64,000 nt of DNA, from NCBI GenBank assembly GCA_951406725.2, contig OX597837.1, forward strand, positions 43,586,001 to 43,650,000, in the 5' to 3' direction. Shown here one piece after another: positions 1 to 64,000 of the stretch (positions within the stretch are counted from its first letter, which is position 1; every line of letters begins with the position of its first letter). The translations under genes were made by a program, and so were the position numbers. This stretch comes from Octopus vulgaris (taxonomy: Eukaryota). Below the pieces are notes generated by a model, which saw only the letters and a program-made list of their open reading frames with translations, was not told where the DNA came from and searched no databases.

Positions 1-283
1 CATACATTCTTTAGCACGGTGGTCCAAATGTTACACAGTTACTGTGTCCTTATGATTAATGCATATGAGGTGGTTGTCTACTCCTTATGCAGAGTTCGAC
101 TACCTCCTGTAGCTTCACCTTAGAACCATCATGTTATCTGATGCGGCTTTTTAAACCAGATAATGTTTTGAAATGACACCCACAGAGATTGCACATCCGA
201 TTTAGACCATCAAGAGCTGCAGATAAGCTCTGATCTTTTTTTAATATATATATTTTACATATATTTTTTCTAATATATATATG

Positions 284-472
284 AGGAGAGTTTACGAAAA
301 AAAACAAAAGACGAAGACAGGTGGTGTACAAAACAAACAGATGTATTAGTATAACGCGCAGGAATAGAAAAAGTCTTTTACGTTTCGAGCCTATGCTCTT
401 CTATAGAAAGATATACAGAAAAAACAAGGAGAGAAATAAATGCGTGTAGTGACTACCGATCTATCATGGCGA

Positions 473-475
<3 letters not shown>
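284..475 (-). mobile_element. Short (TA)n-embedded repeat with minimal hammerhead-like motif (family H1)
   Basis: Minus strand reads TCTTT-CTATAGA-A-GAGC-ATAG-GCTC-GAAAC-GTA-AAAGA. Homologous to copies at about 7.0, 18.7, 30.4 and 50.1 kb, and flanked by (TA)n. Confidence 0.7.
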
Positions 476-515
<40 letters not shown>

Positions 516-910
516 CATATATGTATGAATATAAATATATATGTGTACGCATAAACATATATATATATATATATATACACATATATCAACACACACACAT
601 AAATACACGCATACATACATACACTCACAAGCACGTGGATATATATATATTTGTCCGTCTCTGTGTATATATATATACTTTGCTTATATAAATATATATG
701 TATGCATGTATATGCGTGTGTGCATGTATGTCTGTATGCATGTGTGTGTATGGCAGCATGTCATCACATATATATCTGCGCATGCAATTGTGCTGCTTAC
801 ATACACATACACACACAGTCAAACACATTCATATATGTGTGTTTGTGTGCACGTGTGAGAGGGTGTAAGTGTGTGTATGTATATATGTGTGTGTACTTAT
901 ACGTGTGTGT
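476..910. repeat. Compound (TA)n/(CA)n/(TG)n microsatellite field, representative of dozens across the window
   Basis: Directly visible dinucleotide and tetranucleotide runs. Confidence 0.95.
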
Positions 911-1205
911 ATATCTTTATATCCACATTTATGCATTGGCGTCTTTTACAGAAAGTGTGATATGGAGATCAACAACAAAAAAAAAAAAAAAAGAGAAAGA
1001 AAACTAACTTTAAGCGCTCTTGTGAGCTGTTGCTATACTTTGTTTCCAATGAGAGAATTGGTGATTTGGGACGATATAAGAGGCTTATATATGCCTTTCT
1101 TTAACAGATTTCAAATTTATGAAAATTTTGTATTTTTCTACATTAGATGCGACCCATTTTCCAGAAGTATTTAAATATTTATAAACACATACACACACAC
1201 ATGCT

Positions 1206-1265
<60 letters not shown>

Positions 1266-1382
1266 GATTATGTATACCTGTATAAGTATATTTATATACT
1301 CACACACATATGGATATATGTTCATTCTCTCTTCTTGTTTCTTCTTCCCGCTACATACATACATACATGCATACATACATCC

Positions 1383-1516
<134 letters not shown>

Positions 1517-1615
1517 TACACGGTATACACACACATACATATATATATGTATATATATATATATATATTGCCTACACGGTTCATGCTATATCGATACCAT
1601 AATGTTATTCGCTAG

Positions 1616-1655
<40 letters not shown>

Positions 1656-2004
1656 GATGTATATACGTATATACGTGCATACATAAATATATATGTATGT
1701 ATATAGTAATGTATATCCACGTATGTATATGCACAAACACGTGTGTTTATAAGTTAAGATGGCGGTAGAAAAATGTAAGAGAAAAATATATTTTAAACGC
1801 TTTGCTTCTGATCTTCGCGCGAATATGCCCAGTGGAAGGCTTAGTGAATGCGTATATGACTATATATACATACATGTATAAACTAGTATATCACATAAAT
1901 GGATGCGTAGAGAGATAATAGAGATGTAGTACTTGACTTTCCACTTTATTTTCATCCATTTTAAGAATTTATTTTCATATACCACCCCTTCTACACACGC
2001 ACAT

Positions 2005-2072
<68 letters not shown>

Positions 2073-2371
2073 GTATATGCATGTTCTTGATAAATGCATT
2101 TTTATTTTTTGACACTCGCATACGTACGCAACAGTCAAATATCAGAAAGATACATAAACATACATGCATTCACACGTACCCACAGACACACACGCACACA
2201 CACTTACATAAACATACACAAATATACACACAAATATATAAACACAGAGACATATACACACACATGTATAGTTACATCGGTTTTAAAGAGAAAAGAATTC
2301 TTCAGAAAGAATTAGAAAATTATATATATATATATATTACATGTGTATTTTATTGCGTAGAAGTGTATGTT

Positions 2372-2417
<46 letters not shown>

Positions 2418-2871
2418 TCTATATACTTATGTATGAGCGTGAGTATATTTGTGTGCTAGTGTGTTTATGCTAGGTTCATCTCGTTCATTCCATTTTATCG
2501 ACTGTAAAGAAGAATTCACTCTTGGTGAAGTTATTTGGTTAAAGAGCTTTGAAATTTCTCTTTTTATCTTCTGTCTTTACATACACATACACACACACTC
2601 ATGCATACACTCACGCACACACAAAGAAACATACAACGCACTTACAAATACAACTCAGACCTACATATAACATATACATATACAGTAATGCTTATGCCAA
2701 CACATACACACGGATATATATATATGTGTGTGTATGTGTGTGTGAATACGTGGTTTTTGAGGTGATCGAAGAAAATGGAACTTCCTGTGAGGTGTTGGTA
2801 TCTATGCATGTGTTTAAGAAATATCTTCGGAATTAGAATCAATATCAACAGAGGTTCGATAGATGGAAGCC

Positions 2872-3122
2872 CCTCCGTCAGTTACAACGACGACTGCTCC
2901 AGCAGATTCGATCAATCGAAGAGGATGCTCGAGAAATTAATGTGAAAGTGAATAAGTATTTCACAGACACGCGTACCTTTAACGTAATTCTCTGGAAGAG
3001 TCCGCATCGTGACAAAATATACAAGGCCAGCCCTTTGAATTACGGGTAGAACTCACTTTTGCCAGCTGAATGGACAGGAGAAACGTGAAATAAAGTGTCT
3101 TGCTCAAGGACACAACGCGCCA
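2872..3122 (-). mobile_element. Degenerate SINE, family D (Nin-like tail)
   Basis: Similar to 16445-16626, 32365-32469 and 42951-43259 (caaggccagccctttgaa; cacagacacgcgtacc; gaaattaatgtg). Confidence 0.65.
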
Positions 3123-3249
3123 CTAAGTTCCTGGACTAGTTCTTTGGCGCGCTAACAGATGGCAGCACAAAGTTGCGTGCGCAGTGAGTGTTAGCAGTGT
3201 GCTTCAAGAGACAGATGAACATATATATATGTATATATGTGTATATATG

Positions 3250-3283
<34 letters not shown>

Positions 3284-3289
3284 TGTATG

Positions 3290-3332
<43 letters not shown>

Positions 3333-3403
3333 TATATATCTACCTTCTCTATAATGTTGCCACTTGATATGAAAATTTTTATATTAATGGAAAACCTCTA
3401 TAA

Positions 3404-3489
3404 TTGGCTGATGAGTACTCGGCAATTTAAATCTGTTGTAATACTTACAACATTTAATAAAATGATGTAGTACGAAACGATTGTACCAA
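3404..3489 (+). ncRNA. Type I hammerhead ribozyme motif
   Basis: Stem I TTGG/CCAA; core CTGATGA (3408-3414); stem II GTACT...AGTAC with an inner TGTTGTAA/TTACAACA hairpin; GAAAC (3474-3478)-GATT-GTA cleavage triplet (3483-3485). Confidence 0.85.
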
Positions 3490-3629
3490 ATAACCGGAGT
3501 CATTCTTGTTGCTTATTTTGATTATAATCACCCCGCAGATTTCTATGGATAACACCATACAGAATTCTGGTGCATCTAAATTAAGTACCTATATTCATTT
3601 GAATCTAAATTTTTGCTGAACTTATATAT

Positions 3630-3669
<40 letters not shown>

Positions 3670-3672
<3 letters not shown>

Positions 3673-3795
3673 GACCTTTCAGTTTTCGCCTACCAAATTC
3701 ACCCACAAGGCGTTGGTGGGCACGAGGTTATAGTAGAAGACAACCATGTGGTTGGGAAGCAAGCTCCTTAACACATAGCCACGCCTTCGCCTGTG
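3670..3795 (-). mobile_element. SINE family B, 5' fragment
   Basis: ttcagttttcgcctaccaaattcacccacaagg...accatgtggttgggaagcaagc matches the full copies at 32.6 and 40.0 kb. Confidence 0.75.
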
Positions 3796-4019
3796 ACTAA
3801 TTATGAACAAACCGCCCTGTATCATACATCGAAATGTAGATAACTGAATCTATCTTAAAGAAATAAACAGGCTATATTTGTTAGACTACTACACACAACA
3901 CAGTCTTCCTCTCTTGAAAAAAGAATTCGAGCACCATGTGTGCCTTATATTCTGTCTAAAGTCAGCGCAGCATAAGATTCGCTTCAGCCTGACTGACGAT
4001 AAACTTGGTGTCGTTGCGT

Positions 4020-4330
4020 GAAATCGTCTGTTGTCTTCTTGCAAAACTTTTTGATTTACATGTTGTTTGAAGAGTTCGGAGGTAATTTCTTCACGCGTCC
4101 TAAGAGAAACACAGTGAAGAGAATGTACCCAACGTATTGGGAAAAATTCAATGATCCATAGAAAGTTCACACAATCATTTTATTCCATTCCTGCTGTAGA
4201 AGTCCGAACAGATCACCATTCGATCTAATTCATTACGTCCAATTTATATGTTCACCGTTTTCATCAATGACAGCTCGTTTATCTCTTTTCTAAATAATGA
4301 TGTCAGCAGATACACACGTGATGTCATTGC
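4020..4330 (+). pseudogene. Possible highly decayed LINE reverse-transcriptase fragment (CR1/L2-like)
   Basis: LAKLFD-like word at about 4040-4056, then MFTVFIND...NNDVSRY about 195 nt later. This spacing matches KAFD to LFxIFIND in CR1-type RT. Stops and frameshifts are present. Confidence 0.3.
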
Positions 4331-4764
4331 TACTGGCAACATTTTACTGGAGTTCTACTGGCTTCCGTATCCCGGAAGACGAACTGAAATGATGGTTTCC
4401 TCTCACAAAGAATCGCAGAAGACGGAGAGAAATGATAAAACCTTGTTGCAACACCATTCAGGGATAAAATGTAAGGAAGGAGAGAAGGATAAGACAGATG
4501 TTACAGCTTTTAGAGTGTTTTACTTAACTGTGATAATTTAGCGGCTCTGATTGTACGAGTTGTATTCGGTCTTTGTGGTATTGTCATAAAGGCCTTCATC
4601 TACCGGAGGGTAGCGGTGTTCCATAGTACAACAAAAATATACAGACATACAATAATATCTAGCTTTAATTTTCAAAAGTCTTAATATCACGAAGAACAAA
4701 CTGCACATACATCACCATATATATATATATATATATGGGGTGTGTGTGTGTGTGTGTATGTGTA

Positions 4765-4920
4765 CGCGCAGGCTTGACTGTGTGGTAAGAAGCTTGCTTC
4801 CCAACCACATGGTTCCGGGTTGGTTCCATCGCATGGCACCTTGAGCAATTATCATCTTCTAGAAGCCTCGGGCCGACCAAAGCCTTATGAGTGGATTTGT
4901 TGGCGAAACTGAAACTCGTA
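4765..4920 (+). mobile_element. SINE family B, 5' half (tRNA-like head, CORE-like segment)
   Basis: cgcaggcttgactgtgtggtaagaagcttgcttcccaaccacatggttccgggtt...gggccgaccaaagcc. Confidence 0.8.
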
Positions 4921-4964
<44 letters not shown>

Positions 4965-5111
4965 TAGAGAAAAACGACTATTATTTAATTCAAACAATGA
5001 TAGACATAAACCAAATCATAAAGAAAAAATAAAATATGTTATAAAACATATAACTAGATCACAAAATGTACAAAAAAGTGAATAAACAATATATAATTAG
5101 TAATAAGTAAT

Positions 5112-5158
<47 letters not shown>

Positions 5159-5159
5159 C

Positions 5160-5217
<58 letters not shown>

Positions 5218-5222
5218 CATAC

Positions 5223-5262
<40 letters not shown>

Positions 5263-5275
5263 CATACATACATAC

Positions 5276-5309
<34 letters not shown>

Positions 5310-5770
5310 CGTCACAATGAGGATATTTTGACCTCTTATAGGGATATTTTCATCAAAGGTATACTAGTTTAATATATTATATTTTGAAGAGATATTTCTT
5401 CAATGAATATATTATATAAAATATCGTAAAATATCAAATATTATTATTAAGTTTGAAAATCGAGAGATCAAACGGATACAAATTAACCAACAATTGTTTT
5501 GTTTTTCGAACAAAGTTAAAACTACAAAACCTATTTAAATATATAATTTTGCGTTTTATAATGGCCTAGATGCAGAAATACACGAAGGCTAATACAAGGA
5601 TTACTCAAAATATATTCTGATGATTTTCTATCCAAGGTAGTTTAAAATGCGAAACTATGTATTTATATATGATTTTCGTACTTATAACTTTCTTTTTTGA
5701 AATAAAACAATTGAACGTGAATACGTTAATAAATAAATTAATATGTAACCATTAGATCTCTCTTAATTAT
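5310..5770 (+). mobile_element. AT-rich (TA)n-flanked unit with degenerate hammerhead motif
   Basis: CTGATGA (5617-5623)...GAAAC-TAT-GTA (5651-5661) with imperfect stems I and II. Ends TCTCTTAATT next to (TA)n, like the 62 kb unit. Confidence 0.45.
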
Positions 5771-6149
5771 TATATGTATGTATGTATGTACGTATATATA
5801 TACATATATATATTATATATATATATATCTTTATTTATTTATACACGCATATATATATATATAAAATAATGTTTATATTCGCCCATTTTACAAGAAACGT
5901 AATCCAAGCGAGGTGAAGAGTTAAAGAAGATTACCCATAATGCAATAGCATGTCTAGAGCGACACAGATCAAAACATCGATGTACGTTGATCGACATGTG
6001 CATTGACACACGCACAGAACACTAGACATAAATACACAGAGACACACAGACACAAGCACACGCACGAATATGTAAGATATATGCACACATGTACTAGGTG
6101 CACGTCAGGTGTTTTTGAGATTTTTCTCAGGTGAGACATTTACTAATTT

Positions 6150-6400
6150 CAAATAAGTACAAAATTTCTATCTCCTTCAATGCACTTGTTGTAGATCTGT
6201 TATTTCGTGAAGGCCCCATGGAAATCCTCCAAAGGGAAATTGATCAGAACAATCGTCACAGCTCCATCTACTCAATGTCTACAAAATGACTGCCTCTGAG
6301 ATATTGGTCAGATTGGGGGAAAAAAAGCTCACAAGGAGCAAGGTTTCCACTGTAAGGGACAGTTCTGATGCCTATGTCTGTCAGGAGGGAAGTGTGACAA
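6150..6400 (-). pseudogene. Mariner transposase C-terminal remnant
   Basis: Minus-strand translation across frameshifts: IGIRTVPYSGNLAPC...LRGSHFVD...FPLEDFHGAFTK...YNKCIEGD (degenerate YSPDLAP motif). Confidence 0.65.
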
Positions 6401-6623
6401 TCAGCGTTTAGTAGGCTGCCACAAGTAAGGTGTGTGCAAAGCGCTATTTTGGCCGTCTTGTTTTATCTGGAATTGAAAAAGAAAATGTTTGGCATATCGG
6501 TTTATTAGATGCATATTAATGATATACCGAAATTAATATGATCTAGAACAGTTATATCTGCATCTTCTTAGGAGGTCTCAAAATTTAAGGAATGCATCTC
6601 GTTGATAGATAGATAAATAAATT

Positions 6624-6679
<56 letters not shown>

Positions 6680-6708
6680 CACTCAGACAGACAGACAGAC
6701 AGACACAC

Positions 6709-6753
<45 letters not shown>

Positions 6754-6781
6754 GTATAAAGGGAGAGAGAGAGAGAGAGAC

Positions 6782-6920
6782 ATAGCTTGCTTACCAACCA
6801 CATGGTCATCGGTTCAGTCCCACTGCGTGGCAACTTGGGCAAGTATCTTCTGCTATAGCCTCGGGCATGGCCCCAGCATGGCCACAGTCAAACAACTGAA
6901 AGAAGTAAAAGAGTAAGAGA
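6782..6920 (+). mobile_element. SINE family B, internally deleted
   Basis: Head and CORE-like part (cccactgcgtggcaacttgggcaagt) joined directly to the tail (ccccagcatggccacagtca...agtaaaagag). Confidence 0.75.
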
Positions 6921-6965
6921 ATAAAACAATCTCACATGAGTATTACTGCTCTTTATATATATATA

Positions 6966-7002
<37 letters not shown>

Positions 7003-7004
<2 letters not shown>

Positions 7005-7123
7005 AACTGTGTCCCTTTCTGTAGAAGAGCGTAGGCTTGAAACATAAAAGGCTTTTCTATTCCTGAGCGTTATACTAATACATCTGTTTGTTTTGTATAC
7101 CACCTGTCTTCTCTTCGTCTCTC
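7003..7123 (+). mobile_element. Family H1 unit with minimal hammerhead-like motif
   Basis: CTTT-CTGTAGA-A-GAGC-GTAG-GCTT-GAAAC-ATA-AAAG between (TA)n tracts. Confidence 0.7.
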
Positions 7124-7674
7124 TATATATATATGTATATATACAGATAGATAAATTGATATATACATACATACATTCATACATACATACATGCACATAC
7201 ATTCATACATACATACATACATACATACACACATACATACATACACATATACATACATACGTACATACATACACACACACACATACATACATACATACAT
7301 AAATAAATACATACATACATACATACATACATACATACATACATACATACATACATACATACATACATACGTACGTACATACATACATATGCAGCTAGAT
7401 AGATTCATTGAGAGAAAGAAGAGGAAAGAAAATGGTGATCATTTAATCACAATAATTGTAAATAATCCGACGAGTCGGTTGTATGGCGTAAATATATCCG
7501 GTTAATTGTTTCCTGACTTGGAAACAAGCTTCTGCTTCTCTTGATAGAAGTCATAGAAATTCTTCGAAACACACGCTCGTACACACACACATACATACAC
7601 ACATACACACATACATACATACACATGCATACAAACATACGCACCCACACAAGGACGTGTGTGTGTGTGTATGT

Positions 7675-9118
7675 ATTCTTTGTTACTCGTTTCTGTCATT
7701 TGGCTGCGGCCATGCTGCAGCACCACCTTGAAGTGTTTTATTCGAACAAATCGACCCCAGGACTTATTCTGTATAAACGTAGTACTTACTCGATCGAATC
7801 TCGTTTCCTGAACCGCTAAGTTACGGGGACGTAAATACACCTACATCGGTTGACAAGCGATGGTGGGGAGGATAAACACAAATTCAAGGACACATACGCA
7901 TTAATATATACATACGCACGAACACACATGCATACACACGTACATATATACACATGCACACACACGTACATACACGTACACGCATACACACCCACACACG
8001 GACGTATATGTATATGTATTCCTTATTACTTGCTTTAGTCATATGACTGCGGCCATGCTGTAGCAACACCTTAAATGGTTTTAGTCAAACAAATCCATCC
8101 AGTCACCAGGACTTATTCTTTTTAAATCTAGTACTTACGGGGACGTAAATACACCAACATCGGTCGACAGGCGATGGTGGGGATGGCAAACACAGACACA
8201 AAAACACATAAACATGAATATATACATACACATACACACACACGTGGGCTTCTTTCAGTTTCCGTCTACCAAATCCACTCACAAAGCTTTGGTCGGCCTG
8301 AGGTAATAATAGAAGACCCTTGCCCAAGGTGCAACGCTGTGGGTCTGAACCCGGAACCATGTGGTTGATAAGCAAGCTACTTACCACACAGCCACACCAT
8401 ATCTATATCTTTTTATGTTTTACTTGTTTTAGTTATTCGGCCATGCTGCAGCAACGCCTTGAAAGGCTTTTAGTCAAACGAATCGACACTAGTACTTATT
8501 TTCAGAAGCCTGGTTCCTTGGTTTATCGCTTTCTTTCCATCGAACTGTTAAGTAATGGGGACGTAAAGAAATCAACACCTGTTGTCAAGCGTTGCGGAGG
8601 ACAAATACACACAGACACATACGCACACACTTACACACGCACATATGCACACTCACAAGCACACATGCGTACGGGCATATACATACACGCATACACACCG
8701 CACGCACATACATACACACGCACTCACAGACACATACATACGCACACACACATACACACATACGCACGAACGCACACACACACAGACACAAACACACAAC
8801 CACACACACACAAACACATACACACACACACACCAACACGCACACACAAACACACACACACACACAAATACACACACAAACACACGCGTACACACAAGCA
8901 CACAGACACAAATACACACACACACACATAGATACAAAGAGAGCAAGGGTCTGAGAGAGAGCACGACAGCTTTTTTTCAATTTCCGTTCGTCATATTTAG
9001 TCATTAGGCTTTGATCGACCCGGGGCTCTTGTAGAGAAGACAGTTGTCCAAAATGCCACGCAGAAACCACGTGACTCGGAAACACAGTTTTCACCACACA
9101 GCCACGCCCACGCCTATG
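7675..9118 (-). mobile_element. Cluster of three co-oriented family B SINE copies or fragments with expanded internal (CA)-rich tracts
   Basis: Tail motif gcggccatgctg at about 7707, 8049 and 8438; heads at about 8395 and 9115; about 340 bp of degenerate (CA)n inside the last copy. Confidence 0.75.
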
Positions 9119-9413
9119 TATTTTCAATTTGCTAATGACCACACGGACACTCGTACACTGCTTGTTGTCAATATATTTATGAATTCATTGATTCGGTGAA
9201 GATTTTCGCTAAACTCCTGTCGCCTTCTTAATTAATTCTCAATCATTAGTCACAGGGCAATCATTGTAAAAGCAACAGGACGATAGTATTAACTAACCGA
9301 ATTGTTTCGTTAAAGTGAAGTGAAGTGAAATCATTGAAGCATCACATTTGCGTGTGTTTAAATTTTTTTGTTGGCAGACTGACCGTTCCAAAATGCATTT
9401 ATATTTATATATG

Positions 9414-9480
<67 letters not shown>

Positions 9481-9659
9481 GGTTTGGAGATGATGTGCAG
9501 GTATTTTATATTAGAAGAAATGAGGTACTCAGAAATTCGGATGGTTTTATATTTACAGATATTTATTTGTATATTACATGATTTTATACATCATATAACT
9601 TATATCCTATATCATATAATAGCGCTTTCGTCCATTCTGGTGGCGTTTTCAAATTGAAC

Positions 9660-9700
<41 letters not shown>

Positions 9701-10825
9701 ATATAATATAAATATTGCATTTTTAAATCTCTCAGATTTATACAGTAGCAGCACAATAAAGTGATGGCATGTTGTCAACTTAATGGGATAGTAGCATGAA
9801 AGGGAAGAATGGAACTGCTATTTAGCCCTAGGAAACACCGTGTCCTGTTGGCCATGACACATTTTCTGTGTTCGTATGTTTATAAAGGGGGAGATAAGCA
9901 GACCCACCTAGCAAAGCCATCATCTGGAGACTAATTTAAGAGTCATTGCTTATATATGTATATATATATACATATATAAGAATGTACACATGCGTGCATC
10001 AATATCTAAAACGCGCTTCTGCAGTGCTTTTGTGTGTTAAATTTATCTCATTTGGCATTGAGATGTGGCATTCGTCTATAAACCACAACTTGTGTTGCAA
10101 TTTTTGCTTTTTCTTATTTGGTGCTTAGATGTAGATCAGTTCCCGTCAAACTGAGCTATAAACACATAAGAACTCTGCAGTGGCACCACCGTAACTTTTA
10201 AAGAACTCTATTACCAAATTATGAACCGGGTTCGTCGAATTTTTTTTTTTTTTCATATTGTAATGCGTGATTTGAGAGAAATATCGCTGATATTTTTCAC
10301 GTCATGTTTTATTATGGATCCTTTCTTCGCGGTGGCCCACTTTACCATTAACTGTGCATGGTATGAGAAATAAAGAATTCTGACAAATGAAAAAGAGGAG
10401 GATTTAGTTTTGAAGATTTCAAGTATGGTCTTTGAATTAGTTCTTAAAACAGGTGCACGGTGTAGATTTCGAATCGAACCCGTCGACGCTGAGATCCATG
10501 ACCGACCATTGCCCCCGCATTTTACCGGATTTGGACTCTGCAAATATACTGTGGAAGCGTGGAACCAATAGATGAAGATCTATTTCACAGGATGGCATGG
10601 GAAGAATTAGAATCAAAAGCGATATATTAATTCGCAGAGCAAATATTTACACACTGGCTTAAAACCAAGTATTGTAATCAGGTCTTTGTCAAGTTCCATT
10701 AATTTCATCCGATGCTATGGAGATGAAGATATTTATATTGATTCTATGTCAACAGAGGCAAGAAGTAACACTGCGAGGAATACCGAGAAACAAGGGGGGG
10801 GGGCAGAGGGGGGGGGAAGAGAGAT

Positions 10826-11274
<449 letters not shown>

Positions 11275-11635
11275 TAAAGCAAAAACAAAAAGAAATAAAC
11301 CGAGTTTTGCTGAATTCTAGATTAATCAAACTAAAAGCGTTACTTACATCGCATCGTTCTCCATATTAGTGTAAATCGATGATGGTTGGGTGTGGTGTGG
11401 TGGGGTTGGGGTGAGGTGCGGGTGTAGAGCAGGGTGGGGGGGTATGGAGGTGAGATGGTGGTGGTGGTGGTGGTGGTGCTGGTTGTGGTGGTGGGGTTGC
11501 TGTGTGTATGCTGGAACTGACGAGTAGATAGATACTGGAATGGATGTTTAGAATTGATGTTGGATTTGATGCTGGTTGGTGTCGCCGTTACGGTGGTCTC
11601 TAAGCGACGGAGTGGTGACATACAAGACCGGGGAG

Positions 11636-12271
11636 GCTGGTGATGGTGGTTGGAGGTGATGGTGGTGATGGTGGTGTTGAAGGTGGTGGTGGTGGTGGTG
11701 GTGGTGGTGGTGGCGTTGAAGGTGGTGATGGTGGTGGTGGTGGTGGTGGTGGCGTTGAAGGTGGTGGTGGTGGTGGTGGTGGTGGTGGTGGTGTTGAAGG
11801 TGGTGGTGGTGGTGGTGGTGGTGGTGGTGGTGGTGGTGGCGTTGAAGGTGGTGGTGGTGGTGGTGGTGGTGGTGGTGGTGGTGGTGGTGGTGGTGGTGGT
11901 GGTGGTGGTGGTGGTGGTGGTGGAGGTGATGGTGGTGGTGGTGGTGGCGTTGGTGGTGGCGTTGGTGGTGGTGTTGGTGGTGGCTTTGGTGGTGGTGGTG
12001 GTGGTGATGGTGGTGTCGATTTTGATGTTGATGCTGATGTTGATGCTGACGGTCACGATGAGAATGATGATGCCGATGATGCTGATCATGGTGGCAGTGG
12101 TGCTGATGGTGGTGCTGGATGGTGGTGCTGGTGCGGCTGCCGCTGTTGATTATGATGGTAGAGGTGCCGGTGATGATGACGATGATAAGAATGGTGCTGT
12201 TGCTGCTGCTGCTGCTACTGATGATGATGATGATGATGAGGATGATGGTAGTGGTGATGAATGTGATGATA

Positions 12272-12307
<36 letters not shown>

Positions 12308-12340
12308 GTGGTGGTGTTGAAGGTGGTGGTGGTGATGATA

Positions 12341-12390
<50 letters not shown>

Positions 12391-13085
12391 GGCTTTGGTG
12401 GTGGTGGTGGTGGTGGTGGTAGTGGTGGCTTTGGTGGTGGTGGTGGTGATGGTGGTATTGGTGATGGTGTTGGTGATAGTAGTGGTGGTGTTGATGATGA
12501 TGATGATGGCAATGCTGTTGATCACGATGACATTAAGGGTGGTTCTGACTGTGGGCGTGAAAATGAAGATAATAACAATGGTTTGGAATGTGTAGGCAGT
12601 GATGATGAGGATGGTGGTGTTGATGATGATGATGACGATGCTGATGATGATAGTAGTGGTGGCAGGGTTAGTAGTGGTGGTAATAGTAGTGGTGGTAATA
12701 GTAGTGGTGGATGGTTGTGGTAACAGATGCTGAAGATCCGGAAGACGACGACGAAGCTGTTGACTTTGATAAGTACGGGAAGAAATATGAGGAGGTTGAG
12801 AGTTACGATGACGACGACTACGATGACAGCGACGATGGTGATGATGATGATGATGATGATGATGACAATGTGACGATGACGATGATGACGACCATCATCA
12901 TCATGTTCATGATTATGAAGATGATGAAGATGACGTTGATGATGATAATGATGATAATGGTGGTGGTGGTGGTGGTGATGTTAATAACGACGACGACGAT
13001 GACGATGGTGATGATGATGATGATACAGTGGTAGTAGTTGTAACAGTAGTGGTGGCAGCAGCAGTGGCAGCCTTCAAAACAGCAA

Positions 13086-13142
<57 letters not shown>

Positions 13143-13400
13143 AAGCGATGATGTTGAATGTTTAGCAAGCTAACTGATGATGATGACGCTGATGATGATG
13201 ATGATGAGGAGGAGGAGGAGGAGGGGGAGGGGAGGAGGACGGCGACGACGACGACGACGACGACGATGACGATGATGATGATAATTATGATGGTAATATG
13301 GACGACGAAGACGCCGACGGCGTTTTTTGACGACGATGATGACGATGATGATGATGGTGGTGATGATGACGATGATGATGATAATGGTAGTGAGTTGCTG
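11636..13400. repeat. Compound trinucleotide field (GGT)n/(GAT)n/(GTA)n/(GAC)n/(GAG)n
   Basis: Directly visible, with recurring GCGTTGAAG interruptions. Confidence 0.95.
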
Positions 13401-13822
13401 TTGGTAGCGATGGTTCCAATGGTAGTATTTGTAGCAATGAAGAGAAAATGGCGGTTTCCTTGATGACGAGCGTCGTGGAGGAACGGGAAGAGGAAGAGAG
13501 GTGAACGAGTAAAAATTTGAATTAGTTGTTTTTGCTATTGCTTATGTTGTTGCTGTTGTTGTTACTGCTTATATAGTTGTTGTTGTTCTTTGTGTTTTGC
13601 ATTGATGTTGGTTGTGATAATGGTGTTGCTGGAATGAATCCATGATGATGATTGCGGTAACGATAATCGATCGAATAGAATCGAAATGGTGGATATTATG
13701 ACTGAGTTTTTCTTCTCTCACTCTTTCTGTTGATGATGATTTAGTTTAAACCCCGGGTCACCATGACCGACAGAGCTATGATCAAAGATGAAATGGATGT
13801 GAATTTTCGGACTTTGTGCGTG

Positions 13823-13854
<32 letters not shown>

Positions 13855-13857
<3 letters not shown>

Positions 13858-14205
13858 TTCTTTTACTTGTTGCAGCACCGCTCTCTACAACTTTTAGTCG
13901 AATGAATCGACTTATTCTTTTACAAACTGGCACTTATACTATCAGTTACTTTTGCCGAACCGCTAAGTTGCAGGGACGAATATAGACCAAAACCAGTTGT
14001 CAAGTGATGGTAAAGGTCACACACACACACACACGCATATATATATATATATGTATCTACGATGGGCTTCTTTCAGTTTCCGTCTAACAGATCCACTCAT
14101 GAGTCTCTGATGAGCCCGAGGTTAATTCAAGAAACATGCCCAAGGTGCCAAGCAGTGGGACTGAACATGGAGTCATGTGGTTGGGAAACAAGATTATTAT
14201 CGCAC
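13855..14205 (-). mobile_element. SINE family B, diverged copy
   Basis: ttttgccgaaccgctaagtt...ttctttcagtttccgtcta...tgcccaaggtgcca...atgtggttggg. Confidence 0.75.
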
Positions 14206-14210
14206 GGACA

Positions 14211-14297
<87 letters not shown>

Positions 14298-14301
14298 CAT
14301 A

Positions 14302-15148
14302 CAGGGTGCAATGAGTAAATTGTTCTATCATTATTTTCGCACTTGCATATTGCTTCCTTTTGATTTTGTCGACTACACAGTATAGTTGGGTGAGTTGGGC
14401 ATCGTCTGTGATAAAATCAACACCATGACACAATTCACTCTGCCAGAAATTTGGAAACGACATGCTGTAGTGCTTGCCATTCTCGCCGGAAGCTCCAGTA
14501 AGAACATTTCAGATTGGTTGGGTGTCAACCTGAGGAAAGTGCAATCTAAGGACATGTACCGAGAGAGATAAAAACCAAACATCCAGTCAACATCATGGTG
14601 TTTGGAGTGATAACTAGTGATGGTGAAGTTATGCCTCCATTCATCTTCCCACATGGCCTCAGACGCAACACAGAGGACTACATCGAGTACCTGGAGGAGG
14701 TAGTGTGCCCTGGGTGAAGATTGCGTTTGCTGGGAGACCCTATATCGGACCACACAAGCAGGGAACCAAATCATGGCTGTCAGACAATTTCTGCGACCAC
14801 ATCACCCATATCATCAGGCCACCTAATTCTCCTGATTGCAAAACCGTTGATTTTTATATGGGGGACGCATTTGAGCGAGAGACCAACAAAACTTCTTGTA
14901 ACACCAAAGATGAACTGAAGGCAAGGATTATGGCAGCATTCACCAACTTAAACAAGGAGACTGTCCAGAAGAGTTGCAATAGATTCCAAAGTTGCCCAGA
15001 GGCCGTGACTGAAACCAATGACAATTTTATTGAATAAAATCATTCTTTAGTATCTCAAGATATTTTTATTTAATTTTGGTAAATACATATGTTAAAATGA
15101 GATGTCAGTGTTATTTTTTCATTTTAGCGTAATTTCGACGACGACAAT
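14302..15148 (+). mobile_element. Decayed, internally deleted Tc1/mariner element (maT/DD37D-like)
   Basis: Starts TA|CAGGGTG. Translated pieces KHPVNIMVFGVITSDGEVMPPFIFP and RPPNSPDCKTVDFY...NRFQSCPEAVTETNDNFIE*. A second copy lies at 60.5-61.3 kb. Confidence 0.88.
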
Positions 15149-15175
15149 ATATTTATGTATATATACATATGTATG

Positions 15176-15248
<73 letters not shown>

Positions 15249-16094
15249 TATATATATATAATTAAGAGATAGAACGTCCATAAAGTAATTCAATTAATAC
15301 TGAAAGGTATCATATAAATTTAAATATATAATTATTAATGTTCTACTAAAAATTTCTACACATTAAAACGACTTTATTATTAATATCGTGCTAAAAATTT
15401 CTATACTAAATAATATACATTAAACATTCACATATATGTATGTATGTATGTACGTATGTATGTATGTATGTATGTATGTATGTATGTATGTATGTATGTA
15501 TGTATGTATGTATGTATGTATGTATGTATGTATGTATGTATATATGTGTATATATATATATATATGTATATGTATGTATGTAATACGTACGTACGTATGT
15601 ATATACGGATATATGTATGTATGCATGTATGCGGCATGCATGTATGTATGTAAGTATACCAGACGGGCTTCTTTAAATGCAGAATATATATATGTGTAAC
15701 AGTTCAAATGTCTTCTGATTTCAAAACAGCAGATGTTGATTTGAGGGAAATTTAGCAGTGATCTTCTTAACCACTTATGTTGTAAACATGCGGTAGAAGT
15801 CTCTGACTCGAGGATACCTTCTTTTCCCATCCCTCATAAGCCTTGCCAATCGCCATAGGCAGTGCCTCACCTCCTGACGAGACAGACTACAAATTATCCG
15901 ATTTTTCTTTCGATTTTTTTTTCTTTCGTTTTTATAATGGTAGGGGATAAATCTGGGTCGGTTTGGCTGCTGCATCTGCTATTTCTGACATTCGGTTCTG
16001 CCACCTCGCTGCCTTTGACCTTGCATTGAATATTAATTACTATGACCTTTTGACTGGTGCCTCATCTGAGAACCCTAACTTGTTTGAGCAAAAT

Positions 16095-16370
16095 CTACCT
16101 TTATTATGTCTTTTCTATAATCATTTCTATACCCATTATTCTGATGAACTCCCTGATATAATACTCTCAGTCAAGACCTTTAAACGTGTCCCCTGATTCT
16201 CTTCCCAGGCGCATCGTTTCTCTTTTCGAACTTCCTGTTAATATAAGTCCTCTTAAATCAATAGCTTCCTTCTCCGAACTTCTGCTCTCTGGAACTCATT
16301 ACCATCGTCTTGTTTTACTTTGATCTATGACTTTCAATCCGTTAAGCTTTTTTGTCAATCAACATATTTT
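16095..16370 (+). pseudogene. CR1/L2-group LINE 3' ORF2 remnant
   Basis: LCLFYNHFYTHYSDEL...SFLLRTSALWNSLPSSCF matches the SFFxRTxxLWNSLP C-terminal motif. Confidence 0.7.
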
Positions 16371-16444
16371 TCTTTGGTGTATCTTAATGCAACGGTGGCC
16401 GTATGAATTGTTTAAGAACACACAAAGCACAAAACACAGAAACT

Positions 16445-16626
16445 GGCATTCCGTTGGTTACAACCTCGAGTGTTTCAGTTGATCCGATCAACGGAACAGC
16501 CTGCAAGCGAAATTAATGCACAATTCGCTGACCAATTCACAAACACACCTACCTTTATCGTAGTTCTCTGGGAGACGCAGCATGACACAAACCGGGTCAA
16601 GACTGGTCCTTCGAAATACAGGTACT
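16445..16626 (-). mobile_element. SINE family D, 3' part
   Basis: tcagttgatccgatcaacggaacagcctg...gaaattaatgcaca, homologous to the 32.4 and 43.0 kb copies. Confidence 0.7.
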
Positions 16627-17199
16627 GTCCATTTCTGATCGTGTATAAAAAAAAAAATCATATGCCACTTTCTCTTTCAAATCAGCAGCAAATGAATTCT
16701 GGGAGATTTGGTTGCTATTTCTAACGTATCGAACATCCACGTAGAGGTACGTTGGAATGTGATGAAGGATTGAATGCGATGCTGGTTTGTGTTGCAGGTA
16801 AGGGAGGCTGTGAATTTGATTGATTATTCTGTTTGTTTCTAAGTCAGGAACCAATTCTCTTAGGGCTTCCCGTCGACTGGAAGCAGTCATGAAGTTTTGT
16901 TCAAGAATGATTGAGAACTCTGGTGGGTTTCTGTTTATATGTTTTATTAATACGGTGACAGATCATGTAGATATGATTTTGAAAAACGCAACGTGATTTA
17001 CAGAACACAACGTCGTGGCACACCGTTTGGGAAATTAGAAATTCCCTTTAGTGACAATTGTTTTAGAAACAAACCTACTCAGGAATATCGACGAAAACGA
17101 AGATCCATTATAAGCGAAAGGTATTTGAAAATTAGAAACCACGTCACATGACGTCTTATTGATATAAATGAGTTGAAATTCTTCTTCTTCGTATTTTAT

Positions 17200-17702
17200 A
17201 TTTTTATCTTCTACTGGTTTCAGTCATTGGACTGCGGCCATGCTGGGGTACCGCCCTTCAACGAATCGATCGCAGAGATTATCTGAAGCCTGGTACTTAT
17301 TCCATTGGTTTCTATTTGCCGGACCGCTATGTTACGGGAACGTAAGTAAATAAATACAGGTTGTCAAACAGAAGCGGAGACAAATACAAAGACGCACATA
17401 CACATGCTTTTAAGGGTTTAGTAGAAAGAATCAATTCCAGTACTTATTCTTTTGTTAAGCCTGGTACATAGTCTATCAGCTCTTCGGCCGAACCGCTATG
17501 TTACGGGGGCGTAAACCAACCCTAATCGGTTGTCAAGCGGGAACAAACACAAATACAAAGACAACACATACACACTCACCCGTGCACACGCACACACACA
17601 TACATATATATGTGTGTGGGTAGGGTACGACAGCCTCCTTTCAGCTCCACTTTATTAAATCTACTCACAAGACACTGGTCGGCTCGGAGCTATGGTAGAA
17701 CG
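17200..17702 (-). mobile_element. Two tandem family B SINE fragments
   Basis: Repeated aagcctggtac...accgctatgttacggg...ggttgtcaa. Confidence 0.7.
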
Positions 17703-18575
17703 ACATAGTATAAGTAATATCTAGCATAGAGTAACAATTCATATAATAATTATAACAACAATAAGTGTTGCGAATAGTTACAATAATAATAATAGTTTTG
17801 GCAATAACTACAAATGTACAACTGATAACAAGTACAATAATTCTAGAACACTGGGGGAGACTGAGTAATGTTTATAGTAACTGCAGTATGACTTATGGTA
17901 ATTAAAGTGGTGATGGAGTCGTTGGCGTATAGCAATTCTACTGATTATGACTGTGTACCATTATAATGGTATGTGTTATCTAACCTGTAATATTCTCATC
18001 CCAGCTTTAACTAGAATATGTAATTGTGTAAGAAAGCATTTGAATGCGTACGTGGATCTGAATGCCGGACCAAAAGCATTCTTTGTGAATGTAATGTTCA
18101 GACTAATCTACATGCTTTCACTTTTATAGCTTCCACTTCCTCCATTTTAAATCCAGAACATATAATCAGCGTCATACATTCAGAAGGAGAGATAAAACGA
18201 AAACAATATCACTCTCCGCGAAGGTCTTGGAATTAAAGGACTAAAATATGCATTTTCGTCCAACGTGGAAGAGTGTTTGACACGGAAAGTCCTATGTTAG
18301 TGGTAGATATGATTGTAATCTCTGATGTTAGGAAGTATGGGAAATCTTAGAAAGCACGGATGGAGTTATCAAAAGATCGGATAAACTGAGGATCAAATGC
18401 TCACATTTTATCCGTAGAACTTCTCAACTCGTATACGAGTGGAGAGTTGCTTAACGTATTACATAATCTCGTGGATGTTGTGTATACACCGTATTTGATG
18501 TAGCATGTTTACGTCACAATAAAGATTTTTAAAGAAACAATTGTAGCAGGTCCAGATAAACTATTCGTCTGCTTT

Positions 18576-18621
<46 letters not shown>

Positions 18622-18674
18622 GCACGCATCTACTTACATATACAATTCGTCTGTTTATATATATGAGCGCGTGT

Positions 18675-18870
18675 GTATCGTTGGCGATTTTCTTCCTTCG
18701 TCTTCCCTTTCTTGGGCCTTTTCTTTTTCTATGTTTCTGACGAAGAGCCCCCGCTCGAAACCTTAAATCCTCCTTCTTTCTTTCCGTTCCTTTGTGTCCA
18801 ATAACACTATACTCGTTCCACGTCCTCGTGTTGTTGTGTTTTGTCTTCGTTCATGTTTGGAATAACTATA
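18675..18870 (+). mobile_element. Family H1 (subfamily b) unit with minimal hammerhead motif
   Basis: TTT-CTGACGA (18737-18743)-A-GAGC-CCCC-GCTC-GAAA (18757-18760). Homologous to 30405-30600 and (TA)n flanked. Confidence 0.72.
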
Positions 18871-19276
18871 TATATGTATATATATATATATAGGTATTAT
18901 GTATGCATATGTATATAGCAATCTAGGTACTGATACACCAAACTAATGATATAGCGAGCGAAGTGGTTTTACTTCATTAAAATTGTATCTGTATTAAGTG
19001 GAATGATCATTTTAATGATTGATGTTAGATAAAAAGGCAGGGTAGATAACCATATAATTTAAAGTAATTAAAATTCATTAGTAATAGTAATTAGAAGAAT
19101 GATAGCCTCTGAAATGCTGTCAGTAGCGAAAGTAATTTCATCCGAATAAATGATGCTGTGCTGTGCATGAGTGATGAGTCAAGATAGATTGTGTTTATTA
19201 GTCTGAAGCGAAGCCATTAATTTTTTTTAAACTGACGTAACTGTGAACGTGGTCCGGGCAGAAGATAAATAGTAAA

Positions 19277-19636
19277 GCGGCGAGCTGGCAGAAACGTTAG
19301 CATGCCGGGCGAAATGCTTAGCGGTATTTTGTCTGCCGCTATGTTCCGAGTTCAAATTCCGCCGAGGTCGACTTTGCCTTTCATCCTTTCGGGGTCGATT
19401 AAATAAGTACCAGTTGCGCACTGGTGTCGATATAATCGACTTAATCCGTTTGTCTGTCCGTGTTTGTTCTCTCTGTGTTTAGCCCCTTGTGGGTAGTAAA
19501 GAAAAAGGTATTTTGTCTGCCGTTACGTTCTGAGTTCAAAATCCGCCGAGGTCGACTTTGCCTGTCATCCTTTCGGGGTCGATTAAATAAGTACCAGCTA
19601 CGCACTGGAGTCGATATAATCGACTTAATCCGTTTG
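19277..19636 (+). mobile_element. SINE family A (tRNA-derived, Meta-like core): full copy plus tandem partial copy
   Basis: gagctggcagaaacgttagca...gagttcaaattcc (B box)...gtcgactttgcctttcatcctttcggggtcgattaaataagtaccag. Confidence 0.9.
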
Positions 19637-19674
19637 TGTGTGTGTGTGTTATATGCGTATCTATGTGCATGTGT

Positions 19675-19845
19675 ATTTGTGTCTTGGTCTGTTTACGTTC
19701 CCGTAATTTAGTGGTTCGGCAAAATAGACCGATAGAATAAGTACAAGACTTAAAACAAAAATAAGTACTGGTGTCGATTTGCTCGACAAAAAAAAGCCAT
19801 CAAGGCGGTGCTCCAGCATGTTCGCAGTCAAATGATAAAAGAAGA
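19675..19845 (+). mobile_element. SINE family B, 3' half
   Basis: gttcggcaaaatagaccgatagaataagtac...ggcggtgctccagcatg. Confidence 0.8.
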
Positions 19846-19989
19846 TGAAAAACCTTTTATATTTCCTGTGCTGCATTGTCGAATACAGCTACCTTACAGC
19901 AGAAAGCATTGGTCCTTAGGTTACTCCTTCAAAAACAGAATGCATCTGGTACAGTTAGACGGGGTCAATTAACACAAATAAAACCCTTT

Positions 19990-20300
19990 GGAATCGGTAA
20001 ACTTTCTTTTCACAACTTGGAAAGAAGCCGCGTATTTGTAGTAAAAGATATAAAAATTTCGTCTCGTGGAAACAAGGGAATCTCTTGATGGCTTCATTGT
20101 TAATTGGATGTCATCGATCTCTGATTAAGCTTCTTCTTTCCCACGGTGGGACCAGCTATGTGCACAAGGTCGCTGCTAGAAAACTTAGCAAACACTTGAA
20201 GGCAGGACTTGGGGACGCTCGTCTCCGCTTGTCCAGAATTGTTTGTTTAAAATGTGTTCGATCAAACAAAGAATGGATGACGGTCTTCTTGCAATCAATG
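19990..20300 (+). pseudogene. Possible decayed RTE-type RT fragment
   Basis: GNKGIS (compare GNYRGISL) and later LFV*NVFD (compare FVDLxKAFD), in the expected order but heavily disrupted. Confidence 0.33.
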
Positions 20301-20309
20301 ATGCCATTA

Positions 20310-20488
20310 GAAAGAGAGAGAGAGCGCGGGAGAGAGAAAATAAGGGAGAGACAGGAAAAGAGAGACAAGGAGAGCAGGAGAGAGAGAAACAGAGAGAGAC
20401 AGACAGACAGACAGATAGAAGCAGAGAGAGAGCAGGAGAGACAGAGAGAGACTGATAAATAACCAGTTAGACAGACAACAAATCAGAG

Positions 20489-20520
<32 letters not shown>

Positions 20521-20668
20521 GAGAGAGGGGGGGAAGAGAGAGAAAGAGAGAGAATGAGGGAGAGACAGAAAAAGAGAGAGAGTGGGAGAGCGGGAGAGAG
20601 AGAAACAGAGAGAGACAGACAGACAGATAGAAACACAGAGAGCAGGAGGGAGCAGGAGAGAGAAAGAT
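20310..20668. repeat. (GA)n/(GACA)n/(GATA)n purine-rich field
   Basis: Directly visible. Confidence 0.93.
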
Positions 20669-20714
20669 GCATGCTTTTATTTATGATATTGCTCGAGGAC
20701 TAATCAAGAACCCC

Positions 20715-20870
20715 TTAGTGGCAGTTTCCAATGGACATGTCGGTCTCCACTGTGGCATGGATCTTGGTCAACCAACTCTCTACTCATACGTAACGTAGCC
20801 CCGCAGGCCTCACGAACGCTATGCGAGATCGTGATGGATGTCGTAATCGAACAGATGAAAACTAGAAAGC
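20715..20870 (+). pseudogene. RTE-like LINE C-terminal remnant
   Basis: GLTNAMRDRDGCRNR resembles the RTE terminal motif LxxAMxDRxxWR. Confidence 0.45.
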
Positions 20871-21784
20871 AATGAAGAATGAGCCTCATATTTGACAATA
20901 TGGTGACATTATGGTTTGTTTACTAAAGAAATTTTAAACGTCCTGTTTGCGAGTGGGCAGACGATCAAGAAAAGATATTCAGTGTATCATTAAACGCTTA
21001 ACATTATAAGACTTAAAGTAATTGCTATCAGTCGCAGATAGTATTAATAAAAACAAACCCACTCTTAAATATCGAAAGATTAAAAGCTATTATAAGCCAT
21101 AGATCGTGGAAATAGCTGAAGATCAGATGTCAGCTCTCATTGTTATAAATATATGAGTTGAATTCTTTTCTGTGCATGGTTTATTTCTTCGAATTTCAAA
21201 CTGATATATTAAACAAACAATAAATTGCTGCAAAAGATAGGCATTACCATTGGATACAATGGAACACAACCAACGTTGGATAAAGTCTAATGGTATCGAA
21301 GCAAGAAAGCTAGCCGAGATGACATTCGCTAATCCTCCCAGATAAAAATAAGCAGAACACATCTAATACGATAAGTATAGCATAAACAATACGAAAGGAC
21401 ACGACTGCAAGTTTTGGAATCTACATAACAAAAGAATAAACTGCTATAAAATAGAGATTAAAACGGCATAGTTTTAAGGGAAGTGGTTATTTTAAAGATA
21501 TGCGTTTCAAAATAGGAAGGAAAAAGAAAAGTATTCCGACAAAATTCTATAGAACGAATGGCTGTGTCAACACAGACAAATTAGATAAGGTAGCTATATT
21601 ATAAATATTTTCGAAATCCGTTTTAGAAAAAGAATCTAAGTACAAAAAGAAAAATGGTTGCTTAGAAAATTATACGACAGTTATAGACATCGAAAGAAAT
21701 GTTTGTTGTTTTATTGTGAGAGATTTTGAGACTTCTCTGAAGAAATCCTGGAGATGGAAAATCCTTAATATTAGTACATATTAA

Positions 21785-22192
21785 TGATTGTGTGGTTAAG
21801 AACCACGCTTTGCAGTTACATGGTTTCGGGTTCAGTCCTACTGCGTGGCATATTAGCAAGTATCTTTTATTTACATTAGTCCTTGACCGACCAATGCCTT
21901 GTAGTCAGATTTTGTGGACGGAAAGTGTGTAATAGCTCTTTGCTCGTGTGTGTATGTGTCTATCTCTCTCTCTGTTTTGCTGTTTCTGTTTATTTCTCCA
22001 CCACCATTTGACAACTGGTATCGGTTTGTCTGCGTCCCCGTAATTTAACGGTTCTGCAAGAAGGAGGCGATAGAATAAGTGCCAAGCCATTAAAAAATTA
22101 GTATTAGGCCAATTTGTTCGACTAAATCCTTCAAGGCGGTGCCCCAGCATGGCCGCAGTCCAATGACAGGCAAGTTGAGGAAAAGGTAAAAG
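21785..22192 (+). mobile_element. SINE family B, diverged full-length copy
   Basis: Head, internal (TG)/(TC) tract and ggcggtgccccagcatggccgcagtc tail. Confidence 0.8.
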
Positions 22193-22217
22193 ATATGGCT
22201 GGTATGTATGTTATCGA

Positions 22218-22525
22218 CACATGGCTCAATGGTTAGAGCGTGGAGCTCACAATCATGCGGTAGTGAGTTCGAATCCTGGACTGGGCTGCGTGTTGTGTTC
22301 TTGAGCAAGACACTTCATTTTCATGTTGCTCCAGTTCACTCAGCTGTAGAAATGGGTTACGACGTCACTGGTTCGAAGCTGTGTTGGCCTTTGCCTTCAC
22401 ATTGGATAAGATCGTGGTGCATTGGCGATTGCGGGTCTTCTATAAACATCTTGCTTGGATTTGTACCTCGGAGGAGATCATTCTAGGTGCAATCCCATGG
22501 TCATCATGGCCGAAGGGGTTTTTCA
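22218..22525 (+). mobile_element. tRNA-derived SINE, family E
   Basis: A box TGGCTCAATGG, B box GAGTTCGAATCC. The 3' part is homologous to 42750-42950 (-). Confidence 0.78.
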
Positions 22526-22574
22526 CCCTTTTACCATTTACCCTACGAATGACAAAGGAATTAGAAGTCACAAA

Positions 22575-23040
22575 TTATTGGTTTCAAATTTTGGCACAAG
22601 GCCAGCAACTTCGGAGTGAGAGGAGGAAGTCGATTACACCGAGCCCTGTGCTCAGTGGTACTTATTTTATCGACCCCGAAGGATGAAATGCAAAGTCAAC
22701 CTCGGGGAAATTCGAACACAGAACGTAAAAACGGACAAAATACCGTTAAGCATTTTGTCCGGCGTTCTAACAGTTCTGCCAGGTCACTGCTTTAATTCTG
22801 GCAATAATATCAATCTTGATTAGAAGGCGGTGAGCTAACAGAATCGTTAGCACACCGGTCTAAATGATTAGCGGTACTTCGTCCGGCTTTACGTTCTGAG
22901 TTCAAATTTCGCTGAGGTCGACTTTGCCTTTCAGCCTCTCGAGGTTGAAAAACAAAAAGAAGAACCATTTGAACACTGGGGTTAATGTAATCGACTTGCC
23001 CACCTCGAATTTGCTGGCCTTGGGCCAAAAGTTGAAACCA
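22575..23040. mobile_element. Two head-to-head family A-related SINEs (22575-22790 -, 22825-23040 +)
   Basis: ggtacttattttatcgaccccgaaggatgaaatgcaaagtcaacctcg followed by ggcggtgagctaacagaatcgttagca...gtcgactttgcctttca. Confidence 0.78.
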
Positions 23041-23114
23041 ATCTTAATCCTGATAGTAACCAGAAAGAGAAAAGAAAAACAAGAAAATATAATAAATATA
23101 TAAATAAATAAATA

Positions 23115-23482
23115 GGGGCAGGTGTGGCTGTGTGGTAAAGAGCTTGCTTACCCAACCACATGGTTCTGGGTGAGCTCCACTGCATGGTACGCTGGGCAAA
23201 GGCCTTCTATTATAGCCTAGGGCCGACCAAAGCCTCTTGAGTGAATATGGTAGACAGACACTGAAAGGAGCCCGCTGAATATATGCATATAATTATGTGT
23301 GTGTTTTTTTGTGTCTGTATTTGTTCTCCCACCATCACCGCTTGTTTGTATCTTCTGTGTTTAGCCCCCGAAAGAATGAAAGGCAAAGTCGACCTCTCCA
23401 GAATCTGAACTCAGAACGTAAAGACAGACGAAATACCCCTAAGCATTTCGCCCGACGTGCTAACGTTTCTGCCAGCCTGCCA
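23115..23482. mobile_element. Family B SINE 5' part (+) abutting a family A SINE 5' part (-)
   Basis: ggcaggtgtggctgtgtggtaaagagcttgc; gaaaggcaaagtcgacc...gctaacgtttctgccagc. Confidence 0.75.
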
Positions 23483-23678
23483 GCGATAAAATTTTAGCAA
23501 AAAAAAAAAGAGGCGTGAAACTATACAGCACAGACTTAATGAAAACAGATACGAAAATCATTATGACTATTATAACCCAAATAACATAGGCAGGAAGGTG
23601 TTTCCTTCCCTATCAGAAGTTACTGATAGAAAAAATTAAGACCCGACCAAACGACGAAGGAAACAATTATATAGAATA

Positions 23679-24071
23679 CTAGCAGTATCGCCCGGCGTTG
23701 CTCGGGTTGTAAGGGAAATAACTATATAAGCATTTTTAGAGATGTAAAGTATAATAGCCATCTCAATACGGCTAACCACAAAGGGGGGTGTTACTGTAGC
23801 TTTTTACGTTCTGAGATTTAATAATAAATTTTTAGAGAGCTACTTCCCTTATATATGCCAAAAATGCATTAAAAATGGGAAAAATTGATGGTAATTTTTT
23901 TTAAATCGTAGACTCATCGTAGACGCACGCTAATACCCAGAAGGGCTCGAATATGAATCACGACTATAAGATACCCGGTTTTGGTTAAACTGCACCGCAA
24001 AATGTGGGAGTAGTTAGGAATCTAAATCGTAGGAGACAGACACCACACAACCTCTCTTTTATATATAAAGA
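23679..24071 (-). mobile_element. Non-autonomous Helitron
   Basis: Minus strand 5' A|TCTTTATATATAAA, 3' hairpin CCCGAGCAACGCCGGG followed by CGATACTG-CTAG|T. AT insertion site, no TSD. Confidence 0.85.
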
Positions 24072-24229
24072 TATATATTGAAAATGATGAAAGAAAATAT
24101 GAGAAACAATCTCCAATGAGAGTAATCGCTTACAAACACAATCGAACATGAGAAAGATAATACAAAAATATGTATGTATGTATGTATATACATAAATATA
24201 TAAATATATATGTAAATACATAAATATAT

Positions 24230-24293
<64 letters not shown>

Positions 24294-24625
24294 CAGAATC
24301 AATAAACAAGTCTCCGGAATCAAAGAGCGCATGAAACAACAGATCGTCGCCAAACCACAATAAATTCTTTTAGCATGAAAAGCCACGATGATTCTTTGAA
24401 TGAAACGAAAGTCGTTCAACAGAATCCCAGAAGATATACGTAAAAGTAAAACAGAAATCAAAACAGCAGCCACATCAAGAGAAATCGGAATACTGTTTTT
24501 GGACTATGAACAGGGGAAGAATCCCCGCGGATGGCATTTTCTTTTTTTCAAAACAAATGAAGTATATGATCAAATGTTGGACAATGTTTTCCCCCAAGTA
24601 GCACCCAGATACTTCATATAATAAA

Positions 24626-24636
24626 GTGATGATGAT

Positions 24637-24713
<77 letters not shown>

Positions 24714-24733
24714 TAATAATAATTATTATAATG

Positions 24734-24812
<79 letters not shown>

Positions 24813-24873
24813 TAACAATAACAATAATAATAATAATAATAATAACAATAATAATAATAATAATGATAATAAT

Positions 24874-24911
<38 letters not shown>

Positions 24912-24949
24912 TAACAACAATAACAATAATAATAATAATAATAATAACG

Positions 24950-25022
<73 letters not shown>

Positions 25023-25045
25023 CAATAACAAGGATGATGACGATA

Positions 25046-25079
<34 letters not shown>

Positions 25080-25108
25080 CGATGATTAAGATAATAATAA
25101 TAACAATT
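24626..25108. repeat. (AAT)n/(GAT)n array
   Basis: Directly visible. Confidence 0.95.
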
Positions 25109-25892
25109 ATTCATTACTGCAAATAGACTGCATCCCATCTAACAGCTGTTTCTGTTTCCAATGTACGGAATTGCCATTGATATGCAATTAATATGTCATT
25201 ATACAAGCACGTGAACTTATGACAAGTGTGTTGCACTAAATTATGGAACTTCATCGCGGTTTCGGTTCATGTACAGAGTTAGCTGTTTATCTTGGCCGGC
25301 ATCACCCGGTAATACGCCACCACCATCCTCACCATGCATGGCCTCCGCCTACAAACAGTTTGGACCCCGGCTCCGTTCTGAGAATCGTAATTTCCGCATC
25401 ACCCATCAGTCACGTAGATGCTGCACAGGGTGAAGGATACAAACTGGAATCTTTCGTGATTAAAAAAATACAAAGGAAAACACAGCATTGTGCCCAAGTT
25501 TGGTAAAGCTCTTTTCGGTTGCTCCAAATACTTATTACCATGATTATATATATTTCAGAAGGCTATAATTTCGTAGTAGTTTTGTGCGAAGGACTAAAAT
25601 CGTTACGGCATTAGGTTATCTAAGTTTCTTATAGAATGACGTTATTGGAGTTGTTTCAGCTCAGAGACAAACTAACAGAATCTATTGATTTGTAAAGTAG
25701 TTACAGCACTTCTTTCTTTTCTCGTTTTATCTACAGTTTAGATACAACTTTGTATCATTAGGGTAAGTTCTGGAAACAAGTACATCTACTATTACATTGC
25801 AATTTTGCAATTTGTCCCTTAATATCTATGCATGTGTCTGTATGCATGTATATTTATATATATGTATGCATGTATATTTATATATATGTCTG

Positions 25893-25990
<98 letters not shown>

Positions 25991-26468
25991 GCTATATATA
26001 TACATGTGTGTGTATGTATATATAAGTATTTGTTAAAATATATAAATATACAAATATATATATATGTCTATGTGAATATATATGTATATATGTGTATGTG
26101 TATGTGTGCATACATGTGTATATATATAAATGTGTGTGTAAGAGTTTGTATAAATAAATACATATATATGTATATATATATATATACTAGCTGTATATGA
26201 AAAGGCGTATCTGGATAAATCGACAGATCAATACGAAGATAGCTGGGGGCATACACACACACTCATACACTCACACACACACACACACACACACAGACAC
26301 ACGCACAGACACACGCACACACACACGTGTACATAGATGTACATATATTCCTAAATACACACTCTGAAAGACAGACGGATAAATACAGACATATTTGGGT
26401 AAATACAATCGTAGTTAGATAAATAAACCGATAAAGATATCGGGGATGAATCAGACACACATATATAC

Positions 26469-26531
<63 letters not shown>

Positions 26532-26812
26532 ACTAGGTGTCAATCGATGTTTAAGCTATGCTTTAAGAGGATTGCGTCTATCCAAGTGAACAATTGCTTA
26601 GCAAGACAAACATACACACAGCTAAGCTGACACTAATCTAGTCTATGCTCTTCTCTTCTGCTCCTATGTAATCTGATTTTCTACAGAGACGTGCTTAAGG
26701 TCTTCGAGTCCATTTCAGAACTGTTGACGGAAGGAACACCGCCACCTCAACGAAATATATATATTGAGTCAACAGTAGTCAGAATAAATACACACAAATA
26801 TGTATGTGTGTA

Positions 26813-26889
<77 letters not shown>

Positions 26890-27334
26890 GTATATGGATA
26901 ATACATATACATATTCGTATTTGTATGCACGGTTGCGGAGAGATCGATAGAAGTACCAGACCAAGTAATTAATCGGGAAAATATGATCGATTTAATCCAT
27001 TGAAAGCGGTGCCCCAGTAGGGCCGCAAGCCGATGACTGAAGCCAGCAACAGAACGGAAGTGAGGTCGTCGCCACATTTAAAACCAAAGAAGAGTAATTC
27101 AACTTTATGTGTGTATACTCTGTATACACTCATCGCGCAGTACAGATTTTTGTGTACGTTAATATGATGTTGCGCGAGCGAGTATCTGTGAACGTAAATG
27201 TGTGTGTATGTGTGTGTATATACATATATGTGTGTGTGTATATGTATATACTCAAAGGGCGTGAGAGAGTAGACAGACAGACATACATTTAGATAGATAT
27301 GTATGTAGGTAGGTAAACAGACAAGCAGACACAC

Positions 27335-27409
<75 letters not shown>

Positions 27410-27459
27410 CATACATTAATGTTTCTTTGTGAGCCTGATGAAGGAGTGCAAGTTGAAAT

Positions 27460-28392
<933 letters not shown>

Positions 28393-28463
28393 GTTTTGGT
28401 TAGTTAAGGAATCTTCGGACTACACACACACACACACATATATGTATATCAATATATATATAC

Positions 28464-28539
<76 letters not shown>

Positions 28540-28542
<3 letters not shown>

Positions 28543-28803
28543 ATTTACATTCTTTATATTTGACAGATATTTGTCCTCATCTTGTTTGTTGTTAACACGT
28601 TCCGACTGACATACCCTCCAGCCTTCTTCAGGTGTCTTGGGGGAAATTTTGAACCTGGGTTCCCATTCCTAAGGTATTATTCGATGTTATTATTATTATT
28701 ATCATTATTATTATTATTATTATAATTATTCAGGTCACTGCTGGGAATCAAACTCGGTATCTTGAGATTAGTAGCCTGCGCCCTTAACCACTACGCCATA
28801 TGC
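28540..28803 (-). mobile_element. tRNA-headed SINE-like element carrying a degenerate hammerhead motif
   Basis: Minus strand: A box TGGCGTAGTGG, B box GAGTTTGATTCCC, (AAT)n linker, then ACAC-CTGAAGA-A-GGCTG...CAGTC-GGAAC-GTGT, and a tail ending in (TA)n. Confidence 0.7.
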
Positions 28804-29267
28804 GTAGGTCAAATATCTGTTAAATGAAAATAATGTAAATAATGTTCATAATTCCTCATCTATTAAATATAAAACTATATATATATATATGTATATATAT
28901 TATTCTTTTATAGATCTAAAATTCTGAAGAACAAACTTGAAACGTTAAAGCCACACTAATTATTTAATCTTTTCATTGAATGTCTAATTTATAATTAGAC
29001 TTTCTTTTGTCTCTGCCTTTCCGTCTTGCTGTCATTCTCGTGCGTAATTTTCAACATCGAAGATTTTTGATTGATGATAAAATGGGGCACCGGCCTTTGC
29101 ATTTGGCTGTCAGGTATTTCCAACTTCCGGAACAAGAACAGCTACGAACAAAGTATCTTGCTGAAGGATATAATGTTTCACCCGTTTCAGAAATCGAACA
29201 CGCAACCTTATGAACAAGAGTCCAACACTCTAACAGTTAAACTAAGGATGTATGCATGTACATATGC

Positions 29268-29311
<44 letters not shown>

Positions 29312-29335
29312 ATGTGTGTGTGTGTATGTATATAT

Positions 29336-29382
<47 letters not shown>

Positions 29383-29383
29383 A

Positions 29384-29420
<37 letters not shown>

Positions 29421-29447
29421 TATATACATATACATATATATATATTT

Positions 29448-29509
<62 letters not shown>

Positions 29510-29968
29510 CTATGCATATATGTACGAATATATGCAAGTGTATATACTGATGTATATATATGAATATATAAATATGTTTGTGTGTCTGTGTGTATATATG
29601 TATGTATGCATGCATGTATACATGTATGTATGTATGTATGTTATATGAGAGTCCTCATTGTCAATAAAAGAATGATTAATTTCAACAGAGCTAAAGAAAA
29701 TCATTATTCAAACAAAACAAGCAACAGTTTTTTTTCACAAGGATTTAATATAGTTTTGTCGACTCTGGGGTATTTCCAGTACTTATTTTATCGATCTTGC
29801 CTGAATGAAAATCAAATCATATCCGGCTGTGTTTGAAAACACAATACAATAGCAGGAAAAAAAAATAGGATAAATGTAATCAACAATAATGAACTTCGGA
29901 TAATAAATTGGTAGAAAAAATACCAAAAAAAATCTGTTTTCATTTTTTAGGAACAAATTTTCTTTTTG

Positions 29969-30009
<41 letters not shown>

Positions 30010-30204
30010 TCTTTATAGTCTGTAGTTTTAGTTGCATGGCATGGAGTGAGTTCGATCGACACAAATCGATGAGTGTCTATTGAAGCCAGTCTGGTCTATC
30101 ATCGAGTAATATTCTCAAATGAACGGGGAAGCTATCTACGGCTTTAGACAGCTAAAGGAAACTCAGGCAATACAAAAAAAAAAAACAAGTTTTTGTCTAC
30201 ATAC

Positions 30205-30334
30205 AGACGCGGGCGTGGCTCTGTGGAAAGAAGCTTGCTTCCTAACCACACGGATCCGGGTTCAGTCCTATTGTATGGCTCGGACCGACCGAAGTCTTGC
30301 AGCTGGATATGGTAGACGAAAATTGGAAGAAGCC

Positions 30335-30340
<6 letters not shown>
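30205..30340 (+). mobile_element. SINE family B, 5' fragment
   Basis: gcgtggctctgtggaaagaagcttgcttcctaaccac...ggtagacgaaaattggaagaagccc. Confidence 0.7.
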
Positions 30341-30396
<56 letters not shown>

Positions 30397-30404
30397 AATG
30401 TGAC

Positions 30405-30598
30405 CGCGTGTGTACCGTTGGCGATTTTTTTTTCCTCTGTCTTCCCTTCTCTGGATCTTTCCTTATCCTATGTTTCCGACGAAGAGCTCCGCTCGAAACG
30501 TTAAATCCTCCTTCTTTCCTGAGCGTCCAATAATACTATATTTCTTCCACGTCCTCGCGTTGTTGTGTTTTTTTGTGCTTTCTTGTTTGGACTAACTT
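30405..30598 (+). mobile_element. Family H1 (subfamily b) unit with minimal hammerhead-like motif
   Basis: TTT-CCGACGA-A-GAGC-TCC-GCTC-GAAAC-GTT-AAA; (TA)n on both sides. Confidence 0.72.
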
Positions 30599-30827
30599 TA
30601 TATATATATATATATATATATATGCGTGTGTGTGTAAGATCTTGGAATCGAGGTGTAGGAAAAAAGTCAGTTTCAAGTAATGCGTAGTAAATATTAAAAA
30701 AAACTTTCAGGGACAATAGCGATTTATTGAATAGAAGGTTGTGCATTTTATTCCTATCGAAGAACGATAAGCTGAAAAAGAAATTTTCTTTCTACAGTAG
30801 GAAATTTAATCTAATTAAGATGTCCTT

Positions 30828-30909
30828 GGCCTGAAGAGTAGCCGGCGGTATACACCGCACTTGGATTTTGCCATTCTGAGGTTCTGCCCGCTATGAAACA
30901 TAGGTAGCC
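30828..30909 (+). ncRNA. Type I hammerhead ribozyme motif
   Basis: Stem I GGC/GCC; CTGAAGA (30831-30837); stem II GTAGC...GCTAT with an inner GCGGT/ACCGC hairpin; GAAAC (30895-30899)-ATAG-GTA (30904-30906). Confidence 0.78.
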
Positions 30910-31059
30910 CGGATCTTTCCTAATCCATTCCGTAACCCATGTTTGTATATATGCATACATACAAACATACATACATACACACGCACACACATATAATATA
31001 TATATATATGTATATATTCTTTTATTCTTTCATATATATATATATATCAAAGAGTGTTC

Positions 31060-31298
31060 TGTATCTTTGTGCCTGTGTTTATCGCCGGCCACCGCTTCAC
31101 AACTGATGTTGATTCGTTTACGCCACCGTCTGTAACCTAACAGTTCGGCAAAGAGACCGATAGAATAAGTACCAGGCTTAGAAAAATAATTAAGTACCGA
31201 GGTCAATACATTCTACTAGAAACACTTCATGGCGATCCCCCAGCATGGCTGCAATCTAATGACTGTACAAGATAGATAAATAAATAAAAAGATAAAGA
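31060..31298 (+). mobile_element. SINE family B, 3' half
   Basis: gttcggcaaagagaccgatagaataagtaccagg...cagcatggctgcaatc. Confidence 0.75.
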
Positions 31299-31986
31299 GA
31301 ATGGTATGCTGCAAGTACTTATTGCTATTGTTATATATATGTTTCAGAAGGGTAAAGTTTTGTAGTAGTTTTGTGCGAAGGACTAATATATCCGTTTAAC
31401 AATTCAAAATAATGATTTTTATTCATCTTAATTCTAACTTCTAACTCAGTACATCTAATTGTATATATTTATCGTTACTTTTCATTAAAAACAAGCCTTC
31501 ATTTTTTTAATGCATTTTTTTAATGCATTTTCGCTTTTTCTTCTTACTTTTCCCATATATCTACCACGTGTAGTGTATTTTTCTCTTTGAAGCCTATTTC
31601 TATTACATATATATATATATGTATGTGTGTGTGTCTGTGTCTGTGTGTGGGTATGTATATATGTATGTATATGTATATGTATATATATATGTATGTATAT
31701 ATATATTAATATGACTTAAAGGATTGGTCGCTGTTTAGTTATATAATTTATGAGTTAGTTATAGATTTACTTATTGAATTTATTTACTGATATTTACAAA
31801 GTGTAAATATGTTTCTTGTTGTAGCTTAATTGATAAGATAATGTTTAATCCTCCCTAGAATTAAGATTGAATGAAAGTGGTCATTTCTTTGGTATGTTTG
31901 TTCCCAAACAGATTGAATGGTACTGCCCAGGTATCACACTGAATCTCTGTTAGAGTTACGTGAAGCCTACATTGGCTGTCCGGTAT

Positions 31987-32215
31987 AGGCGCAGAAGTGG
32001 CTGTGAGGTAAGTAGCTTGCTTACCAACAACATGGTTCCGGGTTCATTCCTACTGCGTAGCACCTTGGTGTCCGTAACTTAGCAGTTCGGCATAAGGGAC
32101 CGATAGAATATGTACTATGCTTCCAAAGAACAAGTCCTGGGGTCGATTTGCTCGACTAAAGGCGGTGCTCCAGTATGGCTGCAGTCAAAATGACTGAAAC
32201 AAGTAAAAGAAAAAA
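31987..32215 (+). mobile_element. SINE family B, internally deleted
   Basis: Head ggcgcagaagtggctgtgaggtaagtagc joined to tail ccgtaacttagcagttcggc...gaaacaagtaaaaga. Confidence 0.85.
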
Positions 32216-32218
32216 ATA

Positions 32219-32359
32219 TTAGGTTGTCCCAAAAGTTCGTAAACACTTGCGAAAATTGAATTTTTACTCGCCAAGTACTAACAAAAACAACAAAAATTAT
32301 TCCTCAAAATAAAGACCATTATTTTCCAAGACTTTCTACGAACTTTTGGGACAACCTTA
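32219..32359 (-). mobile_element. Mariner-derived MITE
   Basis: 23 bp TIRs TTAGGTTGTCCCAAAAGTTCGTA / TACGAACTTTTGGGACAACCTTA (1 mismatch), TA on both sides. Internal minus-strand VLENNGLYFEE* resembles a mariner C-terminus. Confidence 0.88.
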
Positions 32360-32364
32360 TAGAT

Positions 32365-32469
32365 AAATGTTTGCGGAGTGCTCAGCCACTTGCTCATTGA
32401 TTTCACGAGCAAGCTGTTCCGTTCATCGGATCAACTGGAACCCACGTCCTCGTAATCGACGGAGAGCCA
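32365..32469 (+). mobile_element. SINE family D, 3' fragment
   Basis: ggagtgctcagccacttg...ttcacgagcaagctgttccgttcatcggatcaactggaacc. Confidence 0.75.
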
Positions 32470-32600
32470 GTATGCAGTATGTTTGTTTGTATCTATGTAA
32501 TATATGCGCATAATGTATTTATATATGCGTGTATGTATGTGTATATGCATATATGTATGCATGTAATGTATGTATGTATAATATATGTCTCTCTTTCTTT

Positions 32601-32799
32601 CTCTTTTACTTGTTTCAGTCATTTGACTGCGGCCATGCTGGAGCACCACCTTTAGTCGAGCAAATCAACCCCGGGACTTATTCTTTGTAAGCCCAGTACT
32701 TATTCTATCGGATTTCTTTTGCCGAACCGCTAAGTTACGGGGACGTAAACACACCAGCATCGGTTGTCAAGCAATGCTAGGGGGACAAACACAAACACG

Positions 32800-32835
<36 letters not shown>

Positions 32836-33006
32836 CATATATACGACAGGCTTCTTTCAGTTTCCGTCTACCAAATCCACTCACAAGGCATTGGTCGGCC
32901 CGAGGCTATAGCAGAAGACACTTGCCCAAGATGCCACGCAGTGAGACTGAACCCGGAACCATGTGGTTGGTTAGCAAGCTACTTACCACACAGCCACTCC
33001 TGCGCC
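32601..33006 (-). mobile_element. SINE family B, full-length young copy
   Basis: Near-identical to 40033-40443 and 51005-51348: tRNA-like head, ttgggcaagt CORE-like block, internal (TA)/(TG) tract. Confidence 0.92.
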
Positions 33007-33336
33007 TATGTATGTATGTGTGTAAGTGTGCATGTATGTGTATGTTTGTCTTGACATAGCGTTACCGTCGCAAAGCGGCGCCGTTCTTTTCCAATCTTAT
33101 ACGAAAACATTTCCGGTCATGCGGGAATTCTAAGTTGGATGAAAACAGACGTGGGTTGACGAGGAGAGGGATGTCCGACCTCGGAAAAGTTGTCTCAACG
33201 AATTCCGGTTGACCCAAGTATGGCAAAAAGACAAAAAAGAAAAAAAAAATGAAAAACAAAAAAACAAAAAAACGAAAAAAAACGGATGACAGCGACATTG
33301 CTTTGATGTCTTGTTCTTAATTATTACCTTTGTAAG

Positions 33337-33637
33337 TTGATGATGATGATTATGGTGGTGGTGATGGCGATGATGGTGGTGGTGGTGATGATGATGGTGA
33401 TGATGATGATAATGATGATGATGATGATGATGATGATGGTGATGGCGATGATGGTGGTGGTGGTGGTGATGATGGTGATGATGATGATAATGATGATGAT
33501 GATGATGATGATGATGGTGATGGCGATGATGGTGGTGGTGGTGATGATGATGATGATGATGATGATGGTGATGATGGTGATGATGATGGTTATGATGATG
33601 ATGATGGTGATGATGGTGATGATGATGATGGTGGTGG

Positions 33638-33668
<31 letters not shown>

Positions 33669-33699
33669 GTTGATGTTGATGATGATGATGGTGGTGTGG

Positions 33700-33749
<50 letters not shown>

Positions 33750-33971
33750 GTTATGATGATGATGATGGTGATGATGGTGATGATGATGATGGTGATGATG
33801 ATGATGTTGATGTTGATGATGATGATGGTGGTGTGGTGATGATGATGATGATGATGGTGATGATGGTGATGATGATGGTTATGATGATGATGATGGTGAT
33901 GATGATGATGGTGATGGCGATGATGGTGGTGGTGGTGATGATGGTGATGATGATGATAATGATGGTGGTGG

Positions 33972-34003
<32 letters not shown>

Positions 34004-34121
34004 GTGATAGCGATGATGGTGGTGGTGGTGATGATGATGATGATGATGATGATGGTGATGATGGTGATGATGATGGTTATGATGATGATGATGGTGATGA
34101 TGGTGATGATGATGATGGTGG

Positions 34122-34152
<31 letters not shown>

Positions 34153-34162
34153 GTTGATGATG

Positions 34163-34231
<69 letters not shown>

Positions 34232-34377
34232 GTTATGATGATGATGATGGTGATGATGGTGATGATGATGATGGTGATGATGATGATGTTGATGTTGATG
34301 ATGATGATGGTGGTGTGGTGATGATGATGATGATGATGATGATGATGTTGATGTTGATGATGATGATGGTGGTGTGG

Positions 34378-34415
<38 letters not shown>

Positions 34416-34419
34416 GTGG

Positions 34420-34450
<31 letters not shown>

Positions 34451-34484
34451 GTTGATGTTGATGATGATGATGGTGGTGTGGTGG

Positions 34485-34519
<35 letters not shown>

Positions 34520-34523
34520 GTGT

Positions 34524-34554
<31 letters not shown>

Positions 34555-34567
34555 GTTGATGTTGATG

Positions 34568-34599
<32 letters not shown>

Positions 34600-34707
34600 G
34601 TTGATGTTGATGATGGTGATGATGATGATGGTGATGATGATGATGTTGATGTTGATGATGATGATGGTGGTGTGGTGATGATGATGATGATGATGATGAT
34701 GATGTTG

Positions 34708-34767
<60 letters not shown>

Positions 34768-34771
34768 GTGG

Positions 34772-34802
<31 letters not shown>

Positions 34803-34833
34803 GTTGATGTTGATGATGATGATGGTGGTGTGG

Positions 34834-34871
<38 letters not shown>

Positions 34872-34875
34872 GTGG

Positions 34876-34906
<31 letters not shown>

Positions 34907-35140
34907 GTTGATGTTGATGATGGTGGTGGTGATGACGACGACGACGTCGACGCTGAATATAACGATGAAAATTATAACCGTGATGATGGCAGATGATTAT
35001 GATGACGATGATGATGACGATGATGATGGTGGTGGTGAAGATGACGACGGCTACGATGACGACGACGACGACGAAAATAACAATGACGTGAATGATGATG
35101 ATGATGATGATAGTGGTGGTGGTGGTGGTGGTGGTGATGT
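33337..35140. repeat. 1.8 kb (GAT)/(GGT) array with higher-order units
   Basis: Recurring GATGTTGATGTTGATGATGATGATGGTGGTGTGGTG block, 7 times. Confidence 0.95.
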
Positions 35141-35718
35141 TCATCGGCATTTTTAATCCTTCCCACTGGCACACATGGATGGAGATAGAAATATTTCTAG
35201 ATTGACATTGCTTTACTTCTGCCGCCGCTGCTGCTGCTGCTGCTGCTGCTGCTACTGCTACTACAGCTGTTCTTTTTTTGTACTATTTTACCTTACACTA
35301 CTTTTGTTTTTATTGTTATTATGAATATAAAATATGTTATTTTTACTTTTCCATTCATATTTTTTTTTCCTTTTTTAACACATTTTTCATGAATTTCATT
35401 TTCTTTCGTAATTTTTTTTTTTAATACTTTTTACTTATTATTTATTTTTTTTCCTTTTGTGATTCTTTCTCTTACACTTTTGGTTTTCTTAATTTCCTAA
35501 TTTGTCATTCCTGGCTTCAAGATGTGATTTACATTTCCTCGTTCCTTCAAGACTGTCTTTGTAATTCTTTACGTCTTTGTTTTACTTTATTATTATTTTT
35601 ATTTTTTTTTGCTTAAAAAAACATCATTGTTTTAGTTTTTCTTTCTTTCATATACATTTGTTTCGTTATCTTATGTGTGTGTGCATGCGTGTACGTATAC
35701 ATATATATACAATTATAT

Positions 35719-35756
<38 letters not shown>

Positions 35757-35814
35757 GTATATATATGCATATATATATATGCAGACATATATATATACGT
35801 ATACATATATACAA

Positions 35815-35849
<35 letters not shown>

Positions 35850-36152
35850 CTTATATATATATATGTGTGTGTACGCATATTTATACATATATAAATATAC
35901 GCATTTATATTACACACACACACATATATATATATTTATATATATATATATATATATATTTATATACATATGCACATGTATATATAATATATACACAAAA
36001 TATATGCTTACATATATGAGTGTGTATGCGTAGGTATGTATGTATACACACACACATATACATATATACATGCCTCATACGTACATTAATACATATATAC
36101 GTACACACATACATACAAATATACATATACACATACATACATACATACATAC

Positions 36153-36202
<50 letters not shown>

Positions 36203-36868
36203 TCATACATTCATACATGCATACATACATACATATATCATCTGGGTATTTTTCCCTTAAGATTTTTCTCAGAGAACAGGACATCCGACAAGGAGAGACA
36301 GAGCGAGAAAGACAGAGAGAGAGAGAGAGAGAGAGCAAGAAAGAAAGAGTGAAAGAGAGAGTGTGAAAGAGAAGGAGACAGACAGACAGACAAACAAACA
36401 GACAGACAGACAGAAAATATATGAATACAAAATACAAATAATATACAAACAAGAAACAAAAATAATCAATAAACTGATTATTCGTAATATTTATTATTTA
36501 ATGTTACAGTCGTTTTTTTCATTTCATATTTACAATTATACAATTTTGTTTTATTGTTTATCATATTAATCACCATCACCAACATCATCATCATCATCAT
36601 TATTATTATTATTGTTGTTGTTGTTGTTGTGTTGTTATTCTTTGCTGTTTATTTATTAGTGTTTTTTTTCTTCTCTCCTATTACCCCGGATGTAAAGATT
36701 AATGTTTGGTTAGATTATTCGCAAAGCAATAGATAACGGTACCAAGTGCTTATGTCTGAAAGATTTGAGATTTGTTAGCATCTGAGCAACATTGGTTACT
36801 GCCGATCACCCCCGCCCCCTTAATCATACTCTCTCCTCACTATTTTACTTTATTACACACGTGGGTAT

Positions 36869-36899
<31 letters not shown>

Positions 36900-36920
36900 C
36901 ATATATAAACATATATGTAC

Positions 36921-36961
<41 letters not shown>

Positions 36962-37040
36962 TATGTATATATGTATTTATGTATATATTTATACAAGTAT
37001 CTATGTGTACCTTTCTATATATGTATATTCATACACACAC

Positions 37041-37077
<37 letters not shown>

Positions 37078-37174
37078 CGTTCTTGAAAAGTGTGACTTCT
37101 AAAAACATCATTTTGAAATAAATTGAGATATATAATATTGCTGCAACTATATGAATGTTCGTTGTTCATTTTAA

Positions 37175-37390
37175 GCCAACTTCTGCCTGTGTGTGGTCGC
37201 GGCAGAGCATCGAACTGGTGGCGGAACTTGAGGCAATCCGACGCCACTACAAAAGAAGCCAGAATTTGTAAAAACAGATGAGCTCCTGGGAAAAGTTGCA
37301 AGAAGTGAAACTCTATTCCCTGCAGTGTAACCGAGAAAGGAGAATGATGTGCAGTGATACTCATATGGAAGATCCTACTTTGGAATTAAA
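37175..37390 (+). pseudogene. CR1/Jockey-group LINE ORF2 remnant
   Basis: CVWSRQSIELVAELEAIRRHY...MSSWEKLQEVKLYSLQ...IWKIL matches WSP...LExIQR...SYxERLxxLxLYSLxxRR. Confidence 0.7.
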
Positions 37391-37673
37391 GCCTATATGA
37401 GATGTGTATTATTGTTGTGCAACTAATAAATGCTCGTAGCTAAACCAGATAATACAGTGTTGCAGGTAATGTGATTTTCGTCCTTGGGTAGCAACTGTCA
37501 TTTCTCATTTGCTTACCCCGAGAAAGTATAAAAAATGGTTAATATTTCCTTCAAACTTTGCTTTTATTACATTTGATCAAACCTCAAAAGAACCCCTATC
37601 AACACATGGCTTTGGTGCTCCCACAGTACTCCTGCTCATGATCAGAGATGCGCATATAGTCAGCCACTAAAGG

Positions 37674-38010
37674 CGGCCACACAAGGCGGCGAGCTGGCAG
37701 AAACGTTAGCACGCCGGGCGACATGCGTAGCCGTATTTCGTCTGCCGTTACGTTCTGAGTTCAAATTCCGCCGAGGTCGAGTTTGCCTTTCATTCTTTCG
37801 GGGTCGATAAATTAAGTACCAATTACGCACTGGGGTCGATGTAATCGACTTAATCCATTTGTCTGTCCTTGTTTGTCCTCTCTGTGTTTAGCCCCATTTC
37901 GTCTGCCGTTACGTTCTGAGTTCAAATTCCGCCGACTTAATACCTATGTCTGTCCTTGTTTTCCCCTCTATGTTTTCCCCCCTTGTAGGTAGTAAAAAAT
38001 ATATATATAA
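37674..38010 (+). mobile_element. SINE family A with internal duplication and 14 bp TSD
   Basis: TSD TCAGCCACTAAAGG at 37660-37673 and 38011-38024. Confidence 0.9.
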
Positions 38011-38330
38011 TCAGCCACTAAAGGACATGCTTAAATGATTAAGGTCAAGTAATTAACAAACAAATTTGTGGCATTGAACGGAGTATTTGCTCTAACGATA
38101 TTTCCGCTTCAGCAACTCATCGCTGAATCTGTCTGAAATGTAATGAAACGTAAATTAGTATCAAAACATTGGTGTCCAGGTCAGAAAAGCAAAGTTTGAA
38201 GGGAATAGAAATATTTTCCTTTGATTTCTAGATCGAAGCAAGCAAACAGGAAACACCATTTACTGAACAAAAACAAAAAGCAAATCTGTGGTATTGAGCA
38301 GAATATTTGCTATAACGATATTTCTGCCTC

Positions 38331-38565
38331 CGAAGGCGGCGTGCTGGCGGAATTGTTAGCACGCCGGGCGAAATGCGTAGCTGTATTTCGTCTGGCGTTA
38401 CGTTCTGAGTTCAAATTCCGCCGAGGGCGACTTTTCCTTTCATCATTTCGGGGTCTATAAATTAAGTACCAGTTACGCACTGGAGTCGATGTAATCGACT
38501 TAATCCATTTGTCTGTCCTTGTTTGTCCCCTCTGTGTTTAGCCCCTTGTGGGCAATAAGGAAACA
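38331..38565 (+). mobile_element. SINE family A with TSD
   Basis: TSD GATATTTCTGC(C/T)TC at 38317-38330 and 38566-38579. Confidence 0.9.
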
Positions 38566-38880
38566 GATATTTCTGCTTCAGCAACTCTGTCTGAAACTGT
38601 TTGAAATGTAATGGAAAATAGGTCAGTTTTATACCATTGATGTCCAGGTCTCAAAACCTTGAAGGGAATAGTAGCCCTTCCTCCCCTGCTGCTTCTGCTC
38701 ATGATCAGTGATATCACATATTGTCAGCCACTAAGGGACATAATCAAGTGGTTAAGGTCAAATAACTGACAAGCAAATCTTTGGTTTTGAGCAGAGTATT
38801 TGCTATAACGATATTTCCTCTTCAGTAATTCAGCGCTGAAGCTGTCTGAAATGTAATGGAACATGTTTTAGTTTCAAAAT

Positions 38881-39062
38881 TTGTTTGTTCCTTCTCGAGC
38901 CACCCCTGGCTCATAAGGGCCGGTTTCCCAGTTTCCTCGGCGTATAGGTTTCCCACCTGGACGGCACGCCGGTCCGTCCCAGGTGAGCTGCAAAATGCAG
39001 GAGGAAAGAGTGAGAGGAAGTTGTGGCGAAAGAGTCAGCAGAAGTTCGCCATTACCTTCTGG
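38881..39062 (-). mobile_element. SINE family C (V-like), 3' half
   Basis: Reverse complement of 47550-47735. Confidence 0.8.
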
Positions 39063-39214
39063 CCTCACTATCACTTGGTTTCGGATCCGGTTTCACTGCG
39101 CGCCAATTTCCATAGTGTGAGATCGTAGTTGGATAAACAGAACACCATGTGAGTAGCTCTTTAGAGTGGCTGTTACTTTTTTTTCCTGAAGGGTAGATAT
39201 TATCCGCCGCATAG

Positions 39215-39215
39215 T

Positions 39216-39288
<73 letters not shown>

Positions 39289-39512
39289 CAACACCACCAA
39301 CGCTACTAATCCTACCGCTACTACTACTACTACCAACACCACCAACGCTACCAGTCCTACCGCTACTACTACTACTACTAACTCTACTACTACAATCACT
39401 ACAAATACTACCACCAACACTACAACAACAACAACCACTACTACAAAGAACAATAATAATAAAGATGATGATGATGTTGTTGATGATGATGATGATGATG
39501 ATAATAATAATA
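39215..39512. repeat. (TAC)n/(CAA)n/(GAT)n/(AAT)n compound array
   Basis: Directly visible. Confidence 0.93.
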
Positions 39513-39514
39513 AA

Positions 39515-39810
39515 TTGGCATCTATAATAGCGAATGGCGCATATAAATTCTTGGACAATAGGATGTTATTCCCAGTGGAACAAAAGGGATAGAAAAGGAG
39601 TTCGTATGGATGTAAGGACCGATTTCTGATTGAGAAAACGGTCATTGAAAACTGCAAATCGAAAACGCAGAAACCTTAGCACAGTTTCGATAGATTACAA
39701 GAAGGCTTTTGAAAGTATTCCCACTTCATGGATCATCAAGGCCCTGGAAATTTACAAGGTGGCTCCAACAATTGTAAACTTTTTGAAAGCAAACATGAAT
39801 TCGTGGAGAC
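39515..39810 (+). pseudogene. R4/Dong-like non-LTR retrotransposon RT fragment
   Basis: LFPVEQKG*KRSSYGCKDRFLIEKTVIENCK...RRNLSTVSIDYKKAFESIPTSWII (EQKG/GCKD/IDYKKAFD motifs). Confidence 0.82.
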
Positions 39811-40032
39811 AGAGCCGAAGCAGAGACAGTAAAAACTTTGAAGGCTAAGTCATGGAGGACTTTGGGTTTAAGTTGGACTCTGGCATTAGATCGGCCAGTA
39901 ACATATTCTAGAAAGACCATCCATCGGATATATTTATCCTCTAAAATTAGTGATCTTGTGCCTGGTTTAAAAATCAATATTCGATCGGTGTTTGATGGTA
40001 AACGTTACTTTATAATTCTTCTTTGGCAGACT

Positions 40033-40239
40033 CTCTCTTTTACTCTCTTTTACTCTTTTACTTGTTTCAGTCATTTGACTGCGGCCATGCTGGAGCACCG
40101 CCTTTAGTCGAGCAAATCGACCCCGGGACTTATTCTTTGTAAGCCCCGTACTTATTCTATCGGTCTCTTTTGCCGAACCGCTAAGTGACGGGGACGTAAA
40201 CACACCAGCATCGGTTGTCAAGCAATGTTGAGGGGACAA

Positions 40240-40274
<35 letters not shown>

Positions 40275-40443
40275 CATATACGACAGGCTTCTTTCAGTTT
40301 CCGTCTACCAAATCCACTCACAAAGCATTGGTCGGCCCGGGGCTATAGTAGAAGACACTTGCCCAAGATGCCACGCAGTGGGACTGAACCCGGAACCATG
40401 TGGTTGGTTAGCAAGCTACTTACCACACAGCCACTCCTGCGCC
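40033..40443 (-). mobile_element. SINE family B, full-length young copy
   Basis: Near-identical to 32601-33006. Confidence 0.92.
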
Positions 40444-40814
40444 TGTCTATAAACTAAATCGTCTGGGTTTTGCAAATAACTCAAACTATCATACAGAATT
40501 GTTTGCTAACTATCAGAAATGTCATTAAAACAAGGCGGCCATGATTGATTTCTATCGAAACCACGTTTGAAGTATTGCCAGGCTCGAAGTGTTGAAAGTG
40601 ATAGTCTTAAGGTATGCCGTGGTTACTCTTTTCCCTAAAGCAAAAGTATAGATAAAACGATTTGTCTCTTTGTTTTGTTTTTTTCTTTGTTTTTCTTGTT
40701 TCTTTTTTTTTTGTTTTTCGTGTGTATGTATTAGGATAAATCTTTTGTGTGAGTGTTGATTCTGACGACGTCGCTTTGATGTCGTGTTCTTAATAATTAT
40801 ACTGTCGTAAGTCG

Positions 40815-41027
40815 ATAATGGTTATGACGATAACAATAATGATGATGATGAAGATGTTGTTGCTGTTGTTGTTGTTGTTGGTGTGGTGATGATGATGATG
40901 ATAATGATGATGATAATGATAATGATGATGATGTTGTTGTTGTTGGTGGTGGTGGTGATGATAATGATGATGATGACGATGTTGTTGTTGGTGTTGGTGT
41001 GGTGGTGGTCATGATGATAATGATGAT

Positions 41028-41080
<53 letters not shown>

Positions 41081-41596
41081 CGACGATGGTTGTAATGATG
41101 ATGATGATCATGATGATGATAATGATGATGATGATGATAATGATGATGATATTGTTGTTGTTAGTGGCGGTGGTAACGATAATGATGATGATGATGAGGA
41201 GGAGGAGGAGGAGGAGGAGGTGGAGGATGGTGATGTTGATGGTGACGTTGGCATTGATATATTTGTTATCAATATTGATGTTTGGGAAATTTTTAATTAT
41301 TTGCTTTTTTATTCTTTCTTATTTTATATCACTTGCATCATTATCATCATCATCAACATCATCATCGCTATCGTCATCAATATCGTCGTCGTTGTCGTCG
41401 TCATCACCTTCGTTGTCAGCACTTTTATCATCTTCATCACCATTACCGCCATCATCATCATCATCGTCATCATCATTAATCAACATCATCATCATCAACG
41501 TGGTCGTCGACGTCGGCCTCATAGCTATCATAATCACAATTCCTTCTCTTCTACATTTCTACACTTCTTTTTCCTCTTCTTCTTCTTCTTCTTCTT

Positions 41597-41631
<35 letters not shown>

Positions 41632-41849
41632 CCTTCTCCTTCTCCTTCTTCTTCTTCTTCTTCTTCTTCTTCTTCTTCTCCTTCTCCTTCTTCTTCTTCT
41701 TCTTCTTCTTCTTTTCCTTCTCCTTCTTCTTCTTCTTCTTCTTCTTCTTCGTCTTCTTTTTCTTCTTTTTCTTCTTCTTTTCGCAATTGTTGTTGTTGTT
41801 GTTCTTCATCTTCATTTTCTTCATCATCGTCTTCTTCTTCCACTTTTAC

Positions 41850-41884
<35 letters not shown>

Positions 41885-41927
41885 ATTGTTGTTGTTGTTG
41901 TTCTTCTTCTTCTTCTTCTTCTTCTTC

Positions 41928-41978
<51 letters not shown>

Positions 41979-42243
41979 TGCAACATTGATGAAAGTAAAA
42001 AATATAAACGGAATAACGCATTGTTTATGTATTCTCATTATTAACAATGTTATGATGATTGTTATTATTTTTATGCAAATGATTACAATCTGTTTACATA
42101 TGCAAATTAATGACAGAAAGTTGTTAGTATATGCAAATTATGTATTGAACAAAACGAAGTAATCATCATATTTGAGAAAACAAAGATTCATAGAAAAAAA
42201 TGCAATTAACAGATACAATAATATAACTACTACTACTACTATA

Positions 42244-42275
<32 letters not shown>

Positions 42276-42394
42276 TAAATATTACTATTATTATTATTGT
42301 TATTATTATTATTATCGTTAATGCTATTAACAACCATAACAAAAGCACCAACAGCAGCAGTAATCACAACAGCAACGATCGCAGTAGTAGTAGC

Positions 42395-42433
<39 letters not shown>

Positions 42434-42475
42434 TTATTCTGCTTGCTGTTAACAACAACAACAACAACAAAAGCA
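40815..42475. repeat. Compound trinucleotide field (GAT, AAT, GAG, CAT, TTC, TAC, TTG, TTA, TAG)
   Basis: Directly visible. Confidence 0.93.
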
Positions 42476-42494
42476 ATAATATTAATCCTTTCTA

Positions 42495-42680
42495 CTATAG
42501 GCACAAGGCCTGAAATATGGTTGTGGTGGTGGTGGTGGTGGAGGGAAGAAAAGTCGATTACATCGATCTCAGCGTTTCATTGGTACTTAATTTATCGACC
42601 CCGCAAAATGAAAAGCAAAGTCGACCTCTGAGGAATTTGAACTCAGAGCGTAGCGACGGGCGTAATACCGCTAAGCATTA
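42495..42680 (-). mobile_element. Family A-related SINE fragment
   Basis: ggtacttaatttatcgaccccgcaaaatgaaaagcaaagtcgacc...gaactcagagcgtagc. Confidence 0.75.
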
Positions 42681-42749
42681 CTCGTACCTCCAGTGTGCTC
42701 TCGTATATATATATATACTGATTTCATTCTTGTCTGGGGATTACTTCTT

Positions 42750-43259
42750 GTGACCCCCTTCGGTCATGAATGACCATGAGAATCCACGTAGAAGGGTACC
42801 CTCCGAGGCACGAGTCTGGGCAAGGTTGTTTATGGAAGACCAGCAGTCGCCCATGCATACCGGCCTCCCCTCTCCACACCACCAGTGTTATTCAAGGGAA
42901 ATGCAAAAGAGCCGATACAACTTGGCACCAGTGACGTCGCAGCTCATTTATTAACGTGCAAGTGGCTGAGCACTCCACAGACACGTGTACCCTTCACTTA
43001 GTTCTCGGGGAGATTCAGCATGATACAGTGTGACAAGGCTGGCCCTTTGAAATACAGGTACAACAGAAACAGGAAGAAAGAGTGAGACAAAGTTGTGGCG
43101 AAAGAGTACAGCTGGGATCGCCACTCCCCCCCTGCCGGAGCCTCGTGGAGCTCTAGGTGTTTTCGCTCAATAAACACTCACAATGCCCGGTCTGGGAATC
43201 GAAACCAAGATCCTACGATCGCGAGTCCGCTGTCCTAACCACTAGGCCATTGCGTCTCC
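42750..43259 (-). mobile_element. Chimeric or adjacent tRNA-derived SINEs (family D body 43259-42951, family E tail 42950-42750)
   Basis: Head TGGCCTAGTGG/GGTTTCGATTCCC; body ends ccacttgcacgttaa; continues into sequence homologous to 22345-22520. Confidence 0.75.
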
Positions 43260-43445
43260 ACGTATGGATTACTACTGACCTATAAAAATCAACGCATATG
43301 AAATAAATGTAGTATGAAACCATGAAACTGTATTAGTGTCAAGATAAGACGGTATTTACATGGTAAATATCCCTCCATACATACACACACACATACATAT
43401 TTCTACATATGTACACGCACACACACATGTACATATATATATATA

Positions 43446-43517
<72 letters not shown>

Positions 43518-43616
43518 TAATTAATCAATATAGGGTGGCACACCAGCAGTAGGAAAAAATTAAATAGTCATAAACCATTTTTACGTTCAACATCACAATC
43601 ATAATATATATATATA

Positions 43617-43706
<90 letters not shown>

Positions 43707-44035
43707 AATGTATATACTTATACATATGTACATGTCTGTGCTCGTATGGCTACGTGCTATTACGTAAGATGGCTTGCTTGCGTATTTGCGTAGTTGACAA
43801 AATGTCGAAAGACCTCCTTTGAAGCGCAGATGAATGCATCGAAGTTATAATATTCTAAAACGGCAATTTCACTGACGCTTGTCAAATTTTTCAATATCGA
43901 GGTAGAAATGTCAACTCTGAAGATATTCAGCCTTGGAAATGTCGCAGTGTTTAAGATGACATTTCAATCCCAGTCGACTGCGTCAAGAGATGGCCAACCC
44001 ACACATGCACATCATACGCGTATGTATATGCATAA

Positions 44036-44093
<58 letters not shown>

Positions 44094-44284
44094 CCAATGT
44101 AGTTAGTTCGAAAATCTCTATAAAAATGTAAGTAGTAACAATACCTAAACGTAATGTTTGTTGCTACATCAACATGGCTGTTCCGTACGGGACTACGTTA
44201 CGACCATTTTCTTAACCCCAGGAAGATATCTCATCCAGCTGGCTAACGACACATCCCGTGTCTCATATATAGAGGTGACAATAC

Positions 44285-44329
44285 CAGTATACTAGTTTAG
44301 TTTCAGGTTATTTCCCTTCGTCAGTACTG
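44285..44329 (-). ncRNA. Type I hammerhead ribozyme motif (all three stems fully paired)
   Basis: Minus strand CAGTA-CTGACGA-AGG-GAAATAA-CCT-GAAA-CTA-AAC-TAG-TA-TACTG, with a GUA triplet. Confidence 0.9.
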
Positions 44330-44439
44330 AACAGCTGACTGCTAGACATGGGAGTCGTTTGTCCTTGCTCGCAATTTGAAGAAAAATACGTGACATTCAT
44401 ATACATATGTCTCTTCTAGTTTTTAATTATTATAATTAT

Positions 44440-44800
44440 TATAAATCTTCCACTGAGGAAGGAACCGGTTTCCAACAAAGATACAGGGCTTCATCTTTGA
44501 GATGTAGTTAACGCAGACATATTCACATTTGGTACTTGAGAAAAGTCTTGCATATTTTTACTGTTCCACTCACAGATTGCACTTTTAATGTATAAAGTAA
44601 CCGGTCAATTTCTCTTTCTGAAAATCCCAATTTATCTAGATTCTCCTTTATGCATTTACTAACAAAACCTAGTGCTCCAATTATCATTGGTATGAATATG
44701 AATTCACAGTCTGGATATAGAAGCTGAAGGTTTCGAAGCTGTTGTCCATAGATATCCTCTTTTTGTTTGAAAGACATAAAAATCTTGTACGTGGACTCAA
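44440..44800 (-). pseudogene. R4/Dong-like LINE 3' end (restriction-like endonuclease C-terminus and 3' UTR)
   Basis: KQKEDIYGQQLRNLQLLYP...FIPMIIGALGFVSK...SVSGTVKICKTFL, then a short UTR and an AAT-rich tail. Confidence 0.78.
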
Positions 44801-45194
44801 TGTAGAAAGCAAGTCCTATTTGTAATCTCGGGGGGACCAAAAGCGTAACAAATATTTATCCACATATGGACATAAACCCAAAAGTTCAGTTCTTGAATTC
44901 AGACATGTAGCAGGGTCTAAGCTGCTTTCCAGATGAGCTATCTTTCCATATCACAAAGACCGCACTTTCCACTGCCATTGGTGTAAGGCTTACACTTGGC
45001 TAAGATCTTCCAATGGATGTTATAACTGACACCTTTATCTTTTAAGGACCATATATGACTAGATAATTGGGTCGTTTTCCTTTTATTCCAATGCCTGAAT
45101 TAGAAACTTTGATCTTATAATGATGACTCCAACTCCCTAACCACTTAGTCACGCGCCTACACACACATACACACACACAATGCACACGCATCTG

Positions 45195-45232
<38 letters not shown>

Positions 45233-46339
45233 CACACATATACATATATGCGTATGTGTGTGTGAGTGTGTGTGTGTGCGCACTTTGCTAATACGGGAAA
45301 TCGCAGCTGCTGCCTTCCACCGTCACGACAGCTACGGTGACCGCCATGTCTACTGGCGACATGACATTTACTAGCAACACTCCCGTCGTTGTCGTCATCA
45401 TCATCATCATCGTCATCATCATCATCATCAACATCATCATCATCACCATCATCATCATCATTCGCCCACATCACCTTCACCACCACCAAAGTAATTATTA
45501 TAGTCATCTCAGTATTCTTATCTCTCTCTGTATCTTTCCGCCATTGCCTTCTCCCCTCTCTCTGTCTCACTTCACTCTCTCTCTCTTTCCCTCTCTCTCT
45601 CTCCCTCTCTCTCTCGTTTTTCTCACGCACACACACTCACACACTTTCTCTCTTTCTCTCCTTCACTCATTTATTTCCTCTTTCCGTCTACAAACTGTTT
45701 TCTCCTCCAATATCTGTATCTGTTTTTTTCTTTCTAATTATTCACATAATTATATCTTGATTTCATTTTACTTTCATAGTTATTTTTATATTTCCTTAAT
45801 TAGATATTTTGTTTTACAGTTTTTTTTCCTGGCTTATATATGTATATATCTATTTCTGAATTTGTATTTTCTTTTTCTCTTGTTATTTCTTTACGCATTT
45901 GTCGTGCAATTTACGGCACTTGTCACTCGCCGAAGCCGCGTAACCAGATTCGCTTTCATTGCACGCATATTTCAGCGCAAAGATAAATCTTACTTTGTTA
46001 TAAAAATAAACAAGCTATAATGACAGATGCCGTTAAATAGAAAGTTCAGTTTCGCTCACACGCACTCATACACACATACATGCACCCACATGTAACTATA
46101 GGGAAGAAATGCACACATTCACAAACACACACACACACACGCACACACACACAAACACACATACACAAACAAACACAGCGTACAAACACGGAAACATTTT
46201 CTGACGCCGTAACCGGATAGATGAGGCAATTATATCATGCGTTCATATAATGATGTAATACTTGGCTTTTTGGCTGAGAGCATCGCATCTGAACATCGTT
46301 AATTCGGTTTCAATCTCACTGCGTGGAGGCACACGAAAA

Positions 46340-46610
46340 CGAGACGGCAAGCTGGCCGAACCGTTAGCACGCAGGAAAATGTGCTTAACGTCTTTTCATC
46401 CGTTCTCACGTTCTGAGTTCAAATACCACCGAAGATCGATTTTGCTTTTAATCCCTTTCGGTGTCCAATTGAGCAGTGGGTTTGATGTAATCGGCTAAAC
46501 CCCACCGGCCTCCTAAAAGAATTTTAGTCCTTGAACCTATAGCAGAAAGGATCGTTATTAAAATATGTAGGGCGGCGAGCTGACAGAATCGATAGCATGC
46601 AGGGGCACCG
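46340..46610 (+). mobile_element. Diverged family A-related SINE plus a second head fragment
   Basis: ggcaagctggccgaaccgttagcac...gttctgagttcaaatacc; ggcggcgagctgacagaatcgatagca. Confidence 0.7.
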
Positions 46611-47426
46611 AATTGAAAAATATTTTTAGTCAAATGTATCGAGCCCAGTACTTTTAGTGTGTTTTTCTAAAAACCTGGTCTTTATTCTATCGACACGCAC
46701 GCACGCATACACAGCAAAAAATCTTCTGGGCATTCAGGTAGTCCAAGCCCTTATAGTACTCCAATTAGAACCTGGACTGCTCCTCTTGAATACAGCCTTC
46801 CAGCGTAGTTGTAAAATACTCACTACTTACAAACAGCGAACGACTTTTGGTGGCAGTAAACGTCACCAAACTATATTTAGCACAATGAGAAAAAATTTTC
46901 ACTTTACGTGAACACTTGAAATACAGTTTTCCAATAATGGTAAATGTTATTGTAAAAACATACACTGTTAGAAAGTGAACAATGTTTAGTTAAAGGATAC
47001 GCCCACCAGACTTTACTTCTCACAATGTGTAAAAAAATTTCATTTACAACAGACCATGTTGCTGAACCGCAAGCAGACCAACATCCTGAATCCAGTGAGG
47101 ATTCCCCGTTTGTAAAACAGATAAACACAGACAACGACCCTCACTGGGTCCAAGACAAAAGTCTTATCTTGCAGCGGCTTCTTTTTGGGAGACTAAACAC
47201 TGCCGGCTGTCTTCTTCAGTGCACAACACAATGACACATGCGCACATTGACAACAGAGACTTATGGTTAAGCAAGCTTACTTACCACAGATCCACACCTG
47301 CGCTTATATCAACTAAATTTCAGCCATCAACCTTTACTTAAGCCTCTGTAAGTCACGGGTAGACTGCGGGAATCTCTGAATACCACAGCAACGAGAAGAT
47401 TATCTCGAATATTTTTTTTTAGAGGT

Positions 47427-47735
47427 GGAGGCACATGACCTAGTGGTTAGTGCAACGGATTCGCGGTCGAGGGATCGCGGGTTCGAATCTCAGACCGGAC
47501 GATGTGTGTGTTTATGAACGAAACACCTAAGCTCCACGAGGCTCCAGTTGAAGGTAATGGCGAAACTTCTGCTGACTCTTTCACCACAACTTTCTCTCAC
47601 TCTTTCCTCCTGCATCTTGCAGCTCACCAGCCATGGACCGGCGTCCCGTCCAGGTGGAGAACCTATACGACAAGAAACCGGGAAACCGGCCCTTATGAGC
47701 CAGGCATGGCTCGAGAAGGAACAAACAAAACAAAT
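47427..47735 (+). mobile_element. tRNA-derived SINE family C (V-like domain)
   Basis: A box TGACCTAGTGG, B box GGTTCGAATCT, atggaccggcgtcccgtccagg; flanked by TTTTTTTAGA repeats (TSD-like). Confidence 0.85.
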
Positions 47736-47749
47736 CTTTTTTTAGAAAG

Positions 47750-47920
47750 CGTTAAACGGCATTTTGTATGTCTTTACGATCTGACTTCAAATTTCACAGA
47801 GGTCGACTTTGTCTTTCATCCTTTCGGCATCAATTAAATATGTACCAGTCAAGTACTAGAATCGATGAAATCGACTTGCACCCTTCCCCAAAGCTATGGT
47901 CCTTACACCTATACTAGACA
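47750..47920 (+). mobile_element. Family A-related SINE fragment
   Basis: gaggtcgactttgtctttcatcctttcggc. Confidence 0.7.
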
Positions 47921-48101
47921 GATTATTTGCTTTCATTTGCCTTCCTGTAATAATATAGTATGGTTATTTCGTTTTTATTTCTCGTCTCCTCAGCAATGGA
48001 GATACTTAATGTTTAACCTAATAATAGAGTATGATATGAAAATCACAATTCAGTTTGAAATTAAGACTGTTCTATTGTACGTGTGCATACGTACGTACGT
48101 A

Positions 48102-48168
<67 letters not shown>

Positions 48169-48288
48169 GTATTTATGTATGTATGTATGTATGTATGTAT
48201 GTATATAGGTAGGAATGTTTGAACGTACGTATATATATATATACATATATATATATGCATGTATGTATGTATGTATGTTTGTACTTAC

Positions 48289-48333
<45 letters not shown>

Positions 48334-48369
48334 ATGTATGTATGTTGTCTGTACGTACGTAGTATGTAG

Positions 48370-48402
<33 letters not shown>

Positions 48403-48736
48403 TGTATGTATGTATATGTATATGTATGCATGTATGTATGTATGTAGTCAATTGTCTCACCTGCAGAATTGTTTCAATTGTATATCTCACAGGTATACTT
48501 TCATGGACAATAAATATAGAAGTGGAGAATAAAATGAAACGAAACAGATGAATGAATAATTCATAGAATTTAAAATATTCGAAAGTTCTAACAGAAAATA
48601 TATTATGAATGCGACAAATTGAGAAATATGACTGGAAGGTGGAGCTGTCAAGGAAACGTGTTGTGGTGTTTTTTTAAGACAACTATATTCTTCCCAGATA
48701 CGTATATGTGAGGTGCGCTTATATATACACACATAC

Positions 48737-48767
<31 letters not shown>

Positions 48768-48778
48768 CATACATACAT

Positions 48779-48839
<61 letters not shown>

Positions 48840-49255
48840 CAGACATATATATGTGGGTGTATGTGTATGTGTGTATGTGTGTATGTAAGTGAATGTATAT
48901 CCACGCAGACACACACACATATATATATACATACATACACACATAGATATTCATGTATGTATATATATATCTATCTTTTTTATCTTGCCATCCCTCTCTG
49001 TTACATACATACATACATAAATACATACATACATACATACATACATACATACATCCATAAATCCATACATATATACATACATACATAAAGCCACACACAC
49101 ATACATATACATGCTCATAATTAACGACTAGAATAGCAAGGAACAACTAGTGTGTGCTTGTGTGTATGTCTGTGTCTACTCACACGCACATATGCATATT
49201 AATAAATACAGTTATACACATCTAGATAGACACATACACACAGCACACACACACC

Positions 49256-49322
<67 letters not shown>

Positions 49323-49374
49323 ACATACATACGCATATACATACATATATAAATACATATATATATATTTATGC

Positions 49375-49410
<36 letters not shown>

Positions 49411-49714
49411 TTACGTATGTCTACACCTATTTATTTGGCCGGTTTCATTCTTGTGATATTTCAGGTGAAGTTTCTTAAAACGAGGACAGTATATGTCGCC
49501 ATTTTATCAGAATGATGTTTTCATAAAAATTTATGGCGGCAACAGTTTTAATGTTTGTTTGCGGAGACGTTCTTTTATGTTTATGACAAATATTAATCCT
49601 GACTATAAAACATCAATTCTTCTTATAAGTAATATCCATTTGTTTGTTGAGACAGAAAATGATTTACTGCATGAGGGTGAGATATTGACACTAGGATAAA
49701 AGTGATTTTACGAA

Positions 49715-50045
49715 TTGGAGCCAACAAGCCGTGCGCGGGCGGAGATTACGTATGGCGTTTGGAGCCATACGTAAGATATTAGACGAATGGTATGAATGTG
49801 AGGCAACGAAGGGATAGACTTATTATATCAATGAGGACCAAAAGGGAGCAGATTTATTATGTAACGGAGTAATCGAATGATATCAATGGGAGCATATGAG
49901 GGCCGACATTATATGTGTGGGAGCCATAAGGGGTAGATTATTAACTGAGTTGGAGCCAATAAGATATTAGAGGAATCATATGAATGGGAGACGATAAGGG
50001 CGTAGTCTTATTATATCAGTGAGAGCCAAATGGGGGTAGACTAAA
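49715..50045. repeat. Degenerate ~30-35 bp minisatellite with higher-order duplication
   Basis: Recurring tggagcca...agggtaga.ttattat. 49772-49855 is similar to 49961-50042 (taagatattaga...tatgaatg...ttattatatca). Confidence 0.65.
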
Positions 50046-50059
50046 TATATATATATATA

Positions 50060-50216
50060 AAGGGAAAGTTTACGAAAATACACAAAAGACGAGGGCAGGT
50101 GGAGTACAAACAAATGTATTAATATAGCGCTCAGGAATAGAAAAAGTAATTTACGTTTCGAGCCTACGCTCTTCGACAGAAAGATACACAGAAAAAAACA
50201 AGGAGAGAAAAAAGGA

Positions 50217-50220
<4 letters not shown>
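50060..50220 (-). mobile_element. Family H1 unit with minimal hammerhead-like motif
   Basis: Minus strand TTT-CTGTCGA-A-GAGC-GTAG-GCTC-GAAAC-GTA-AAT; homologous to 284-475. Confidence 0.72.
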
Positions 50221-50259
<39 letters not shown>

Positions 50260-50325
50260 CACATCGGTCATTTTTATGTGCTAAGCTACTACTATTATTT
50301 TTATGATTATATCCTTATCTTATAA

Positions 50326-50460
<135 letters not shown>

Positions 50461-51004
50461 AACATACGCACACACACATATATGCATATATGCATATATG
50501 CCACTGGATTCGTCTCCCTCCCTAATTGTGTTTACCTGGTATTCCCCCTGGACTGAAGATGGTCACGGGCGAGAGAGTAAAGTTAACTGCGCACAACTCT
50601 TCATCTTAAAGAAAGTCATCGCAAAAAATCATCGCTCATCCTCAAAGATGACCAGATTGTTCTCGTGGCTCCGACAGACGGACATGAGACATACTAGAAA
50701 TAGCTGCCAAATCTCATTCAAATCATTTTTTTACTGTCTTAAATAAAGAACACATTGGATAATGTAGTTCCTGGTAAATGACGATTGGTTCATAAAGATT
50801 TCTAAGCTGCTGGTTTAGGAATGGCTTTAGGCTACGCAGCATAAACAACAGAATAATTCTTACCAATTTTATCGAAATACATGAAAGAAACGCAGCGTCT
50901 AACTGGTCATTTTAGAATGTTCGAGAAACCATGTTTTCTTCAGGCATCGTTCAGTACATTTTATAACTACTGATTTTGTTTTATTTCTACAGATTTATTT
51001 CTCT

Positions 51005-51348
51005 CTTTTTATCTCTTTTACTTGTTTCAGTCATTTGACTGCGGCCATGCTGGAGCACCGCCTTTAGTCGAGCAAATCGACCCCGGGACTTATTCTTTGT
51101 AAGCCCAGTACTTATTCTATCGGTCTCTTTTGCCGAACCGCTAAGTGACGGGGACGTAAACACACCAGCATCGGTTGTCAAGCTATGCTAGGGGGACAAA
51201 CAGAGACACACAAACACACACATACACACACACACATATATATACATATATACGACAGGCTTCTTTCAGTTTCTGTCTACCAAATCCACTCACAAGGCAT
51301 TGGTCGGCCCGGGGCTATAGCAGAAGACACTTGCCCAAGATGCCACGC
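51005..51348 (-). mobile_element. SINE family B, 5'-truncated young copy
   Basis: Near-identical to the 32.6 and 40.0 kb copies; stops at aagatgccacgc. Confidence 0.9.
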
Positions 51349-51583
51349 TGTATTTGTTTTGATATGAGGCGGTGATTTGGCACATCCGTTAGAGCGTTGT
51401 CTCTGGCGTATTTATTTATTTATTGTCCTTTACGTTCTAAGTTCAAATCTTAGCAGAAGAATAGAACTTTTTCATCTTCATCTAATAGCAGCGGTGTGGT
51501 AAGAAGTTTTCTTCCCAAGTACATGGGTTTAGATCCATCGCAGGATTAACTTCCCATTTATTGCTGAGACCTATTTACGGATG

Positions 51584-51838
51584 GTGGAGGCGCGTAGCTT
51601 AGTGGTCAGGGTGTCAGCATCATGATCGTAAGATTGTGGTTTCGATTCCTGGACCGGGCGACGCGTTGTGTTCTTGAGCAAAACACTTCATTTCACGTTG
51701 CTCCAGTCCACTCAGCTGGCAAAAATGAGTAACGCTGCGATGGACTGGCGTCCCGTCCAGCTGGGGAACACATACGCCATTGAAACCAGGAGACCGGGCC
51801 CATGAGCCTGGCTAGGCTTTAAAAAGGGCGCATTTATT
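51584..51838 (+). mobile_element. tRNA-derived SINE (V-like) with 10 bp TSD, nested in an older opposite-strand SINE
   Basis: TSD TTTACGGATG at 51574-51583 and 51839-51848; A and B boxes; ctgcgatggactggcgtcccgtccag. Confidence 0.88.
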
Positions 51839-52639
51839 TTTACGGATGAGTGGACTGAAGCAACGTAAAATGGAGTGTTTTTGCTTGCGAATACAATGTA
51901 TCACTTGGTCTGGAATCGAAACCATGCATTTACCATGGTGGGTGGAACTCCTTAACTGTTAGGGTACGCACCATCACGTATTAGTGATGTAAGGAAAGTC
52001 AAACCCTTTAATTGGGATCTTATTACGGCTTGCCGAAACATTTGGTTTTTGTCATATATGGTATTCAATTTAGTTTCTAAGGATGACAGAGTGCTGTACA
52101 ATTGTAGCGGAAATGGATATCAAGTGAACTGAACCTGAGACCAAAGCCTGGTAATTATAATTTAACGTTTGAACCCAGTTTAAGGAGGATTTGAACTCAA
52201 GACGAGGCCTTTTGGTGGAGGGAGCTCAAAGACATTTATGTATGCGAGTAAAATACGGGTAGCCGTCACTCGTGAACAAGAAAGTAGGACTCATTTGCAG
52301 GTACCATTCTTTCGCTGATTCGTGTAGATGCCAAGCTAATCGTAGCCAGTTAGAAACACGCGCACGGTCCTTCCACCCTTCACCTTGGGTCATATCCAAG
52401 ATTTCACAGCTTAAGTGACAGAGAACTGAAATAATATTTCGTTGGTAATCGTATATAGTAGAGTAGACGGCAGCATTATTGAATGAAATTACATAAGGAA
52501 GCAACGTGCCACCTAGTTTAGCAATAGAAACCCCAAGTTTATGATCGTAAGCCGAACGTCCTCATCCATTAGGCCACGCGCCTCCACATGTAAGTTATAA
52601 TATCATATAATATCATGTAATTTCATGATAGATAATGCG

Positions 52640-53447
52640 TTTTGTATATGCTTTTATTTTTCAAATTTAAGGTAAAGGTCTGTTTTAATCTATGATATAC
52701 TCTCCTTCATTTTCTGCAATGTTCTTCCATCTATCTGGTAGACTTGCAAGGCCTCTCTTCCAAACTTTACTTGTCCGTCACGAAAAATACTCCTCCAGTA
52801 CTGCTCTGACCTTGTCTACAGAATTCATATATTTTCCGTCCAAATGATTTTGAAGACTGTGGAATAAATGATAATCAGATGGGGCAACGTCCGGCGAATA
52901 TGGTGTGTGGGGCATCGTTTCTCATTCAAATTGCTCCAGCCTTTGGAATGTCATCCTCGCTGTATGTGGAAGAGAATAGAGACTGGGAAAGTTTGTGAGG
53001 AACCCATTGACACAATTTGCTGACTTCTCCGATGGCACGCAGGTGTCGATGAATGGTTGAATAAACAAATGCAACCTTCTCTGCTAATTCTTCAATTGTT
53101 CCACCAGGGTTTACTGGACGTCCTCGCCGAAATTTACAGACCATCCAGGACGATACTCATCTTCTAGGCTGTAGTTTACGAGTCAGATTTTCTGGAACCA
53201 CCGTTGACGCAGGCTTACACTTATTGTCCGATCCTCATATACCGCATTAATATTCGTCGTACTTTCCTTTGTGTTGTTGTCTTCGTTGAACTCTTAAAGC
53301 AAAATATGCTGAATATGCTCCTTTGTCATTTCCATTATAGATTTGAAAATAGAATTATTAAAATCGAATTTACTTGCACTAGGATTAAAAAGAAAACAAG
53401 GTAAAATGCTACCTGCTTTTATAACAAGTTGATGCAGGTAGTTTAAC

Positions 53448-53450
<3 letters not shown>
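52640..53450 (-). mobile_element. Decayed mariner (DD34D-type) transposon
   Basis: Minus strand MTKEHIQHILL...WVPHKL...HTPYSPDVAPSDYHLFHSLQNHLDG...LPDRWKNIAENEGEYIID*. Confidence 0.9.
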
Positions 53451-53487
<37 letters not shown>

Positions 53488-53678
53488 AATCTATTTGAAC
53501 ACTAAAAAAAACTTTTCTTTTAATTTTTCTAAATTTAATTGTTTAATTGTTACAGTTGAAAAAGTCTCAATGACTGGATCCAGTACTGAAATTTTTTTTT
53601 ATAAAAATTATTTTAGCATTTTCTATATTGACTTTTTTTCCATATATATCAACTCGTGTGTTCCTTTTCATCCTTCTT

Positions 53679-53756
<78 letters not shown>

Positions 53757-54520
53757 TACATACATACATACATACATACATACATGAACTCTGCACGAAG
53801 TCTATTCGGCTTGTCGTCTTCATGATTTCAATCCCAATCGAGTACGAGGTTTGGCCATATCGACTGCGTCTCCCTCTCACTCGAGACGTATGACCTAACG
53901 TTCAAATAACAATATTATTAACATTAACAATAATTCGATGGAAGTTTTGAATTCAGCAAGCATATATCTGCTCGCCATTAATGTTCAGTGGAAAGGATTA
54001 GCTGTGTTGTAACTTTGTAAAGTATTTAATTAATGCTTTACCAACACATTTCATATCTTATGATGATATGAAAACGTAATCCGATTCTGCGAGAAATTTT
54101 TAAGTTTTCTTTAAGAGTTATTAAAAATTAATTAAAAGAACACTGAAGCTATTTCATAATTTCAAGTATTCTCTTAATTTTTCTTGTGTGCATATTAGTG
54201 TACAAATATCAGCTCTTCAGAATTTTATAGGATTAAACTAATCCTATGTATTAAGCATGAAAACTATTTTGTTTATAGATTATAACACGCAATTCTAAAA
54301 AGAAAAAGTTGAGTTTATTATTCTATGACAATCGTTGTATAACCTTATATATTTACTTAATATTTCGACAAATACATTAACGTGTATTCTTCGCTGATGA
54401 GATCACAGTTATACCGAAACGTTTTAAACGTTTTCCCTCCTTCTTGCTGAAATATTATTTCTCCTCATCGAACAAATATTCTTTGTTAGTTTTTACCGTT
54501 TTCTGCATTAAATATGACGA

Positions 54521-54790
<270 letters not shown>

Positions 54791-54929
54791 CATCAAAGAT
54801 TTTTAAAATATTTGTTTCTATTAAAGGCCCTGATGAGCCGAAAACGTCAAGAAAATCCGTCATTTTTTATTTTCTGTGTACGTTCTTAAGAGAGATCAAT
54901 TCGGCCCGTAACAAAGCGACATAAGCGGT

Positions 54930-55525
54930 TAAGAGAGTTCCCGTTGTTTGTAAATATGTGGTTGAGTTGGTGTGGGGGTTGAACTGTCGATGCATACATC
55001 CAAGTGTATGTATGCAGCTATTCACTTGAAAAATCTCAGACGTAGAATCTTTAGAATGTTTTACAGATTTTCACTGTGCCACTGATAGATTAGATTTGGG
55101 GAATCCGCGTCAGTTCCTCTTGCTCGTCACCGTGAAGCCGAATAAATCGAGGGTTTTATGCAAATTATATAAGTGTATGTGTGTATGTATGTGTTTGAAT
55201 TAGTGTCTGTCTGTGTGTATGTGTGTGAGTATGTGTGTGTGTGTGTGTATGTATGAGTGTGTGTGTGTATGAGAATGTGATTTTCATTTGAGTCTTATTT
55301 AAGTTCCCCTTAAGAGTTCAAACTGGTCGCTAAAAAGCTAATTAAGATTTTGAATAAAGAGATTTCCCGGTGTTTGTAGATATGTCGTTGAGCTGTCGTG
55401 TTGGCTGAGCTGTCGATGCACAGCACCAAGTGTTTACATCAATCCACAAACGAAACTCAGATGAAGAATTTTTAGAATGACTTACAAATCTTCCCTATAC
55501 CGCTAATAGACTGGATTCGAAGAAT
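54930..55525. repeat. Diverged ~175 bp direct repeat pair
   Basis: 54930-55105 versus 55355-55525 share ttcccg.tgtttgta.atatgt.gttgag, ctgtcgatgca, ccaagtgt, tttagaatg, ttaca.at. Confidence 0.75.
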
Positions 55526-55651
55526 GTCTTGCTTTCTTATTCCTACGTTTTTCTGTAATGTACGTACACAATTGTGTATGCATGTATCTACATATATGTG
55601 CATGTCTATAGATACGTACGTATGATGAAAAATAGAATATCATGTTGATAT

Positions 55652-55698
<47 letters not shown>

Positions 55699-55707
55699 TA
55701 TATATAA

Positions 55708-55740
<33 letters not shown>

Positions 55741-55993
55741 TGTATGTATGTATGTATGTATGTATGTATGTATGTATGTTTGTGTGTATGTATGTAGGTG
55801 TGCATCATAACATACCTTCTAAGTGCCGCGTAAACGAGCGAGCAAATGTGAAACTTAAGCTGCATTATACCTCTGATATATAAACACTCTCACAGAAACA
55901 CGCGCGCACACTTATTCTAGTAACGCTTACACACACACCTACACACACATATATATATACATGTGTATACAAACACACGCATATATATATATG

Positions 55994-56069
<76 letters not shown>

Positions 56070-56737
56070 AGAGAGCTAGAGAGATACATATGTATATATA
56101 CGCATACAGATATATATATATATGCATATGTAAATCTATGAATATAAGAATTTATATATAAATATACATATATACATATATATATCTATATATACACATA
56201 TATGTACATATATATATATATACATATACATATATTTATATCTATATATACATATATATATATATGCATATATATATGTATACACACATAGATATATATA
56301 TATATATCTACTCATATATACATATACCCATATATAGTGTGAGAGAGAGGAATGAAATGAGAAAGAAAGAGTTAGCGTTCAATAAATATTTAAATAGATT
56401 TTGCGTATTATTCTTTAAATTTTAACGTCATACATCATGTTTCATAGTCGAATTCATCACTCTGTCAAATTGGCGCCATTTACACAAATCTTAATGGAAA
56501 AACCCAAAAGACTGATTAACAAATATTCAAAGAACATTGTTATATATATTTTTTTACTTCTTTAAATCAAGGAAATGAAGAGAGAAATTAAGCAAAAGCA
56601 AAGAAATATAACGATATAAGAATTAATGCACGCATGCGCAAGGATATACATATAAATACACATACACAGGTATCTTAAGAAATGCATAAATTCATACACA
56701 CACACACACATATATTTATATATATTTACAAATATAT

Positions 56738-56807
<70 letters not shown>

Positions 56808-57044
56808 TTGTGTATATGTGCGCCACACGTGCATGCATATGCGCCAGCACAATCACACTCCCAAACATATACAAATATATATATATGGATAGATATATGT
56901 GTGTGTGTGTATACATGAGTGTGTATGCATCTATATATATACATAATGTATACATACATATATATATGTGTATGAACATATATGTGTGTGTGAGAGAGAG
57001 AGAGAGAGAGAGTGTGTGTGTATATGTATATATATATATGTATA

Positions 57045-57080
<36 letters not shown>

Positions 57081-57546
57081 TGTATGTATGTATGAATGTA
57101 TGTATTTACGTATACCTAAGCACATACTCGCGCATACGTGCATACATGCATACATACATAAATAGATACATACATACATACATACATGCATATATACATA
57201 CATACATTGACAAATCTCGCATTTTCCGAAACCAACGAGAGCAGAAGACAAGATTTATGCTCAGGAGTAAAAACAACGAAGCTAGCGTTCTGAAATAATT
57301 AATGTTTAGACTTTAGAAAACAAATAATTTCGTTATTTAATTAATTAGCATTATCATCATAATATTTGACTAGAATTTTCTTCACCACTCTTCGTCTGGG
57401 AAATGAATGATTTATGGTATTTGCTAGAGAGACCCCCAACAACAAAATATGTTATTTATATTTCTGTACATTATTAATATTAGCTTCACGGTTTAATTCT
57501 GCCTGTGTTCGAATCTTTGTTGCCGATATAAAAAAGAAAAGAAAAG

Positions 57547-57600
57547 AATAACAACAACAACATCAACAACAGTCATAATAATAATAATAATGGTAATAAC

Positions 57601-57665
<65 letters not shown>

Positions 57666-57679
57666 TGATGATGATGATG

Positions 57680-57737
<58 letters not shown>

Positions 57738-57748
57738 TGATGATGATG

Positions 57749-57827
<79 letters not shown>

Positions 57828-57835
57828 TGATGATG

Positions 57836-57895
<60 letters not shown>
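57547..57895. repeat. (AAT)n array with (GAT) islands
   Basis: Directly visible. Confidence 0.95.
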
Positions 57896-57897
<2 letters not shown>

Positions 57898-58367
57898 GAG
57901 AAAGCAACCATACTCTGGGATATGCCGATACACACAGATAGAGAAATTAAGGCCAACAGACCAGATATAGTTGTCAGAGATCATGAAGAAAAAAAATGCT
58001 TTCTAATTGATGTATCAATACCGGCAGATGACAACGTGTCTCTAAAAGAAATGGAGAAACTCTCAAAATACAAAACCTGGAAATAGACGTAACCAGAATG
58101 TGGAATCTAAAAACAGAGACAATTCCTATCATAGTAGGTGCATTAGGCATGATAAAAAAATATTCAGACAAATACATAACAAAAACACCAGGACTTACAA
58201 ACACATATAACATAGAGAAAATTGCACTACTAGGCACTGCACACATCCTACGCAAAACACTTCAATACAGTAACCACCAGAGCATCATTACAAATCACAG
58301 CACATACCCAAGGCACACAGAGCTGCGCTCGGTAGTGAAGTGAAAGCACGCTATAAAAATAAAACTA

Positions 58368-58371
<4 letters not shown>
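57896..58371 (+). mobile_element. 5'-truncated R4/Dong-like LINE (RLE domain and 3' UTR) inserted in (AAT)n
   Basis: EKATILWDMPIH...IKANRPDIVVRDHEEKKCFLIDVSIP...EKLSKY...IPIIVGALG...IEKIALLGTAHILRKTL; (AAT)n on both sides. Confidence 0.9.
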
Positions 58372-58447
<76 letters not shown>

Positions 58448-58589
58448 TAATAATGATAATAATAATAAGGATGTCCGAAACATCCCAGATGAACTATGCC
58501 TCAGTGAAATCCAAAGGATAATAATATTAATGATAATAATAGTAATTATGATAGTAATAACAGAATAGGAAGCCGGACATAATCTTAAT

Positions 58590-59040
58590 TGAGAAAGAAA
58601 ACAAACTATACTGGATCATAGACATAGCATGCCCAGCTGACAACAAGGTATGCGATAAGGAAGAAAGAAAAGTCGAGAGATATGACAGGTTAGCTTGGGA
58701 AGTTAATCAGTTGTGGTCGATGAAAAAAAGTAGCAGTAGTAGCAATAATTATCGGAACCCTGGGAACAGTGAGCAAAAATCTCGAGAAGTACCTAGAAGA
58801 AATAGGGGCTGCAACTATCAGATGTCGAAAAATAATAGTGGTGATGACGTTTGTGACGAGCGTTACTTTACATGGAACAAATAGGGGTAGCAATAAGGAT
58901 GGAGCACTTGCAGAAAGTAGCACTACTTGGAACCGCTCGAATACTCCGGATGGTATTCGAAAGTTACCTTGGTTCACTGGTACTGAACAGCTGGCGCCGT
59001 AGTATATCTCCAGCGTTAGAAGCTGTGCAAATACAATAAA
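58590..59040 (+). mobile_element. Second R4/Dong-like LINE 3' fragment, a different family, with an internal insertion
   Basis: WIIDIACPADNKVCDKEERKVERYDRLAWEVNQLWSMKKV...IIIGTLGTVSKNL...HLQKVALLGTARILRMV; ends in (AAT)n. Confidence 0.85.
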
Positions 59041-59042
59041 TA

Positions 59043-59106
<64 letters not shown>

Positions 59107-59194
59107 CAACAACAACAACAACAACAATAATAATAATAATAATAATAGTAATAATAATAATAATTATGATAATAATAATAATAATGATAATAAC

Positions 59195-59229
<35 letters not shown>

Positions 59230-59334
59230 TAATAATGATAATAACAATAATAATAATAATAATAATAACAATTACAATAATAATGATAACAACAACAACA
59301 ACAACAATAATAATAATAATAATAATGTTTGTTA

Positions 59335-59885
59335 TAGACACAAGGCCTGAAATTTCTTTGGAGGGATTGTTCATGCAATGGGCCCCAGTACGCGATGGGT
59401 AATTATTTTAACGACCATAAAAAGAGGAACAAAAAGCAAAGTCGACCGTGTTCGAATTTGAACTCAGGACGTAAGACGGACGAAATACCAATTTCTATAC
59501 TACCCACAAGGGGCTAAATACAGAGGGGACAAACAAGGACAGACAAACGGATTAAGTCGATTATATCGACTCCAGTGCATAACTGGTACTTATTTAATCG
59601 ACCCCGAAAGGATGAAAGGCAAAGTCGACCTCGGCGGAATTTGAATTCAGAACGTAGCCGCAGACGAAATAGCGGTAAGCATTTCGCCTGGCGTGCTAAC
59701 GATTCTGCCAGCTCGCCACCTTTCATAATAATAGTTTCAACTTTTGGCACAAGACAAACAATTCTCGTCCTCCAAAGGATGAATGGCAAAGTTGATACCG
59801 GCGGGAATTCGAAATCAGAACGTAAAACCACCGAAAGAAATGTCGCTTAGCAGTGTTCCTAACGCGCTACCGACTCTGCCACCTA
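59335..59885 (-). mobile_element. Three tandem family A SINE copies or fragments (full copy 59491-59720)
   Basis: Reverse complement of the 19277-19506 sequence. Confidence 0.85.
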
Positions 59886-60309
59886 AATGCGTTGCTAACC
59901 ACACCAAATAATAATTTACTAAAAAGTGAAGATAAAAATATGTTTTGGAAATTATGAAATAATTGTTTTTCATAAATGTAAAAATAATTACGACAACATA
60001 ATGATGCCGATAACAAATGTTGAATAAAGCTTATTATAAAAGTAATTACTATATACCTGTGTGTGAGTGTGTGTGTTTGTGTTTGTTTCTGTGTGTTTGT
60101 GTGGGTGGGAAGGTGGGCGGGTGGATAGGTGCGGGTGTATAGTGCGTAAATTGTAAAAATGTGCTTGTTATTTAGTGTTAGAGCCAGATGTCTTGCAACG
60201 GATGTCTTGCATATATATATATGGGTGTGTATGTATAAATATATATATATACATATACATATACATATATATATGTATATGTGTATATAAATATATATAT
60301 ATATATGTA

Positions 60310-60418
<109 letters not shown>

Positions 60419-60504
60419 ACAGAGTATGGGGGTTTAGTTCACTGGTGATCTAAACGACTAGGTACGCTAGGTAAGTGCTGTAATGGATTACGAGGGCTCC
60501 AAGG

Positions 60505-61331
60505 TCCGTTGACTTGCTGTGTTCCCAAAACATGTACCGAAAGTGGTAAATATCAAACATCCAGTCGACATCAATGTTTATGGAGTTATCACTAATGATG
60601 GCAACGTTATGCATACATTCATCTTCCCACACAGCCTCAGGCTCAACCTGGAAGCCTAAATCAAGTACCCGGAGGAGGTAGTGCTGCTCTGGGTCAAGAG
60701 GGTGGCTGCTGGAATAGGTATTAAAGTCTGGTAATAGGTATTAAAGTTATTTCGTCTGCCGCTACGTTCTGAGTTTAAATTCCACCGAGGTTAACTTTGC
60801 CTTACATCCTTTCGGGGTCGATTAAATAAGTACCAGTTACGCACTGGGGTCGATGTAATCGACTTAGTCCCTTTGTCTGTCCTTGTTTGTCCCATCTATG
60901 TTTATCCCCTTGTGGACAATAAAGAATTAAAATAGGACTCTGCAGGGGTACCTAGCCATGGCTGTCAGACAATTTCTACGGCCACATCACTCCTCACCTC
61001 TGACCACCTAACAACTCCTCAAACTGCAGCCTTCTTGGTTTTTATGAGCGAGAGATCAACAAAATTCCTTATAACACCAAAGATGAACTGAAGGCAAGAA
61101 TTATGGCAGCATTCACCAAATTATAGGGAAACCGCCCAGAAGTTTGCAGGAGATTCTGAAGTCGTCTGGAGGCCGTGGTTGAAGCTAATGGCGAATTTAT
61201 TGAATAAATTTACTCTTTAGTAGTTCAAGATATTTTTTATGTAACTTTGGTAAATATATCTCTTAAAATGAGATGTCAGTGTTATTTTTATTTTTGCGTA
61301 ATTTAAACGATAATTTATTTACCGTATCCTG
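60505..61331 (+). mobile_element. Second maT/DD37D-like Tc1/mariner remnant with right TIR, interrupted by a family A SINE (about 60739-60930)
   Basis: Colinear with 14550-15140. Ends ...TTTACCGTATCCTG|TA, which resembles the reverse complement of the left end at 14302. Confidence 0.85.
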
Positions 61332-61943
61332 TATACGTTAACTGTTTTCCTTAACCAATTCTATTCATTTCAACGGGGCATAAGTCTAGCCACAAAAATG
61401 CAAAAACTTTGAGACAGATAAAGAAGAAATATTAAAATTCAGATTACAATGAAACGCGTCAACATTAATACTATTATATGTATTTACATTACACTTAACT
61501 CCTATACATGCCTCAATGCCATGGAGAGAAACAATTCTGTCCAGATTTCCTGTCTTTTTGAACCTATCTGCAGAACTTGACCATAACCGGATGCACATTG
61601 TCACACTAGTCTAATAGCTTCTCACAATTCCCTTCCGTTACTGAAAGTGACGTCATTTCCTCCTAAAGCGTCCAACATTTATTCGGATTATCGACCGACT
61701 TTTGTGAATATCTCCAGTCGATCTATAATGTTATTGTTGCTTCGTTTCTGATCATTATTTTCCTTATTATTATTATTTACATTCATCATATTATGTGGCA
61801 TAAGTATATTATGCGTATATATATCAGTTTTATTTTTCGGTCCCTTTCCTTTCAATACATAAATTTTCCTGTCTGAATCACGCCATGCTCTTTACAATAT
61901 CACACCTTATTGTCCCACAATGAGATCGTCTTTGATTCCAATT

Positions 61944-61984
<41 letters not shown>

Positions 61985-61985
<1 letters not shown>

Positions 61986-62600
61986 TAAATTAGAGACAAA
62001 ACCACTATTAGGCAAATCAAACAATGAAAGACTTAAGCCAATACATATGATTAATTTATATTATTTAAATATGTAACAATTATTAAAAAATATAATTAAT
62101 ATCCACTACGATCGTTTCCTGTCTGCTGTCATCAATTTTTTGAGTCGCAGTCATTCATCAGGTGGTTTCAAAATCTAAAATATAATCAATATTTTTAAGA
62201 TATAAATAATATATATAATCTAAAATAATAATTTACTTATAATAAACTCTATTATTAAATATGATTATATCGAAATCGACTATAATGTTAAATATTAACT
62301 TTAATTTATAAGGTAGAAAACCCATATTCTAATATCAATATTAGTCTATATCTAATTACATAAATATTTAAAATGACTAATATATATAAATTATCAATGA
62401 AAATATATATAAATATTATAATCAAGATCTAAAATAATCTCTATAAACAATTGTATATAATAAAAACCTAATATATTTAATTTTTCATAAACTAACTTAA
62501 ACTGACTTTCGAAATCTTATGTAAAATACTTATAGAAATATTCAATTCTTAGTAATATAGTATTAAATAAATACTATAAGTACTATAAACATAATTATGA
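61985..62600 (-). mobile_element. AT-rich Penelope-like terminal unit between (TA)n tracts
   Basis: Contains an HHR. Its terminus aattagagacaaaaccactatta...caaacaatga is homologous to 4960-5015. Confidence 0.55.
62103..62165 (-). ncRNA. Type I hammerhead ribozyme motif with palindromic stem III
   Basis: Minus strand CCAC-CTGATGA-ATGACTGC...GCAGACAG-GAAAC-GATC-GTA-GTGG. Confidence 0.8.
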
Positions 62601-62653
62601 ATTATATATATATACATACACACACACGCACGCACACACGCGCACACACACAC

Positions 62654-62723
<70 letters not shown>

Positions 62724-63061
62724 GTGTGTGCGTGTGTGCATGCGTGTGTGTGTATGTACATATATATATAATTATAATAAGGGCATAGAAAGAAACCAAT
62801 GCTGAGAAAAAGGCGCTAAATCGTATCACCACTCAAGAAGTCACAAACACGTGTTGAATTCGAAACAACAAGCCAACGGTAATTACTGTTAAAACAGATA
62901 GCCCTGTATCAGCTAACTTCCGGACCTGCCCAATAGTGTTTCTGCCTTCAGCAGGACATACATAGAGAATAAATGAAATATTTATACATACCCACAGGAA
63001 AGCAAAGTTCAAAGCCGCAAATACACGTAAATACCCCAGTTATCTTGGAAAAAATTTCGTA

Positions 63062-63718
63062 GCCGGCATTTCAATTCGAAAATTTTCCAGAAAATTGATC
63101 AATAATTAATAATAATATCAAAGGGTAATCAGAAATATTTGAAATTTCCATTACCAATGGCCTAGCGTGTAAACAGTTTAGTCAATAGACTATATGTTAT
63201 TCATATAAATACAGTGTACATTTAAACACATAAGAGGTATCAGTCATTGGATTCCTTGCACGCTAGAGAGAACAGTTAAATTCCAAACCACTATTAAAGA
63301 TAAAATTTCAGATATTTCTGATTATCCTTTGATATTATTAATTATTGATAAGTTTTCTGGAAAATTTTCGAATTGAAAAGCCGGCATTTTATTTATTGCC
63401 AACAAGGAGCTGCGCTTGCGCGGTGAATTTGAAAAATTACAATGTATAAGCACGAGGCATATACTGGATTGCCTAGTGTATATATATTTAATCTAAGGTG
63501 TACCTGCTGAAGAAAACTTCGCATAGCGAATTATTTTATTCGATAAAAAATATCTGAAACCATTGGTCCAGGAGTTAGATGGTAAATGATTTTATTTTTC
63601 AATCCTTTCGAAATTTTATCCCCAATAGTGGTTTGGAATTTAACTGTCCTCTCTAGCGTGCAAGGAATCATATGATGGATACCTCTTATGTGTTTAAATG
63701 TACATTGTATTTATATGA

Positions 63719-63721
<3 letters not shown>
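63062..63721. repeat. Two interleaved inverted repeat pairs
   Basis: A 63062-63147 versus A' 63303-63385; B 63198-63309 versus B' 63610-63721. Both pairs are high identity by eye. Confidence 0.9.
63503..63572 (+). ncRNA. Type I hammerhead ribozyme motif with branched stem II
   Basis: CCTG-CTGAAGA-[TTCGC/GCGAA and TTTTAT/ATAAAA hairpins]-GAAAC-CATTG-GTC-CAGG. The base of stem II is imperfect. Confidence 0.7.
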
Positions 63722-63786
<65 letters not shown>

Positions 63787-63917
63787 TCCGTATATATTCT
63801 ACCAACAGAATATGTACCATGTTTAAAACAAAATGTACTGGGGCCGATCAGTACGATCCCAAATTTTTAAAGACAGCGCTTCAATATGACTGCTGTCTAA
63901 ACAAGTGTGTGTGTATG

Positions 63918-64000
<83 letters not shown>

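Follow-up and report, generated by a model that had tools for sequence, protein, structure and literature searches.

Penelope-like elements (PLEs) of the Hydra clade, in the parts of Craig et al. (2021, PMC8557442) drawn on here, are shorter than 3 kb, insert into (TA)n, carry a hammerhead ribozyme motif and encode a protein with a C-terminal GIY-YIG domain without CCHH, a CxCX5C linker and the motifs DKT and RWK. The same parts of that source give the signature of PLE insertion as a pseudo-LTR (pLTR) repeated as a partial tandem, a tail at one end and an inverted, 5'-truncated copy. For the 27 distinct Hydra-clade families (29 rows, two families appearing twice) its file S2 lists stem II at 3-7 bp and loop 2 at 3-10 nt, 10-24 nt in total; Hydra-1_Obim, from Octopus bimaculoides, has a stem II of 7 bp and a loop of 8 nt.

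Two further bodies of work bear on such elements. A short palindromic helix III is the mark of metazoan and PLE hammerheads that act as dimers, and PLE motifs cut poorly as monomers, according to the sections of Cervera and de la Pena (2014, PMC4209133) used here. For a PLE of Anolis, bench experiments showed that the element protein cleaves and extends both DNA strands and that reverse transcription starts at two internal sites whose spacing equals the tail (Frangieh et al. 2024, PMC11167929).

Here we describe a short hammerhead-bearing unit in a 64,000-nt stretch of the Octopus vulgaris genome (contig OX597837.1, positions 43,586,001 to 43,650,000), which we call the window. Judged from its sequence and that of its relatives, we put a probability of roughly 85% on the reading that a Hydra-clade PLE, present in many copies, left the unit in (TA)n as a dead insertion truncated at its 5' end, and that its type-I hammerhead, which is the element's own, would probably need a second copy as partner, or the help of a protein, to cleave itself.

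A discrete unit between two TA microsatellites

An earlier note on this DNA had placed a stand-alone unit at 3330..3622, bounded on both sides by (TA)n. TRF confirms the flanks, and comparison with relatives shifts the limits by 2 nt, to a non-repetitive, discrete unit of 293 nt at 3332-3624 between two TA-type microsatellites:

3221-3339, (ATGT/AT)n array found by TRF
3221..3331, no strand, upstream (ATGT)n/(TA)n microsatellite representing target DNA (TRF and sequence)
3332..3624, + strand, 5'-truncated insertion of a family A Hydra-clade Penelope-like element, consisting of the end of the 3' UTR and the tail (from relatives: shared 3' end, graded 5' ends)
3623-3669, (TA)24 array found by TRF
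3625..3669, no strand, downstream (TA)n microsatellite representing target DNA (TRF)

The setting is typical of the family. TA-type repeats follow the 3' end of the element in 29 of 30 loci fetched from this genome, with only a short run in L015, and (TA)-type repeats also lie 5' of truncated copies, so that family A shares the Hydra-clade habit of inserting into (TA)n. Farther out, the sequences at 3100-3220 and 3670-3800, as well as the flanks of L065 and L019, resemble parts of an abundant SINE-like repeat that borders (TA)n elsewhere, and the TA target may belong to that repeat. The window copy has neither promoter nor ORF, and no function of its own is expected of it.

One 3' end and a graded series of 5' ends

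A search of the 2.8-Gb genome with the unit returned 2836 first-look candidates; 40 were scored, with identities of 95-96%, and almost all of these 40 cover the query from end to end. The window unit is 94.9-96.0% identical to the other 29 loci fetched. Such a search had been proposed in the earlier note, which would have given up its reading had the unit proved single-copy and without homologues; what it returned is a high-copy family with a shared 3' end.

That 3' end reads GAAC-TTA(TA)n in 23 of the 30 loci and lies within about 25 nt of this position in the remaining seven. The 5' ends grade continuously upstream across 1.6 kb or more, and walking beyond this distance showed graded 5' ends continuing up into an ORF. 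Copies that we had taken to represent a SINE-like unit of about 400 nt, later about 495 nt, kept extending upstream as longer ones were found, and that description was dropped. The window copy, having served as the query, is by construction among the shortest. One fixed 3' end combined with graded 5' ends points to target-primed reverse transcription that stops early, and the unit, as read from this series, is the product of 5' truncation during insertion; nothing in the 30 loci pointed to loss of an internal part.

The coding parent is assigned to the Hydra clade

The last 244 residues of the upstream ORF gave 135,321 first-look candidates in the genome. We compared two readings of the protein, P0001 (579 aa) and P0006 (an intact 981-aa ORF of a sister family). 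Both contain, read by eye, RRIRWK, PADKTGN, LYRDDA, NFLDxTLDL, a CxCX5C linker, VIY...YLG and a CxxC near the C-terminus. In P0006 the linker reads CKCRIKSKC and is accompanied by PADKTGN and RRIRWKT, and in P0001 it reads CDCRIRSKC. The C-terminus follows the pattern VIYKCT..YYYLGCT..R..H with no CxxC between GIY and YIG, again by eye and without a Pfam match. These motifs line up with the Hydra alignment printed in the supplement of Craig et al. 2021, as far as that supplement is used here.

Neither Pfam, PDB sequences nor NCBI-named matches yielded a reverse transcriptase or GIY-YIG call for the element protein. The search for protein homologues gave four matches, the best an Octopus sinensis protein named as a kinase; that name is probably due to the long Asn-rich low-complexity insert that P0001 and P0006 (loci L057 and L065) carry between the reverse transcriptase and endonuclease regions. 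In the ESM-Atlas the element protein lies next to eukaryotic clusters, some with members carrying RVT_1, which we treat as a lead. The clade assignment thus combines motifs read by eye with the ESM-Atlas lead. ORFs still further upstream in L045 include no reverse transcriptase, and one belongs to an unrelated LINE endonuclease.

In their single ORF, putative C-terminal GIY-YIG (by eye), CxCX5C linker, DKT and RWK motifs, (TA)n insertion and a hammerhead close to the 3' end whose helix III is short and palindromic, the octopus elements resemble the Hydra-clade PLEs in the sections of Craig et al. 2021 (PMC8557442) drawn on here. They differ in size: the spacing of successive hammerheads, which equals the unit length, is 3465 nt in L068 and 4678 nt in L065 (3.5-4.7 kb) rather than less than 3 kb, because of the Asn-rich insert and a longer 3' UTR.

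This parentage bears on whether the unit is a retrozyme monomer, as the earlier note had offered as one of two possibilities. A non-autonomous retrozyme would be transcribed, cut itself with its hammerhead, form a circle and be copied back by the enzyme of a PLE, and a 293-bp length and type-I hammerhead do fit the animal retrozymes in the parts of Cervera and de la Pena (2020, PMC7229834) and of the Li, Clavereau and Pollet (2026) preprint drawn on here; these non-LTR retrozymes are likewise short hammerhead-bearing repeats related to PLE pLTRs. They are, however, independent non-coding tandem repeats (PMC7229834, same parts), whereas the octopus unit is the stub of a coding element: its sequence is contiguous with the coding PLE as the 3' end of that element, its 5' ends are graded continuously up into the ORF, and none of the 30 loci contains a head-to-tail array. 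Contigs assembled from four of 24 public runs, whose RNA label is a guess, also contain no joints, though contigs cannot exclude circles. We regard a retrozyme origin as very unlikely.

Two 3' ends 98 nt apart

Full copies with the arrangement pLTR-ORF-pLTR, in L065 (family B) and L068 (family A), carry the hammerhead in both pLTRs and reveal the anatomy of the fragment. The equivalent of 3527-3624 follows directly after ...TTGATTATA in both copies and runs on into the ATG, which identifies 3527-3624 as the first ~98 nt of the 5' UTR. The fragment therefore comprises the last ~195 nt of the element 3' UTR followed by a 98-nt tail that is the start of the 5' UTR:

3501..3527, + strand, conserved block CATTCTTGTTGCTT..TTATAA, kept in families A-C, with 3526/3527 as the proximal 3' end
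3527..3624, + strand, 98-nt tail, first part of the 5' UTR, continuing into the ATG in L068 and L065
3618..3624, + strand, GAACTTA, the distal 3' junction at the second TTATAA site (shared ends of 30 loci)

The family thus has two alternative 3' ends, at 3526 and 3624, both at TTATAA. Copies that pass from the equivalent of 3526 straight into (TA)n are found in L066, at the downstream end of L065 and among loose ends of contigs; at the distal site, full copies read on past the junction as GAACTTATAATTCC. The proximal end is likely one start site of reverse transcription and the distal junction likely a second, and the TTATAA at both can pair with a TA target.

Small hairpins surround these sites. 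In the tail, TATGG (3544-3548) pairs with CCATA (3555-3559) and ATTC (3593-3596) with GAAT (3601-3604), and by eye on the alignment both covary between families. The tail and 5' UTRs of L065, L067 and L068 were also seen by eye to contain small hairpins and a long-range helix with compensatory change between families (TATGG/CCATA against TACTG/CAGTA; AAGTACC..GGTACTT against AAGGACC..GGTCCTT). Since the hairpins flank both 3'-end sites, they may mark where copying starts.

A head-to-head inverted partial copy lies on the 5' side in 11 of the 30 loci, and all 11 end at query positions q186-191, the proximal site. With the partial-tandem pLTR and the one-sided tail, these inverted 5'-truncated copies complete the PLE insertion signature. 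The window copy has no inverted partner. Taken together with the two-site, two-strand bench result of Frangieh et al. 2024, this signature suggests that the window unit is one arm, begun at the distal site and aborted after 293 nt.

The inverted arms, together with TA flanks on both sides, give some loci the look of inverted-repeat elements, and what remains of a DNA transposon (a MITE that duplicated TA, or a Helitron that entered at AT) might be suspected from them. The arms are unequal in length and end at a fixed internal site, terminal inverted repeats are absent, and the unit is 5'-truncated from a parent coding for a reverse transcriptase; we attach practically no probability to this origin, and the truncation series refutes it in its MITE and Helitron forms.

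The other possibility offered in the earlier note, a solo pLTR, comes close: the unit covers the pLTR segment, with the hammerhead-bearing end of the 3' UTR and ~98 nt of 5' UTR, the same segment that forms the pLTR junction of full copies. As an account of origin it is disfavoured by the graded 5' ends, which come from 5' truncation. Recombination between the two pLTRs of a full copy has, in our judgement, only a slight chance of having produced the unit, as the 5' end varies from copy to copy in the manner expected of abortive reverse transcription, the pLTRs of full copies themselves start at variable points, and stubs occur at every length although the parent pLTR measures only 25-290 nt.

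Under the favoured reading of a truncated PLE insertion, the element's GIY-YIG endonuclease would nick the TA repeat, and reverse transcription would take one of two internal sites on the RNA as its start, as happens in vitro with the Anolis PLE. It would usually stop early, leaving stubs such as the window unit, and extension from both DNA strands would account for the head-to-head arms at other loci. The hammerhead, for its part, would trim longer-than-unit transcripts when two motifs pair via their palindromic helix III.

This scheme owes much to Poseidon PAc of Anolis carolinensis (PMC11167929), with which the octopus family shares two 3' ends that define the tail, AT-rich targets, extension of both strands (the inverted arms) and a hammerhead adjoining the start sites of reverse transcription, one that in PAc is dispensable for insertion. 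The two nevertheless belong to different clades, the tail is 98 nt here and 30-40 nt there, the octopus junctions lie at TTATAA that is pairable with the TA target whereas PAc starts without target homology, and the octopus element is known from sequence alone.

A type-I hammerhead with a 59-nt helix II

The hammerhead occupies 3404..3489, upstream of the conserved block:

3404..3489, + strand, type-I hammerhead motif from the 5' strand to the 3' strand of stem I (sequence, descriptor, covariation across four families)
3404-3407 with 3486-3489, + strand, stem I TTGG/CCAA
3408..3414, + strand, core CUGAUGA (C3-A9), invariant except N7 in a 10-sequence alignment
3415..3473, + strand, helix II domain of 59 nt (RNAalifold and pair counts)
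3415-3419 with 3469-3473, + strand, outer stem II GTACT/AGTAC, 5 bp enclosing 49 nt
3423-3426 with 3464-3467, + strand, inner pairs of helix II CAAT/GATG, with one mismatch in the window copy
3434-3441 with 3445-3452, + strand, apical hairpin of 8 bp, TGTTGTAA, loop TAC, TTACAACA
3456..3461, + strand, AAUAAA hexamer in the 3' strand of helix II, 24 nt before the predicted cut
3474..3485, + strand, GAAA, stem III AC-GATT-GT and cleavage-site A (sequence)

All the parts claimed in the earlier note (an intact core, a 5-bp stem II enclosing about 49 nt with its own 8-bp hairpin, and the AC-GATT-GT stem III) can be read directly. GAAA spans 3474-3477, stem III pairs A3477-C3478 with G3483-T3484 around the loop GATT, and H17 is A3485, which places the predicted cut between 3485 and 3486 (GUA|C at 3483-3486). 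The motif therefore has the CUGANGA...GAAA core and the UH site of a type-I hammerhead. A strict descriptor, requiring the core, stem III, a UH site and no fewer than 4 bp in each of stems I and II, matched only this motif in the 64-kb window; in 200 windows simulated with a first-order Markov model of the window the mean was 0.01 matches, and two of the 200 had any match.

Rfam hammerhead models gave no match at the gathering score over the whole window, at E up to 10 over 3200-3700 or at E up to 1 over four longer loci, and the long, 59-nt helix II is likely the cause. The Rfam matches in the flanks are microsatellite look-alikes of miRNA models.

Relatives have a perfectly palindromic helix III, ACGATCGT; in the window copy a CpG has undergone a C-to-T change, and two such copies would pair with G-U wobbles. 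By analogy with other PLE hammerheads, the palindrome makes it likely that the family motif works as a dimer. For the family-A monomer the fold of lowest predicted energy is an alternative one rather than a hammerhead (z-score of the window copy -1.08), which is consistent with dimer action; families B and C fold into stems I and II, family C with z = -3.63. Like the PLE hammerheads in the sections of Cervera and de la Pena 2014 (PMC4209133) used here, the octopus motif is of type I, lies in the pLTR and has a short stem I, a weak palindromic helix III and compensatory changes; their helix II, in contrast, has 6-8 bp and a small loop, and the one here is long, interrupted and capped by an apical hairpin.

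The hexamer lies in this long arm. AAUAAA or AUUAAA occurs at the same place in families A-D (L065, L067, L068, L087 and others) and in seven of eight more divergent copies. The hexamer could serve as a poly(A) signal, or it could simply form the A-rich strand of a U/A helix.

Conservation and covariation

The same architecture was found in 15 of 20 regions downstream of related reverse transcriptase genes, and also in L065-L068. Across families A-D the helix II domain measures 57-60 nt and consists of an outer stem, an internal loop, a U-rich/A-rich helix and the apical hairpin, all of which covary. We examined covariation in 10 sequences from four families (A, B, C and D) of this genome. Run without constraint, RNAalifold finds stem I together with the long helix II and its apical hairpin; it also predicts pairing between the core and the stem III region, a non-hammerhead feature that we set aside. 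When the hammerhead structure is imposed, 94.8% of cells can pair, compared with 30-51% when the partners are slid.

Both sides have changed in nine of 25 pairs (stem I, 2 of 4; helix II, 5 of 12; apical hairpin, 2 of 7), counts that derive from four families and hence from few independent events; both stem III pairs are invariant. Stem I illustrates the compensation, with UUGG/CCAA replaced by UUAG/CUAA or UCGG/CCGA. None of 500 shuffles reached the observed percentage paired or the covariation score. The number of double-change pairs was matched by 63 of the 500, and further pair types numbered 18 against 21.0 in shuffles, below the shuffled mean. The alignment therefore has three helices, stem I open and stems II and III closed, with covariation.

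The core is invariant across families except at N7, where U, C or G occurs. N7 is a free position in hammerheads. On these grounds the motif is a conserved member of the PLE type-I group, with catalysis predicted from its sequence.

No mark of cleavage at the insertion ends

If cleavage shaped the inserted DNA, ends might be expected at the cut. The upstream pLTRs of 16 longer copies have scattered starts, none of them at the predicted cut. When family-A 5' junctions with (TA)n were sought by pattern no more than 14 nt from the cut, 32 matches came up, representing 13 distinct loci. A single one of the 13 begins exactly at +1; for six or seven the start is ATTACC and for three T[CT]GTACC, both of them places with TA microhomology. 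Cleavage does not appear to leave a mark in inserted DNA. This lack of an end pile-up agrees with findings on the Anolis PLE: insertion in vitro did not require cleavage, and none of the RNA-seq reads stopped at the cut (Frangieh et al. 2024, PMC11167929).

The contigs from the four public runs include no molecule ends at the cut. Their depth rises toward the 3' end, a rise that copy number alone would give, and they are uninformative about expression and cleavage. In three of the runs the contigs begin to match at L058:7036 (about window 3505) and have other sequence before it, which suggests another repeat family sharing the last part of the 3' UTR and the tail.

A hammerhead-like motif kept for some other purpose, such as protein binding or a signal for reverse transcription, and not cleaving at all, would be in keeping with the missing pile-up, the dispensability of cleavage and the silent RNA-seq record in Anolis, and the preference of the family-A monomer for another fold. 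What weighs against such a motif is that its core is kept, its stems compensate and its N7 is free, the pattern of a working ribozyme core, and that the Anolis PLE hammerhead was cut once protein was added (Frangieh et al. 2024, PMC11167929). We consider a non-cleaving motif unlikely, though it keeps a real share of the probability, and favour a hammerhead that cleaves when paired or assisted.

Other long-armed motifs in the window

The earlier note had reported that the enlarged stem II recurs at 30.8, 62.1 and 63.5 kb and might be a lineage-specific architecture. Core motifs are indeed present at all three places, but a clean stem II only at 30.8 kb:

30636-30948, + strand, second short PLE-type stub between microsatellites, with a hammerhead-like core at 30831-30837 / 30895-30898 and 57 nt between
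62161-62105, - strand, hammerhead-like motif (core halves within 62161-62114), 36 nt between core halves and an imperfect stem II
63507-63565, + strand, hammerhead-like motif (core halves within 63507-63559), 42 nt between core halves and an imperfect stem II

The motif at 30831-30898 (+) has a 57-nt helix II with inner pairing. It belongs to a separate family with at least 1432 first-look candidates at 84-88% identity, and its relatives have alternative 3' ends at two sites, include adjacent inverted pairs and carry a palindromic helix III, ACATATGT. A covariance model, R1, picked out nothing in the window apart from its own source and, weakly, 30817-30922 (14.5 bits, E 0.55); the 62.1- and 63.5-kb motifs went unmatched.

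As side observations, the 62161-62105 (-) motif has the stem III ACGATCGT and ends in (TA)n near 61990, and the 63507-63565 (+) motif lies between inverted arms of ~90 nt at 63215-63300 and 63620-63710.

Within this genome, then, the enlarged stem II holds up as a shared architecture: since families A-D and the 30.8-kb family all carry the long helix II, it is common to several PLE families of this genome.

Discussion

Element class, TA targeting, tail, hammerhead and inverted arms are all already in print, and the unit itself, a stub left by a retrotransposon of known class, is ordinary. What distinguishes the hammerhead of this family is its long, structured helix II, 57-60 nt compared with 10-24 nt in the Hydra-clade PLEs of Craig et al. 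2021 (PMC8557442), where it is absent from all 27 distinct families of file S2, the part of that source used for this count. Nor did we find a description of a long structured helix II in animal PLEs in the literature as drawn on here, in part for each source, which included Craig et al. 2021, Cervera and de la Pena 2014/2020, Perreault et al. 2011, Frangieh et al. 2024 and Li et al. 2026, the families of Li et al. standing outside the comparison. A metagenome scan for the long-armed motif gave no matches.

The nearest likeness is in PLE-X1_sMoe and PLE-X1_sTam of spike mosses, which have a long loop 2 (35 and 29 nt) and are marked as deviating from canonical in file S2 of Craig et al. 2021 (PMC8557442). 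These are, however, endonuclease-lacking plant elements in rDNA with another helix III, and the parts of that source used here report no inner hairpin for them.

The long arm could have a role in RNA fate. As the AAUAAA or AUUAAA hexamer lies 24 nt before the cut and both starts of reverse transcription lie just after it, helix II might act as a switch arm in which folding of the paired hammerhead, or polyadenylation there, decides whether an RNA becomes a message for translation or retains the sites beyond the cut as a template for copying. Drawn as it is from the placement of sequence motifs, this idea is quite unlikely to be right; if true, it would amount to ribozyme-based sorting of retrotransposon RNA into two fates.

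For the family as a whole, three points follow. Its helix II, structured and covarying, exceeds that of the published Hydra-clade set about fivefold in length and is present in several octopus-type PLE families; as Rfam models miss such long-armed hammerheads, ribozyme censuses of such genomes undercount them. The two fixed 3' ends 98 nt apart, with inverted arms always at the proximal one, are the genomic counterpart of the two starts seen in vitro for a vertebrate PLE. Finally, the lack of ends at the predicted cut adds evidence from the genome against a part for hammerhead cleavage in shaping inserted DNA, and bears on what purpose the hammerheads of PLEs serve.

What the first reader, a model, noticed from the sequence alone, without database searches (positions are those of the whole stretch)
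44285..44445. Compact, fully paired HHR about 115 bp downstream of an R4/Dong-like LINE 3' end on the same strand
Seen: a 45 nt HHR with 5 bp stem I, 3 bp stem II, 4 bp stem III and a GUA site; the best candidate for activity. Known: ribozymes described for RLE-type LINEs are mainly 5' HDV-like, so a 3' HHR would be unusual. More likely the LINE sits beside a separate HHR unit that ends at (TA)n near 44090.
Basis: partly seen in the sequence, partly recalled or inferred. Interest (0 to 1): 0.72.

Follow-up and report, generated by a model that had tools for sequence, protein, structure and literature searches.

The report
Decayed hammerhead retrozyme beside unrelated LINE
The hammerhead ribozyme motif is really there, but it sits in an old, worn copy of a small non-coding jumping repeat that lies next to an unrelated LINE fragment inside one simple-sequence tract, so it is most likely an ordinary fossil and not a LINE ribozyme.

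Summary
The 45-nt type I hammerhead (HHR) motif is confirmed on the minus strand at 44329-44285. It has stems of 5, 3 and 4 bp, a GUA site and predicted cleavage after A44290. Zero of 300 shuffled windows give an equal motif.

It is not part of the LINE. The LINE family ends at about 44405 in an (ACAT)n-type tail. The HHR lies in a second repeat family, at 44399-44091, that ends in (TA)n. LINE-HHR adjacency does not recur: 0 of 14 and 0 of 21 LINE loci, and 0 of 36 unit loci on the same strand.

The HHR family has a unit of about 355 nt, is non-coding and has 40% GC. It is old (copies 72-88% alike), often 5'-truncated, partly tandem and often in head-to-head pairs at simple repeats. This fits animal non-LTR retrozymes and Penelope-type insertion (PMC7229834, PMC8557442).

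The window copy is a single truncated arm about 11% from the family majority, with one HHR. I read it as a fossil.

Caveats: no Rfam hammerhead match, A10.1-U11.1 in place of G-C, no covariation above shuffles, and cleavage untested.

Earlier notes of this scan report younger retrozyme families elsewhere in this genome.

The parts
44285..44329 (-). 45-nt type I hammerhead motif: stem I 5 bp (6 with the U.G at 44330/44284), stem II 3 bp, stem III 4 bp; predicted cleavage after A44290
   Evidence: Sequence read. My motif scan found this as the only hit in the window. 0 of 300 shuffles match it. It is the minimum-energy fold of a 49-nt excerpt. Core intact and 13 of 14 pairs kept.
44277..44339 (-). 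Extended hammerhead including a distal stem I helix (44339-44334 with 44282-44277) beyond a UGU/U internal loop. This helix is ancestral to the family and keeps only 4 of 6 pairs in the window copy
   Evidence: Alignment A1. The helix is 87.3% paired over 33 copies.
44091..44399 (-). One 5'-truncated copy (a single arm) of a non-coding HHR repeat family with a unit of about 355 nt. It is 88.8% identical to the family majority and lacks about 30 nt just 3' of the ribozyme (near 44270)
   Evidence: GC is 39.8%. No stop-free frame of 80 aa or more lies inside it. No tRNA gene found.
44040..44090 (.). (TA)n tract that directly abuts the repeat's 3' end ('end A', ...CTACATTGGTT)
   Evidence: Sister copies end at the same point against (TA)n, (TC)n, (CA)n and (ACAT)n.
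44405..44770 (-). Strongly 5'-truncated 3' fragment (366 bp) of an abundant RLE-type LINE: the last ~80 codons plus the 3' UTR
   Evidence: 88.5% identity to L048 over 366 nt. Translation. CCHC and RPDIVV..IEV..K endonuclease motifs seen in sister copies. More than 27,000 first-look candidates.
44396..44404 (-). Short degenerate ACAT-type tail of the LINE fragment, joined directly to the HHR repeat
   Evidence: 14 of 14 sister LINE ends continue ...TAGAAGAGAC into ACAT-type repeats.
44770..45099 (-). Third, unrelated interspersed repeat (~330 bp, ~90% identical copies) abutting the 5' end of the LINE fragment
   Evidence: 39 other matches, all spanning query 62-391.
45153..45280 (.). Compound (CA)n(TA)n simple repeat. 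It resembles the tract at 43997-44090, so the three-element block sits inside one simple-sequence tract
   Evidence: direct-repeat family D1, 61-74% identity; sequence.

Best explanation
The hammerhead motif at 44329-44285 lies in a single, 5'-truncated copy, about 11% diverged, of a ~355-nt non-coding repeat family that is separate from the neighbouring LINE fragment. This family is likely a hammerhead retrozyme that was probably copied into simple-sequence tracts by Penelope-type reverse transcriptases.

Shown directly:
- The motif, the two repeat families and their junction.
- The absence of any recurrent LINE-HHR linkage.
- The family's unit length, age, 5' truncations, partial tandems and head-to-head arm pairs.
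- Two preferred 3' ends about 57 nt apart, and frequent simple-repeat flanks.

Inferred from the published retrozyme model (PMC7229834): multimeric transcripts of master copies would cut themselves at the hammerhead into unit-length RNAs. These would be circularised by a host RNA ligase, reverse-transcribed by an enzyme supplied in trans, and inserted.

Also inferred: the enzyme was of the Penelope type. This rests on the architecture of the insertions only; no partner element was found.

For the window copy itself: it has one ribozyme, less than one unit and no sister ribozyme nearby. At most it could cut a read-through transcript in two and could not release a unit-length RNA. I read it as a dead insertion that shares a microsatellite with a LINE fragment and a third repeat.
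For: Motif. All 11 conserved core nucleotides, H17 = A and three helices in type I order are present. 0 of 300 shuffled windows match.

Separate families. The 46 non-self matches to 44520-44100 cover either query 2-126 (LINE) or 122-421 (HHR unit), never both. LINE homology ends at 44405 and the unit spans 44399-44095.

No linkage. 14 of 14 sister LINE ends lack the unit. 0 of 21 LINE loci hold it. 1 of 36 unit loci holds a LINE end, on the opposite strand 630 nt away.

The motif is ancestral to the family. 88% of helix cells are paired across 33 copies, against 25-43% when the partners are slid. The catalytic core is intact in 13 of 33 copies. The exact pattern occurs 17 times in the genome against 0 for the reversed control; 6 of the 17 belong to this family.

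Retrozyme-like family. The unit is about 353-360 nt with head-to-tail junctions. GC is 40%. There were 2102 first-look candidates; the 40 scored are 72-88% identical to the query.

Penelope-type footprint. In 29 loci there are 43 arms: 20 end at 'A', 15 at 'B' about 57 nt upstream, and 8 elsewhere. All 12 loci with adjacent opposed arms are head-to-head, and 6 of them pair one A end with one B end. 17 of 43 outer flanks are simple repeats. These traits (5' truncation, partial tandems, an inverted 5'-truncated neighbour, an extra tail at one end, microsatellite bias) are listed for PLEs in PMC8557442 (passages read).

Penelope endonucleases are abundant here: 6136 first-look GIY-YIG candidates, many with 781-aa open frames.

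Shared target. The three-element block is flanked by similar compound (CA)n(TA)n tracts.
Against: - No Rfam hammerhead model matches the window copy at gathering score or at E <= 10 in 401 nt. None matches the fully intact sister L014 either. RF00163 finds only CUGAnGAG...CGAAAC-type motifs elsewhere in this genome.
- The 10.1-11.1 pair is A-U in the whole family. PMC4209133 (passage) calls G10.1-C11.1 highly conserved.
- There is no covariation above shuffled controls: 88.3% paired against 88.4%, and 3 double changes against 2.8 expected. The window's stem III U-A 'compensation' is a single event.
- The fold is weak: -5.5 kcal/mol, and a 56-nt excerpt has z = 0.30 and a different minimum-energy fold.
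- No sequence similarity was found between the unit and 30 GIY-YIG loci, so no autonomous partner is identified.
- The two ends lie 57 nt apart, while the PLE 'tail' in PMC8557442 is 30-40 bp.
- 5' truncation and simple-repeat flanks would also fit LINE-type copying.
- The window copy has one arm only and is not tandem.
Confidence: 0.8

Rival explanations
1. The hammerhead is a 3' processing ribozyme of the LINE, or part of a LINE-HHR composite element mobilised as one unit.
For: Same strand and direct abutment: the LINE tail ends at about 44396 and the unit starts at 44399. A contig of run X2 spans the same junction, so the arrangement is not an assembly error.
Against: None of the 46 non-self matches spans both parts. 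0 of 14 sister LINE 3' ends and 0 of 21 LINE loci carry the unit, and 0 of 36 unit loci have the LINE upstream on the same strand. The LINE family has its own (ACAT)n tail ahead of the junction.
Confidence: 0.03
2. The HHR repeat is a SINE-like passenger of a LINE (target-primed reverse transcription by an RLE-type or other LINE), not of a Penelope-like element.
For: 5'-truncated copies, 3' ends that abut simple repeats, and an extremely abundant microsatellite-tailed LINE in the same genome. No Penelope element with a matching end was found.
Against: All 12 adjacent two-armed loci are head-to-head, and 6 of them pair the two fixed ends A and B. Partial tandems cross the unit junction. PMC8557442 says these structures are not seen with LINE-type priming (passage). 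The unit's 3' end shows no visible likeness to the LINE's 3' end (by eye only). No tRNA-like head was found.
Confidence: 0.15
3. The motif is a chance look-alike, or a hammerhead-shaped relic that never cleaved. The repeat would then be an ordinary non-coding interspersed or satellite repeat.
For: No Rfam hammerhead hit, even for intact copies. A-U at 10.1-11.1. No covariation above shuffles. Weak predicted stability.
Against: 0 of 300 shuffles produce the motif. The full core plus four helices, including a distal stem I behind an internal loop, are ancestral to a family with thousands of fragments. A subfamily only ~62% identical elsewhere (L046, L047) keeps the core, and L047 keeps all 14 pairs. 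The exact pattern occurs 17 times against 0 in the reversed control. The dispersed one-to-two-unit insertions on many contigs do not look like a satellite.
Confidence: 0.05

Closest known systems
Metazoan non-LTR retrozymes (Cervera and de la Pena 2020, PMC7229834; abstract and passages read)
   Same: Short non-coding repeats within the 170-400 nt range. One type I hammerhead per unit. Low GC (<50%). Head-to-tail copies. No LTR, PBS or PPT. Non-autonomous, and co-resident with Penelope-like elements.
   Different: The family here is old and mostly dispersed as one or two partial units, not long arrays. The hammerhead has A10.1-U11.1 and a 4-5 bp stem III, and Rfam does not recognise it. Circular or linear RNAs were not observable. 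The window copy is less than one unit. No paper in the searched library describes such elements in cephalopods. I did not verify the organism.
Penelope-like elements: pLTR hammerheads and insertion architecture (PMC4209133, PMC8557442; passages read) and the preprint calling animal retrozymes non-autonomous PLE derivatives (bioRxiv 10.64898/2026.07.22.740005; abstract and a term search read)
   Same: 5' truncation. Partial tandems. An inverted 5'-truncated copy head-to-head. An extra stretch at one end only. Preference for microsatellites such as (TA)n. A type I hammerhead in the repeated part.
   Different: There is no reverse transcriptase or GIY-YIG frame in or beside the unit. No sequence similarity to the 30 GIY-YIG loci sampled. 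The two ends lie about 57 nt apart, against a 30-40 bp tail. PLE min-HHRs have almost no stem III and keep G10.1-C11.1. The preprint covers vertebrates only.
Classical satellite hammerheads of newts and schistosomes (named in PMC7229834 and PMC4209133; their sequences are recalled, not checked)
   Same: Type I topology, about 6-bp helix I, 4-bp helix II with an A-rich loop, and a near-palindromic stem III that could pair between two copies.
   Different: Those have G10.1-C11.1 and a 1-2 bp stem III, and they occur in long arrays. Here stem III is 4-5 bp and the copies are dispersed.
HDV-like ribozymes at the 5' ends of R2 and other RLE-type LINEs (recalled knowledge, no call)
   Same: A self-cleaving RNA next to an RLE-type LINE on the same strand.
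   Different: A different ribozyme class and a different end of the element. Here the ribozyme belongs to another repeat, and the adjacency does not recur.

Membership tests
Hammerhead ribozyme, type I | Conserved core C3 U4 G5 A6 N7 G8 A9 / G12 A13 A14 / A15.1-U16.1, and H17 not G | tested here: met
   CUGACGA, GAA, A-U and A17 are read directly. The core is intact in 13 of 33 family copies.
Hammerhead ribozyme, type I | Three helices around the core, with stem I open and stems II and III closed by loops | tested here: met
   Stems of 5-6, 3 and 4 bp in the window. 88% of helix cells are paired over 33 copies, against 25-43% when slid.
Hammerhead ribozyme, type I | G10.1-C11.1 pair, called highly conserved in canonical hammerheads (PMC4209133 passage) | tested here: not met
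   The pair is A-U in 25 of 33 copies, the window included, and never G-C.
Hammerhead ribozyme, type I | Match to a curated covariance model (Rfam hammerhead families) | tested here: not met
   No hit at gathering score. None at E <= 10 on 401 nt. None on the intact sister L014. RF00163 does find other motifs in this genome.
Hammerhead ribozyme, type I | Compensatory changes that maintain the helices | tested here: inconclusive
   Observed values equal the shuffled controls. This is expected for neutrally decaying dead copies.
Hammerhead ribozyme, type I | Site-specific self-cleavage | not testable with these tools
   Needs in vitro transcription. No RNA run was usable.
Metazoan non-LTR retrozyme | Non-coding unit of about 170-400 nt with one type I hammerhead and low GC | tested here: met
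   Unit of about 353-360 nt. GC 40%; the longest open frame in a head-to-tail dimer is 98 aa, not searched for homologues.
Metazoan non-LTR retrozyme | Head-to-tail (tandem) copies, so that two ribozymes can release a unit | tested here: met
   Met for the family: junction-spanning arms in L056, L057, L059, L060, L067, L070, L073 and others. Not met for the window copy, which is a single arm of 309 bp with the only hammerhead in 64 kb.
Metazoan non-LTR retrozyme | Expression as linear and circular unit-length RNA | not testable with these tools
   No RNA holder was listed. Contigs cannot show RNA ends.
Penelope-type (PLE) mobilisation | 5' truncation, partial tandems and an adjacent inverted 5'-truncated copy | tested here: met
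   29 loci hold 43 arms. All 12 adjacent two-armed loci are head-to-head. The traits are as listed in PMC8557442.
Penelope-type (PLE) mobilisation | [quoted passage not shown] | tested here: inconclusive
   Two preferred 3' ends about 57 nt apart (20 A, 15 B, 8 other), with A+B paired in 6 of 12 two-armed loci. The published tail is 30-40 bp.
Penelope-type (PLE) mobilisation | Sequence shared with an autonomous RT/GIY-YIG element | tested here: not met
   No BLAST match between the unit and 30 GIY-YIG loci with 1.5-kb flanks. This is a small sample of 6136 first-look candidates.
LINE-borne ribozyme (LINE with its own 3' hammerhead) | The ribozyme recurs at a fixed place in other copies of the LINE | tested here: not met
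   0 of 14, 0 of 21 and 0 of 36. No match spans both parts.
RLE-type LINE (R2/R4/Dong group) | C-terminal CCHC motif and a PD..(D/E)xK restriction-like endonuclease after the RT | tested here: met
   C..C...H....C, RPDIVV, IEV and K motifs in the frames of L048 and L049, and RT motif FVDDLK. The motif definitions are recalled. Pfam gave no hit on the C-terminal pieces. The clade (R4 or Dong) was not tested.

The most novel reading that the evidence does not exclude
An A10.1-U11.1 hammerhead variant that Rfam does not recognise powered an ancient retrozyme lineage in this animal genome. Its head-to-head insertions, with two fixed 3' ends about 57 nt apart, record a Penelope-type enzyme priming twice on one, probably circular, RNA at a broken microsatellite. 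The same mechanism would then have been at work here long before the young retrozyme families noted elsewhere in this genome.
Probability: 0.3. Interest if true: 0.55.

Novelty: new member of a known kind. Interest (0 to 1): 0.3.

Why it matters
For the finding as posed, a LINE with a 3' hammerhead, the answer is negative, and this removes a false lead. What remains is a worn copy of a hammerhead-bearing non-coding retroelement of a known kind.

At the family level two points have some value. First, the hammerhead variant (A-U at 10.1-11.1, longer stem III) escapes the curated models, so Rfam-based censuses of animal genomes would undercount such ribozymes. Second, an old family shows the same head-to-head, two-end insertion pattern that the literature ascribes to Penelope-like elements. 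That adds an independent data set to the open question of which enzyme copies animal retrozymes. Neither point depends on this locus, which is most likely inert.

Tried and rejected
- Rfam on the whole window at gathering score gave 0 hits. At E <= 10 the listed hits (best 150 of 484) were microRNA-like matches, nearly all on TA/TG simple repeats and all below gathering score, which I take as artefacts. A four-locus Rfam search showed no hammerhead among the 150 rows listed; 40 lower-scoring rows were not shown.
I used my own scan script instead.
- RNA evidence: no RNA holder was listed. Contigs of four runs laid on 43950-44900 show only that this locus exists at low depth in two runs. They say nothing on transcripts or cleavage ends.
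- Partner search: BLAST of the unit against 30 GIY-YIG loci found nothing, and a hammerhead scan of those loci gave two unrelated weak motifs. Nine loci of a second HHR family had no RT or endonuclease frames within 1.5 kb; their long open frames looked like translated simple repeats (by eye, not searched).
- Single-event test for arm pairs: within-locus arm identity is about 0.81 (my mean of 21 of the 22 pairs printed, leaving out the 100% L082 pair) against 0.787 between loci. The difference is too small to use in an old family.
- Pfam on the LINE C-terminal pieces gave no family. A 660-aa 'open frame' turned out to be a translated (ACAT)n array.
- ARAGORN found no tRNA-like head.
- Literature: the search with min_terms 2 listed only cephalopod papers without 'retrozyme' and was uninformative. 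Papers found for G10.1/C11.1 gave no rate data for an A-U pair.
- The idea that the LINE targets a fixed spot of the retrozyme, as earlier notes report for Tx1 elements in this genome, was rejected for this LINE.

Full report
**Observation.** On the minus strand the window reads UCAGUA-CUGACGA-AGG-GAAAUAA-CCU-GAA-ACUA-AAC-UAGU-A-UACUGG from 44330 to 44284. This is a type I hammerhead. My own scan found it to be the only such motif among 38 CUGANGA cores on both strands of the window. None of 300 dinucleotide-preserving shuffles of the window gave a motif with stems of at least 5/3/4 bp. The fold is weak. It is the minimum-energy structure of a 49-nt excerpt at only -5.5 kcal/mol. A 56-nt excerpt prefers another fold and is no more stable than its shuffles (z = 0.30). 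No Rfam hammerhead family matched, either at gathering score on the window or at E <= 10 on 401 nt around the motif.

**Two repeat families meet at about 44400.** The window lies in a 2.8-Gb assembly of 227 contigs. Earlier notes of this scan call the organism a cephalopod; I did not verify that. A search of that genome with 44520-44100 (minus strand) gave 46 non-self matches in two classes: query 2 to 95-126, and query 122-339 to 360-421. None spanned both.

The first class is the 3' end of a very abundant LINE, with more than 27,000 first-look candidates. In the window this LINE is only a 366-bp 3' fragment, 44770-44405, 88.5% identical to a sister copy. All 14 other 3' ends examined continue from ...TAGAAGAGAC into ACAT-type repeats of variable length and then into unrelated DNA. 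One truncated copy sits inside a long (ACAT)n array. Sister copies show a CCHC motif followed by RPDIVV...IEV...K after the reverse transcriptase. By my recalled definition this marks a restriction-like endonuclease. The 'RLE-type' label therefore holds, but the R4/Dong clade was not tested, and Pfam gave nothing on these pieces. The LINE thus ends about 65-75 bp upstream of the ribozyme, not 115 bp.

**The hammerhead belongs to the second family.** Aligned copies define a unit of about 353-360 nt that begins TGTTGCAAAATCAGC... and ends ...CTACTTTGCT. Head-to-tail junctions are visible in several loci. The window copy runs from 44399 to 44091. It lacks roughly the first 20 nt of the unit and about 30 nt just 3' of the ribozyme, and it ends at the family's usual 3' end against (TA)n. 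A search with the copy closest to the family majority gave 2102 first-look candidates. The 40 scored gave 68 matches at 72-88% identity, with no young copies. Sixteen aligned copies are 65-92% identical to their majority, and the window copy is at 88.8%. The unit has 40% GC, and no stop-free frame of 80 aa or more lies inside the window copy. No tRNA gene was found.

**Is the hammerhead a family feature?** Across 33 distinct copies, 88% of the cells of the 14 core-proximal pairs are standard pairs, against 25-43% when the 3' partners are slid by 1-3 columns. A further 6-bp distal stem I helix beyond a UGU/U internal loop is 87% paired. This gives the ancestral motif the extended shape of natural type I hammerheads. 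In the window copy that distal helix keeps only 4 of 6 pairs.

The catalytic core is intact in 13 of 33 copies. Only 3 of 33 have both an intact core and all 14 pairs. The window copy has an intact core and 13 of 14 pairs. The most frequent core defect in the alignment is G8 to A within CUGACGA (8 of the 20 broken cores). I read this as CpG decay, which is an inference. There is no covariation above shuffled controls: 88.3% paired against 88.4%, and 3 double changes against 2.8. The window's C-G to U-A change in stem III is therefore a single event and no evidence of selection. That is what neutral decay of dead copies predicts. A diverged subfamily (L046, L047; about 62% identical elsewhere) keeps the core, and L047 keeps all 14 pairs. 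This hints at constraint on master copies.

**Caveats on membership.** The 10.1-11.1 pair is A-U throughout the family. PMC4209133 (passage read) calls G10.1-C11.1 highly conserved. Rfam does not recognise even the fully intact sister L014. The Hammerhead_1 model does find six motifs elsewhere in this genome, all with G at position 10.1 (CUGAnGAG/CUGAnGUG) and ...CGAAA. The papers I could find gave no rate data for an A-U pair at this position. Cleavage is therefore untested.

**No LINE-HHR association.** Besides, BLAST found the HHR unit in 0 of 21 LINE loci. It found the LINE 3' end in 1 of 36 distinct unit loci (117 kb in all), on the opposite strand and 630 nt away.

The adjacency has a simple explanation. 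The block made of a third ~330-bp repeat (45099-44770; 39 other matches at about 90%), the LINE fragment and the HHR unit is flanked on both sides by similar compound (CA)n(TA)n tracts. The LINE family ends in, and inserts into, ACAT-type repeats. Half of the HHR family's canonical ends abut simple repeats. The order of insertion at this locus cannot be told.

**How the family spread.** In 29 loci I counted 43 arms. Twenty end at the unit's 3' end 'A', fifteen end at a second point 'B' about 57 nt upstream (...GCAACAAACATTAC), and eight end elsewhere. All 12 loci with adjacent opposed arms are head-to-head, with the 5' truncated ends facing each other. Six of these pair one A end with one B end. 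Arms often run across a unit junction. Seventeen of 43 outer flanks are simple repeats.

PMC8557442 (passages read) lists these traits for Penelope-like elements: strong 5' truncation, partial tandems, an adjacent inverted 5'-truncated copy, an extra 30-40-bp tail at one end, and a bias for microsatellites such as (TA)n. It states that such structures are not seen with LINE-type priming. PMC7229834 (abstract and passages) defines animal non-LTR retrozymes as non-autonomous repeats of about 170-400 nt, low in GC, with type I hammerheads. [quoted passage not shown] A 2026 preprint argues the same for vertebrates (abstract and a term search).

GIY-YIG endonuclease frames are abundant here: 6136 first-look candidates, many scored matches with identical scores, and many 781-aa open frames. 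However, 30 sampled loci share no sequence with the unit. The partner is therefore unknown, and the Penelope step remains an inference from architecture; I give it about 0.55. Within-locus arms are only slightly more alike than arms of different loci (about 0.81, my mean of 21 of the 22 pairs printed, leaving out the 100% L082 pair, against 0.787). This is uninformative for an old family.

**What the window copy can do.** It has one ribozyme, less than one unit, no second hammerhead within 64 kb, a weakened stem II and a weakened distal stem I. If it were transcribed by read-through it would at most cut that RNA once. It cannot release a unit-length RNA. No RNA run was available. Contigs show only that the locus, including the LINE/unit junction, exists in two runs, one of them with the 30 nt that the window copy lacks.

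**Comparison and novelty.** This is a new, old member of a known kind, the animal non-LTR retrozymes, lying by chance beside an RLE-type LINE fragment. In the searched library no paper joins 'retrozyme' with cephalopods except a PLE paper that mentions both in passing. Searches for 'hammerhead ribozyme' with octopus, and for hammerhead and ribozyme with squid, found only a count of 235 Rfam hammerhead hits in the giant squid genome. Supplements of these papers were not read. Earlier notes of this scan already report young 359-362-nt and 492-nt retrozymes with Penelope-type two-armed insertions on other DNA of this genome. My by-sequence look-up found no note on this family. I tested the two-end, head-to-head pattern independently on this older family.

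**Verdict.** The locus itself is ordinary. Interest is 0.3.

Noticed in passing
L031, L034, L035, L036, L038, L040, L042, L043, L044 (hammerhead at about 1501 of each): A second hammerhead family shares stem II (AGGG...CCCU, also A10.1-U11.1). Its stem III is the minimal palindrome ACUAGU and its stem I is UCCAGA/UCUGGA, the dimer-type shape described for Penelope-like elements. Nine exact-pattern copies were found. No RT or endonuclease frame lies within 1.5 kb, and simple repeats are nearby.
   Followed up: partly
window 44770-45099 (minus strand): A third interspersed repeat of about 330 bp with sharp ends. The 39 other matches scored are about 90% identical. It abuts the 5' end of the LINE fragment. 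Its class was not determined.
   Followed up: partly
window 43997-44090 and 45153-45280: Similar compound (CA)n(TA)n tracts flank the block of three retroelement fragments. It looks as if one microsatellite served as a repeated landing site.
   Followed up: partly
window 44270 (run X2, contig record 9): A contig of a public run spans 44102-44459 with about 4% differences. At 44270 it carries a 30-nt insertion that equals the piece the window copy lacks relative to its family. This would be an allele or a close relative's version of the same locus.
   Followed up: no
L054 about 3034-4300; L026, L027, L028: The RLE-type LINE family ends in (ACAT)n, and truncated copies sit inside long (ACAT)n arrays. 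This suggests a microsatellite-specific LINE with tens of thousands of copies.
   Followed up: partly
G000, many contigs, e.g. L091, L096: Many of the 148 scored GIY-YIG endonuclease matches have identical scores and 781-aa open frames. This points to a young, possibly active Penelope-like family in this genome.
   Followed up: no
L082 1501-1807 (minus) and 2410-2485 (plus): Two inverted stretches of the HHR repeat about 600 nt apart are 100% identical over 75 aligned positions in an otherwise old copy. This may be a recent local inverted duplication or gene conversion.
   Followed up: no
window-wide, e.g. 62624-62747, 29296-29366, 48382-48450: The best of the 484 sub-threshold Rfam hits at E <= 10 are 'microRNA' matches (mir-297, mir-5014, mir-1277 and others). 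Those aligned or inspected lie on TA/TG simple repeats. I take them as artefacts of low-complexity hairpins.
   Followed up: yes

Follow-up and report, generated by a model that had tools for sequence, protein, structure and literature searches.

An inverted hammerhead ribozyme (HHR) repeat in the genome of Octopus vulgaris is most probably the outcome of one head-to-head insertion of a non-coding repeat family, here called F1, likely carried out by the enzyme of a Penelope-like element (PLE), with the left arm of the insertion fused, probably by deletion, to an older copy of a second family, F2. F1 has a definite family structure, with two fixed 3' ends, scattered 5' ends and frequent head-to-head joins, and the arms of an insertion are of common descent. 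The locus is an ordinary one, and its architecture is already known from published PLE insertions. It was analyzed within a 64,000-nt stretch of contig OX597837.1 (the window), which is AT-rich and dense in microsatellites, and its repeats were searched for in the whole genome (2.8 Gb in 227 contigs). The features discussed below are, in window coordinates:

61981..62600, minus strand: F3 hammerhead repeat, a separate insertion from a younger family, with its motif running from 62165 to 62103.
62768..63063, minus strand: F2 copy, 5'-truncated, about 295 nt, ending at the standard F2 3' end beside a TA/CA microsatellite.
62903..62955, minus strand: degenerate F2 hammerhead motif with a palindrome-type stem III, placed by family alignment.
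63062..63063, minus strand: F1/F2 join with a 2-nt overlap, known from this locus only.
63062..63309, minus strand: left (inverted) F1 arm, monomer positions 308-468 followed by 1-83 (B', spacer, A').
63148..63197, minus strand: spacer S, 50 nt, the normal B-to-A link of tandem F1.
63303..63309, no strand assigned: head-to-head junction of the F1 arms, a 7-nt overlap from arm mapping.
63303..63721, plus strand: right F1 arm, monomer positions 1-419, about 93% identical to the family majority sequence.
63503..63572, plus strand: F1 type I hammerhead motif, with all core letters there and a predicted cut after 63568.
63721, plus strand: 3' end of the right F1 arm, equal to the first fixed 3' site of the F1 family.
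63722..63785, plus strand: (GATA)n followed by (GT)n microsatellite, flanking the right 3' end.

Self-comparison bore out the block orders that an initial annotation had read from the letters: on the plus strand, A (63303-63385), the hammerhead and B (63610-63721) follow one another across 63303-63721, and the minus strand reads B'-spacer-A' from 63309 down to 63062. B' (63198-63309, minus) is 92% identical to B over 112 nt, A' (63062-63147, minus; 86 nt) is 91% identical to A, and seven nucleotides at the inversion point, AAATTTC (63303-63309), are common to both arms. Because the arm blocks are interleaved, in the order rcA, rcB, A, B, an A hairpin and a B hairpin are mutually exclusive; alternative long hairpins, as had been suggested, do arise from this arrangement, and the B hairpin prevails in the predicted fold (z -13.5). 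The 3' part of spacer S is predicted to pair with B. The F3 repeat stands only 170 nt left of the F2 copy, showing that elements of this kind gather at these microsatellites. A genome search with F3 gave 2037 first-look candidates, the best copies being 97-98% identical; its motif has a palindromic CGATCG stem III, its B-like stretch resembles F1, and inverted arms are visible in some copies.

By its sequence, F1 is a dispersed non-coding hammerhead repeat present in many hundreds of copies. The plus-strand copy used as a query gave 2665 first-look candidates, and among the best 40 scored the main copies were 84-91% identical; exact F1 motifs matched 130 and 817 times, and the reversed controls 0 times. 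The monomer is 468 nt long (A 1-83, hammerhead 201-270, B 308-419, spacer 420-468), and two HHR pattern matches lie 469 nt apart. Two sets of loci were compared, 120 distinct F1 loci chosen by similarity or hammerhead motif (set 1) and 83 further loci chosen only by a motif in B (set 2), after repeat fetches of one locus and near-identical duplicated loci (L214) had been dropped; the counts that follow thus come from copies partly chosen by similarity or exact motif, and arm ends are BLAST limits, blurred in AT-rich DNA.

Read against this family, B preceding A on the minus strand is the ordinary tandem junction of F1, the B-spacer-A link being found in 80 of 120 loci of set 1 and 47 of 83 of set 2, which answers the question of whether other copies carry the B'-to-A' junction. 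The further suggestion of an insertion with inversion, as in PLEs, was likewise upheld: head-to-head inversions occur in 64/120 and 46/83 loci, with a short overlap at 38 of the 64 joins in set 1, and tail-to-tail joins numbered 0 among the 120 and the 83. Arms begin at 5' positions scattered across the whole monomer in both sets, and they end, in 155/201 cases (set 1) and 120/141 cases (set 2), at one of two fixed 3' sites 93 nt apart, the B end and a tail site at about position 43 (33-48) of the next monomer, from where, by eye, they usually run into AT microsatellite. In inverted insertions with two standard ends, one arm lies at each site in 34 of 36 joins of set 1 (p 1e-8) and 29 of 33 of set 2 (p 4e-6), or 63/69 pooled, about half being expected; joins with a non-standard end (28/64 and 14/47) were left out of this test. 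Five arms (L012, L013, L018, L083, L096) end at 341-347, perhaps a minor third start site, and in a minority of F1 loci (L171, L168, L109, L204, L206) near-perfect fold-back joins were seen, with both arms starting from the same monomer position.

The arms also carry the marks of shared descent. In the window they differ at 14 of 186 shared positions (7.5%) and have 4 derived letters in common over these 186 nt (2.2 per 100), a rate that elsewhere is 1.8 within loci and 0.55 between loci. Agreement at 31 diagnostic sites is 87% for inverted arms, 85% for tandem monomers and 56% between loci; since arms and tandem monomers share subfamily letters, each insertion came from one template lineage. 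Arms longer than one monomer make up 66 of 367 and only two (1106 and 1153 nt) exceed two monomers, reaching 2.5; some arms hold two hammerheads, and the window locus has one F1 hammerhead. F1 loci are mostly dispersed pieces under 2.5 monomers, with no long head-to-tail arrays seen among them. The B/spacer helices, whose domain encloses the first fixed 3' site, show compensatory changes in 26 cells versus 11.2 after shuffling (0 of 500 shuffles), in shuffles that, here as for the hammerhead below, ignore the relatedness of copies. At 63198-63240, in the 3' part of B, sequencing run X11 is several-fold deeper than across the hammerhead, suggesting that more subfamilies, or more short copies, carry this 3' piece of B.

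The F1 hammerhead consists, on the plus strand, of CCTG (63503-63506), CTGAAGA (63507-63513), GAAA (63556-63559), CCATTGG, TC and CAGG (63569-63572). An F1 hammerhead descriptor matched the genome 534 times versus 1 match for the reversed control, and an Rfam search at gathering and E-value thresholds gave no hammerhead match at the locus. The F1 majority sequence is predicted to fold into a hammerhead shape, and compensatory changes across subfamilies occur in 12 cells of its helices versus 3.9 shuffled (0 of 500 shuffles); motif and covariation together thus place a putative type I hammerhead in the terminal repeat. The window copy has lost 3 of the 6 basal pairs of stem II, and its predicted fold departs from the hammerhead shape, so this copy is likely damaged and inactive. 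Stem III is a perfect palindrome in many related subfamilies, and the descriptor matches include a subfamily series in which its length varies (6, 8 and 10 letters) and which is palindromic throughout; in the available text of PMC4209133, a palindromic stem III is a hallmark of dimer-type PLE hammerheads.

We propose that an F1 RNA of more than one monomer would be bound through the conserved B/spacer helix by a PLE reverse transcriptase (RT)-endonuclease acting in trans, which would nick both strands of an AT-rich microsatellite. Of the two cDNAs, one would be primed at the end of B and one at the tail site; each would break off at a random point, and their far ends would be joined by short homology, leaving both element 3' ends facing outward; B before A would be an ordinary tandem junction read by the second cDNA, and the hammerhead would trim the precursor RNA, as a dimer, via its palindromic stem III. 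The rule of one end each is consistent with both target strands being primed, each from a start site of its own, and we infer the two-strand mechanism from the in vitro result of PMC11167929, in which, according to the available portions, both strands are cleaved and extended and two internal RT starts define the tail. One feature of the window runs counter to the proposal, namely that the left F1 arm (248 nt of F1) ends at position 83 and not at the tail site (33-48), extending 40 nt beyond the usual tail end, so that an added event is needed. No target duplication or empty site was noticed on inspection of the locus, whose flanks are microsatellites and whose left end is fused to F2.

The template of more than one monomer could have come from monomers cut by the hammerhead and ligated into covalently closed circles, as in the retrozyme model, a route for F1 that we regard as possible though doubtful and that can be combined with PLE-driven insertion as the source of such a template. 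A tandem or circular template of about 450-500 nt had been suggested for the locus; a tandem of the 468-nt hammerhead monomer agrees with this, but the locus itself gives no evidence for an RNA circle. Arms exceeding one or even two monomers and the subfamily letters shared by tandem monomers within an arm are what circles would yield, the majority monomer has a compact predicted fold (z -5.9), internal priming would shorten daughter copies, so that tandems would need regenerating, and circles have been shown for other animal type I hammerhead repeats in the accessible text of PMC7229834. However, tandem genomic masters or template jumps would give the same pattern, long arrays were not seen among the F1 loci, the reverse complement folds equally well (z -6.4), and, in the parts of the respective papers at hand, PLE-type minimal hammerheads cut poorly (PMC4209133) and hammerhead cutting is dispensable for insertion in vitro (PMC11167929). 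Near the predicted cut (after position 266) the excess of 5' ends is at most about twofold, and it is just as large inside stem II. For the interval 267-300, chosen post hoc, set 1 has 24 ends in 1726 nt at risk versus 167 in 26,862 (p 0.0006) and set 2 has no enrichment (p 0.13); the interval 262-280 is enriched in both sets (p 0.02 and 0.001) and 225-240 in set 2 (p 0.0007), where the arms at risk number 65 at position 268 and 57 at position 250. We read the excess near the cut site as unspecific and possibly caused by hairpins.

Inversion might also have arisen by fold-back, with a single cDNA or antisense template priming itself, as proposed in the available text of PMC3846280. Some joins are near-perfect palindromes whose arms start at the same position (L171, L168, L204, L206), and the 7-nt overlap in the window forms the base of the predicted stem, as such self-priming would have it. 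In most joins, however, the start points are unrelated, the inverted arm is not a simple copy, because it often holds sequence absent from the other arm (in the window, the spacer), and fold-back does not predict that the two arms take one fixed end each; we therefore consider it an unlikely origin of the inversion.

The left end of the locus requires a second repeat. The initial annotation took the minus strand beyond A' to be a degenerate hammerhead of the same monomer; past 63062 this strand instead matches F2, which is a separate hammerhead repeat family and appears to be the older one. The annotated parse of the motif, CCTG-CTGAAGG-CA-GAAAC...CAGG ending at 62925, leaves no stem II, whereas the F2 family alignment gives, from 62955 to 62903 on the minus strand, CCTG, CTGAAGG, stem II, GAAG, TTAGCTGA, TA and CAGG, with two changes in the core (A9 to G, and GAAA to GAAG). 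An F2 query gave 43 genome matches. Substitution divergence from the majority sequence is 12.7% for the F2 part and 6.3% for the F1 arms (Fisher p 0.002), and the median family divergences are 11.8% and 5.7%; the F2 age is possibly inflated by the use of one majority sequence for a family with subfamilies, a sequence built without six near-identical duplicated F2 loci. The F2 copies in L041, L042, L045, L046, L050, L053 and L054 have a common flank whose translation we take to be a LINE-like RT fragment, and since the flank is shared, F2 in these loci likely lies inside a larger duplicated unit. In contigs of three sequencing runs, presumed to be RNA, the F2 part is covered at low depth by sequence 100% identical to it, which is uninformative on expression or circles.

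The simplest account of the left end starts from an old F2 copy, beside or into which F1 would subsequently have inserted, the intervening DNA being lost through a deletion that accompanied or followed the insertion. F1 was joined at the 5' side of F2 in 0 of the 28 other F2 loci fetched, a query spanning the join yielded no further instance in the best 40 scored of 221 candidates, and an 18-letter pattern across it matched the genome once, at this locus; a very small family sharing the join may nevertheless exist. On the right side of F1 no leftover F2 sequence was detected. Alternatively, the join could be a template switch within one insertion, synthesis of the left cDNA having set out from an F2 RNA at its 3' end and crossed over to an F1 RNA at position 83. 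F2 and the left F1 arm do lie on the same strand with a 2-nt overlap, the locus terminates on its far left in the standard 3' end of F2, and the two families seem related, having common motifs and 64% global identity (z 2.6 only). A switch of this kind would, however, make both outer ends first-site ends, a pairing found in only 5/69 joins, it would have joined the templates about 24 nt off the homologous position, and it does not sit well with an F2 part about twice as diverged as the F1 arms that has no sister closer than 80% in 40 scored; we judge it improbable.

Much less probable still is that the left arm is one circularly permuted monomer of the same element (B'-spacer-A'-decayed HHR), as was first thought. 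The block order fits, and a hammerhead-like motif lies at about the expected distance, but the sequence past A' is F2 and not F1, the motif carries F2 stems, and the arm begins elsewhere than at the cut site, so that it is 248 nt of F1 plus about 295 nt of F2 and not a permuted unit. The window arms begin at monomer positions 1 and 308, and as 5' starts are scattered over the whole monomer, the apparent permutation is random 5' truncation of a tandem. A local mis-assembly we consider next to impossible, for although the region is rich in microsatellites and none of the sequencing-run contigs compared bridges either junction, so that both are read from the assembly alone, arms 7.5% apart rule out a collapsed duplicate and the same layout recurs in over half of the F1 loci.

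The preferred reading, insertion by a PLE enzyme, places F1 beside several known systems, compared here as far as the available parts of the sources go. Endonuclease-positive PLE insertion units (PMC8557442, PMC3846280, PMC11167929) comprise a pLTR, a partial tandem, an inverted 5' copy and an optional tail. F1 has in common with them 5' truncation, partial tandems, an inverted copy attached head to head, a tail extension confined to one end (63/69 joins), a hammerhead in the repeated end, and flanks that by eye are AT-rich or microsatellite. Unlike them, it is without any ORF, its tail is 93 nt versus 30-40 nt in the published PLEs described there, no partner with the same repeat was found among the PLE families compared, and in the window its left arm continues into a different family. 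The accessible text of PMC3846280 and PMC8557442 describes inverted repeats that carry a tail on one side; in the accessible passages of this literature we came across no tally of how rigidly each arm keeps to its own one of the two sites, and supplements or figures may hold one. The minimal type I PLE hammerheads of PMC4209133, in its available portions, resemble F1 in a 4-bp stem I, a long stem II and a short palindromic stem III for dimers, as well as in many variant families per genome and opposite-strand pairs 100-700 bp apart. The first stem II pair, by contrast, varies in F1 (A-U, G-U, G-C, mismatch) and is a fixed G-C there, and the stem II of F1 appears from its sequence to have a second helix that theirs lack.

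Animal non-LTR retrozymes, as far as PMC7229834 and bioRxiv 10.64898/2026.07.22.740005 could be consulted, likewise consist of non-coding, AT-rich units of a few hundred nt in tandem, each bearing a single type I hammerhead, and the F1 family, too, includes tandem non-coding monomers that each have a predicted one. The F1 monomer measures 468 nt, versus 170-400 nt (PMC7229834) and 51-972 nt (bioRxiv 10.64898/2026.07.22.740005) for those retrozymes, from which F1 differs in being mostly dispersed pieces of less than 2.5 monomers. The same preprint, in its available part, proposes that animal retrozymes are non-autonomous PLE derivatives, a view that F1 fits, in that it would work, by analogy, like a PLE passenger.

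In the search for an autonomous partner, proteins from PLE fragments near F1-type copies led to two large PLE families (14,230 and 14,246 first-look candidates, the best 150 of each scored). Their ends match none of F1, F2 and F3, apart from 1 short F2-like match in 54 loci; comparison of the two families brought up no autonomous RT plus GIY-YIG element that ends in a repeat like F1 or F2, and no PLE ORF was enclosed by widely spaced hammerhead pairs. The first family (L152-L157; e.g. L152:2165-4714) is very abundant and has ORFs of 800-850 codons with an RT domain, a zinc-finger-like linker and a C-terminal endonuclease, and at its 3' end, by eye, a seeming hammerhead variant with a U3-A8 core. 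The second, also abundant (L299-L317), has a long pyrimidine-rich tract after the endonuclease and a hammerhead-like motif of its own.

A candidate signal for recognition by the mobilizing enzyme is the covarying B/spacer helix, and the series of 6-, 8- and 10-letter palindromic stems III is a natural set for studying dimer cleavage. F1 and its sister subfamilies might even be minimal PLE passengers derived from circular hammerhead RNAs, the two target strands being primed in every inverted insertion at the B-end and the tail site, respectively, of the same template, a reading to which we attach little weight; if true, the 63/69 rule would be genome-scale evidence on the inverted-plus-tail products of a dimeric PLE enzyme, and a switch from one ribozyme RNA to a different one could account for the F1/F2 join. 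Its small size, its lack of coding sequence and its many hundreds of copies make F1 a source of clean counts on how PLEs make tandem, inverted and tailed insertions.
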